Below, one piece after another: positions 1 to 34,093 of a stretch of DNA of 34,093 bases (its first letter is position 1; every line of letters begins with the position of its first letter). Source of the DNA: Chloroflexia bacterium (GTDB lineage Bacteria > Chloroflexota > Chloroflexia > Thermomicrobiales > JALYUS01). The notes beneath the pieces were generated by a model. That model saw only the letters and a list, made by a program, of their open reading frames with translations, searched no databases and was not told the DNA's origin. The DNA is taken from assembly GCA_025928215.1 (NCBI GenBank), contig JAICJW010000002.1:1-34093 (forward strand), given 5' to 3'. Made by a program: the position numbers and the translations under genes.

Positions 1-1623
1 ATTTCGAACCGAAGCCTGAACCTGCTCGTCGTCGTGCGCGATGATGCGGGCGAGCACATTGCGCGGATCAAGATTCCGCAATCGTTGCCGCGCTTCATTC
101 CCGTGCCGCCGACCGCGCCGATGCGGGATGCTTCCGGCATTCACCGGCCACGCGCTTCGGTCTGGTTGGAGCAGGTCGTTATCGCCAGCCTGCCGACGCT
201 CTTCCCCGGTAAGGAGATCATCGCCGCCTATCCGTTCCATGTGACGCGTGATGCGGATATCGAGATTCAGGAACTGGAAGCCGAAGATCTGCTCGAAACG
301 ATCGAGGAGCAGTTGGAGCGGCGCGGGTTCGGATTCGCTGTCCGCCTCGTCGTGGACGCGACGATGCCGGAGACGCATCGCCTCTGGTTGATGGAAAAGT
401 TGCAGATTTATCCGTCCGATGTCTATACGCTGAACGGATATCTCAGCCTCGGTGACTTGATGCAACTGCTGCGGATAGACCGGCCCGACCTGAAAGACCC
501 GCCATTCGTGCCGCAAGTGCCGGCCGCGCTGCGTGACGGAAGCGATATTTACACGGCGATCCGGCAGGGGGACATCCTGCTCCACCACCCGTATGACTCG
601 TTCGTGCCGATTGTGGACTTCATCAAGAGCGGCAGCACCGATCCGGCTGTGCGGGCGATCAAGCAGACGCTCTACCGTGTTGGCAAAGACAGCCCGATCG
701 TCGAGGCGCTGGCGGAGGCGCGGGATGAAGATACCCAGGTCGCGGTACTCGTCGAATTGAAAGCGCGCTTCGATGAGGAGAACAATATCGAATGGGCCCG
801 CGCACTGGAAAGCAAGGGCGTCCATGTCGCGTATGGGATGATGGGCCTCAAGGTGCATTGCAAAGTCGCGCTGATCGTGCGGCGCGAACAAGATGGCATC
901 CGTCGGTATGTCCATCTCGGCACCGGTAACTACAACGCCGCCACAGCACGGACGTACACCGATCTCGGCCTGCTCACCGCGAACGAGGAGATCGGCGCGG
1001 ATGTCTCTGACCTTTTCAACTACCTGACGGGCTACTCGGATCAGCAGGAATATCGCAAACTGCTCGTCGCACCCGTCAATCTGCGGCAGCGGATCACTGA
1101 ACTGATCGAACGCGAGACCGCGCGTGGATCGAAGGGGCGGCTGATCTTCAAGACCAATCACCTCGTGGACGAGCGGATCATCGAGGCGCTCTATCGGGCG
1201 TCGCAGGCAGGTGTGAAGATTGACCTGATCTGCCGCTCGACCTGCTGCCTCGTGCCGGGGGTGCCGGGCCTGTCCGAGAATATCCGCGTCGTCAGTATCC
1301 TCGGGCGCTTCCTGGAGCATCACCGCATCTATCTCTTTGGCAATGGTGGCCGTGAGGAGATCTATCTTGGCAGCGCGGACCTTCACCCGCGCAATCTTGA
1401 TCGGCGCGTCGAGGTGCTGTTCCCGATCGAGGACCCGGCGATCCGCACGCATATCCGCGAGGACCTCTTAGAAACCTACCTGCGGGACACGGATAAGGCA
1501 CGCGTCCTCGGCTCGGACGGCCGCTATCGTCCGGTGCCGCGCCCGGAAGGTGCCTCACCGTTTACCGCGCAGGAGTGGCTGCTCAACACTGCCACAGCGG
1601 GTACGGGCCGGTACGGGGATTAG
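1..1623 (+). CDS. ppk: polyphosphate kinase 1 (PPK1), 5'-truncated by the window edge
   Basis: Frame 1 is open from base 1 (ISNRSLNLLVVVRDDAGEH...), so the N-terminus lies upstream of the window. PPK1 hallmarks are present: HLGTGNYN, KVHCKVALIVRRE and RFLEHHRIYLF in the two PLD-like C-terminal domains. Stop TAG at 1621-1623. Confidence 0.9.
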   Translation: MSNRSLNLLVVVRDDAGEHIARIKIPQSLPRFIPVPPTAPMRDASGIHRPRASVWLEQVVIASLPTLFPGKEIIAAYPFHVTRDADIEIQELEAEDLLETIEEQLERRGFGFAVRLVVDATMPETHRLWLMEKLQIYPSDVYTLNGYLSLGDLMQLLRIDRPDLKDPPFVPQVPAALRDGSDIYTAIRQGDILLHHPYDSFVPIVDFIKSGSTDPAVRAIKQTLYRVGKDSPIVEALAEARDEDTQVAVLVELKARFDEENNIEWARALESKGVHVAYGMMGLKVHCKVALIVRREQDGIRRYVHLGTGNYNAATARTYTDLGLLTANEEIGADVSDLFNYLTGYSDQQEYRKLLVAPVNLRQRITELIERETARGSKGRLIFKTNHLVDERIIEALYRASQAGVKIDLICRSTCCLVPGVPGLSENIRVVSILGRFLEHHRIYLFGNGGREEIYLGSADLHPRNLDRRVEVLFPIEDPAIRTHIREDLLETYLRDTDKARVLGSDGRYRPVPRPEGASPFTAQEWLLNTATAGTGRYGD

Positions 1624-1669
1624 CGTATGACCGGCACCAAATCCAGAGAGAACATGCACGATCAATACT

Positions 1670-1693
1670 GCCCGGAAGGTTAATCTTCCGGGC
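1670..1693. terminator. stem-loop between convergent ppk and membrane-protein genes (possible bidirectional terminator)
   Basis: GCCCGGAAG-gttaat-CTTCCGGGC: perfect 9-bp stem with a 6-nt loop in the 102-nt convergent spacer. No clean U-tract on either side. Confidence 0.4.
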
Positions 1694-1725
1694 AACATCA
1701 AACCGATTCCAGAAAAGATGCGCGC

Positions 1726-2091
1726 CTACGTCGCGTTGTTCTGGCCGATCAGATAGGTGACGAGCACAAGAATTGTGGCGGCGGCGGAGACGAGCGTCAG
1801 ATTGATCGCCTGCTCGCGACCGCTGAACCGCTTACGAACATATCCATGTTCCATGCCGACGGGGATGAGAACGATCAGCGCGAAGATGTAGTGGAGTATC
1901 ACATTCCGCTTGCCGCTTGCCAGCAGGCCGATACCGAGCAGGTACTGGATAACGAGGAAGAGCGAGGCGAGATACGAGACATACTTTCCTGCCGCAATTG
2001 TCCGCCCGGCGATGCCGATCGCATAGATGATCGTCGCCGCGAGGAACAAGACGAGGACGGCGGTACCGACGTACATATGAATGTCTTTCAT
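1726..2091 (-). CDS. small integral membrane protein, function unknown
   Basis: 121-aa ORF with about four hydrophobic spans (VGTAVLVLFLAATIIYAIGIAG, YLASLFLVIQYLLGIGLLA, ILHYIFALIVLIPVG, LTLVSAAATILVLVTYLI). G/C-rich third positions. No family motif recognised. Confidence 0.6.
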   Translation of the reverse strand: MKDIHMYVGTAVLVLFLAATIIYAIGIAGRTIAAGKYVSYLASLFLVIQYLLGIGLLASGKRNVILHYIFALIVLIPVGMEHGYVRKRFSGREQAINLTLVSAAATILVLVTYLIGQNNAT

Positions 2092-2182
2092 ACCCTACTC
2101 CCTTCCGTGCGAGTACTACGGCGTGCGCCATCGAACGCCGGTTCCGGATTGCAGTAGTGTAGCACCCTGGGGCGGGTTACGA

Positions 2183-2221
2183 GCAATGGGTAACGAGGGG
2201 AGATCACTCGTTACCCATTGC
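2183..2221 (-). terminator. 15-bp stem-loop downstream of the HMGL-type synthase gene
   Basis: GCAATGGGTAACGAG-gggagatca-CTCGTTACCCATTGC: perfect 15-bp inverted repeat about 37 nt past the stop at 2258. No obvious U-tract, so terminator function is uncertain. Confidence 0.35.
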
Positions 2222-2257
2222 CGGGGGATTGGGTTCGGGTGCCGCGACGATCGTCGC

Positions 2258-3544
2258 CTACCGCTTGCCCGTCGCTGCCTGTTGCACGTTGCTGGCGACA
2301 CACTGCCGATCTTGGCTCCGCCACGGGCTGGTCGTCAGGATGGTGCGGACCTCGTCCGGATAGTCGGCGATGAAGCGTAGCTCGTCGGGCAGGAGCGGCT
2401 TCTGATTGTGGCCGTTCGTGACCTGGACGAGTTCGAGTACGTCCGCCGCCTGTTCGTTACTGTCGAAGGTGATACCCATCTGCTCATAGACGTACTTGAA
2501 GCCCGCGAGGCCGCCGTACTCGCCGGTCGTGATGACACGGCCCGTCGGCACCTCCTCCGTTTCCGGGCGACCGAGCAGTTCGTAGTCGTAGAGTTCGTAG
2601 TTGTGGCGGTCCTTCAATGCCCCGTCGGCGTGGATGCCGCTCTCGTGCGCGAAGGCATTGGCGCCGATGCCGACCTGCCGGATCGGTACGGGCAGGCCAT
2701 AACTGCGGGCGACGTAGTTGCCGAGCCGCCAGGCCCACGACAAATCTACCTGTTCGCCGAGTTCGTACCCTTGCAAGCCGTTTGCGTACTTGATGGCGAG
2801 GATGCAGGAGAGGAGATCCGCCTGCCCGGCGCGCTCGCCATTGCCGTTGACGGTCGCGTTGATATAGGCGTCCACGCCCGCATCCACCGCTGCCTGCGCC
2901 GCGAAGACACTGTTCGCGTTCGCCATGCCGAGATCGTCGTGGCAATGCGGCTCGATCGGGAGCCGGACGGCCTCGGCGAGGCGGGTGATGCGGTCATAGA
3001 TCGTCCGGGGGGAATCGAAGCCGAGCGTGTCGCAATAGCGGAAACGAATCGCGCCGGCCTCCTTCGCCGCCAGCGCGAACTCGATCAATTGCTCGATGTC
3101 CGTGCGGCTCGCATCCTCCGCGTTGACGCCGATCATGCGGACGCCACCCTCTTTCGCCGCCTGCACGGCGTCCGTCATCTCGCGGGTGACGGCGGCGCGG
3201 TCCAATTTGCCCCGGAATTTTCGTTGCAGCATCAGATCGGAAGTGCTCATCGAGAGGTTGAGGTCCGTACAGCCGACGGCGACCGCTTTCTCGACATCGC
3301 CCCGCAGCGCTCGTACCCACCCTTCGAGCACCATTGCGCCGAATGCGCCCTTCGCCTTGAGCGCGAGGTTGCCTTGCAGATAGTGCCGTTCATGATCGCT
3401 GAAGGGAAAGCCGAATTCCGATTGATAGACACCCAACTTGGAGAGATACCAGTTGACCATCGTCTTTTGGAACTTGGATAATTTGATCCGCGAGGTCTGC
3501 ACGCCGTCCCGATTGGTGACATCAATGAAATGAATCCGTGCCAT
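2258..3544 (-). CDS. HMGL-like / pyruvate carboxyltransferase family enzyme (isopropylmalate, homocitrate, citramalate or Re-citrate synthase family)
   Basis: ORF 2258..3616 trimmed to the ATG at 3544 (MARIHFIDV...), which has AAGGAG 8 nt upstream. Family motifs: IDVTNRDGVQT, HCHDDLGMANANS, VNGNGERAGQADL, HESGIHADGALK. No LeuA-type C-terminal regulatory domain is evident. Substrate cannot be decided by eye. Confidence 0.8.
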   Translation of the reverse strand: MARIHFIDVTNRDGVQTSRIKLSKFQKTMVNWYLSKLGVYQSEFGFPFSDHERHYLQGNLALKAKGAFGAMVLEGWVRALRGDVEKAVAVGCTDLNLSMSTSDLMLQRKFRGKLDRAAVTREMTDAVQAAKEGGVRMIGVNAEDASRTDIEQLIEFALAAKEAGAIRFRYCDTLGFDSPRTIYDRITRLAEAVRLPIEPHCHDDLGMANANSVFAAQAAVDAGVDAYINATVNGNGERAGQADLLSCILAIKYANGLQGYELGEQVDLSWAWRLGNYVARSYGLPVPIRQVGIGANAFAHESGIHADGALKDRHNYELYDYELLGRPETEEVPTGRVITTGEYGGLAGFKYVYEQMGITFDSNEQAADVLELVQVTNGHNQKPLLPDELRFIADYPDEVRTILTTSPWRSQDRQCVASNVQQAATGKR

Positions 3545-3753
3545 CCGACCAACTCCTTGCGGGTCTTCGGCGAGGACGCCGCTAAAATCCGGCACCCCCC
3601 TCAACCCATGCGTCATACGGACGCGAGACGCATTGAGTCTGCGTTTCGCGTGTGACCAACGAGGTCAACGGTCATATTGTGCCGCCGTGAGGAAATCGGC
3701 GTCAATCAGGCGCGATATGAACATACTGCGCTGCGGCGAGGGGCTGGAACCGC

Positions 3754-4113
3754 TCAAGCATCCGGCTGCGATCCGTCGTCCGGCTCCGGAACGACGATTT
3801 TGCCATCGGGCACGGACCGCTCCTTAATGACGATCCATCGGGCGCCTGTGTCGGGATCAATCCAGGTGACACGATGCCGCTCCCCCGGTTGCACCATCAC
3901 GACGATTCCTGCCTCCAACGGTACATCCGTTCCTTCAACAGACAAGGTCGCGTGGCCATGCAGCACGACGTAATACTCGTGGAAATCGTGATAGTGGTAC
4001 GCCTCGCCTGCCGGGACGCACATCATCACGTCTGTCGTCAGCGCGATTTCGATGGGCGAGCCGTTCCAGTGCCCGCATCGCCACGGACTCGCTGATTCCC
4101 GATAGACCCGCAC
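3754..4113 (-). CDS. cupin domain protein
   Basis: Cupin motifs YHYHDFHEYYVVLHGHATLSVEG and VVMVQPGERHRV. The GTG start lies 3 nt after the stop of the preceding PNPOx-like gene, so co-transcription is likely. Confidence 0.75.
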   Translation of the reverse strand: MRVYRESASPWRCGHWNGSPIEIALTTDVMMCVPAGEAYHYHDFHEYYVVLHGHATLSVEGTDVPLEAGIVVMVQPGERHRVTWIDPDTGARWIVIKERSVPDGKIVVPEPDDGSQPDA

Positions 4114-4116
4114 CGT

Positions 4117-4638
4117 TTACCCCTTTTCGTCTGTGGACGGGAAATGATTGGGATGGCGCGCGTAGGTGACGAGTGTTTCCGCCTCGACGCGCAGATAGAC
4201 GCCCTCGCCCCAATCGTTCACGCTCGAACCGCTCGCCTCCCGCTGCATCGCCTCCAGTGGCGCGAAATCCTGGTTATCCGCCAGGATAAGGGTGGCGCTT
4301 CCGTGAGCGATGATCGCCAGGTCAATGCCGTCATAGTGGGTCAGGCTGATCGCCGGGCGCGCTGTCACCATCCGCGTCCGTGCCGCCGTCGTGACGGTCG
4401 GAATGTGGAACCGCCCGCGATAGAAGAGCGAGCCAATCGGCGCGATGCGCGGCTCGCCCTTCGCCGTCACAGTGGCGAAGGCGACGACCTGATTCCCCCG
4501 CAAGTACCGCACGAGTTGTTCCGCAGAGAGCGAGTGTTCCGGCATTTCAAACGAACTTCGAAGGAACGATCCCGCCCGCTCGATGCTCCGGTTCAGGAGG
4601 GTCTGCAACCGTTCCAAATCCTCCGGTGTCTCCTGCAT
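4117..4638 (-). CDS. pyridoxamine 5'-phosphate oxidase family (FMN-binding split-barrel) protein
   Basis: 173 aa. The pattern VVAFATVTAKGEPRIAPIGSLFYRGRFHIPT is typical of PNPOx-like split-barrel proteins. Strong RBS AAAGGAGAGGAG immediately upstream of the ATG at 4638. Confidence 0.8.
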   Translation of the reverse strand: MQETPEDLERLQTLLNRSIERAGSFLRSSFEMPEHSLSAEQLVRYLRGNQVVAFATVTAKGEPRIAPIGSLFYRGRFHIPTVTTAARTRMVTARPAISLTHYDGIDLAIIAHGSATLILADNQDFAPLEAMQREASGSSVNDWGEGVYLRVEAETLVTYARHPNHFPSTDEKG

Positions 4639-4655
4639 ACTCCTCTCCTTTGCGA

Positions 4656-4772
4656 TCAGCGATTCTCGATAAATTGCTCTTGAGCCACACCCGCATACTT
4701 GAGAATGCCACGCAATGTACCTGTTGCGAGTTCACGATGGACGTTCCTTTCGATGATCGCGACGCTTCCCAT
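4656..4772 (-). pseudogene. hicA-like toxin remnant (C-terminal half only)
   Basis: A 38-codon ORF missing from the ORF track: MGSVAIIERNVHRELATGTLRGILKYAGVAQEQFIENR. The stretch H-REL--GTLR-ILK-AG matches the C-terminal consensus of HicA toxins (..P.H..kel..GTLrsILKqAGl). The N-terminal segment (roughly 25 aa up to the GSH motif) is absent and no hicB lies adjacent. Confidence 0.35.
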
Positions 4773-4779
4773 CACTCTG

Positions 4780-5913
4780 TTACCTCAGCAACCCTTGCTC
4801 CGCGCCCGCGAGCAGGGCGCGCAGGCGGTCGGTGCGGAGATAGTAATAGAGGCGGTGTTCGTCGCGCCGGATGTCCACGAGTTCGAGTCGCTTCAGGCCA
4901 TTGAGATGATGCGAGACGGTCGCGATGCTGAGGCCGAGCAATTCCGCCAGTTCCTGCCCGTAGCGGGGCGCCGCGACGAGCAACTGAATGAGCGCCCAGC
5001 GCGCCGGATCGGCGAGCAGGCGATAGACATCCTGATACGTCTCCGGCGGCGCAATTTCCGGCACGATCTCGCCCGATTCAGCTGATGCGCTGGCGGATAC
5101 CAGCGCCATATCGGTCCCATAGGCGACGGCACAGATCGCACGGTCGTCCGTCACATCCGGCGCGAGATCGGGTGTCATCGTCACCCAACCATCGCCGAGG
5201 AATACCGACGGCCAGAAGAGCAGACGGGGCATTCCGCGCGCCTGCCGCCCCACGTCCGGTCGGTGCGCGATGATGAAGCCGAACGGGTCGGCAGCGTAGA
5301 CCGCCTGCATCCTCGCCTCGGCGGTTCGTCCCGCGGCATGAAGTTCAGGGAGAAGGGGTGCAAAGAGATCATCGAACAGACCCGCGAGAAGGTCCACGAG
5401 CCGTGCCCGCGTCCGCGCCGGATCGGTGATGACCTCCACAATCCGCATCGGGTCAGATGGCCGGGGATACAGGAACCGCTGCACATAGTCTGTTGCCCAC
5501 GCGGGATCGTCCACAAGTGAGCGAAGCACACCGGGGCTGCGCGGCGCGTCCGCGCGCAAGGTTCCCCCACACGCGAGCGCATGGGCGACGACCGCCGCAT
5601 CCGGCAGCGCGCGGAGTGCCGCGATCAAGGCATCGGGGTCGCTGCCATCCGTCAGCGCCCACACCGCGCTAAACGCGAGTGCCCCGATCGGGAATGTCGC
5701 ATCGAAAAAGGAGCGAACCGCACGATCTCGCTCCTTTTCCTGTGCTATGCGTCGTAACGGCCGGACAAGGAGCCGTGACCCTGACTCGCTCCCGATGCCC
5801 GTACGATTGGCGAGCAAATAGAGCCCAAGGAGGCAATCCGCGAGCGGCATGCACGCGAATGTCACACGCTCGTCCCATTCCGCTTGCTCTTTCGGCAACG
5901 TGACGCGAATCAT
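4780..5913 (-). CDS. ArsR/SmtB-family transcriptional regulator with a large N-terminal extension
   Basis: C-terminal winged HTH: ARWALIQLLVAAPRYGQELAELLGLSIATVSHHLNGLKRLELVDIRRDEHRLYYYLR. It is preceded by about 270 aa that resemble the DUF5937-type extension of some ArsR regulators (from memory). Start taken at ATG 5913; the track uses TTG 5916. Confidence 0.8.
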   Translation of the reverse strand: MIRVTLPKEQAEWDERVTFACMPLADCLLGLYLLANRTGIGSESGSRLLVRPLRRIAQEKERDRAVRSFFDATFPIGALAFSAVWALTDGSDPDALIAALRALPDAAVVAHALACGGTLRADAPRSPGVLRSLVDDPAWATDYVQRFLYPRPSDPMRIVEVITDPARTRARLVDLLAGLFDDLFAPLLPELHAAGRTAEARMQAVYAADPFGFIIAHRPDVGRQARGMPRLLFWPSVFLGDGWVTMTPDLAPDVTDDRAICAVAYGTDMALVSASASAESGEIVPEIAPPETYQDVYRLLADPARWALIQLLVAAPRYGQELAELLGLSIATVSHHLNGLKRLELVDIRRDEHRLYYYLRTDRLRALLAGAEQGLLR

Positions 5914-5921
5914 CAATCTTC

Positions 5922-5980
5922 AGGACTGAGGACTGAGGACTGAGTGTTTCCGGCATGCTCAGTCCTCAGTCCTCAGTCCT
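5922..5980. repeat. 23-bp perfect inverted repeat built from (GGACTGA)x3 heptamers, filling the moxR-arsR spacer
   Basis: A-GGACTGA-GGACTGA-GGACTGA-G (5922-5944), 13-nt loop tgtttccggcatg, then the exact reverse complement (5958-5980). It starts 7 nt after the moxR stop and ends 8 nt before the arsR-type ATG. No U-tract follows. Confidence 0.85.
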
Positions 5981-5987
5981 CCCCCAG

Positions 5988-7025
5988 TTATGCGTTGACG
6001 AGTTCCGGCACCGCCGCGATCACATCAGAGATGATGTCGTCCGGGGTGATGCGCTCCGCCTCGCCCTCGAAATTGAGGATGATGCGATGCCGCAGGGACG
6101 GGTAGGCGACCGCGCGGATATCCTCATGGGCGACGGCCAGCCGCTCAGACAGGAGGGCGCGGATCTTCGCCGCAAGGATCATCGCCTGCGCGCCGCGCGG
6201 ACTGGAACCATAGCGCACGAACCGGCGCACGCTCTCCGGCGCGAGCGATTGCTCCGGATGCGTCGCGAGCAGCAATTGCACCGCGTACTCGTTGATGTGG
6301 CTGGCAACGGGTACCTCGCGGGCCAGATCACCCATGCGGATAATGTCAATACCCGTCGCGACGGTGTTCACTTCCGGCGTGAAGCCGCCGGTCGTGCGGC
6401 GGAGGATTTCGCTCAATTCCTCGGCGCGCGGGAAGCCGACGACCAGTTTGAACATGAAGCGGTCGAGTTGCGCCTCGGGCAACGGATACGTTCCCTCCAT
6501 CTCCAGCGGGTTCTGCGTAGCGAGGACGAAGAAGGGGCGGTTGATTGGGTAGATCGTGTTCGCGACCGTGACAGTGCGCTCCTGCATCGCTTCGAGCAGC
6601 GCGGATTGCGTCTTCGGCGTGGCGCGGTTGATTTCGTCCGCGAGGATCATGTTCGCGAAGACCGGGCCGGGCTGGAACTGGAATGTTCGCCGCCCCGCGT
6701 CGTTCTCGGCGAGGATGTTTGTGCCCGTAATGTCGGCGGGCATCAGGTCGGGCGTGAACTGGATGCGGCTGAATTGGAGGTCAAGCGCGTCCGCGAAGGT
6801 GCGAATGAGCATCGTCTTGCCGAGGCCGGGCACGCCTTCGAGGAGCGCGTGACTCCCCGCGATCATGCAGGTAAGAACCGCCCGCACGACCTCCTCCTGC
6901 CCGACCATCAGATTCGCGACTTCCGATTCGAGCCGGAAGGCGATCTCGCGGAACTGCTCCGGCGTCAGCATGGGCGGCGGTTCCGGGTTGTAGGGGGTTG
7001 GCTGGTTGGTGTAGAAATGTGACAC
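5988..7025 (-). CDS. MoxR-family AAA+ ATPase
   Basis: Walker A GVPGLGKT, Walker B ILADEINRA, and MoxR signatures RIQFTPDLMPADITG, QNPLEMEGTYPLPEAQLDRF and GSSPRGAQA. GTG start with GAGG 7 nt upstream. Confidence 0.9.
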   Translation of the reverse strand: MSHFYTNQPTPYNPEPPPMLTPEQFREIAFRLESEVANLMVGQEEVVRAVLTCMIAGSHALLEGVPGLGKTMLIRTFADALDLQFSRIQFTPDLMPADITGTNILAENDAGRRTFQFQPGPVFANMILADEINRATPKTQSALLEAMQERTVTVANTIYPINRPFFVLATQNPLEMEGTYPLPEAQLDRFMFKLVVGFPRAEELSEILRRTTGGFTPEVNTVATGIDIIRMGDLAREVPVASHINEYAVQLLLATHPEQSLAPESVRRFVRYGSSPRGAQAMILAAKIRALLSERLAVAHEDIRAVAYPSLRHRIILNFEGEAERITPDDIISDVIAAVPELVNA

Positions 7026-7152
7026 GCGCTACCTCAATTTCAGCGATGCGGCACCCACACGTGGCGGTTGATGAGCAGTCTGCGCCGCTAGTATATCAGT
7101 GCCCTCCACTTCCCGCTGTACGCTCTTCCTTCACTGAACGGAGACCGGAGCT

Positions 7153-7575
7153 TTAGGGTCGCCCCGGTTTCTTCACCATTCCCGCGTAATCCCTGCCCAG
7201 ATAGTGATGCTCCATCACACATGCGACGCGCCAACCGTGCCGCTCGTAGAAGCGTTGCGCGGGGCCGTGATGCTGCGTGTCCAGCGTCAGTTTATGTGCG
7301 CCGTGTGCCGTGCCCCATTCCTCGAAGGCGTGTAATAGTCGTCCACCGATGCCGTTGTTCCGTTCCGTCGCCGTTACCATAAGTTCGCCCAGATGCGCGA
7401 CGCCCGCGCCGATGCTGCACTTCGCGGCGCCGATCAGTCTTCCCTCCCGTTCCGCCGTGATAATGCACCTCTCACTCGTCCACGACGCGGGATCAACCGC
7501 GAGCCATTCCGCGTCGAGAAATGTCCGCACCTCATCGTCAATCGCGCCATCATGCACCGTGATTTCCGTCGCCAT
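7153..7575 (-). CDS. GNAT family N-acetyltransferase
   Basis: 140 aa. Acetyl-CoA motif A-like NNGIGGRLLHAFEEWG, plus RFYERHGWRV. Confidence 0.85.
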   Translation of the reverse strand: MATEITVHDGAIDDEVRTFLDAEWLAVDPASWTSERCIITAEREGRLIGAAKCSIGAGVAHLGELMVTATERNNGIGGRLLHAFEEWGTAHGAHKLTLDTQHHGPAQRFYERHGWRVACVMEHHYLGRDYAGMVKKPGRP

Positions 7576-7617
7576 CGCCCTCGTGCTCCTTTCCGCGCGG
7601 CGAGTATACTGCGTCGC

Positions 7618-8451
7618 ATGGAATCGTTACGACTGCCGACCGTCTCGGTCGTCATCCCCGCATACAACGAGGCACGCGTGATTGCCCGCTGCCTTCAGTC
7701 GCTCATGGATCAGACGCACCGCCCGCAGGAAATCATCGTCGTGGATGACGGCTCAACAGACTGCACGCGGGCGATTGTGCGCAGTTTCGGCGGCGTGATG
7801 TTGTTTGAACAATCGCACGAGGGGAGTGGCGCGGCGCGGAACCGGGGGGCTGCGGTCGCGGTGGGCGACATTCTCTGCTTCCTTGATGCGGATATGCACT
7901 TTGCCCGCGACTTTGTTGCCCGTCTCATCGCACCGATTGCGGCGGGGGAGGAGCTAGGTACCTTCCATGCGACGGAGTACGTCGCGAACCCGCAGGAGCG
8001 GTGGGCACGCCTCTGGAATCTCAACCAGCGCCTGCCGATTACCCACAAACTCGCCGATGAGTATCCCGAGCGGCAGGCAGTCTTCCGTGCCGTCCGCCGT
8101 GATGCCTTTCTCGCAGCGGGTGGCTTTATCGCCGGTGGTTACGACGACGATCTCTCGCTTGCCGAACGGCTCGGTACATTGGCCGTTGCTGCCCCCGGCG
8201 CGGTCTGTTATCACACGAATCCGGCTCGGTTGGGGGAAATCTACGGCCAGGCCCGCTGGATCGGCGCGAGTATGGCCGTGCCGCAGACGACACGGGAGTT
8301 TTGGCGCTACTGCCCGCTCAATCCACGCGGCAAGGATTGGCGCGCGCTCACCCGGCCCGGCGAACGCGCACTGCCCCTCTTTCGCCTCGTCTATGGCGCG
8401 GGTATTTGCGCCGGTATGCTCCGCGCCCGCCGTGGCCGCAAGGCGAAATAG
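7618..8451 (+). CDS. family 2 glycosyltransferase
   Basis: ORF 7393..8451 trimmed to ATG 7618 (MESLRLPTVSVVIPAYNEA...); the upstream part overlaps the GNAT gene. GT2 motifs VVIPAYNE, IIVVDDGSTD and FLDADM. Confidence 0.85.
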   Translation: MESLRLPTVSVVIPAYNEARVIARCLQSLMDQTHRPQEIIVVDDGSTDCTRAIVRSFGGVMLFEQSHEGSGAARNRGAAVAVGDILCFLDADMHFARDFVARLIAPIAAGEELGTFHATEYVANPQERWARLWNLNQRLPITHKLADEYPERQAVFRAVRRDAFLAAGGFIAGGYDDDLSLAERLGTLAVAAPGAVCYHTNPARLGEIYGQARWIGASMAVPQTTREFWRYCPLNPRGKDWRALTRPGERALPLFRLVYGAGICAGMLRARRGRKAK

Positions 8452-8467
8452 GATGCACCACGCTCGG

Positions 8468-10522
8468 TCAATCCCCGCCCCGTATCCCGCTATGGTAGGT
8501 CGGGGTACGGTTGCCGTCCGTGGGCGCGGATACGGTGGACCAGGTGAGGTGCTGAATGGCACGCTCCAATTCGGCGATGCGCCGTTCGAGCGCGGCCGTA
8601 TGGTCGTGTTGTGCGCGGTGCCAGTGCGCTGGCGGCAGCGCTCGAACGATCCGGTCGAGATGCCCGACCGCCTGATCGAGTGAGGCAATGCGCCCATCGT
8701 CATCCGGTGGCGCGGACGTGGACGAGAGTGTCTGCACCGCCTCCACGAGAGACGCCACCGAGCGTTCTAATGCGGCGATGCGTTCCTCATCATAGGCCGC
8801 GTGACCGTTCGGAGCGTACGCCGGCATCGCCATCGCGGGGGTGGGATCCGGTTCGCCATGTGGCTCCGCCATGCCCGGTGGTGGACCAAGGCGTTGCATG
8901 GTGGTCGCGGGCGGCAGCGATTCCGTGCGCTGTTCGGTTGCCAATTCCAGCGCCGGTGCCTGGCCTGCTGCGCGTTCCTCGTTCGGTTCGAGCGCGCGTT
9001 GGTGCGCCATCTGTCGCTTCAGGCTGTACCGCGGCAGCAGAAAACTGACGAGTACGGCAAGGACCGTTCCATAGGTCAGCAGTTTGAAGACATCACTCAC
9101 CGCATCCGTCCCGGAGAGGAGGGAGAGGTTGGTGGGCGGGCGGGCGCCGGATGCGGTGGCAGCCTGGACGAGACCCGAGGCATGGATCGTCGCCCGCTGC
9201 ACGAGGATCGTCGTCACGACCGCAGTGCCGATCGAAGAGAATATCTGCGCGGAGGCATTGTAGAGCGAGTTTGCTTTTGGCAGGGCGCGGCCAGTGATCG
9301 CGCCGATGGCGACGGTCTGGAGTGGCAGATTCGACCAACCGAAGCCGACGCCGCGCAGGAAGAGGATCGGCACGAAGAAGCGCACGCCACTGTCTGGCTT
9401 GACCGCGATCAACAGGAACGTCGCCCCGGCGAGGATCGCGAGGCCCGTCCCCGCAAGATAGCGCGGACCAATTCGGTCATAGAGGCGGCTGCCTGTCTGG
9501 ATGCCGATAATCGAGCCGATTCCTTGCGCCATCAGCACCAGGCCGGTATACACTGCGGTGTTGCCCTGGAACTGCTGCAAGAAGATCGGAATGAGCAGGA
9601 AGCTGCCGAAGACGATCCCGCGTACGACCCACGTCACGACCGACGCGATGCCGAAATCTCGCGTCGCGAAGAGGCGCAGATCGAGCACCGGGTCTTTGAC
9701 TACATAGAGTTCAAGCACCGCGAAGATGGCGAGCATGGCAATACCCGCCCCGAGCAGAACCCAGACGAGCCAGTACCCCCAGCCGTTGATGACGCCGTTC
9801 GGGTTCGCAGCGGTGATCGAGCCACTTCTGGTCTGGCTGACAACGACGAAGGCATACACGACAAGCACGACGCCGACAATCGAAAGGAACAAGCCGCTGT
9901 AATCGAAGCGGGCAGGCACCGTGCCAGGAGTCTCCTTCTTGTCCGGCCGGACGATCCGCGCGAGCAGGAAGAGGGTGATAATGCCGATGGGAACATTGAT
10001 GAAGAAGACCCCCGGCCATTTGATGCTGCTATCGGTAATCAGGCCGCCGACGGTCGGGCCGAGCGCGGGGGCGAAGAGGATCGGGATGGCGATCACAGCG
10101 GAACTCGCCGCCCGCTCCTCGGGCGGGAAGGCACCGAAGGCGATGCTTGCGCCGAGCGGAAAAAGCATCCCGCCGCCGATTCCTTGAATGAGCCGGAAGA
10201 CGATCAGAAGCGTCAATCCCGCGCTGCCACTCGCGAGATGCGGTGATAGCCCGCACAACAGACTGCCGATCGTGAAGAGGGAGAGCGCGAGCATGAAGAC
10301 GCGTTTAATCCCGAATCGGTTGCCGAAATAACCCGCTACCGGGATCACCGCCGCCTGAGCGAGAATATATCCCGTGACGATCCACTGAACACTATTGATG
10401 TTCGTCTTGAAATCCCGCTCCATTGAGACGAGCGCGACATTGACGATCGTCGAATCCAGCACGGCCATGAAGAGCGCGAGCGCGGCGGTCAAAGCGACGG
10501 CATATTTATATTGAATCTTCAA
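8468..10522 (-). CDS. MFS transporter, DHA2 (EmrB/QacA-like, 14-TMS) with a roughly 180-aa cytoplasmic C-terminal tail
   Basis: N-terminus LALFMAVLDSTIVNVALVSMERDF...WIVTGYILAQAAVIPVAGYFGNRFGIKRVF is typical of DHA2. There are many hydrophobic spans up to about residue 500, followed by a Pro/Ala-rich tail carrying three helical repeats. Confidence 0.85.
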   Translation of the reverse strand: MKIQYKYAVALTAALALFMAVLDSTIVNVALVSMERDFKTNINSVQWIVTGYILAQAAVIPVAGYFGNRFGIKRVFMLALSLFTIGSLLCGLSPHLASGSAGLTLLIVFRLIQGIGGGMLFPLGASIAFGAFPPEERAASSAVIAIPILFAPALGPTVGGLITDSSIKWPGVFFINVPIGIITLFLLARIVRPDKKETPGTVPARFDYSGLFLSIVGVVLVVYAFVVVSQTRSGSITAANPNGVINGWGYWLVWVLLGAGIAMLAIFAVLELYVVKDPVLDLRLFATRDFGIASVVTWVVRGIVFGSFLLIPIFLQQFQGNTAVYTGLVLMAQGIGSIIGIQTGSRLYDRIGPRYLAGTGLAILAGATFLLIAVKPDSGVRFFVPILFLRGVGFGWSNLPLQTVAIGAITGRALPKANSLYNASAQIFSSIGTAVVTTILVQRATIHASGLVQAATASGARPPTNLSLLSGTDAVSDVFKLLTYGTVLAVLVSFLLPRYSLKRQMAHQRALEPNEERAAGQAPALELATEQRTESLPPATTMQRLGPPPGMAEPHGEPDPTPAMAMPAYAPNGHAAYDEERIAALERSVASLVEAVQTLSSTSAPPDDDGRIASLDQAVGHLDRIVRALPPAHWHRAQHDHTAALERRIAELERAIQHLTWSTVSAPTDGNRTPTYHSGIRGGD

Positions 10523-10689
10523 CAGGGCTGAGTCCTTTCATTCGGTTCGGGATTCTCGCGGATGCGCCACGCACGCTCAAAGAGAGCAAAAAGCAGATCA
10601 TCTCTATTCATAAAAGTGCTACGTTAAAACCCGGTTGGATATTCCAGCAACGTGGCGGGTATGATAGGCGGTAGGGAAGGAGGTCAGCG

Positions 10690-11298
10690 GTGTATCGCTC
10701 GGAGAACTATCCCGTGGATACGGTGGCGGTCGCGGCGTTCGTAGCCAGTCAGCGGCATGGATATCTGATCGCGACGCCGCCCGGCGGCCATCCGCAGGTG
10801 AGTATCCTGCCCTTTGTGAAAACGGGCGACGAGATTGAACTGCATTGCGTCCAGGACGACCCGACGTTCGCCGCTGTGCGGGCGAATCCGCGCGTCACAT
10901 TTTTTGTCTCCGACTTTCTCGCCGCATCGCGCCATGAGTGGGTGGATCCGCGGGATGCCGCCCGCGCCACGCTCAACTTCCGTGCGGTCTCGTTCCTGTG
11001 CGAGGCGACGACCTCCACCGACCCGGCACACGTCGCTGCCGCGCTCGCCCGATTGCTCGCGGCCTATGAGCCGGACGCGACGTATGAACCGATTGTGGAC
11101 GGTGACTTCTATGGTCCGCGCATCCGACGGCTGGCGACGATCCGCCTGCGCATCGTGGAAACCGACGCCAAGTTCAAGGTTGGCCCCGCCGCGCCGGTGG
11201 ACGTGAAACGGCGTGTCGTCGCCGGTCTGCGGTCGCGTGGCGAACCGGGCGACGGCCGCGCCGCTGACGTAATCGCGGCGACATTGCCCGAAGAATAA
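10690..11298 (+). CDS. FMN-binding split-barrel protein, PaiB-like
   Basis: 202 aa. GTG start preceded by GGAAGGAGG. Layout resembles the PaiB/FMN_bind_2 family (N-terminal barrel, C-terminal ...AKFKVGPAAP... where PaiB has KFKLSQN). Assignment is from memory of the family pattern. Confidence 0.6.
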   Translation: MYRSENYPVDTVAVAAFVASQRHGYLIATPPGGHPQVSILPFVKTGDEIELHCVQDDPTFAAVRANPRVTFFVSDFLAASRHEWVDPRDAARATLNFRAVSFLCEATTSTDPAHVAAALARLLAAYEPDATYEPIVDGDFYGPRIRRLATIRLRIVETDAKFKVGPAAPVDVKRRVVAGLRSRGEPGDGRAADVIAATLPEE

Positions 11299-11308
11299 TT
11301 GTCTATCT

Positions 11309-11378
11309 CCCCTCTCCATCGCCGTCGTGCTCTTGCATTATCGAAGCGTCGCGGCGATGGGGAGGGGCGGGGGTGAGG
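11309..11378. repeat. G-rich palindromic intergenic element (imperfect hairpin) between the paiB-like and GNAT genes
   Basis: CCCCTCTCCATCGCCG ... CGGCGATGGGGAGGGG (one mismatch, 27-nt loop), followed by CGGGGGTGAGG. The right arm GATGGGGAGGGGCGGGGGTGAGG closely resembles GATGGAGAGGGGGTCGGGGGGTGAGG at 14958-14983. Confidence 0.45.
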
Positions 11379-11385
11379 AAAAACG

Positions 11386-12078
11386 ATGACCGTACCATCG
11401 CAGACCGGTGCGCCGCTCTCCGCCGATGTGCTCGCCCGGCGCGCGGCACTGCCGGTGAAGTTCGCACCGGTTACGCTGGTGGGATCGTGTGTCCGGCTCG
11501 AGCCGCTCGACATCGAGCGCGACGTGGAAGCGCTTTACGCCGTATCGAATGGGCAACCCGCGCGGCTCGGTGACCGCGAGATTCCGGCATATGACGCGGA
11601 CGCGCTGGTCTGGCGATACATGCCGGTCGGGCCATTCGCGGACGTGGACGCGATGCGCGCGGCGCTGCGGGCGCAGGTAGACGCCCCGAATGGCCTCTGC
11701 CTCTGTGTTTTCAATCAACCGACCGGGCGGCAAGTCGGCGCGGTCAATTTCATGACGAATATGCCGGAACACCTCAAGGTTGAACTCGGCAGCATCTGGT
11801 ATAGCCCGCTCGTCCAGCGGACGAAGACGAGCCTGGAGACGACGTACTTGATGCTCGCGCATGCCTTCGCGCGTGGCTATCGGCGCGTCGAGTGGAAATG
11901 CGATGCCTTCAACGAACGTTCGCGGCGCTCGGCCCTGCGAATGGGCTTCCAATTCGAGGGCATCCAGCAGGCGCACTACATCGTCAAGGGCCGTAACCGC
12001 GATACCGCCTGGTTCCGGATCCTCGACGACGAATGGCCCGCAGTGAAAGCGCGTCTGGACGCATTGCTCAAAGCGTAA
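11386..12078 (+). CDS. GNAT family N-acetyltransferase (RimJ/RimL-like, Acetyltransf_3 type)
   Basis: 230 aa. VRLEPLDIERDVEAL..., then YRRVEWKCDAFNERSRRSALRMGFQFEGIQQAHYIVKGRNRDTAWF, typical of this GNAT subgroup. GAGGA lies 6 nt upstream of the ATG. Confidence 0.85.
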   Translation: MTVPSQTGAPLSADVLARRAALPVKFAPVTLVGSCVRLEPLDIERDVEALYAVSNGQPARLGDREIPAYDADALVWRYMPVGPFADVDAMRAALRAQVDAPNGLCLCVFNQPTGRQVGAVNFMTNMPEHLKVELGSIWYSPLVQRTKTSLETTYLMLAHAFARGYRRVEWKCDAFNERSRRSALRMGFQFEGIQQAHYIVKGRNRDTAWFRILDDEWPAVKARLDALLKA

Positions 12079-12181
12079 GAGCCACGTTCAAACCGCCAAG
12101 ATGCGAAGAGCGACAGGAAGGGAAGGAAAGAGCAATGCGACGCCTTCTGCCGATTGGCGCTCTTGGCCGTTCGCTTTCCAT

Positions 12182-12607
12182 TCAGCGGTTGCGGCCGCGT
12201 TGCCGACGGCGGTCTTGCTTGATTTGCCAAATGCGGCGGCGGATGCCCTGGAATGGGCCATCGCGCGGCGGCAGGTCAATGATCTGACCGCGCCAGTGTG
12301 CGTCCTCGTTGCGCGAGTCGGTCGGGCGATAGACAACCGGCACGAAGAAGAGGACGACCGCTACGAGCACCAGTACGGCGGCGGGATTCGGCGCGGTCGT
12401 GTGGAGAATGAAGGCGAAGATGGCAACCGCGAGGCTGGCAACCATCCAACCGATCCCTCCCAGCCGCTCCCACATCCGGCTGGGTGAGGCGCGATGGCGT
12501 GCCTTATCGAGGTTCCGCCGCGCCCGCGCGACGCGTTCCCGGCCCCGATGCTCCCGTTCCTTGCGTTCGACCAGTTCGAGTATCTCTCGCTCATAACGAC
12601 GTGTCAT
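12182..12607 (-). CDS. hypothetical membrane protein (charged N-terminal helix, two TM spans, basic C-terminus)
   Basis: 141 aa. The charged stretch MTRRYEREILELVERKEREHRGRE is followed by GIGWMVASLAVAIFAFILH and AAVLVLVAVVLFFVPVV. Strong G/C third-position bias, unlike the overlapping plus-strand ORF. No family recognised. Confidence 0.5.
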   Translation of the reverse strand: MTRRYEREILELVERKEREHRGRERVARARRNLDKARHRASPSRMWERLGGIGWMVASLAVAIFAFILHTTAPNPAAVLVLVAVVLFFVPVVYRPTDSRNEDAHWRGQIIDLPPRDGPFQGIRRRIWQIKQDRRRQRGRNR

Positions 12608-13011
12608 GGTCGTACTCCGCTTACGAAGCCCGATTATCCCTCGTCGGTGGCGAATGCTGCGGAGAAGAAAGCCGAATTACCTGCCGCAGTTTCCGTCCCT
12701 GTGATGCTGACACCCCGATTGTACCGTACCTGTTCCCTCCCGACAATGCTTTTGCCCCAATGACTCGCTCATATTCGCACATCGCTTGTACGTACATATC
12801 AGCCGCCCGCAGCCCGCTGCTTGACATGAAACCGCCGATTCGATAGCGTAGCAGGGCGTGGTAAACAGCAAAACCAGACGATGTATGGATCTCGAAGCGG
12901 TGAAGCGAACAATTCTTCGTCCGCGTGGATACCCGGGTTGCGTTGCAGGCCGTGGTCATAGGACATCGTGGTGGGTTCGCGATCGTTGCGGATGCAGAAG
13001 GAGGCTGGCAA

Positions 13012-14925
13012 ATGTGGTATGCGGGGAAACCGGCGCAGCGTGGGCCGCTTGGCGGGTTGATCGTCTCCCTGTTCCTCTTGCCGATGGCGCTCGCCGCCTG
13101 CGGCGGGAGCGCCGCAACGGACACCCCGAAACCGCAAGCGACGACTGCGCCAACCGCCGCGGCATCCACGAGTGCGCCAGCCACAGCGGCACCACCCCTC
13201 GCCGCGAATGCTGCAAGCGTTGCCGCCCCGACTGGCACGGCTGCGGCATCCTCCGCGACAAGTGGCACGGCAGCTCCGCAGGCGAGCGGCGCGGGCTTCG
13301 GCACGCCGCTAACGACGAAGCGCGGTGAGGGCGGCACACTCCATCTGCTCTGGTGGCAGGCCCCGACGATCCTGAATATCCACACGTCAAATGGGACGAA
13401 GGATCAAGATGCTGCCTCCATCGTCACTGAACCATTGGCACGTATCGGTTCGGGGGCGACCATCCCCAATATCCCGATCCTCGCCAAAGAGATTCCCTCC
13501 GCGCAAAATGGCGAGATCTCCGCCGATTACACGACAGTGACGTGGAAACTGAAAGACGGTGTCACATGGTCGGACGGTCAGCCGTTCACCGCTGATGACG
13601 TCGTCTACACCTGGCAGTGGATCACGAAGCCAGAAAATGGTTCGACCTCAACGGCGCTGTACTCGGACATCGCCACGGTCGAGGCGATGGACAAGACGAC
13701 GGTAAAGATCACTTTCAAGGCTCCTGCCGCTGCGTGGTTCATCCCATTTGTCGGCGATGGCGGGGAGATCATCCCGAAGCATGTCCTGGAGACATGCCCG
13801 GACACGAAGAATTGCCCATTCAATACCAGCCCGATCGGCACCGGCCCCTATGTCGTTACCGATTTCAAGCCCGGCGACACGGTGTTGTACAAGGCGAACG
13901 ACAAGTTTCGCGAGCCGAACGCGCCGTACTTCGCCACCGTCGAGATGAAAGGCGGCGGCGACGCGGTCACGGCGGCAAAGGCGGTCCAGACCGGCCAGGC
14001 GGATTTTGCCTGGAATCTGACCGTCACACCGGAAGTGATTAAGCAGCTGCAAGACGCGGGCAAGACGGTCGCGACACCGACCGGCTTCTACGTCGAGCAA
14101 CTTGAATTGAACATGGCCGATCCACGCAACGAAGTGGACGGTGAACTCTCCAGTGCGAAGTCGAAGAATCCGTATTTCTCCGATCCACTCGTCCGGCAGG
14201 CATTCGCGTATGTCGTGGATCGTGAGTCCATTGCCAAGAATCTCTGGGGGCCTGGCGGTGTCGCCGGAAATACGCTGATCCCCATCGTACGTGGCGACAA
14301 AGGCCCGGCGTGGAGTTATGACCTGAAGAAAGCGGGCGACCTGCTCGATCAGGCGGGGTGGAAGAAGGGGGCGGACGGTATCCGCGAGAAGAACGGCGTC
14401 AAAATGAACATGACGGCGCGCTCGTCCGTCGTCCCACAGCGCGACAAGGAACTGCAGGTCATCAAAGAGAGCCTGAAGCAACTCGGCATCAACCTCGATA
14501 TCAAGTCCGTGGATGCTTCCGTCTTCTTCGGGCGGCCTGATAACCCGGATTCAGCCGTTCGTTTCACGGTGGACATCAACATGCTCGCGACCGGTTCGTC
14601 TAAGCCCGATCCACAGGCCACCTTCGAGGGCTTCACGAGTGCGCAACTGCCATCGAAAGCGAACAACTGGGGACTCGCGAATATCAACCGCTGGTCGGAC
14701 CCAAAGTACGATCAGATGTACGACCAGTACAAGCGAGAACTCGATCCGGAGAAGCGCAAAGCGACGGCGATTCAGCTCGATAACTATATCCTCGCCGCCG
14801 GGATTCGCGTGCCGATGATTATTCGCAACGATGTCTACGCGACGCGCCCGGACCTCATCAATGTTGAGTATTCGCCCTTCTCGTCCGAGGCGTGGAATAT
14901 CGGCCATTGGACGCTGAAGAAGTAA
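13012..14925 (+). CDS. ABC transporter substrate-binding lipoprotein, family 5 (peptide/nickel/opine type), copy 1
   Basis: ORF trimmed to ATG 13012, which has GAAGGAGG 7 nt upstream. Signal peptide with lipobox LAAC, then an Ala/Thr/Ser-rich tether. SBP_bac_5 hallmarks: VTWKLKDGVTWSDGQPFTADDVVYTW and GTGPYVVTDFKPGD. Confidence 0.85.
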   Translation: MWYAGKPAQRGPLGGLIVSLFLLPMALAACGGSAATDTPKPQATTAPTAAASTSAPATAAPPLAANAASVAAPTGTAAASSATSGTAAPQASGAGFGTPLTTKRGEGGTLHLLWWQAPTILNIHTSNGTKDQDAASIVTEPLARIGSGATIPNIPILAKEIPSAQNGEISADYTTVTWKLKDGVTWSDGQPFTADDVVYTWQWITKPENGSTSTALYSDIATVEAMDKTTVKITFKAPAAAWFIPFVGDGGEIIPKHVLETCPDTKNCPFNTSPIGTGPYVVTDFKPGDTVLYKANDKFREPNAPYFATVEMKGGGDAVTAAKAVQTGQADFAWNLTVTPEVIKQLQDAGKTVATPTGFYVEQLELNMADPRNEVDGELSSAKSKNPYFSDPLVRQAFAYVVDRESIAKNLWGPGGVAGNTLIPIVRGDKGPAWSYDLKKAGDLLDQAGWKKGADGIREKNGVKMNMTARSSVVPQRDKELQVIKESLKQLGINLDIKSVDASVFFGRPDNPDSAVRFTVDINMLATGSSKPDPQATFEGFTSAQLPSKANNWGLANINRWSDPKYDQMYDQYKRELDPEKRKATAIQLDNYILAAGIRVPMIIRNDVYATRPDLINVEYSPFSSEAWNIGHWTLKK

Positions 14926-14928
14926 GTG

Positions 14929-14985
14929 AACCTCACCCCCGACCCCCTCGCCATTGTGATGGAGAGGGGGTCGGGGGGTGAGGTT
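14929..14985. repeat. G-rich palindromic intergenic element / possible terminator after SBP copy 1
   Basis: AACCTCACCCCCGACCCCCTC-(14 nt)-GAGGGGGTCGGGGGGTGAGGTT: a 21-bp stem with one bulged G, starting 4 nt after the stop codon. No U-tract. Confidence 0.5.
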
Positions 14986-15067
14986 GTACACCTGCGCGAA
15001 TTGTTAAAAGGATGTATACTCACCCGCAGTTAACCCATATGTCGTTCAAATCAAGGGAGGAGAGAGG

Positions 15068-16996
15068 ATGCGCGCCAAGTTTCGCTCACCTGTACCACGG
15101 CCCCTCGGTTTGCTTGCGGTACTCTGTATGGCATTGCCACTTGCGCTCGCCGCCTGCGGTGGTACCACGACAGCCACGAACACACCCGCGGGGAAGGCTA
15201 CAACAGGTAGCGCCCCAACGAGTGCCAGCAGCGCGGCAACGACCGCACCGACGACGGCGAGCAGCGCGAATACGGCCGCCACGCAACCCCCGGCGAGTGG
15301 CTCCGCCGTCAGTAGCGCATCCGGTAGCGCGACGAGTGCCACGAAACCGGCCGGTACCGCCAATCCTGTCACGAATCTGACCCTCCCCGCCGATTCCAAG
15401 CGCGGAGCGGGCGGCACCCTGCGTTTGCTCTGGTGGCAGGCACCGACCGTCCTCAATTCGCAGATCGCCCAGGGGACGAAGGATTATGACGCCTCCCGGC
15501 TCGTCGAGGAGCCACTCGCCACGCTGACGAATTCCGCGGTTACGCCTGATGTCCCGGTGCTGGCGAAGGAGATACCCTCCACCGCTAACGGCGAACTGGC
15601 GGCGGATGGCACGAGCGTGACCTGGAAGCTGAAGAGCGGCGTCGTCTGGTCGGACGGCCAGCCCTTCACGGCGGACGACGTCGTCTTCACCTGGAAATGG
15701 GAGATGGACCCAAAGAACGGCGGTACGAACGTCACGCACTACGATTTGATCAAGGATGCCACCGCCATTGATCCGACGACCGTCAAGATCACCTTCAATG
15801 CCCCGACACCTGTCTGGTATCTGCCGTTCGTTGGCAGTGAGGGCGCGGTTCTGCCGCAACATATTCTGAAGGATTGCCCGATCGTCGCGCAATGCGCGTA
15901 CAATCAGAAGCCGATCGGCACCGGCCCATTCGTCGTCACCGATTTCGCCCCCGGTGACCATGTATCGTACGTCGCGAATGACAAATTTCGCGAGCCGAAC
16001 GCTCCCTGGTATGCCAAAGTTGACCTGAAGGGTGGCGGCGATGCGGTGACGGCGGTGAAGGCCGTGTAGACCGGGCAGGAAGACTACGCCTGGAACCCGC
16101 AGGTCGAGCCGTCAATCCTCAAGCAGTTCCAGGACAGCGGCAACACGCTCGAAGTCATCAAGGGCGCGAGCGTCGAGAAGATCTACGTCAACTTCGCTGA
16201 CCCCAGCAAAGAGGTGAATGGCGAGAAGAGCAGCCCGCAGAGTAAAAGCCCCTTCTGGCAGGACAAGAACGTCCGCCAGGCGCTCGCCCTCGCCATTGAT
16301 CGTAAGGCGATGGCAGAGAATCTCTATGGCGCGGGTGGCAGCGCGACGAATACGGTCATCCCTACGATCTGGGAGGGGCTGCCCTGGCAATACGATCCGA
16401 AGCAAGCGAACGCATTGCTCGACGCCGCCGGCTGGAAGATGGGCAGTGACGGTATCCGAGCGAAAGATGGGGTCTCGTTCTCGATCACTTTCCGCACTTC
16501 AGTGAACGCGGTGCGCGATAAGGAATCGCAACTCATCAAAAACAATCTCAAGGCAATCGGCATCAATGTGGACCTGCGCCCCGTGGACGCCGGCGTCTTC
16601 TTCGGCCTCCCCGATAACCCGGACAACCTCGCACGCTTCGAGACGAACCTCGAAATGTACACGAACGGTGCCTCGTTCCCGGACGTTCAATCGCTCCAGG
16701 CGACCTATACCTCCGACCAAATCGCCCAGAAGTCGAATGGTTGGAAAGGGACGCAGGTAATGCGCTGGACGAACCCCGAGTATGACCAGACGATTAAGGA
16801 GATGACGACAACGCTCGATCCGGCGAAGCGCCTCGAGCTGTTCAAGAAAGCGGACTCGATCCTGATGGGAGACTATGCGGTTATTCCTCTCGTGGCGCGG
16901 GCCGGGCTGGCGTGCTACACGAAGGGGCTGACGGGCGTCAATCTCACCTCCTGGGATTCCGACCTCTGGAACACCGCCCACTGGGCGAAGCCGTAA
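15068..16996 (+). pseudogene. family 5 ABC substrate-binding lipoprotein, copy 2, interrupted by an in-frame TAG
   Basis: ORFs 15068..16069 and 16214..16996 share one frame. The segment between them also reads as SBP sequence (TGQEDYAWNPQVEPSILKQFQDSGNTLEVIKGASVEKIYVNFADPSKEV). TAG at 16067-16069 replaces the Gln of AVQTGQ seen in copy 1 (CAG to TAG). Lipobox LAAC is present. Confidence 0.75.
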
Positions 16997-17014
16997 GCGG
17001 ATGAACCGATCCTC

Positions 17015-17044
17015 AGCCCCCTCCCTGGGAGGGGGCTTTCTCTT
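17015..17044 (+). terminator. intrinsic terminator after SBP copy 2
   Basis: AGCCCCCTC-cctgg-GAGGGGGCT followed by TTCTCTT, starting 16 nt after the stop at 16996. Confidence 0.55.
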
Positions 17045-17126
17045 GGGCAATTTCCCCTTCGGCCCGAAATATGCGATAACAAATGCCCGCTGGGTCGGGC
17101 GTACGGGCGACTGTATGCACGGCGCG

Positions 17127-17184
17127 CGGACGGTCTATTTCCGTTATTGGAAGGGCGGACGGTCTATTTCCGTTATTGGAAGGG
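17127..17184 (+). repeat. perfect 29-bp tandem duplication directly upstream of SBP copy 3
   Basis: CGGACGGTCTATTTCCGTTATTGGAAGGG occurs twice back to back (17127-17155, 17156-17184). The second copy ends 8 nt before ATG 17193, so its GGAAGGG doubles as the likely RBS. Confidence 0.9.
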
Positions 17185-17192
17185 GTGTGTGC

Positions 17193-19133
17193 ATGCGGGT
17201 CCGGTCGGGTCATTGGTTCTTTCGGCCTCTAGGAAAACTCTCCGTGCTCATGATGGCGTTGCCCCTCGTGCTCGCCGCCTGCGGTGGCAGCGCAACGAGC
17301 ACGCCGAGCACGCAAGCGACGACAACGGGCAATACACCGGCGACCGCCGCGACGGGCGCGGGGGCAGCGACGAAACCCGCGTCGAGCGTGGTTTCCAGCA
17401 CGTCCGCCGTCGGTAGTACGACGGCATCCAGCACAACCGCAGCCGGCACGGCTGCGTCCGGCACCGGTGTAACAACCGCGGGTACGGGTGCGGACCCGCG
17501 TGGCGCGGCGCCGACGAAGCGCGGCGGTGGTGGCACACTCCACGTCCTCTATTGGCAGGCGCCGACCATTTTGAACTTCCACCTCGCCCACGGGACGAAG
17601 GACGATGATGCCTCCCGCGTCATCGAGGAGCCGCTCGCGACCCTTTCGATCAATGCGGCGACGCCCGATATCCCGGTGCTGGCGAAGGAGATACCCTCCA
17701 CCGCTAACGGCGAACTGGCGGCGGATGGCACGAGCGTGACCTGGAAGCTGAAGGATGGCGTCAAGTGGTCCGACGGTACGCCCTTCACCTCCGCCGATGT
17801 CAAGGCGACATGGGAATATGTGATGAAGCCGCAGAGTGGCGCGACGGACATCGCCACCTTCGAGCCGATCGCCAGCATTGACACGCCGGACGCGACGACG
17901 GTGAAGATTACCTTCAAGGCGCCCACCGCCACCTGGTACTTTCCCTTCGCGGCAGGCGGCAGCGTCGTGTTGCAGAAAGCGCAACTGGACACCTGCACCG
18001 ATAAGGCGAGCTGCGTGGTGAATACCGCGCCGATTGGCACCGGACCCTTTAAGGTGAAGTCCTTCGTCTCCGGTGATAACGTGCAGTACGTCATCAACGA
18101 GAACTATCGCGAACCGAATGCGCCGTTTTTCGACGCGGTGGACTGGAAGGGCGGCGGCGATGCGGGTACGGCGGCGAAGGCTGTGATCGCCGGACAGGCG
18201 GATTTCGCCTGGAACCTGCAGGTGGATCCGTCCACGCTCAAGCAACTGACGGATTCGGGCGCGAAATTGAATCTCACGCCCGGCGGTGGTGTGGAGAAGG
18301 TGCTGTTCAACATGGCCGATCCGCGCACCGACGTGAACGGCGAGAAGAGTAGCCCACAGAGCAAGAACCCCTTCTGGTCGGATCCAATGGTGCGGCAGGC
18401 GGCGACCTATCTCATTGATCGCGCCAGCATCGCCAAGAACCTCTACGGCCCGGCAGGAAACGCGACGTGCAATATTCTGCCGAGCGTCCCGCCCCAGACC
18501 GTCTCGAAGAATACCCAGTGCTCCTTCGATGTCGCGAAGGCGAACCAACTTCTTGACCAGGCCGGTTGGGTGAAAGGCTCGGACGGTATCCGTGCCAAGA
18601 ATGGCGTCAAGTTCGCCATCACCTTCGCCTCGACCGTCAACCCGGTGCGCGAGAAGGAGGAGCAGGTGATGAAGCAGGCCTTCCAGCAGGCCGGTATTCA
18701 GATGGACATCCAGAATGCGGATTCCAGCGTCTTCTTTGGCCAGCCGGACAATCCGGATGCGGACGCTCGCTTCCTGCATGACCTCGAGATGTATACCAGC
18801 AGCCCGACGGTTCCTGATGCGGGCGACTGGTTCAAGAACTGGACGACCTCGCAGATTGCGCAGAAGTCCAACAACTGGTCGTTGCCTAACTACACGCGCT
18901 TCAGCGACCCGCAGTACGATGCGCTCGTGGCGCAGTTGCAGAAGGAACTGAACCCGGAGAAGCGGGCGCAGTTGCAGATTCAGTGCAACGATTACATCGT
19001 CAATCACTGGGTCGAGACCCCGATTGTAGATCGCAACTCGGTTGATGGGCGACGCGCCGACCTCATCAATACGAACCCGACCCCATGGGATTACGCCGCC
19101 TGGAATATCGCCTTCTGGCAAATCAAGAAGTAG
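17193..19133 (+). CDS. ABC transporter substrate-binding lipoprotein, family 5, copy 3
   Basis: ORF trimmed to ATG 17193 (MRVRSGHWFFRPLGKLSVLMMALPLVLAACGGS: signal peptide plus lipobox). It has the longest Ala/Thr/Ser/Gly tether of the three. SBP_bac_5 motifs: VTWKLKDGVKWSDGTPFTSADV and GTGPFKVKSFVSGD. Confidence 0.85.
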   Translation: MRVRSGHWFFRPLGKLSVLMMALPLVLAACGGSATSTPSTQATTTGNTPATAATGAGAATKPASSVVSSTSAVGSTTASSTTAAGTAASGTGVTTAGTGADPRGAAPTKRGGGGTLHVLYWQAPTILNFHLAHGTKDDDASRVIEEPLATLSINAATPDIPVLAKEIPSTANGELAADGTSVTWKLKDGVKWSDGTPFTSADVKATWEYVMKPQSGATDIATFEPIASIDTPDATTVKITFKAPTATWYFPFAAGGSVVLQKAQLDTCTDKASCVVNTAPIGTGPFKVKSFVSGDNVQYVINENYREPNAPFFDAVDWKGGGDAGTAAKAVIAGQADFAWNLQVDPSTLKQLTDSGAKLNLTPGGGVEKVLFNMADPRTDVNGEKSSPQSKNPFWSDPMVRQAATYLIDRASIAKNLYGPAGNATCNILPSVPPQTVSKNTQCSFDVAKANQLLDQAGWVKGSDGIRAKNGVKFAITFASTVNPVREKEEQVMKQAFQQAGIQMDIQNADSSVFFGQPDNPDADARFLHDLEMYTSSPTVPDAGDWFKNWTTSQIAQKSNNWSLPNYTRFSDPQYDALVAQLQKELNPEKRAQLQIQCNDYIVNHWVETPIVDRNSVDGRRADLINTNPTPWDYAAWNIAFWQIKK

Positions 19134-19151
19134 CGGCAGCACCGATCTTCT

Positions 19152-19188
19152 GCCCCCTCCCGGTCCGGGAGGGGGCTTTTTCTTCTTC
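19152..19188 (+). terminator. intrinsic terminator after SBP copy 3
   Basis: GCCCCCTCCC-ggtcc-GGGAGGGGGC followed by TTTTTCTTCTT. The stem is similar to the copy-2 terminator. Confidence 0.6.
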
Positions 19189-19252
19189 CATTCCCCTGGA
19201 ACGATGTATGATGGCCGCGGCGACAATCGGGGGCAGCAAGTAAGGGGGGCGC

Positions 19253-20512
19253 GTGGCGCGATGGCGGCGGAATCTGGCAGCGATCTGGGTCGCGCAGATG
19301 CTGGCAATCGTCGGCTTCAATACACGCTCGCCGTTCTACGTCTTCTTCCTGCGCGACGATCTCGGCGTCCATTCCGTGCGCGCATTGACGGTCTGGTCCG
19401 GCGTCCTGAATTCGGCGGGCGCGCTGACGATGATGATCGCCGCGCCCATCTGGGGCGTCGTCGCAGATCGCTATGGCCGTAAGCCGATGGTCGTTCGTGC
19501 GATGGGCTTCGCATTTATCCTCGCGACGCTCTCCTCGTTCGCGCAGCACCCGTGGCATCTCCTCGTTCTCCGCCTGCTCGAAGGTGCGACGATCGGGACG
19601 GTCTCGGCATCAATCGCGTTCGTAGCGAGTGAGGTGCCGAAAGAGCGGTTGGGGTTCAGCCTCGGGTTGATGCAGATGGCGGTTTTCTCCGGTGCGTCCA
19701 TCGGGCCGTTCGTCGGCGGCTATCTCTCCGATGCACTCGGCTACCGGCATACCCTCTGGGTCTCCGGCGCGCTTTTGGGCCTTGGCGGCCTCGTCGCACT
19801 GATCTTCGCGCGCGAGGACTTCGTGCCGCGCCCCATGACACAGGCGAAGCCTCCCTCGTTTTTGGCGATGACGCGCGGCCACTTGAGCAATAAGCTGCTG
19901 CTCGTCCTGATCGCCGTGCCGATGCTCGAACAGACGGCGAATCAGTCTGTCGCGCCGATTGTGCCGCTCTTCGTGCAGCACCTGATCAGCGCCGGGCAGA
20001 ACCCGGCCTCGATTACGGGCCTGATGCTCGGCCTCGGCGGGTTGGCGGGTGCGATCTCCGCCATCTTCTTCGGTCGAATGTCCGATCGGGTCAACCCGAA
20101 ATACATCCTGCTCGCCTGCTTGCTGATCGGCGGCTTTTCGTACGTTCCGCAGGGGCTTGCGCCGACGGTCTTCGTGCTCATCGGCTTCCGGCTGCTTTTC
20201 GGACTGACGACGGGCGGTGTTGGACCGACGACGAACGCGCTGATCGCGGAGATCACCCCGCCGGAGGAACGCGGCTCGGTCTTCGGCCTCCTGTCGGCCT
20301 CGACCTCAGCGGGCGGGTTGATCGGGCCACTCGGTGCGTCCGTCCTCGCTGCTGTGACGAGCCTGCGCGTCCCTTTCTTCCTTACCGGCATCACGCTGCT
20401 GCTTGCCGCACTCTGGGTCTGGCGGGAAGTGCCCCAATCCGTCGCCGATGCTGCTCGCGGCGATGCGCCGTTGCCGTCCCCCACGCCAAGCCCCGCCACG
20501 CGGCACTCGTAA
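19253..20512 (+). CDS. MFS transporter, 12-TMS DHA1/MdtG-like efflux type
   Basis: 419 aa. NLAAIWVAQMLAIVGF...PFYVFFLRDDLG...WSGVLNSAGALTMMIAAPIWGVVADRYGRKPMVV matches the MdtG-like N-terminal pattern, and multiple TM spans follow. GTG start. Confidence 0.85.
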   Translation: MARWRRNLAAIWVAQMLAIVGFNTRSPFYVFFLRDDLGVHSVRALTVWSGVLNSAGALTMMIAAPIWGVVADRYGRKPMVVRAMGFAFILATLSSFAQHPWHLLVLRLLEGATIGTVSASIAFVASEVPKERLGFSLGLMQMAVFSGASIGPFVGGYLSDALGYRHTLWVSGALLGLGGLVALIFAREDFVPRPMTQAKPPSFLAMTRGHLSNKLLLVLIAVPMLEQTANQSVAPIVPLFVQHLISAGQNPASITGLMLGLGGLAGAISAIFFGRMSDRVNPKYILLACLLIGGFSYVPQGLAPTVFVLIGFRLLFGLTTGGVGPTTNALIAEITPPEERGSVFGLLSASTSAGGLIGPLGASVLAAVTSLRVPFFLTGITLLLAALWVWREVPQSVADAARGDAPLPSPTPSPATRHS

Positions 20513-20547
20513 CGATGACGCGGCCACATTCAGGGGGTGGGGGCGGC

Positions 20548-21474
20548 TTACCCCTGCGGATGTTTCGCGCGTTGATGCACGAGCGTCGTCATTACCCGGT
20601 TCGCCGTCACATCAACGCCGTGGCGTTCGCCGAGGCGGACGATCGCACCGTTAATCGCATCAATCTCGGTCCGCCGCCCGGCGAGCACGTCTTCGAGCAT
20701 GGATGAGCGCTCTGTCCTCGTTGCCTCCGCGACCGCCCGCACAAAGTCTACGGGATCGCGCGGCGGTGCCGGAATCCCCTCCGCGCGCATCACACTCGCC
20801 GCTTCACCGACGAGCCGGCGTACGAGTGTCGCCATTTCCGGGTCGGTGAACAGGTCCCCATTGGGGAGATTGACAAGCGCGGTGAGCGCATTGATACCAA
20901 CATTGACGAGCAATTTTTGCCAGACATGCTCGAAAACATGGCGCGTCGTCCGCGTTGGAATGCCCGCCTCGGAAAATGTGGCGGCGATTGTTTCGAGTTC
21001 GGCGGGGCGTTGCCCATTTGGCAGGCCGATAATCGTCGGCCCGGTGGAGCGATGCCGCACCGCCGTCGGGCCAAGCGACGTCGCGGCCTGCGCCGTGACA
21101 CCGAGCGCAATCGTCACTCGCCGACCGAGGACGCGGGTGATTGCTTCGTCGTTGCCGATCCCGTTTTGCAGCGTAAGGATCATCGCCCGCGCCGGGATGC
21201 GGCCCGCAAACGGCTTCAAGGCGGCAGCAGTGAACGGCGTCTTGACGAAGAGAAGAAAGAGGTCAGCAGCGAGCGCCTCACTCGCATCGGTCGTCGTCGG
21301 CACCCGCACTGAGAGACGGGCACCATCCGATTCTTCGATCGTCAGATCCCGTTTGCGGAGCGCGGCGACGTGTTCGGCACGAACATCCACGAGCGTGACG
21401 GCATTGCCGGCACGTTGCAGGAGCGCCCCGAATAGGCTCCCCATCGCGCCCGCGCCGATCACCGTCACTTGCAT
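20548..21474 (-). CDS. panE: 2-dehydropantoate 2-reductase (ketopantoate reductase, ApbA/PanE family)
   Basis: ORF trimmed to MQVTVIGAGAMGSLFGALLQRAG (Rossmann GxGxxG). C-terminal ApbA_C pattern: SSMLEDVLAGRRTEIDAINGAIVRLGERHGV. Confidence 0.85.
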   Translation of the reverse strand: MQVTVIGAGAMGSLFGALLQRAGNAVTLVDVRAEHVAALRKRDLTIEESDGARLSVRVPTTTDASEALAADLFLLFVKTPFTAAALKPFAGRIPARAMILTLQNGIGNDEAITRVLGRRVTIALGVTAQAATSLGPTAVRHRSTGPTIIGLPNGQRPAELETIAATFSEAGIPTRTTRHVFEHVWQKLLVNVGINALTALVNLPNGDLFTDPEMATLVRRLVGEAASVMRAEGIPAPPRDPVDFVRAVAEATRTERSSMLEDVLAGRRTEIDAINGAIVRLGERHGVDVTANRVMTTLVHQRAKHPQG

Positions 21475-21529
21475 CGAGGCACACCTTCCCACGGTTGCGG
21501 CGCGGGCAGGCGACGGGGCAGCCCGCGTG

Positions 21530-23764
21530 TCACTTTGGCATCGCTTCATACTTCGTATAGATCGTCCGCGTGATCGGGGCGGCGTTTGCGCCGCCTTCGC
21601 CGCCTGCCTCGATCATTACCACTCCGGCTATCTGAGGGTTTTGCGCCGGGAAATACGACGCGAACCACGAGTGTGGATCCCCCGCCTGTTCAGCCGTACC
21701 CGTTTTTCCCGCGGCAGGTGGGTTGAACCCGGTAAAGACGCTCGTCGCCGTGCCTGTTGGTGTGGTCGTCACCTGCAGGAGCGCCTGCTGCATCACGGCG
21801 ATATTGGCCGCTGACGTGGGAATTTTCCCTTTCTGGACGGGGGGGTAATCCTTGAAGACGGTGCCATCCACATTGAGGATGCGCGAGACGAGGCGCGGCT
21901 GCCAGATCGTGCCACCATTGGCAATGCTGTTGTAGATGTTCGCCATCTGTAACGGCGTTACGAGCAGATACCCCTGACCAATCGAAAGGTTGATCGCGTC
22001 GCCCGTTGACCAGCCGTTGTGTTGGGTCTCGCGCTTCCACTGCGGGTCCGGCACGAGGCCGGGTTGTTCCGCCACTCCCTGAATGCCGGTCAACTGGCCG
22101 AGGCCAAATTGCCGGGCATAGGTCGGGAGGATGTTGGGATCGATATCGTCAAGTTTCTTACCGACCGTATAGAAGACGACGTCGCATGATTGAACGAGAC
22201 CTTCTTTGTACGTGACGGTGTGACGCGTCGGATTCCAGTCCTTGTACACATTCCCGCCGAGATCGAACGATCCGCCACACGGTAGGGTTTGATCGGCGGT
22301 GAAGCCGCCTTTTTCAAAACCGGCAGTCATCGTGACGACCTTGAAAATTGAGCCGGACGGATAAGTAGCCTGCGTCGCGCGGAAGAGTTGCGGGCGCTGC
22401 TGCTCGTTCGTTAGGTAGGCCAGTTCATCTTTGGTTGGCCCGAGGATGAACACATTGGGATCGAAGGTCGGATGGCTCGCAATCGCCAGCACATTGCCCG
22501 TCCCCGGTTCGAGCAGCACAACGCTGCCTACTTTGTCGCCGAGGGCATCTTCAGCCGCCTTCTGAATATCCACATCAATGGTCGTCGCCACGTCCAGGGA
22601 TTCCGTCTTCGCGCGGGAGGCGATTGTCGAGCGGATTGCGCCCGTGTCGGGGTCAATCACCGCCAGTTTGCCGCCCCGCTTCCCGGCCAGCAGTTCCTCA
22701 GCCCAGCCCTCGATCCCCGACTGACCGATCACGTCGCCGGAGCGGTATCCCTTTGGGCCGAGCGTCTTCAGTTGATCGGGGGATATTTCACCGAGATACC
22801 CGATCGCATGTGCCGCCAACGTACCATACGGATAGGTGCGTGCCTCCTGCGTATGTACCTCGACGCCGGGAATGGCATTCAGTTGCGCCACCGTGTCGTC
22901 AGGGGTGCTGTTCGGGATGTTTTTGACCGGCATGAACCACGTTGGCTGCCCGCTCTGATAGGCTTTCTTGATCGAAGCCTGATCCAACTTCAGGATGGTA
23001 CTAAGCCGGCTGAGCAGATCGGCCTCGTTGGCGATTTTCCCCGGCACCACGCCGACCTGCTTGATAAGACCTTCGACGGCGAGTGGCCGGCCCTTACGGT
23101 CGAGAATGCGGCCGCGAATCGGGTTGTCCGGGAAAAAGCGCACCAAGCCGTTGCCGTCCAATTCGCGGAAGATCAGCGAGGGTGTCCATTCGACGCGCCA
23201 GGCCGTGCCCTCATGGGTGAGCGGAATGACATTTTCCTGCGCGATGTTGCCGACCAGCGATGAGGTGAATGCCACTTTGATCCGGTATTGGGATGTGCCG
23301 GGTTCCTGACCGACTAATTGCACCTGTACGGCGGAGATGCCCGACTCCGCGAGAATATTTTCGTACCGCTTCTGGAAGGCATCCTGCGTGATGGCTGCCT
23401 CAGCACGTGTGGAGATGATTCGGTACATCGTCTGGTAATCGGAGGCGTTCCATGCCTGCACGTAGGTATCGGCGGCAGTCTGCGGATCGCTCAACGTGTT
23501 CGGCCCCGTCGGAACCGTCCCGTTCGCCGCGACGGGAATCACGCTGCTCGATGCGGGCGCTGTCGGCGCTCCCGCGCCACCCGTCGCGACACCGGCAGAA
23601 GCGACCGTCGCCTTGATCTCCTGGACCGAACTGCCCGATCGCCCGTGGATCGTCCACGCAAGCCAGCCACCACTGCCAATAATGGCAATGACGAGGACGA
23701 CGATGAGGAATTTGGGCCAGAGCGGTGGGCGCGTACGGGAGGAATAAGGGGAGTAATACCGCAC
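21530..23764 (-). CDS. penicillin-binding protein 2-type peptidoglycan D,D-transpeptidase with an NTF2-like (MecA_N-type) N-terminal domain
   Basis: N-terminal TM span WPKFLIVVLVIAIIGSGGWLAW. NTF2-like segment YVQAWNASDYQTMYRII...FQKRYENI. Transpeptidase motifs SGSIFK (SxxK) and GKTGTAE (KTG). GTG start with GGCGAGGAG upstream. Confidence 0.85.
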   Translation of the reverse strand: MRYYSPYSSRTRPPLWPKFLIVVLVIAIIGSGGWLAWTIHGRSGSSVQEIKATVASAGVATGGAGAPTAPASSSVIPVAANGTVPTGPNTLSDPQTAADTYVQAWNASDYQTMYRIISTRAEAAITQDAFQKRYENILAESGISAVQVQLVGQEPGTSQYRIKVAFTSSLVGNIAQENVIPLTHEGTAWRVEWTPSLIFRELDGNGLVRFFPDNPIRGRILDRKGRPLAVEGLIKQVGVVPGKIANEADLLSRLSTILKLDQASIKKAYQSGQPTWFMPVKNIPNSTPDDTVAQLNAIPGVEVHTQEARTYPYGTLAAHAIGYLGEISPDQLKTLGPKGYRSGDVIGQSGIEGWAEELLAGKRGGKLAVIDPDTGAIRSTIASRAKTESLDVATTIDVDIQKAAEDALGDKVGSVVLLEPGTGNVLAIASHPTFDPNVFILGPTKDELAYLTNEQQRPQLFRATQATYPSGSIFKVVTMTAGFEKGGFTADQTLPCGGSFDLGGNVYKDWNPTRHTVTYKEGLVQSCDVVFYTVGKKLDDIDPNILPTYARQFGLGQLTGIQGVAEQPGLVPDPQWKRETQHNGWSTGDAINLSIGQGYLLVTPLQMANIYNSIANGGTIWQPRLVSRILNVDGTVFKDYPPVQKGKIPTSAANIAVMQQALLQVTTTPTGTATSVFTGFNPPAAGKTGTAEQAGDPHSWFASYFPAQNPQIAGVVMIEAGGEGGANAAPITRTIYTKYEAMPK

Positions 23765-23966
23765 GTCAATCTCCTCGCCTTTTCAGGCATAGCTGGATAT
23801 TCGTACGGATGCCGCACATGCCGTAGAATTATTGTAAAGTGTACAAACGCTCGCGGGGTCGGTCAAGGGGAATTTCGGGCCGTTTTCCACGTCAATCGTG
23901 CCTGCCGAATTTGTGGTATCGTTTCAGGGGGCAGGATTCCCCACAGGGGGCATGGTAACATGACAA

Positions 23967-25097
23967 ATGGGCGAAATGCACACACCGATAATTTCTGACA
24001 CATCGAAACACCCGGCGAACCTCCTCATCGCCTCAACCAGTCCACTGAGCGGTAAAAGCGCGTTCGCGGTTGGCATTGGGCGCGCGCTACAAGGGCAGGG
24101 GTATGCGGTCGGTTACTGTCAACCGTTCCTGCTCGCTCATGACTATGACCAGTTGGCACCCGATCATGTCGGATTCATCCGCGAAGCATTGCGCCTGCGG
24201 GGCGAGAATGACGCGCGCATCGCTCCCGTGCATCTCTCCGCCGCTGATCTCGCGGATGCCTTGCGTGATTCCCGTGTGGCCACAAGCGATTTTCAAGGCG
24301 AAGTCGTGCGTGCCTTCGGGACGCTCGCATGCGACAAGGATGTCATGCTGATCGAAGGGCCGGATACGCGCGATGAGGGAAGCGTCCTCGGCTTGACCGC
24401 TGCGGACCAGGCATTGTTGCTCAATGCGCAGGTGCTCGTCGTCGTGCGCGGGCATGAATCGGCGTTGCTCGACCGGGTAATCGCATTCAAGCGGGAACTT
24501 GGCGACCGCCTTCTCGGTGTCGTACTCAATGTCATCCCGCGCGCCAGCCTCTCCTATTTCACCACGACGCTCGTACCGGCGCTCGAGCGCATGGGCGTGA
24601 TGGTGCTCGGTGTGCTGCCGGAGGACCGGACCCTCCGCTCCGTGAGCGCCGGTCAAGTCGCCAGTTATCTGGATGGCCGGATACTCTGCGCGGAAGAGCA
24701 GTCAGGCGCGCTGATCGAGCATGTCGTCGTCGGCGCGATGTCGGTAGAGACGGCGATTGATCATCTCAAGCGCCGCGAGCGGACCGCGCTCGTGACGGGT
24801 GGGGATCGCACCGATCTTCTCACCGCCGCCCTCGCGATGCCTGACGTTGTCGAAACGATGGCGGCGTTTATTCTGACCGGTGATCTCTATCCATCGCCGC
24901 GCATCCTCTCCGTCGCGGCAACAAAAGGCATACCGGTTGTCCTCGTTCGGCATGACACGCGCACCTCGACCGACCTTCTCGACAAGGTGTTTGGCCGGGT
25001 GCGGTTCGCGCAAGCACGCAAGATTGATCGCTTCAGCGCTTTGCTCGCGGAGCGGTTCGATTTCGTGCGTTTAGCGCAGGCCCTCGGCCTCGACTAA
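23967..25097 (+). CDS. DRTGG domain protein with a BioD/CobQ-like P-loop N-terminal domain (Pta N-terminal-like)
   Basis: LLIASTSPLSGKSAFAVGIGRAL (dethiobiotin-synthetase-like P-loop) and ALVTGGDRTDLLTAALAM (DRTGG motif). Start is uncertain (ATG 23967 or 23976) and no clear RBS is present. Confidence 0.7.
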   Translation: MGEMHTPIISDTSKHPANLLIASTSPLSGKSAFAVGIGRALQGQGYAVGYCQPFLLAHDYDQLAPDHVGFIREALRLRGENDARIAPVHLSAADLADALRDSRVATSDFQGEVVRAFGTLACDKDVMLIEGPDTRDEGSVLGLTAADQALLLNAQVLVVVRGHESALLDRVIAFKRELGDRLLGVVLNVIPRASLSYFTTTLVPALERMGVMVLGVLPEDRTLRSVSAGQVASYLDGRILCAEEQSGALIEHVVVGAMSVETAIDHLKRRERTALVTGGDRTDLLTAALAMPDVVETMAAFILTGDLYPSPRILSVAATKGIPVVLVRHDTRTSTDLLDKVFGRVRFAQARKIDRFSALLAERFDFVRLAQALGLD

Positions 25098-25137
25098 GGC
25101 TTCGTTGCCGCTCTCCAGAGGGTCGTGCCGCCAGATC

Positions 25138-27288
25138 TCAGGTCAGCCAGCCGCGCTGTCGGAGGGTTTCACTGCCCAGCAAGCCGAGCAATACTTCCTT
25201 GGTCTCCGGGTGATACTCGAACCGGTTGCGCTCGAAGTATTGCACCTGATAGGTCTTCCCGTCCGTCGCGCTCTTCTCGTCGAATGGCTCGCACAGTGGC
25301 AACCCGTAGATCGGCAATCCACCGTGTGCGTCCCAATACGTTTTGAATGTGCCGCTGAGTGTGTGGCCGACCTCCGGGAAGAACCGCAGCGCCGCGGTAT
25401 CATCCACATGTGGGACTTTCGCGAACGCCTTTTCACCGTCCCGACCTTGCACGCTCAAGACACCAAGGCGACCGAGTTCGACCGCATAGGGCGTCCCTGC
25501 CTTCTCCGGATGCGCCTCGAAGCGGGCGCGCTCGAAGTATTGGACGTTGTACGTCTTCTTGTCGTCCGGATTCGTGTCGTTGAATGCTTCCGTAATCGGG
25601 TAGCCAAATTGGGCGAGGCCGCCGTTCGCATCCCAGTACGCGAGGAAGTTCGGGCCAACATTGTGCTTCGTCTCGCTGAAGAATTTCACCCCGGTCTCAG
25701 TTGATGCCGATACGGGATCGGACGGATTGACCTGCACACTGACTTGCTGGGCATCGTCGCTGTCGAGCGGGCCGCCGCCATCCTGCACGACCGAGACGAC
25801 GAAGCGGCTGCGCTGGACGACGGCAGCGCGTATCGCGACGGTGATCGTCACGGATTCGCCGGGTTGCAGCGTTCGCCCGATTCCCCAGCGGTAGGGGGGA
25901 TCGCTGCTCGCAAGCAGTTCTGGCCCCATCGTGACCCGGACGCCGCCCTTCGTACCCGCGAAACCACGTTTCGCGTAGGTATCGCCCTCGGTATAGACGA
26001 ACGAGGGCGGTGGATCTTGCGCCGTGATCGGTGCGGAGCCGGTGTTCTTAAGGGTAACACGCGCGGTAAGCAAGTCACGGGTATACACGCTGGTATCGCC
26101 CCACGTCACCGCACTCAGTGTGGCGTCAATCTGATTGCCCGGTGTGGTTGTCACCTTGACGGCATCCGGCGGGTTCGCCGCGACGGGATCAGCGGCCGGA
26201 TCGCCCGTCCAGAGCGGCAACCCCTTCAATTCGCGACGAATATTGTCCAGATGTGGGTAGAATCCGTCACCGGGACAACTCGTATTGAGCACGCCGCGAT
26301 GACCGCTGATATTCATCACATTGTCGCGATCAATGAAGAAACCTTTGCCGATCGGGTCAAGGTCATTCGCCTTCGCGCGGATGAGCGCGACGAGCGACGA
26401 GCGCACGGCATCGGGAACCGTATGATCGGTGTAGTTGCCGAGGATGGCGATGCCGATACTGCCCCAGTTGTATTGCAACGCGTGCCCGCCGACCACGCGG
26501 TCGCCCCCGAACCGGCCCTCATAGATCGTCCCCTGCTGGTCTATCAGAAAATTGTAGCCGATGTCTCCCCAGCCCCGGGAGACGGCATGATACTGGTAGA
26601 TCGCCCGCAGCGTGGCGCGTGGATCGGTTTCGGGATCGCGCGTCACGGTATGATGAACGATGACTTTCTTGATTGCCCGATATTCCGGCGGCCAGATCTC
26701 CTTGTTGTCTTTGTCGAAGCGAAGTTTTTCATTGGCCGACCACCCCGCACGAGGGACGATGGTGATGCCATTGACGGATTGTGCGCGGAATATCGCATCG
26801 TCCGATGCGGTGAGCGTATTCACCGCCGTGAGTCGAATTAGGTCGAGCGATGAAACGGCGCCCGTGCCGCCCTGGACGGCGGCAGAATACTGCACGAAGC
26901 GCGCCGGAGAACCGATGATGAGGTTGCCGAATGTCGCGGCTTCACGCAGATCGCGCGCGTGGGAATCGGCATGAAGATGTTGCCAGTCACCCCATGCGAC
27001 ACCATCCACACTCGTGCGGACTGCCAAATCCAGCGCCACGGCGGATGGAAGCGTGGCATTCCACTGGGATTCGAGGGCATTAAAGGGGAAATCAGATTGA
27101 AGGATCGGTGAGAGGTACGGCGTGGTATCGAGCGCAATTGCGCGTTGCTCCCAGGTGAAGCGCGACGCAATCGGCTCGGCATTCACCGCGCGCGGTACCG
27201 CATAGAGCGTCGAACCTGTTACAAGAATCAGCATACGGCTTCCGGCTTGCAGCACCGCACGCCGGGTAAACTGCCGCTCGAACCCCAT
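25138..27288 (-). CDS. secreted N-acetylmuramoyl-L-alanine amidase (Amidase_2/PGRP domain) with C-terminal tandem repeats
   Basis: ORF trimmed to MGFERQFTRRAVLQAGSRMLILV... (twin-arginine-like signal). Amidase_2 motifs: VIVHHTVT, GWGDIGYNFLIDQQGTIYEGR, GHALQYNWGSIGIAILGNY and SGHRGVLNTSCPG. Two C-terminal repeats of about 85 aa. Confidence 0.85.
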   Translation of the reverse strand: MGFERQFTRRAVLQAGSRMLILVTGSTLYAVPRAVNAEPIASRFTWEQRAIALDTTPYLSPILQSDFPFNALESQWNATLPSAVALDLAVRTSVDGVAWGDWQHLHADSHARDLREAATFGNLIIGSPARFVQYSAAVQGGTGAVSSLDLIRLTAVNTLTASDDAIFRAQSVNGITIVPRAGWSANEKLRFDKDNKEIWPPEYRAIKKVIVHHTVTRDPETDPRATLRAIYQYHAVSRGWGDIGYNFLIDQQGTIYEGRFGGDRVVGGHALQYNWGSIGIAILGNYTDHTVPDAVRSSLVALIRAKANDLDPIGKGFFIDRDNVMNISGHRGVLNTSCPGDGFYPHLDNIRRELKGLPLWTGDPAADPVAANPPDAVKVTTTPGNQIDATLSAVTWGDTSVYTRDLLTARVTLKNTGSAPITAQDPPPSFVYTEGDTYAKRGFAGTKGGVRVTMGPELLASSDPPYRWGIGRTLQPGESVTITVAIRAAVVQRSRFVVSVVQDGGGPLDSDDAQQVSVQVNPSDPVSASTETGVKFFSETKHNVGPNFLAYWDANGGLAQFGYPITEAFNDTNPDDKKTYNVQYFERARFEAHPEKAGTPYAVELGRLGVLSVQGRDGEKAFAKVPHVDDTAALRFFPEVGHTLSGTFKTYWDAHGGLPIYGLPLCEPFDEKSATDGKTYQVQYFERNRFEYHPETKEVLLGLLGSETLRQRGWLT

Positions 27289-27438
27289 ACTCCCCCCTGC
27301 CTGATCGAGACGAATTCCGCTCCTCCCGCACCAGTGTCGTACGTACACACCGTACACGAACCTGATACTTACGTCAAGTTTGTGCTTGCCGCCGCAGCGA
27401 TAAACGGCTAGGATGCCGACGAACCTTGAGGAGTTGCC

Positions 27439-28404
27439 GTGGTTGATCGATTGATTGTCCGTCGTCGGGATGAGTGGGCGCGGCTTGAAGCGCTGCTGAC
27501 GTCGCGTGCCGGTGCGCGCAGCGCGGAGCACACCGAGGAACTCGGATGGCGGTATCGCGAAGCGAGCGCCGACCTCGCGCTTGCCCGCCGCGAATGGCCG
27601 ACCGATCCGGTTACACGCTACTTGAACAATCTCGTCGAGCGGGCACACCGCCGTCTTTACCGGCGGCGCCATGATACGCCGCAGGCGGTGTGGGAATTTT
27701 ACCGCGACACCTTCCCGCGCCTGTTCCGGGCGACGTTTCGCTATACGCTGGCGGCCTTTGTCACGGTGTTGGTCGGGTTCGTGATGGCCTATATCGCGAC
27801 CTTCGTCCGGCCGTCATTGGCGGAGTCGTTCGTGCCAGGCGGGAGTGGGGTGATCGAGACGATCAAACAGGGGCGGACGTGGTTCGATACGCCACCTGCC
27901 GAGCGGCCGTTCGTGTCGTCGTTCATTATGACGAACAACATTCGCGTCACGCTCCTGTGCTTTGCGGGCGGCGTCTTGTTCGGCATCCCGACCGTCCTGG
28001 TCTTGCTTCAGAATGGATTACAGATCGGTTCGATTGCCGGTTTGACGCAGGTCTACGGTATTCATGGCGCCCTCTGGTCGTTCGTTGCGGCGCATGGCTT
28101 TCTGGAACTCTCGGTCATTTTCATCAGTGGAGGGGCGGGGTTGCGCGTGGCGCACGGTATCATTCAGCCGGGTTTGCGCTCGCGCCGCGAATCTATCGCG
28201 CGCGCCGGACGAAGCGCGACGCTGATCGCGTGCGGATGCGTTCCGCTGCTGATTGTCGCCGGCACATTGGAGGGGTTCGTCTCCCCTTCGGCCTTGCCCG
28301 GTGGCCTGAAATTGCTCATCGGGCTGACAACCGGCGTGGTGCTGTATACCTATCTTCTGCTGGGTGGCCGTGGGGCGGATGATCGAAGTGGATACGTGGA
28401 GTAG
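27439..28404 (+). CDS. SpoIIM/DUF95-family integral membrane protein
   Basis: GTG start preceded by GAGGAG. Cytoplasmic N-terminal helical domain, then TM spans with the family-typical MTNNIRVTLLCFAGGVLFGIPTVLVLLQNGLQIGS and GFLELSVIFISGGAG. Confidence 0.75.
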   Translation: MVDRLIVRRRDEWARLEALLTSRAGARSAEHTEELGWRYREASADLALARREWPTDPVTRYLNNLVERAHRRLYRRRHDTPQAVWEFYRDTFPRLFRATFRYTLAAFVTVLVGFVMAYIATFVRPSLAESFVPGGSGVIETIKQGRTWFDTPPAERPFVSSFIMTNNIRVTLLCFAGGVLFGIPTVLVLLQNGLQIGSIAGLTQVYGIHGALWSFVAAHGFLELSVIFISGGAGLRVAHGIIQPGLRSRRESIARAGRSATLIACGCVPLLIVAGTLEGFVSPSALPGGLKLLIGLTTGVVLYTYLLLGGRGADDRSGYVE

Positions 28405-28429
28405 CGCGGAAGCGCGGAAGGAGCGTGAC

Positions 28430-28897
28430 ATGAACGAGCGAACCGTGGAGCAGCGCCTTGCGGATTTAGGCCATCAACTGCCGCCGGTCTCGCCGCCCGT
28501 TGGCTCGTACGTTAAAGGGGTCGTCGTCGGGAACATGCTCTATCTCTCCGGCAATGGACCCGATCAACCCGGATATATTTCTCCGAAAGGAAAAGTCGGT
28601 GCGACGGTCACGATTGAGCAGGCAGAGGAAGCGGCGCGCTACGTCGGGCTGAACCTGCTCGCGGCCGCGAAGGATACGCTCGGCACGCTCGAACGGATTC
28701 GGCGCGTCGTCAAAGTGCTGGGGATGGTCAATAGTGCGCCCGACTTCGGGCAGCAGCCGCGGGTCATCAATGGATGCTCGGATCTGTTTCTTGCGGTCTT
28801 CGGTGAGGCGGGGCGGCACGCACGCTCGGCGGTCGGGATGGGCGCGTTACCCAATGGGATCCCGGTCGAGATCGAAGCGATCCTTGAGGTCGAATAG
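28430..28897 (+). CDS. RidA/YjgF family reactive-intermediate deaminase
   Basis: ORF trimmed to ATG 28430, which has GGAAGGAG upstream. GNMLYLSGNGP...KVLGMVNSAPDF...ARSAVGMGALPNGIPVEIEAILEV is typical of RidA-family proteins. Confidence 0.85.
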   Translation: MNERTVEQRLADLGHQLPPVSPPVGSYVKGVVVGNMLYLSGNGPDQPGYISPKGKVGATVTIEQAEEAARYVGLNLLAAAKDTLGTLERIRRVVKVLGMVNSAPDFGQQPRVINGCSDLFLAVFGEAGRHARSAVGMGALPNGIPVEIEAILEVE

Positions 28898-28924
28898 CGG
28901 TATCCGTCAACCGCAGATATCCCA

Positions 28925-29854
28925 TCAGAGGCTGATGGTGAATCCTTGCGTTTGGAGTGCCTCTTTGGGGAGGTTTCCTTTGTCCACGCCATTGACGTTA
29001 TAGGTCACGTTGTCCGGCTTACCGCAATAGATCGTGACGGTCTGCCGTGCATCAATCTCGCGGGTTTCTCCGGGGTTGATGTACCCGACCGTCTTGGCGT
29101 TCTTGTCTCCATCGGCATAGATCTCGACCCACGCTTTGACGCTCGAGGTAATAATCACCTTGAGGCTCGTCGCGGGGAGCGCGGATGCGGTCGCTGCCGT
29201 ACCCGTCGTCGGTTGACGTGTGCCAGCGGCGGCGGTGGTTGTTCCGGTGGTGGCGATCGTCGTGCCCGTTACCGTACCCGACGCAGCTGCCGTACCCGAC
29301 ACAGTGGCAATGCGGATCGTATTCGTGTCGGTGGCCGCGGTTGGCGAGATCGCTGGCGTGCTCATGAGCGCGGAAGCGGCGGAGATCGCGGTCGGTGTGG
29401 CGGCGACCGTTGGGACGTCAATGATCGGCTTTTTCGGTGGCGTCTGCACGAGCAGGCTGTATCCCCACGCGGCCACAACGCTGAGGATGCCGATTACAAA
29501 GACGATCACGACGAAGTTCGGGGAGAAAGGACCGGAGGTATTGACTGGCCGCCCAACGGGTTGCGGGCGATAGACAACCTCCGGCTCGCCGCGCGCTTCA
29601 TTGAACAACCGGACCATTTCCTGCGGATTGAGTTGCAACCAGTTGGCGTAGTTATAGACAAACCCACGGGCATAAATTCCCGTGGGTAACAGATGAAATT
29701 CGCCGGATTCGAGCGCGGATAGATGCCGGGCCAGGATCCGGGTCTGCCGCTCGGCGTCCTGAAGACTCCGGCCGAGACCGAGGCGCGCATCGCGCAAAAT
29801 CGCCCCGAACGTCGTCGGCTGAATCGGGCCCCCGTGCTCCCACGGGCTTTGCAT
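28925..29854 (-). CDS. rodZ: RodZ-like protein (N-terminal HTH, one TM span, C-terminal DUF4115-type domain)
   Basis: HTH FGAILRDARLGLGRSLQDAERQTRILARHLSALESGEF..LP..IYARGFVYNYANWL. TM span FVVIVFVIGILSVVAAWGY. Thr/Ala-rich linker. C-terminal VKAWVEIYADGDK...GETREIDARQTVTIYCGKPDNVTYNVNG. Start taken at ATG 29854; the alternative is 29932. Confidence 0.75.
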   Translation of the reverse strand: MQSPWEHGGPIQPTTFGAILRDARLGLGRSLQDAERQTRILARHLSALESGEFHLLPTGIYARGFVYNYANWLQLNPQEMVRLFNEARGEPEVVYRPQPVGRPVNTSGPFSPNFVVIVFVIGILSVVAAWGYSLLVQTPPKKPIIDVPTVAATPTAISAASALMSTPAISPTAATDTNTIRIATVSGTAAASGTVTGTTIATTGTTTAAAGTRQPTTGTAATASALPATSLKVIITSSVKAWVEIYADGDKNAKTVGYINPGETREIDARQTVTIYCGKPDNVTYNVNGVDKGNLPKEALQTQGFTISL

Positions 29855-29949
29855 CACTGACCTTGAGTCCTTCCCGAACCGCACACACGCCACAGCGCGC
29901 GCAATCCGCGTATTCTCCCCCTCAAGCACCATTCATATGATGCGACCGC

Positions 29950-29978
29950 AGTATACGCACGACTGCCGTATTTGTCAC
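29950..29978 (-). promoter_or_regulatory. sigma70-like promoter candidate for rodZ
   Basis: Minus strand reads GTGACA-17 nt-TATACT (5/6 matches to both TTGACA and TATAAT, ideal spacing). It sits in the spacer between the Cys-module ORF stop (29993) and rodZ. Confidence 0.35.
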
Positions 29979-29992
29979 GCGCCCGGCGACTG

Positions 29993-31165
29993 CTATCCCG
30001 CGCCGGGTCGTCGTTTCGTGCCGTGGCGTTTCTCGTCGTCGTGCATTTCCTCAAGCAATGCGTCCGCCAGCGGAGTACCCGCGATGTGTGGGGATACGGC
30101 GGCTTTCGCCAGCCACCATTGGTCATTGGCTGCCCACCATGTACCGATGCACGAGAGGCAGGCCAAATCGTTCGGCCCGACGAGTTGCGGCGTTGGGAAG
30201 GCAAAGCGGTTTCTGCACCAGCCACGGTCGCCACTCTCCGCTGTCTGGAAATCGCGGCAATTAGCGCACCGCTTCCCGCGATTGCGCTGCCGCTCGGCGG
30301 CGTACCACTCTGCCTCCAGCGGCTGCGGTTGCCCACCGCGTGGCGTCGGTGGTGCTCCCGGCGCGTCATTGGAGCGCGGCGGCAGCGTGCTCTCGGCCTG
30401 GCGCGGCGGCAATGGCTGCTCGTATTCACGTGATGGCGGCGTTCGCGCGCCGGGAGGCGGTGTGCGGTACGACGATGCGATCCGTTGCTCGTCATAGCCC
30501 GGATCCGACATGACCGGGATATTGGTCGTTATCGCCGTATGGGGCGCTTGCTGCACGATCGGTGGTGACGATGGTGGCGTGTCGGCGAGCCGGGGGCGGC
30601 CAACCCCCTCATCGCCGACGACCGCCACGCGCGGGGAGCGGCGGTCATCGCGCCGTTCGCCGATTGATCCTGCCGTCGCGTCTGGCGCGGCGACCGTCTC
30701 CAATCGCCGTGGGGGCACCGTGTCGCCGGACTGTTGCGCGATCTGTCGGCGCTCCAGCGCCCGACGATGCGCCTCGCCGACATTCGATGTTCGCGAGCGT
30801 GCTACCGGCATCTGTGGCTCCTCAGTGATTGTCCGGGGTTGCTCAACGCCGACGATAATATCATCGGGGCGCATTCCCTGATAGCCGGAGCGCTGCCGCG
30901 CCGGGTCCGGCGCGGGCCGGTTTTGCCCCGGCAGGAGATCGTTTGCGCCTGCGGCCGCTTCATAGTAATCCCGATCCCAACCGATGCGACAGGCAAGTTC
31001 CTGCCGCCGAACGAGCGCAATCCCGACGATCTCCTGACAGCGTTGGTTGCGACACCAGCCGGACTCGCCGATGTCACTTTGCTCGAAGAACCGGCAGGAA
31101 CCGCACTCGCGTCTCGTCACGTAATACCCACTTTCCGTCCGCCCTGTCCGATCGTAGTCTATCAC
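29993..31165 (-). CDS. hypothetical protein with duplicated Cys-rich modules at both termini and a Pro/Arg-rich linker
   Basis: 390-aa ORF with a GTG start and good G/C third-position bias. N-terminal CGSCRFF..GWCRN..LAC and C-terminal CANCRDF..GWCRN..LACLSC. No named family recognised. Confidence 0.6.
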   Translation of the reverse strand: MIDYDRTGRTESGYYVTRRECGSCRFFEQSDIGESGWCRNQRCQEIVGIALVRRQELACRIGWDRDYYEAAAGANDLLPGQNRPAPDPARQRSGYQGMRPDDIIVGVEQPRTITEEPQMPVARSRTSNVGEAHRRALERRQIAQQSGDTVPPRRLETVAAPDATAGSIGERRDDRRSPRVAVVGDEGVGRPRLADTPPSSPPIVQQAPHTAITTNIPVMSDPGYDEQRIASSYRTPPPGARTPPSREYEQPLPPRQAESTLPPRSNDAPGAPPTPRGGQPQPLEAEWYAAERQRNRGKRCANCRDFQTAESGDRGWCRNRFAFPTPQLVGPNDLACLSCIGTWWAANDQWWLAKAAVSPHIAGTPLADALLEEMHDDEKRHGTKRRPGAG

Positions 31166-31234
31166 AGCCCGGAGCGAGAATCATGCCTCGTATGGCTCCT
31201 ATCATACAATACGTACTAGCGTACGTACGACCCC

Positions 31235-32269
31235 TCAGCCCAATCTGTAGGCGGTAACATTGTGTGCGGGGATCGGCACCGCGTGTTCAGAGCTTTCGCC
31301 CACCTGCACGCAAAGTGCCCGTTCGCCGTCGCTGAGCGCGGCAATAGATGGTGGGCTCAGTACGGTGCATGCCAATCCGTAGTGTCCCGGATCGCGCTTT
31401 TGCGTGGGCACGTTCTCGTGCGGACGCAGATCCGATTCGATCTCCCGCAGGGCATCGCCGTGTGGAATGATCGTGATCGTCTGTGTGAAGCGGTCGAGCA
31501 TCGCTTGTGCGCCATGAAGATGCTGGAACGGTGCAACGGCGCGCGCACCGGACAGGGCGTCGCCAATGCCGTCGAGTACGACGATGCCCGCTCCCATGCC
31601 GCGCCGGGATTCAGACTCGTGCGGACGATCGAGCAGTGCCCACGCGACGGGTTCCGATACGCTGCCAATGATGAGCGTGCCGGGGAATGACCGCGAGATG
31701 GGCGTGAGGTGCGCGACTTCAGCGATATGCGCGACAACGACGCTCGCTGTCCGCAACGACGGCGGAATCCCATCATCGGTAACCGCACCATCGAGCAGCG
31801 CCGGTTCGATATGAAGTGGTGGGAGATCGCCTGATTCGTCCGCAAAGGCGTATCCACATTGCGCGACCGCCGATGTGACGATGATCGCGCGTTCGCTGAT
31901 GGCGCGCACCGTGCCCCCGTAGCGCGCCCGAATCTCGTGTTCGGCGGTTTTGTTCTCGATGGCGAGTGCCCCACTATCCGGGAGACCACGCGCGATACCG
32001 CTGAAAGGCGCCGCAACCTTCCGAGTCCGGAAACCGATCCGTCGCTCGCCGAGAGAGGCACCCGCCGTATAATCCATGCCCTCGCACCGCGCAATCGCGT
32101 CCTTGGTTTCTTCCGCCGAAAGCCGGAGCATCGTGGCATAGGCGATGATCGTCGAGAAATCAGGCCTGGCAGCGATGACATCACCGGCGGCAACCGTTTC
32201 ACCTACTTCGACCCGGACAGTATCGCGCTCGCCGAGGGCATATCGCACATCCATTGTGTCGCAGTACAT
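31235..32269 (-). CDS. hypothetical protein (N-terminal lipoyl/hybrid-barrel-like motif)
   Basis: 344-aa ORF whose ATG is preceded by GAGAGG 8 nt upstream, 16 nt after the stop of the upstream ORF. VRVEVGETVAAGDVIA and VAAPFSGIARGL resemble the two half-motifs of a barrel-sandwich hybrid fold. No signal peptide or TM span. Confidence 0.6.
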   Translation of the reverse strand: MYCDTMDVRYALGERDTVRVEVGETVAAGDVIAARPDFSTIIAYATMLRLSAEETKDAIARCEGMDYTAGASLGERRIGFRTRKVAAPFSGIARGLPDSGALAIENKTAEHEIRARYGGTVRAISERAIIVTSAVAQCGYAFADESGDLPPLHIEPALLDGAVTDDGIPPSLRTASVVVAHIAEVAHLTPISRSFPGTLIIGSVSEPVAWALLDRPHESESRRGMGAGIVVLDGIGDALSGARAVAPFQHLHGAQAMLDRFTQTITIIPHGDALREIESDLRPHENVPTQKRDPGHYGLACTVLSPPSIAALSDGERALCVQVGESSEHAVPIPAHNVTAYRLG

Positions 32270-32285
32270 TGTTTAGCCTCTCATG

Positions 32286-33977
32286 CTATGCATCGTTCAG
32301 TGCATCCCGTCCGGTCGCGGCCGGTCTGAGCCGTCCGCTTACATTCGGCCGCGACGCATGTGCAGTGACGGCGGCGAGGGGGCGACGACGCGTATCCATC
32401 AGCACGCCGCCCGCGCCGCCATCAAGGGCGATCCGTGTTCCCCCGGTCCCGTGGCCCGTCAGACTGAGCGTTGCCGCCCCCTCGCAGACGATCGTCGTCA
32501 GCGCGTCGGCTGCCACCTCCGTCGTCCGTGTGCGGCCATCATGGACGAGCGTTGCCGACAAAGCGCCGCGTGTGCGTTCGCCAGCCAACGACGCCTGCAC
32601 GACCGATCCGACGATCAGAATCGCGTCATGCGCGAGGAGGCTGGATGCGTCGGCGGGGTAGGGTATCGCGAGCGCGCCGACCGCGGGGATCAAATCATTG
32701 CTGTCGCAGGCCACGACAGCAACACGGATGGTCGGCATCAGGTCGGCGACGAGGCGTAGCGCCGCCGCTGACGATCCTAGCTGTGTCAACGTGGGGCCGA
32801 GCATCCAGAGCGCCCCATCCGGGATCCGCTCGAACGCCTTGCCAAGAACCAGCCGAATTGCAACACGTGCGAAGGCGGCGGCAATTGCGCGGTCTTCGTC
32901 ATCGGTGAGGAGAGCCATCGGCCACGAAACGCGGCGCAAGGCCCATGTGCGCAAAAATTGTGCGTCGAGTGTGAAGGGAACCCAGCGGGCAATCTGCTCC
33001 GGTGCGCACCGATTCAGCAGTCGGATCACGCCGCGCGCGCAATCAATGTCCGGATCGTGATAGACCGTTGCCCCGCTCTCGTCCGCGATGATTGCGGTGG
33101 TACCCTCACTGACGTCAAGATAGACCGATGGTTGACCTCGCTCGACGCTGACCGCCCGCATTGCGACGGCGAGCGCTTCGGGGCGAGAGAGGAGGGGCGA
33201 TTCATCAGGAATCCATTGCCGACAGCGCGTGGTACGCATCCGATTCATGGCGTTGGTCAGTTGACGCGCACTCTGGTCGCCGCGCGGAATCACGATCGTA
33301 TCGGGCGGTACGGTAGCGGTGAGCGCGGTGTCGGATGTGAGTACAAGGCAGCGCGCATCGCCCGACGACTCCGTTTCATTCAGGGCGGTGAGCAGTTGGG
33401 CGGCCCAGAGGGGGAGTGCGCCGGGCGGAATAACGACTTGTAGCGCCTCGTTGCGCCCGGCGCGCCACAGATCGGTCAGCGGCTGACACCACGACCGATT
33501 GCGCGCGCGCTGTCGCGACGGTATGGCGGTCTCCGCAACCACGTGTGCGACGCCATATCGCTCCGCAATGCCAAGTGCGGTCGCATCGTCCCGACTTCGC
33601 TCGCCGACGATGTGCAAGCGAACAGGTGGCCCCGCCACGACCACCGCACTGGTCATCTCGCCCGAGAGCGCGTACCCGCATTGGCATGCGAGGCGGGCGA
33701 GTGCGCCCCGCATGCCTCGTTGCGGTTCCGTCACGATCGCGGGGCTGCCCGCGATGAATCGCGCGTCGCCTTCCGTTGGTGCGATCAGTGCGAGATTTGC
33801 CTGATAAGAGTTCGCCGTGACGATGATGCGTTGCGGTGTCACGCCGCCCGGTGGAATAGTCGGTACGGCGGACACGTCATCAGCGGCGTTACGCACGGCA
33901 TTGCCTCCACGACGACCGGTTGCCCGGCAGGTTGGTTCCATTGCGACCGTCGGCACCGTGGATGCCGACCTATCCAT
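32286..33977 (-). CDS. hypothetical protein, possibly a divergent actin-fold (ASKHA, GlmL/MutL- or EutA-like) protein
   Basis: 563-aa ORF, the longest reading frame in this region. VYLDVSEGTTAIIADESG and ACDSNDLIPAVGALA resemble ASKHA/GlmL-type motifs (from memory). No clear RBS, so the start is uncertain (ATG 33977 or internal). Confidence 0.6.
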   Translation of the reverse strand: MDRSASTVPTVAMEPTCRATGRRGGNAVRNAADDVSAVPTIPPGGVTPQRIIVTANSYQANLALIAPTEGDARFIAGSPAIVTEPQRGMRGALARLACQCGYALSGEMTSAVVVAGPPVRLHIVGERSRDDATALGIAERYGVAHVVAETAIPSRQRARNRSWCQPLTDLWRAGRNEALQVVIPPGALPLWAAQLLTALNETESSGDARCLVLTSDTALTATVPPDTIVIPRGDQSARQLTNAMNRMRTTRCRQWIPDESPLLSRPEALAVAMRAVSVERGQPSVYLDVSEGTTAIIADESGATVYHDPDIDCARGVIRLLNRCAPEQIARWVPFTLDAQFLRTWALRRVSWPMALLTDDEDRAIAAAFARVAIRLVLGKAFERIPDGALWMLGPTLTQLGSSAAALRLVADLMPTIRVAVVACDSNDLIPAVGALAIPYPADASSLLAHDAILIVGSVVQASLAGERTRGALSATLVHDGRTRTTEVAADALTTIVCEGAATLSLTGHGTGGTRIALDGGAGGVLMDTRRRPLAAVTAHASRPNVSGRLRPAATGRDALNDA

Positions 33978-34031
33978 TGTCTGTCTGCACGTTCGCGTCA
34001 GTCTATCACGATCAATGCGGTGCGTCAGGAC

Positions 34032-34093
34032 TTACGATGCCCCGGATCGCAGATCAGCGGAATCGAGCCAGATCGTCAGCGGCCCGGCATTGA
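34032..34093 (-). CDS. possible 3' end of a CDS continuing beyond the right window edge
   Basis: The minus frame is open from the window edge: NAGPLTIWLDSADLRSGAS, then TAA at 34032-34034, 54 nt upstream of the next ORF. Only 19 codons are visible, so this is weakly supported. Confidence 0.25.
   Translation of the reverse strand, partial: NAGPLTIWLDSADLRSGAS

Follow-up and report, generated by a model that had tools for sequence, protein, structure and literature searches.

Proteins of the GlmL/MutL family (PF13941; NCBIfam accessory_GlmL and ornith_Or-4) are ASKHA-fold accessories of B12-dependent glutamate and ornithine mutases, and for the clostridial members a reactivase or accessory role towards a B12-dependent mutase has been proposed. 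Classical HiPIPs (PF01355) are periplasmic. Sandwich-barrel-hybrid (SBHM) or barrel-sandwich hybrid domains are found in RNAP beta', the NusG insert, biotinyl/lipoyl carriers, RnfC_N and NqrA_N. For RodZ of the MreB–RodZ elongasome (E. coli, Caulobacter, Bacillus), we know of no Fe–S or Cys-rich cytoplasmic partner, and full-text literature searches found none.

The window analysed here is the whole stretch of 34 093 nucleotides from a Chloroflexia bacterium. A sequence-only reading had proposed that three large ORFs (here A, B and C) lead into rodZ and form with it one morphogenesis-linked module. The comparisons reported below suggest that this block probably consists of two separate conserved gene pairs, A–B and C–rodZ, which stand side by side in this lineage only. 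The genes concerned are as follows:

34032..34093, minus strand: 3' end of dtd (D-aminoacyl-tRNA deacylase), outside both pairs
32286..33977, minus strand: gene A, divergent actin-fold (ASKHA) protein of the GlmL/MutL family, with an additional beta domain at its C-terminus (aa 453–530)
31235..32269, minus strand: gene B, partner of A, 344 aa, with an N-terminal sandwich-barrel-hybrid motif, followed by an alpha/beta middle part and, at the C-terminus, a beta region
29993..31165, minus strand: gene C, 390 aa, soluble, with two HiPIP-like four-Cys modules, upstream partner of rodZ
28925..29932, minus strand: rodZ, 335 aa, HTH_25, TM span (aa ~140–162) and RodZ_C (Pfam)

The ORFs of A, B and C have the lengths given before (563, 344 and 390 aa), the gaps A–B and B–C are 16 and 69 nt, and GAGAGG precedes the start codon of B (ATG) by 7 nt. 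The ORF tail upstream of A ends with a TAA stop at 34032; its translation, NAGPLTIWLDSADLRSGAS up to the stop, exactly matches the C-terminal residues of a 153-aa Tyr_Deacylase (PF02580) protein encoded on L001, a 98–99% identical contig. Pfam analysis of L001 also confirmed the envelope and shape genes of the neighbourhood (PBP2, Amidase_2, SpoIIM and RodZ). Third codon positions are G/C-rich, as had been noted (GC of 0.68–0.71, versus 0.52–0.58 at position 2). The statement that no long ORF competes with these genes does not hold for B, which is overlapped by other-frame ORFs of up to 281 aa. Such long other-frame ORFs are usual in DNA of 62–67% GC. Homologues back only the reading frames of A, B and C given above. 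One could also regard the ORFs as decaying pseudogenes, or as frames that stay open by chance in GC-rich DNA, as long other-frame ORFs are common here and B combines poor conservation (25–69% identity) with a low AF2 pLDDT. This is hardly credible: dozens of independent metagenomes contain full-length homologues whose lengths are conserved and which share many invariant residues, the codon-position GC pattern fits coding sequence, and the AF2 model of A is confident. A, B and C are real, conserved and functionally uncharacterised genes.

The three motif-level guesses made from the letters were right (an actin fold for A, a hybrid barrel for B, duplicated Cys modules for C). The claim that no motif could be placed in a family fails for A, a divergent GlmL/MutL protein, and for C, which reaches the Pfam HIPIP gathering score; profile and structure searches assign both to superfamilies, and B has no Pfam match above threshold.

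Gene A has 26 homologues, all from Thermomicrobiales or other Chloroflexota, and lacks a TM span. These homologues begin at V28 (536 aa), and A itself probably starts later than the 563-aa form, either with GTG at 33896 (536 aa) or with ATG at 33941 (551 aa). An exhaustive profile search from A recruited 502 relatives, the distant ones being strong PF13941 members (1e-50 to 1e-66), and hhalign aligned A with canonical relatives (99.6%, E 4.8e-24). With the AF2 model of A (pLDDT 77.6, pTM 0.78), the top 50 Foldseek matches against PDB were all ASKHA proteins, and PilM was among the matches. Profile comparison thus demonstrably places A in the GlmL/MutL (PF13941) actin-fold (ASKHA) family, as a very divergent member whose homology to genuine PF13941 proteins extends over almost the whole sequence. 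A itself has no PF13941 match. Its true relatives are an uncharacterised subgroup of 550–740 aa, whose genes always have a B-like partner and in most cases membrane-protein genes as well; these longer, PF13941-positive proteins share with A the C-terminal motif GGxxGxxxDxRxRP[LI]. Two motif regions of A are informative:

33798..33830, minus strand: degenerate PHOSPHATE-1 region, aa 50–60, RIIVTANSYQA (motif table, hhalign alignment)
33090..33122, minus strand: retained PHOSPHATE-2-like motif, aa 286–296, YLDVSEGTTAI (alignment A1, motif table)

In PHOSPHATE-1, the canonical D-[FCVI]-G-S..T-[RK] is lost and N56 occupies the Asp position, whereas D288, G292 and T294 of the PHOSPHATE-2-like motif are invariant (alignment A1). 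The motif table shows that, compared with canonical relatives, the whole A clade has lost PHOSPHATE-1 and has a 2-residue deletion in ADENOSINE. Since two of the three nucleotide-binding motifs are lost, this highly diverged actin-fold protein is probably a non-catalytic scaffold.

The family assignment of A raises the question of whether A–B could serve a coenzyme-B12-dependent mutase as an accessory or reactivase of the GlmL type, that is, a metabolic system unrelated to the envelope. A belongs to the PF13941 superfamily, and its canonical relatives match NCBIfam GlmL and the ornithine-degradation protein Or-4 weakly, but at scores far under the equivalog cutoffs (84 versus 600 bits). Mutase genes are present in none of the neighbourhoods inspected, the conserved neighbours are membrane proteins, and the nucleotide-binding motifs are lost in the A clade. 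A mutase-related function is very improbable.

For gene B, there are 10 homologues; neither a TM span nor a signal peptide was found. The halves of the sandwich-barrel-hybrid motif lie at aa ~8–40 and ~95–130, and a B profile matches the SBHM of RNAP beta' in PDB (E 6e-6). B itself gives weak RnfC_N and Biotin_lipoyl matches, and B and its relatives together weak RnfC_N, NqrA_N and Biotin_lipoyl matches. The resemblance to these domains is at motif level, and B differs from biotinyl/lipoyl carriers in lacking the lipoyl or biotinyl lysine context. The remaining ~220 residues gave no matches except sub-threshold KOW-motif ones; these came from two of the five relatives, the best at E 4.8e-4 and 20.3 bits (gathering score 22.3). 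The fold of B is putative, its AF2 model being poor (pLDDT 34.7). B nevertheless aligns over 324 columns with the genes located directly downstream of canonical GlmL-like genes (hhalign Prob 97.1%, E 5.8e-11).

This arrangement is common. In more than 130 loci of Chloroflexota and Bacillota, the gene that immediately follows a canonical GlmL-like gene encodes a B homologue of ~360 aa; a B-like gene holds this position in 76 of 77 Anaerolineae loci, and the same arrangement occurs in 57 of 74 further loci, including Symbiobacterium and Thermogemmatispora. In at least 110 A–B loci, mostly from Chloroflexota, the pair is preceded by two or three unannotated predicted membrane-protein genes. Neither C nor rodZ was present in any of 80 Anaerolineae A–B loci, and rodZ was present in one of 78 further A–B loci. 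In this unrelated locus (L113), a canonical A–B pair lies directly upstream of rodZ and C is absent; its sister locus L112 carries a YbaK-like gene where L113 has rodZ. B would thus be an obligate partner of A with a sandwich-barrel-hybrid N-terminus, and canonical A–B pairs are widespread, often behind membrane-protein genes, and usually not linked to rodZ. In the clade of the window, only A–B would persist, as a remnant inserted between dtd and C.

Gene C has 81 homologues; the protein also occurs in a long form of 550–590 aa. No TM span or signal peptide was found in it. Its conserved elements are:

30956..31117, minus strand: N-terminal Cys module, aa 17–70, C21-x2-C24-RFFE...G-W-C38...L-A-C59-R-x-G-W
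30740..30790, minus strand: basic helix, aa 126–142, core V129-x-E-A-H-R-R-A-L-E-R139, inside a Pro/Arg/Ala-rich linker (aa ~70–285)
30104..30286, minus strand: C-terminal Cys module, aa 294–354, C300-x2-C303-R-x-F...G-W-C317...L-A-C336...G-T-W-W-A..D..W

Homology exists between the two modules. Invariant residues of the C-terminal one are C300, C303, C317, C336, W343 and W344, and it has a conserved WW..D..W motif; the Cys residues of the N-terminal one are invariant or nearly so (alignments A4 and A5). The linker contains 17% P, 12.5% R and 11% A, and its helix has V129, A132, H133, A136, E138 and R139 invariant across short and long forms.

Similarity of C to HiPIPs is marginal. C scores 23.7 bits against Pfam HIPIP (gathering score 22), with the best stretch (aa 291–324) in the C-terminal module and a second in the N-terminal module. 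This family, matched by 26 of 28 C family members, is the only recurrent family match. Isolated modules match it in 11 of 20 cases at E up to 1, single modules being below the gathering threshold, and the only PDB matches of a module profile are two HiPIPs, PioC (6xyv) and the Rhodoferax HiPIP (1hlq). The shared features are four invariant Cys per module and the motifs C-x2-C-R-F/Y-F/Y, G-[WYH]-C and a fourth Cys followed by Trp. Unlike HiPIPs, C combines two modules in one cytoplasmic protein of 390–590 aa with a long disordered linker and no Tat signal, the spacing of its third and fourth Cys is 18–20 instead of about 13, and the linkage of its gene is to rodZ, not to genes of photosynthetic or respiratory electron transfer. 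The cofactor of C is putative. Most likely the four invariant Cys of each module bind a [4Fe-4S] cluster, otherwise zinc, the modules being joined by the long, disordered Pro/Arg-rich linker with its single invariant basic helix (EAHRRALERR).

The zinc alternative deserves attention: the modules would be structural zinc knuckles (ribbon or treble-clef), and C a metal-stabilised, largely disordered scaffold or adaptor of RodZ that plays no part in redox chemistry. The pattern CxxC...C...C is a general signature of zinc sites, zinc binding agrees with the sequence equally well, single modules stay under the HIPIP gathering score, one module has a weak zinc-ribbon match and one family member a weak treble-clef match, and the protein is cytoplasmic, unlike classical HiPIPs. 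However, the consistent family and PDB matches are to HiPIPs only, and the aromatic residues flanking the ligands (CxxCRFF, GWC, C..GxWW) are those of HiPIPs. We retain zinc binding as a tentative possibility.

Linkage of the block to rodZ had been proposed as a whole; it is tight and specific for C, which has A and B beside it in the closest clade only. In all 24 distinct C-seeded loci with downstream sequence, rodZ is found downstream of C on the same strand. It is the next gene in 23 of them, with gaps of 40–147 nt where genes were called; in the other, L002, three gene calls (one DUF1326 and two PpoB2) lie in between. The pair also occurs in Nitrolancea hollandica (L022), and long-form C precedes rodZ in different neighbourhoods, with Lactamase_B and enolase (L010, L012) or acetyl-CoA synthetase (L011). 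In the reverse test, seeded with rodZ, C was upstream in 33 of 41 related loci; it was undetected in the other eight, of moderate similarity, and in all 27 loci with more distant rodZ genes. Neither A nor B was found within 3–8 kb upstream of C in nine C-seeded loci (each with at least 3 kb of upstream sequence), nor within 0.2–5 kb in 30 of the 33 rodZ-seeded loci carrying C. Since C–rodZ exists elsewhere without A–B, and A–B without rodZ, it is rather likely that C–rodZ is the conserved pair linked to morphogenesis, one not described before, and that A–B is a probably non-catalytic remnant placed next to it.

It could still be argued that A, B, C and rodZ belong to one operon and make up a single four-gene morphogenesis module in this lineage, with A as an actin-like or scaffold partner of RodZ. 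All four are encoded on one strand, separated by short gaps (16, 69 and 60–138 nt), and their order is kept in nine C-seeded and three rodZ-seeded loci, down to 31% identity for A and 26% for B. L113 provides an independent adjacency of canonical A–B to rodZ, the membrane-protein genes around canonical A–B hint at an envelope role, and PilM is an actin-like component of a membrane machine. The persistence of A–B beside C–rodZ at 31% A identity (L009, L020), together with L113, may reflect a functional tie between A–B and rodZ. However, the dtd-A-B-C-rodZ order is conserved only in one clade, which is syntenic throughout (asparaginase, NicO, ispD, ispF, dtd ... SpoIIM, amidase), and the order is therefore not independent evidence. 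Most lineages have C–rodZ without A–B, the many canonical A–B loci lack rodZ, and the sister of L113 lacks it as well. A single module is thus unlikely.

Gene C lies directly upstream of rodZ across Thermomicrobiales-type Chloroflexota. Guilt by association suggests that it is most likely co-transcribed with rodZ, and that its product most likely serves the RodZ/MreB elongation machinery as a cytoplasmic accessory. The protein encoded downstream is a canonical RodZ (HTH_25 8.5e-18, TM span, RodZ_C 1.3e-5), and PBP2, amidase and SpoIIM-like genes are in the neighbourhood; C has no similarity to MreB, MreC, MreD or RodA. Through its helix or its modules, C might dock onto RodZ at the HTH domain on the cytoplasmic side. 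If so, C would tie wall elongation to metal, redox or oxygen status.

Two intergenic signals were evaluated:

31212..31229, minus strand: weak terminator-like hairpin in the 69-nt B–C gap, five pairs followed by a T-poor tail
29950..29978, minus strand: promoter-like GTGACA-17-TATACT in the C–rodZ gap (consensus scan)

The terminator consensus scan gave five sites versus 3.1 expected, so the hairpin is not significant by itself. The promoter-like site, earlier taken as a good one for separate transcription of rodZ, is present in the sequence but no better than chance (one site versus 1.4 expected in shuffles). Alignment with orthologues indicates that the true start of rodZ is probably M27 (ATG at 29854).

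The block consists of four consecutive genes on the minus strand, A, B, C and a RodZ-like gene, whose positions agree exactly with those assigned in the sequence-only reading:

32286..33977 (-): A, ORF of 563 aa
31235..32269 (-): B, ORF of 344 aa
29993..31165 (-): C, ORF of 390 aa with two Cys modules
28925..29932 (-): RodZ-like gene, 335 aa

The gaps of 16 nt (A–B) and 69 nt (B–C) are also as described, with the GAGAGG motif 7 nt 5' of the ATG of B. The ORF tail upstream of A ends with a TAA at 34032 and is the C-terminus of a D-aminoacyl-tRNA deacylase (Dtd); on L001, a 98–99% identical contig, the PF02580 gene has the identical sequence there. The G/C richness reported for third codon positions is confirmed (GC 0.68–0.71 at position 3 versus 0.52–0.58 at position 2). 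The absence of competing long ORFs is not: other frames hold ORFs as long as 281 aa that overlap B. Such overlaps are expected for this GC content, and homologues back the annotated frames only. The possibility that A, B and C are chance ORFs is ruled out by protein conservation across dozens of metagenomes. The longest-ORF starts of rodZ (29854..29932) and of A (33896..33977) are probably too far upstream, as judged from the alignments. The rodZ orthologues begin at the M27 position (ATG 29854). Most homologues of A begin at the V28 position (GTG 33896), corresponding to 536 aa, and the JGI call is M13 (33941).

These genes had been proposed to form, with rodZ, one morphogenesis-linked module. 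The underlying observation is largely correct and the three-gene-module reading is partly supported: the linkage of C to rodZ stands, but co-occurrence independent of synteny fails. The block is split into two pairs, C–rodZ and A–B, which corrects a tempting over-reading of local synteny.

The downstream gene is a canonical rodZ. It encodes an N-terminal HTH (HTH_25, 8.5e-18), a single TM span (aa 140–158, 19-residue Kyte–Doolittle average 2.52) and a C-terminal RodZ_C domain (1.3e-5); no TM span is found in A, B or C. In the close clade (L001, L002, L008 and L009 examined), the gene order asparaginase/NicO/ispD/ispF/dtd/A/B/C/rodZ/RidA/SpoIIM/amidase/PBP2 is kept whole, and synteny there therefore says little about function. 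More distant loci are informative. In three of them (L010, L011 and L012), whose neighbourhoods are unrelated, the long form of C immediately precedes rodZ, and neither A nor B is there. In a tblastn survey of 30 loci, 24 of them distinct and with downstream sequence, rodZ lies 3' of C in 24/24, including Nitrolancea hollandica, and is the very next gene in 23. The sole interruption, in L002 (13922-15385), is made up of a DUF1326 gene call and two PpoB2 calls, the three perhaps being one split gene. In this survey, loci with A and B are limited to those whose C shares at least 43% identity with the window protein.

The reverse test started from rodZ in metagenomes. Of the 41 related loci with at least 400 nt of upstream sequence, 33 have C upstream and eight have neither C nor any Cys-module ORF there; A/B are confined to the three closest. 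Among loci with a more distant rodZ, C was found in 0/27. Altogether, C–rodZ occurs without A–B in nine C-seeded and 30 rodZ-seeded loci. Because the linkage holds in distant loci lacking A–B and in the reverse test, the pair that is conserved is C–rodZ, and its range is a single clade of rodZ.

All 81 homologues of C, in short (320–440 aa) and long (550–590 aa) forms, share one architecture, given here from N- to C-terminus with the residue numbers of the window protein:

N-terminal module: C21-x2-C24-RFFE...G-W-C38...L-A-C59-R-x-G-W, Cys invariant or nearly so
Basic helix: V129-x-E-A-H-R-R-A-L-E-R139, invariant
Linker: variable, Pro/Arg/Ala-rich
C-terminal module: C300-x2-C303...G-W-C317...L-A-C336...G-T-W-W-A..D..W, Cys invariant or nearly so
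Tail: conserved, after the C-terminal module

The two Cys modules are mutually homologous. Pfam HIPIP (PF01355) matches the whole protein in two stretches with 23.7 bits, where the gathering score is 22, and 26 of 28 family members match at E up to 1. Isolated modules match in 11 of 20 cases, all below threshold (best E 7.6e-4). With the module profile, the sole PDB matches are the HiPIPs PioC (0.053) and 1hlq (0.5), both with weak E-values; the same search with full-length C was discarded, as it returned low-complexity noise plus PioC. Classical HiPIPs are small periplasmic electron carriers with a signal peptide. C resembles them in its ligand motifs (C-x2-C-x(n)-C-x(n)-C, with flanking RFF, GWC and GxWW) but differs in size (390–590 aa), in two-module architecture and in predicted location, and the spacing between its third and fourth Cys, 18–20 residues, is longer than the classical value of about 13. 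It is a soluble protein, with no signal peptide and no hydrophobic N-terminus (highest 19-residue Kyte–Doolittle average 0.94); the missing signal peptide rules out a periplasmic HiPIP. The modules are putative metal-binding sites for [4Fe-4S] or zinc.

In the MreB elongasome, RodZ serves as the membrane adaptor. To our knowledge its reported partners are all cytoskeletal or cell-wall-synthesis proteins, and we know of no report of an Fe–S or Cys-rich one; full-text literature searches found none. From genomic context and sequence, C is most likely co-transcribed with rodZ, and its probable target, on the cytoplasmic side, is MreB or the HTH domain of RodZ. Binding or sensing would fall to both metal modules together with the invariant helix, and the linker would be a flexible tether. 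With an Fe–S cofactor, C would bring redox, oxygen or iron input to elongation; with zinc, it would be a structural adaptor. If confirmed, a conserved cytoplasmic protein that binds metal, is disordered over much of its length and shares its locus with rodZ in an order of Chloroflexota would constitute a new kind of cell-shape input, in a phylum whose cell-envelope biology is poorly understood.

For A, direct scans of the window protein against Pfam and NCBIfam gave no match at E up to 1. A word-indexed search recovered 26 homologues, each annotated 'hypothetical' and each from a MAG of Thermomicrobiales or of another Chloroflexota lineage. Weak matches to PF13941 (MutL/GlmL) occur in 7 of 23 close relatives (best E 0.0019). 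An exhaustive profile search gave 502 relatives, of which the distant ones (550–740 aa) score 1e-50 to 1e-66 against PF13941; their cluster names read 'hypothetical protein' throughout. Direct alignment of the A family with these canonical relatives by hhalign gave 99.6% probability (E 4.8e-24, 479 columns). The AF2 model built from the family alignment has a pLDDT of 77.6 and a pTM of 0.78, and its top 50 Foldseek matches in the PDB are all ASKHA proteins, among them the DnaK nucleotide-binding domain, sugar kinases, acetate/butyrate kinases, Ppx/GppA, PilM and diol-dehydratase reactivase; since TM-scores are low (0.2–0.46), no specific ASKHA family is indicated. Designed armadillo-repeat proteins, the only matches of the A family profile in the PDB, are spurious. 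On the strength of the profile search, hhalign, AF2/Foldseek and the weak PF13941 matches, A is assigned by sequence comparison to the GlmL/MutL ASKHA family (unrelated to the mismatch-repair protein MutL) as a strongly diverged member, its homology being demonstrable solely via intermediates or profile–profile comparison.

A motif table separates the A clade from the canonical relatives. The latter all keep PHOSPHATE-1 (D-[FCVI]-G-S..T-R/K), PHOSPHATE-2 and ADENOSINE (G.GG), the nucleotide-binding motifs of ASKHA proteins. PHOSPHATE-1 is missing from the entire A clade (RIIVTANSYQ in the window copy, with N56 at the Asp position) and ADENOSINE carries a two-residue deletion (L--GP); a PHOSPHATE-2-like LDVxxGTT and the family C-terminal motif GGxGGxLxDxRxRPL are retained. 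As PHOSPHATE-1 is lost and ADENOSINE shortened, A is probably not an ATPase. A role as a GlmL-type mutase reactivase is rejected on account of these lost motifs together with sub-cutoff scores and absent mutase genes: even canonical relatives fall far under the NCBIfam GlmL and Or-4 cutoffs (84 versus 600 bits), the 10 kb to each side in L001, L002, L008 and L009 hold no B12-dependent mutase genes (glmS/glmE, oraS/oraE), and none is found among the conserved neighbours of canonical relatives. A is like the GlmL family in mode of working and descent, but differs from it in family-HMM match, motif integrity and mutase context. A literature search on this protein family returned nothing relevant.

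For B, ten homologues were available, and the AF2 model from their alignment has a pLDDT of only 34.7. Direct Pfam and NCBIfam scans gave nothing above threshold; the N-terminus has sub-threshold Pfam matches to RnfC_N, Biotin_lipoyl_2 and NqrA_N. The family profile matches in the PDB the SBHM repeats of RNAP beta' (E 6e-6), the biotin carrier 1dcz (0.13) and a NusG insert, and the N-terminus of B is predicted to carry a sandwich-barrel-hybrid motif. Its wider family came to light behind canonical GlmL-like genes, which are followed by a same-strand ORF of about 360 aa in 76 of the 77 Anaerolineae loci with enough sequence. By hhalign, the B family aligns with these ORFs over 324 collinear columns (97.1%, E 5.8e-11). 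A second scan, seeded from a different GlmL-like subgroup (about 590 aa), found the same order in 57 of the 74 loci with room, spread over Chloroflexia, Caldilineae, Thermogemmatispora, Symbiobacterium and Fermentithermobacillaceae. Loci in which no B-like gene was detected come mostly from Armatimonadota and WOR-3, where the GlmL-like gene also occurs alone. NCBIfam gave no match to canonical B-like proteins, and the Pfam and NCBIfam scans yielded no annotation for the family. Because a B-like ORF follows GlmL-like genes in both locus sets and is homologous to B by hhalign, A–B is, as judged from sequence, an old two-gene unit. This newly defines a core of a GlmL-like ASKHA protein and a partner with a predicted sandwich-barrel-hybrid motif in hundreds of Chloroflexota and Bacillota genomes. 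Tandem duplication of the whole pair on one strand (A–B/A–B) is seen in L141 and L153, loci of Fermentithermobacillaceae and Symbiobacterium.

The surroundings of the canonical pair were surveyed in 158 loci, 80 from Anaerolineae (L031–L110) and 78 from the second set (L111–L188). In at least 110 of them A–B is preceded by two or three unannotated genes for predicted membrane proteins, homologous between the two sets and forming a same-strand cluster:

212–217 aa, hydrophobic protein: 34/80 and 27/78 loci
244–251 aa, hydrophobic protein: 76/80 and 38/78 loci
600–1300 aa, large acidic or zinc-ribbon protein: 72/80 and 37/78 loci
Example regions: L060:439-4350, L110:4211-4984, L037:8162-9187, L112:1299-3134, L157:3225-3977, L146:204-992

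None of the three has a Pfam family above threshold, the large protein showing sub-threshold SH3_3 and zinc-ribbon matches. Anaerolineae clusters also contain an acidic low-complexity protein of 326 aa that has hydrophobic segments, and a DUF6754 protein is encoded in 16 loci of the second set. A tblastn search of the window for the upstream membrane-protein partners found none of them. For work on function, the cluster offers a clean target. The window A–B would most likely be what is left of a membrane-associated ASKHA machine, a heteromer working independently of nucleotides.

Over 130 loci have A–B but neither C nor rodZ. C was found in none of the 158 surveyed loci, and rodZ only in L113 (555-4911), a Chloroflexota MAG locus in which canonical A–B immediately precedes a bona fide rodZ and C is missing. 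In the closely related locus L112 (3863-7732), a YbaK-like aminoacyl-tRNA deacylase takes the place of rodZ; the window A–B is flanked by another aminoacyl-tRNA editing gene, dtd. The position of A–B beside C–rodZ is probably historical. A functional tie between the two pairs is unlikely but has a real chance, because of the L113 adjacency and because the gene order persists down to 31% identity of A. What is new in the window is that a RodZ locus has a conserved partner not described before and adjoins a degenerate copy of a widespread module that is itself uncharacterised.

The two pairs may be combined as follows: C, with two [4Fe-4S] clusters, would bind the RodZ HTH (or MreB) and switch the elongasome by oxygen, redox or iron, and A–B would form the soluble heart of a widespread, undescribed membrane-associated actin-fold machine, canonically of five genes; this lineage would have retained it as a remnant that needs no nucleotide and was drawn into the same locus. 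Taken as a whole, this combination is quite improbable. Were it true, it would mean iron–sulfur control of rod-shape morphogenesis that is conserved in Chloroflexota of the Thermomicrobiales type, the nitrite oxidiser Nitrolancea among them.

Several minor features of the region were also recorded. The promoter-like GTGACA-17-TATACT, from which separate transcription of rodZ had been suggested, is present at 29978..29950 but carries no weight as evidence for a rodZ promoter, since one site was found versus 1.4 in shuffles. A weak hairpin (31212..31229, minus strand) lies in the B–C gap, at the boundary of the two pairs; with five sites found versus 3.1 expected, it is not significant alone. 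Neither the Rfam nor the tRNA scan gave a match in the window. Just upstream of A lie two MEP-pathway genes, ispD and ispF, and then dtd (L001:5440-7134), and rodZ of E. coli adjoins ispG, which encodes a [4Fe-4S] enzyme of that pathway; a recurring rodZ/MEP-gene neighbourhood is a possible pattern. Finally, the 844-aa amidase ORF (25138..27672, minus strand) and the divergent SpoIIM-like gene (27439..28404, plus strand) share about 230 nt, at the 5' end of the latter; as the L001 gene call is 716 aa, the true amidase start lies further downstream.
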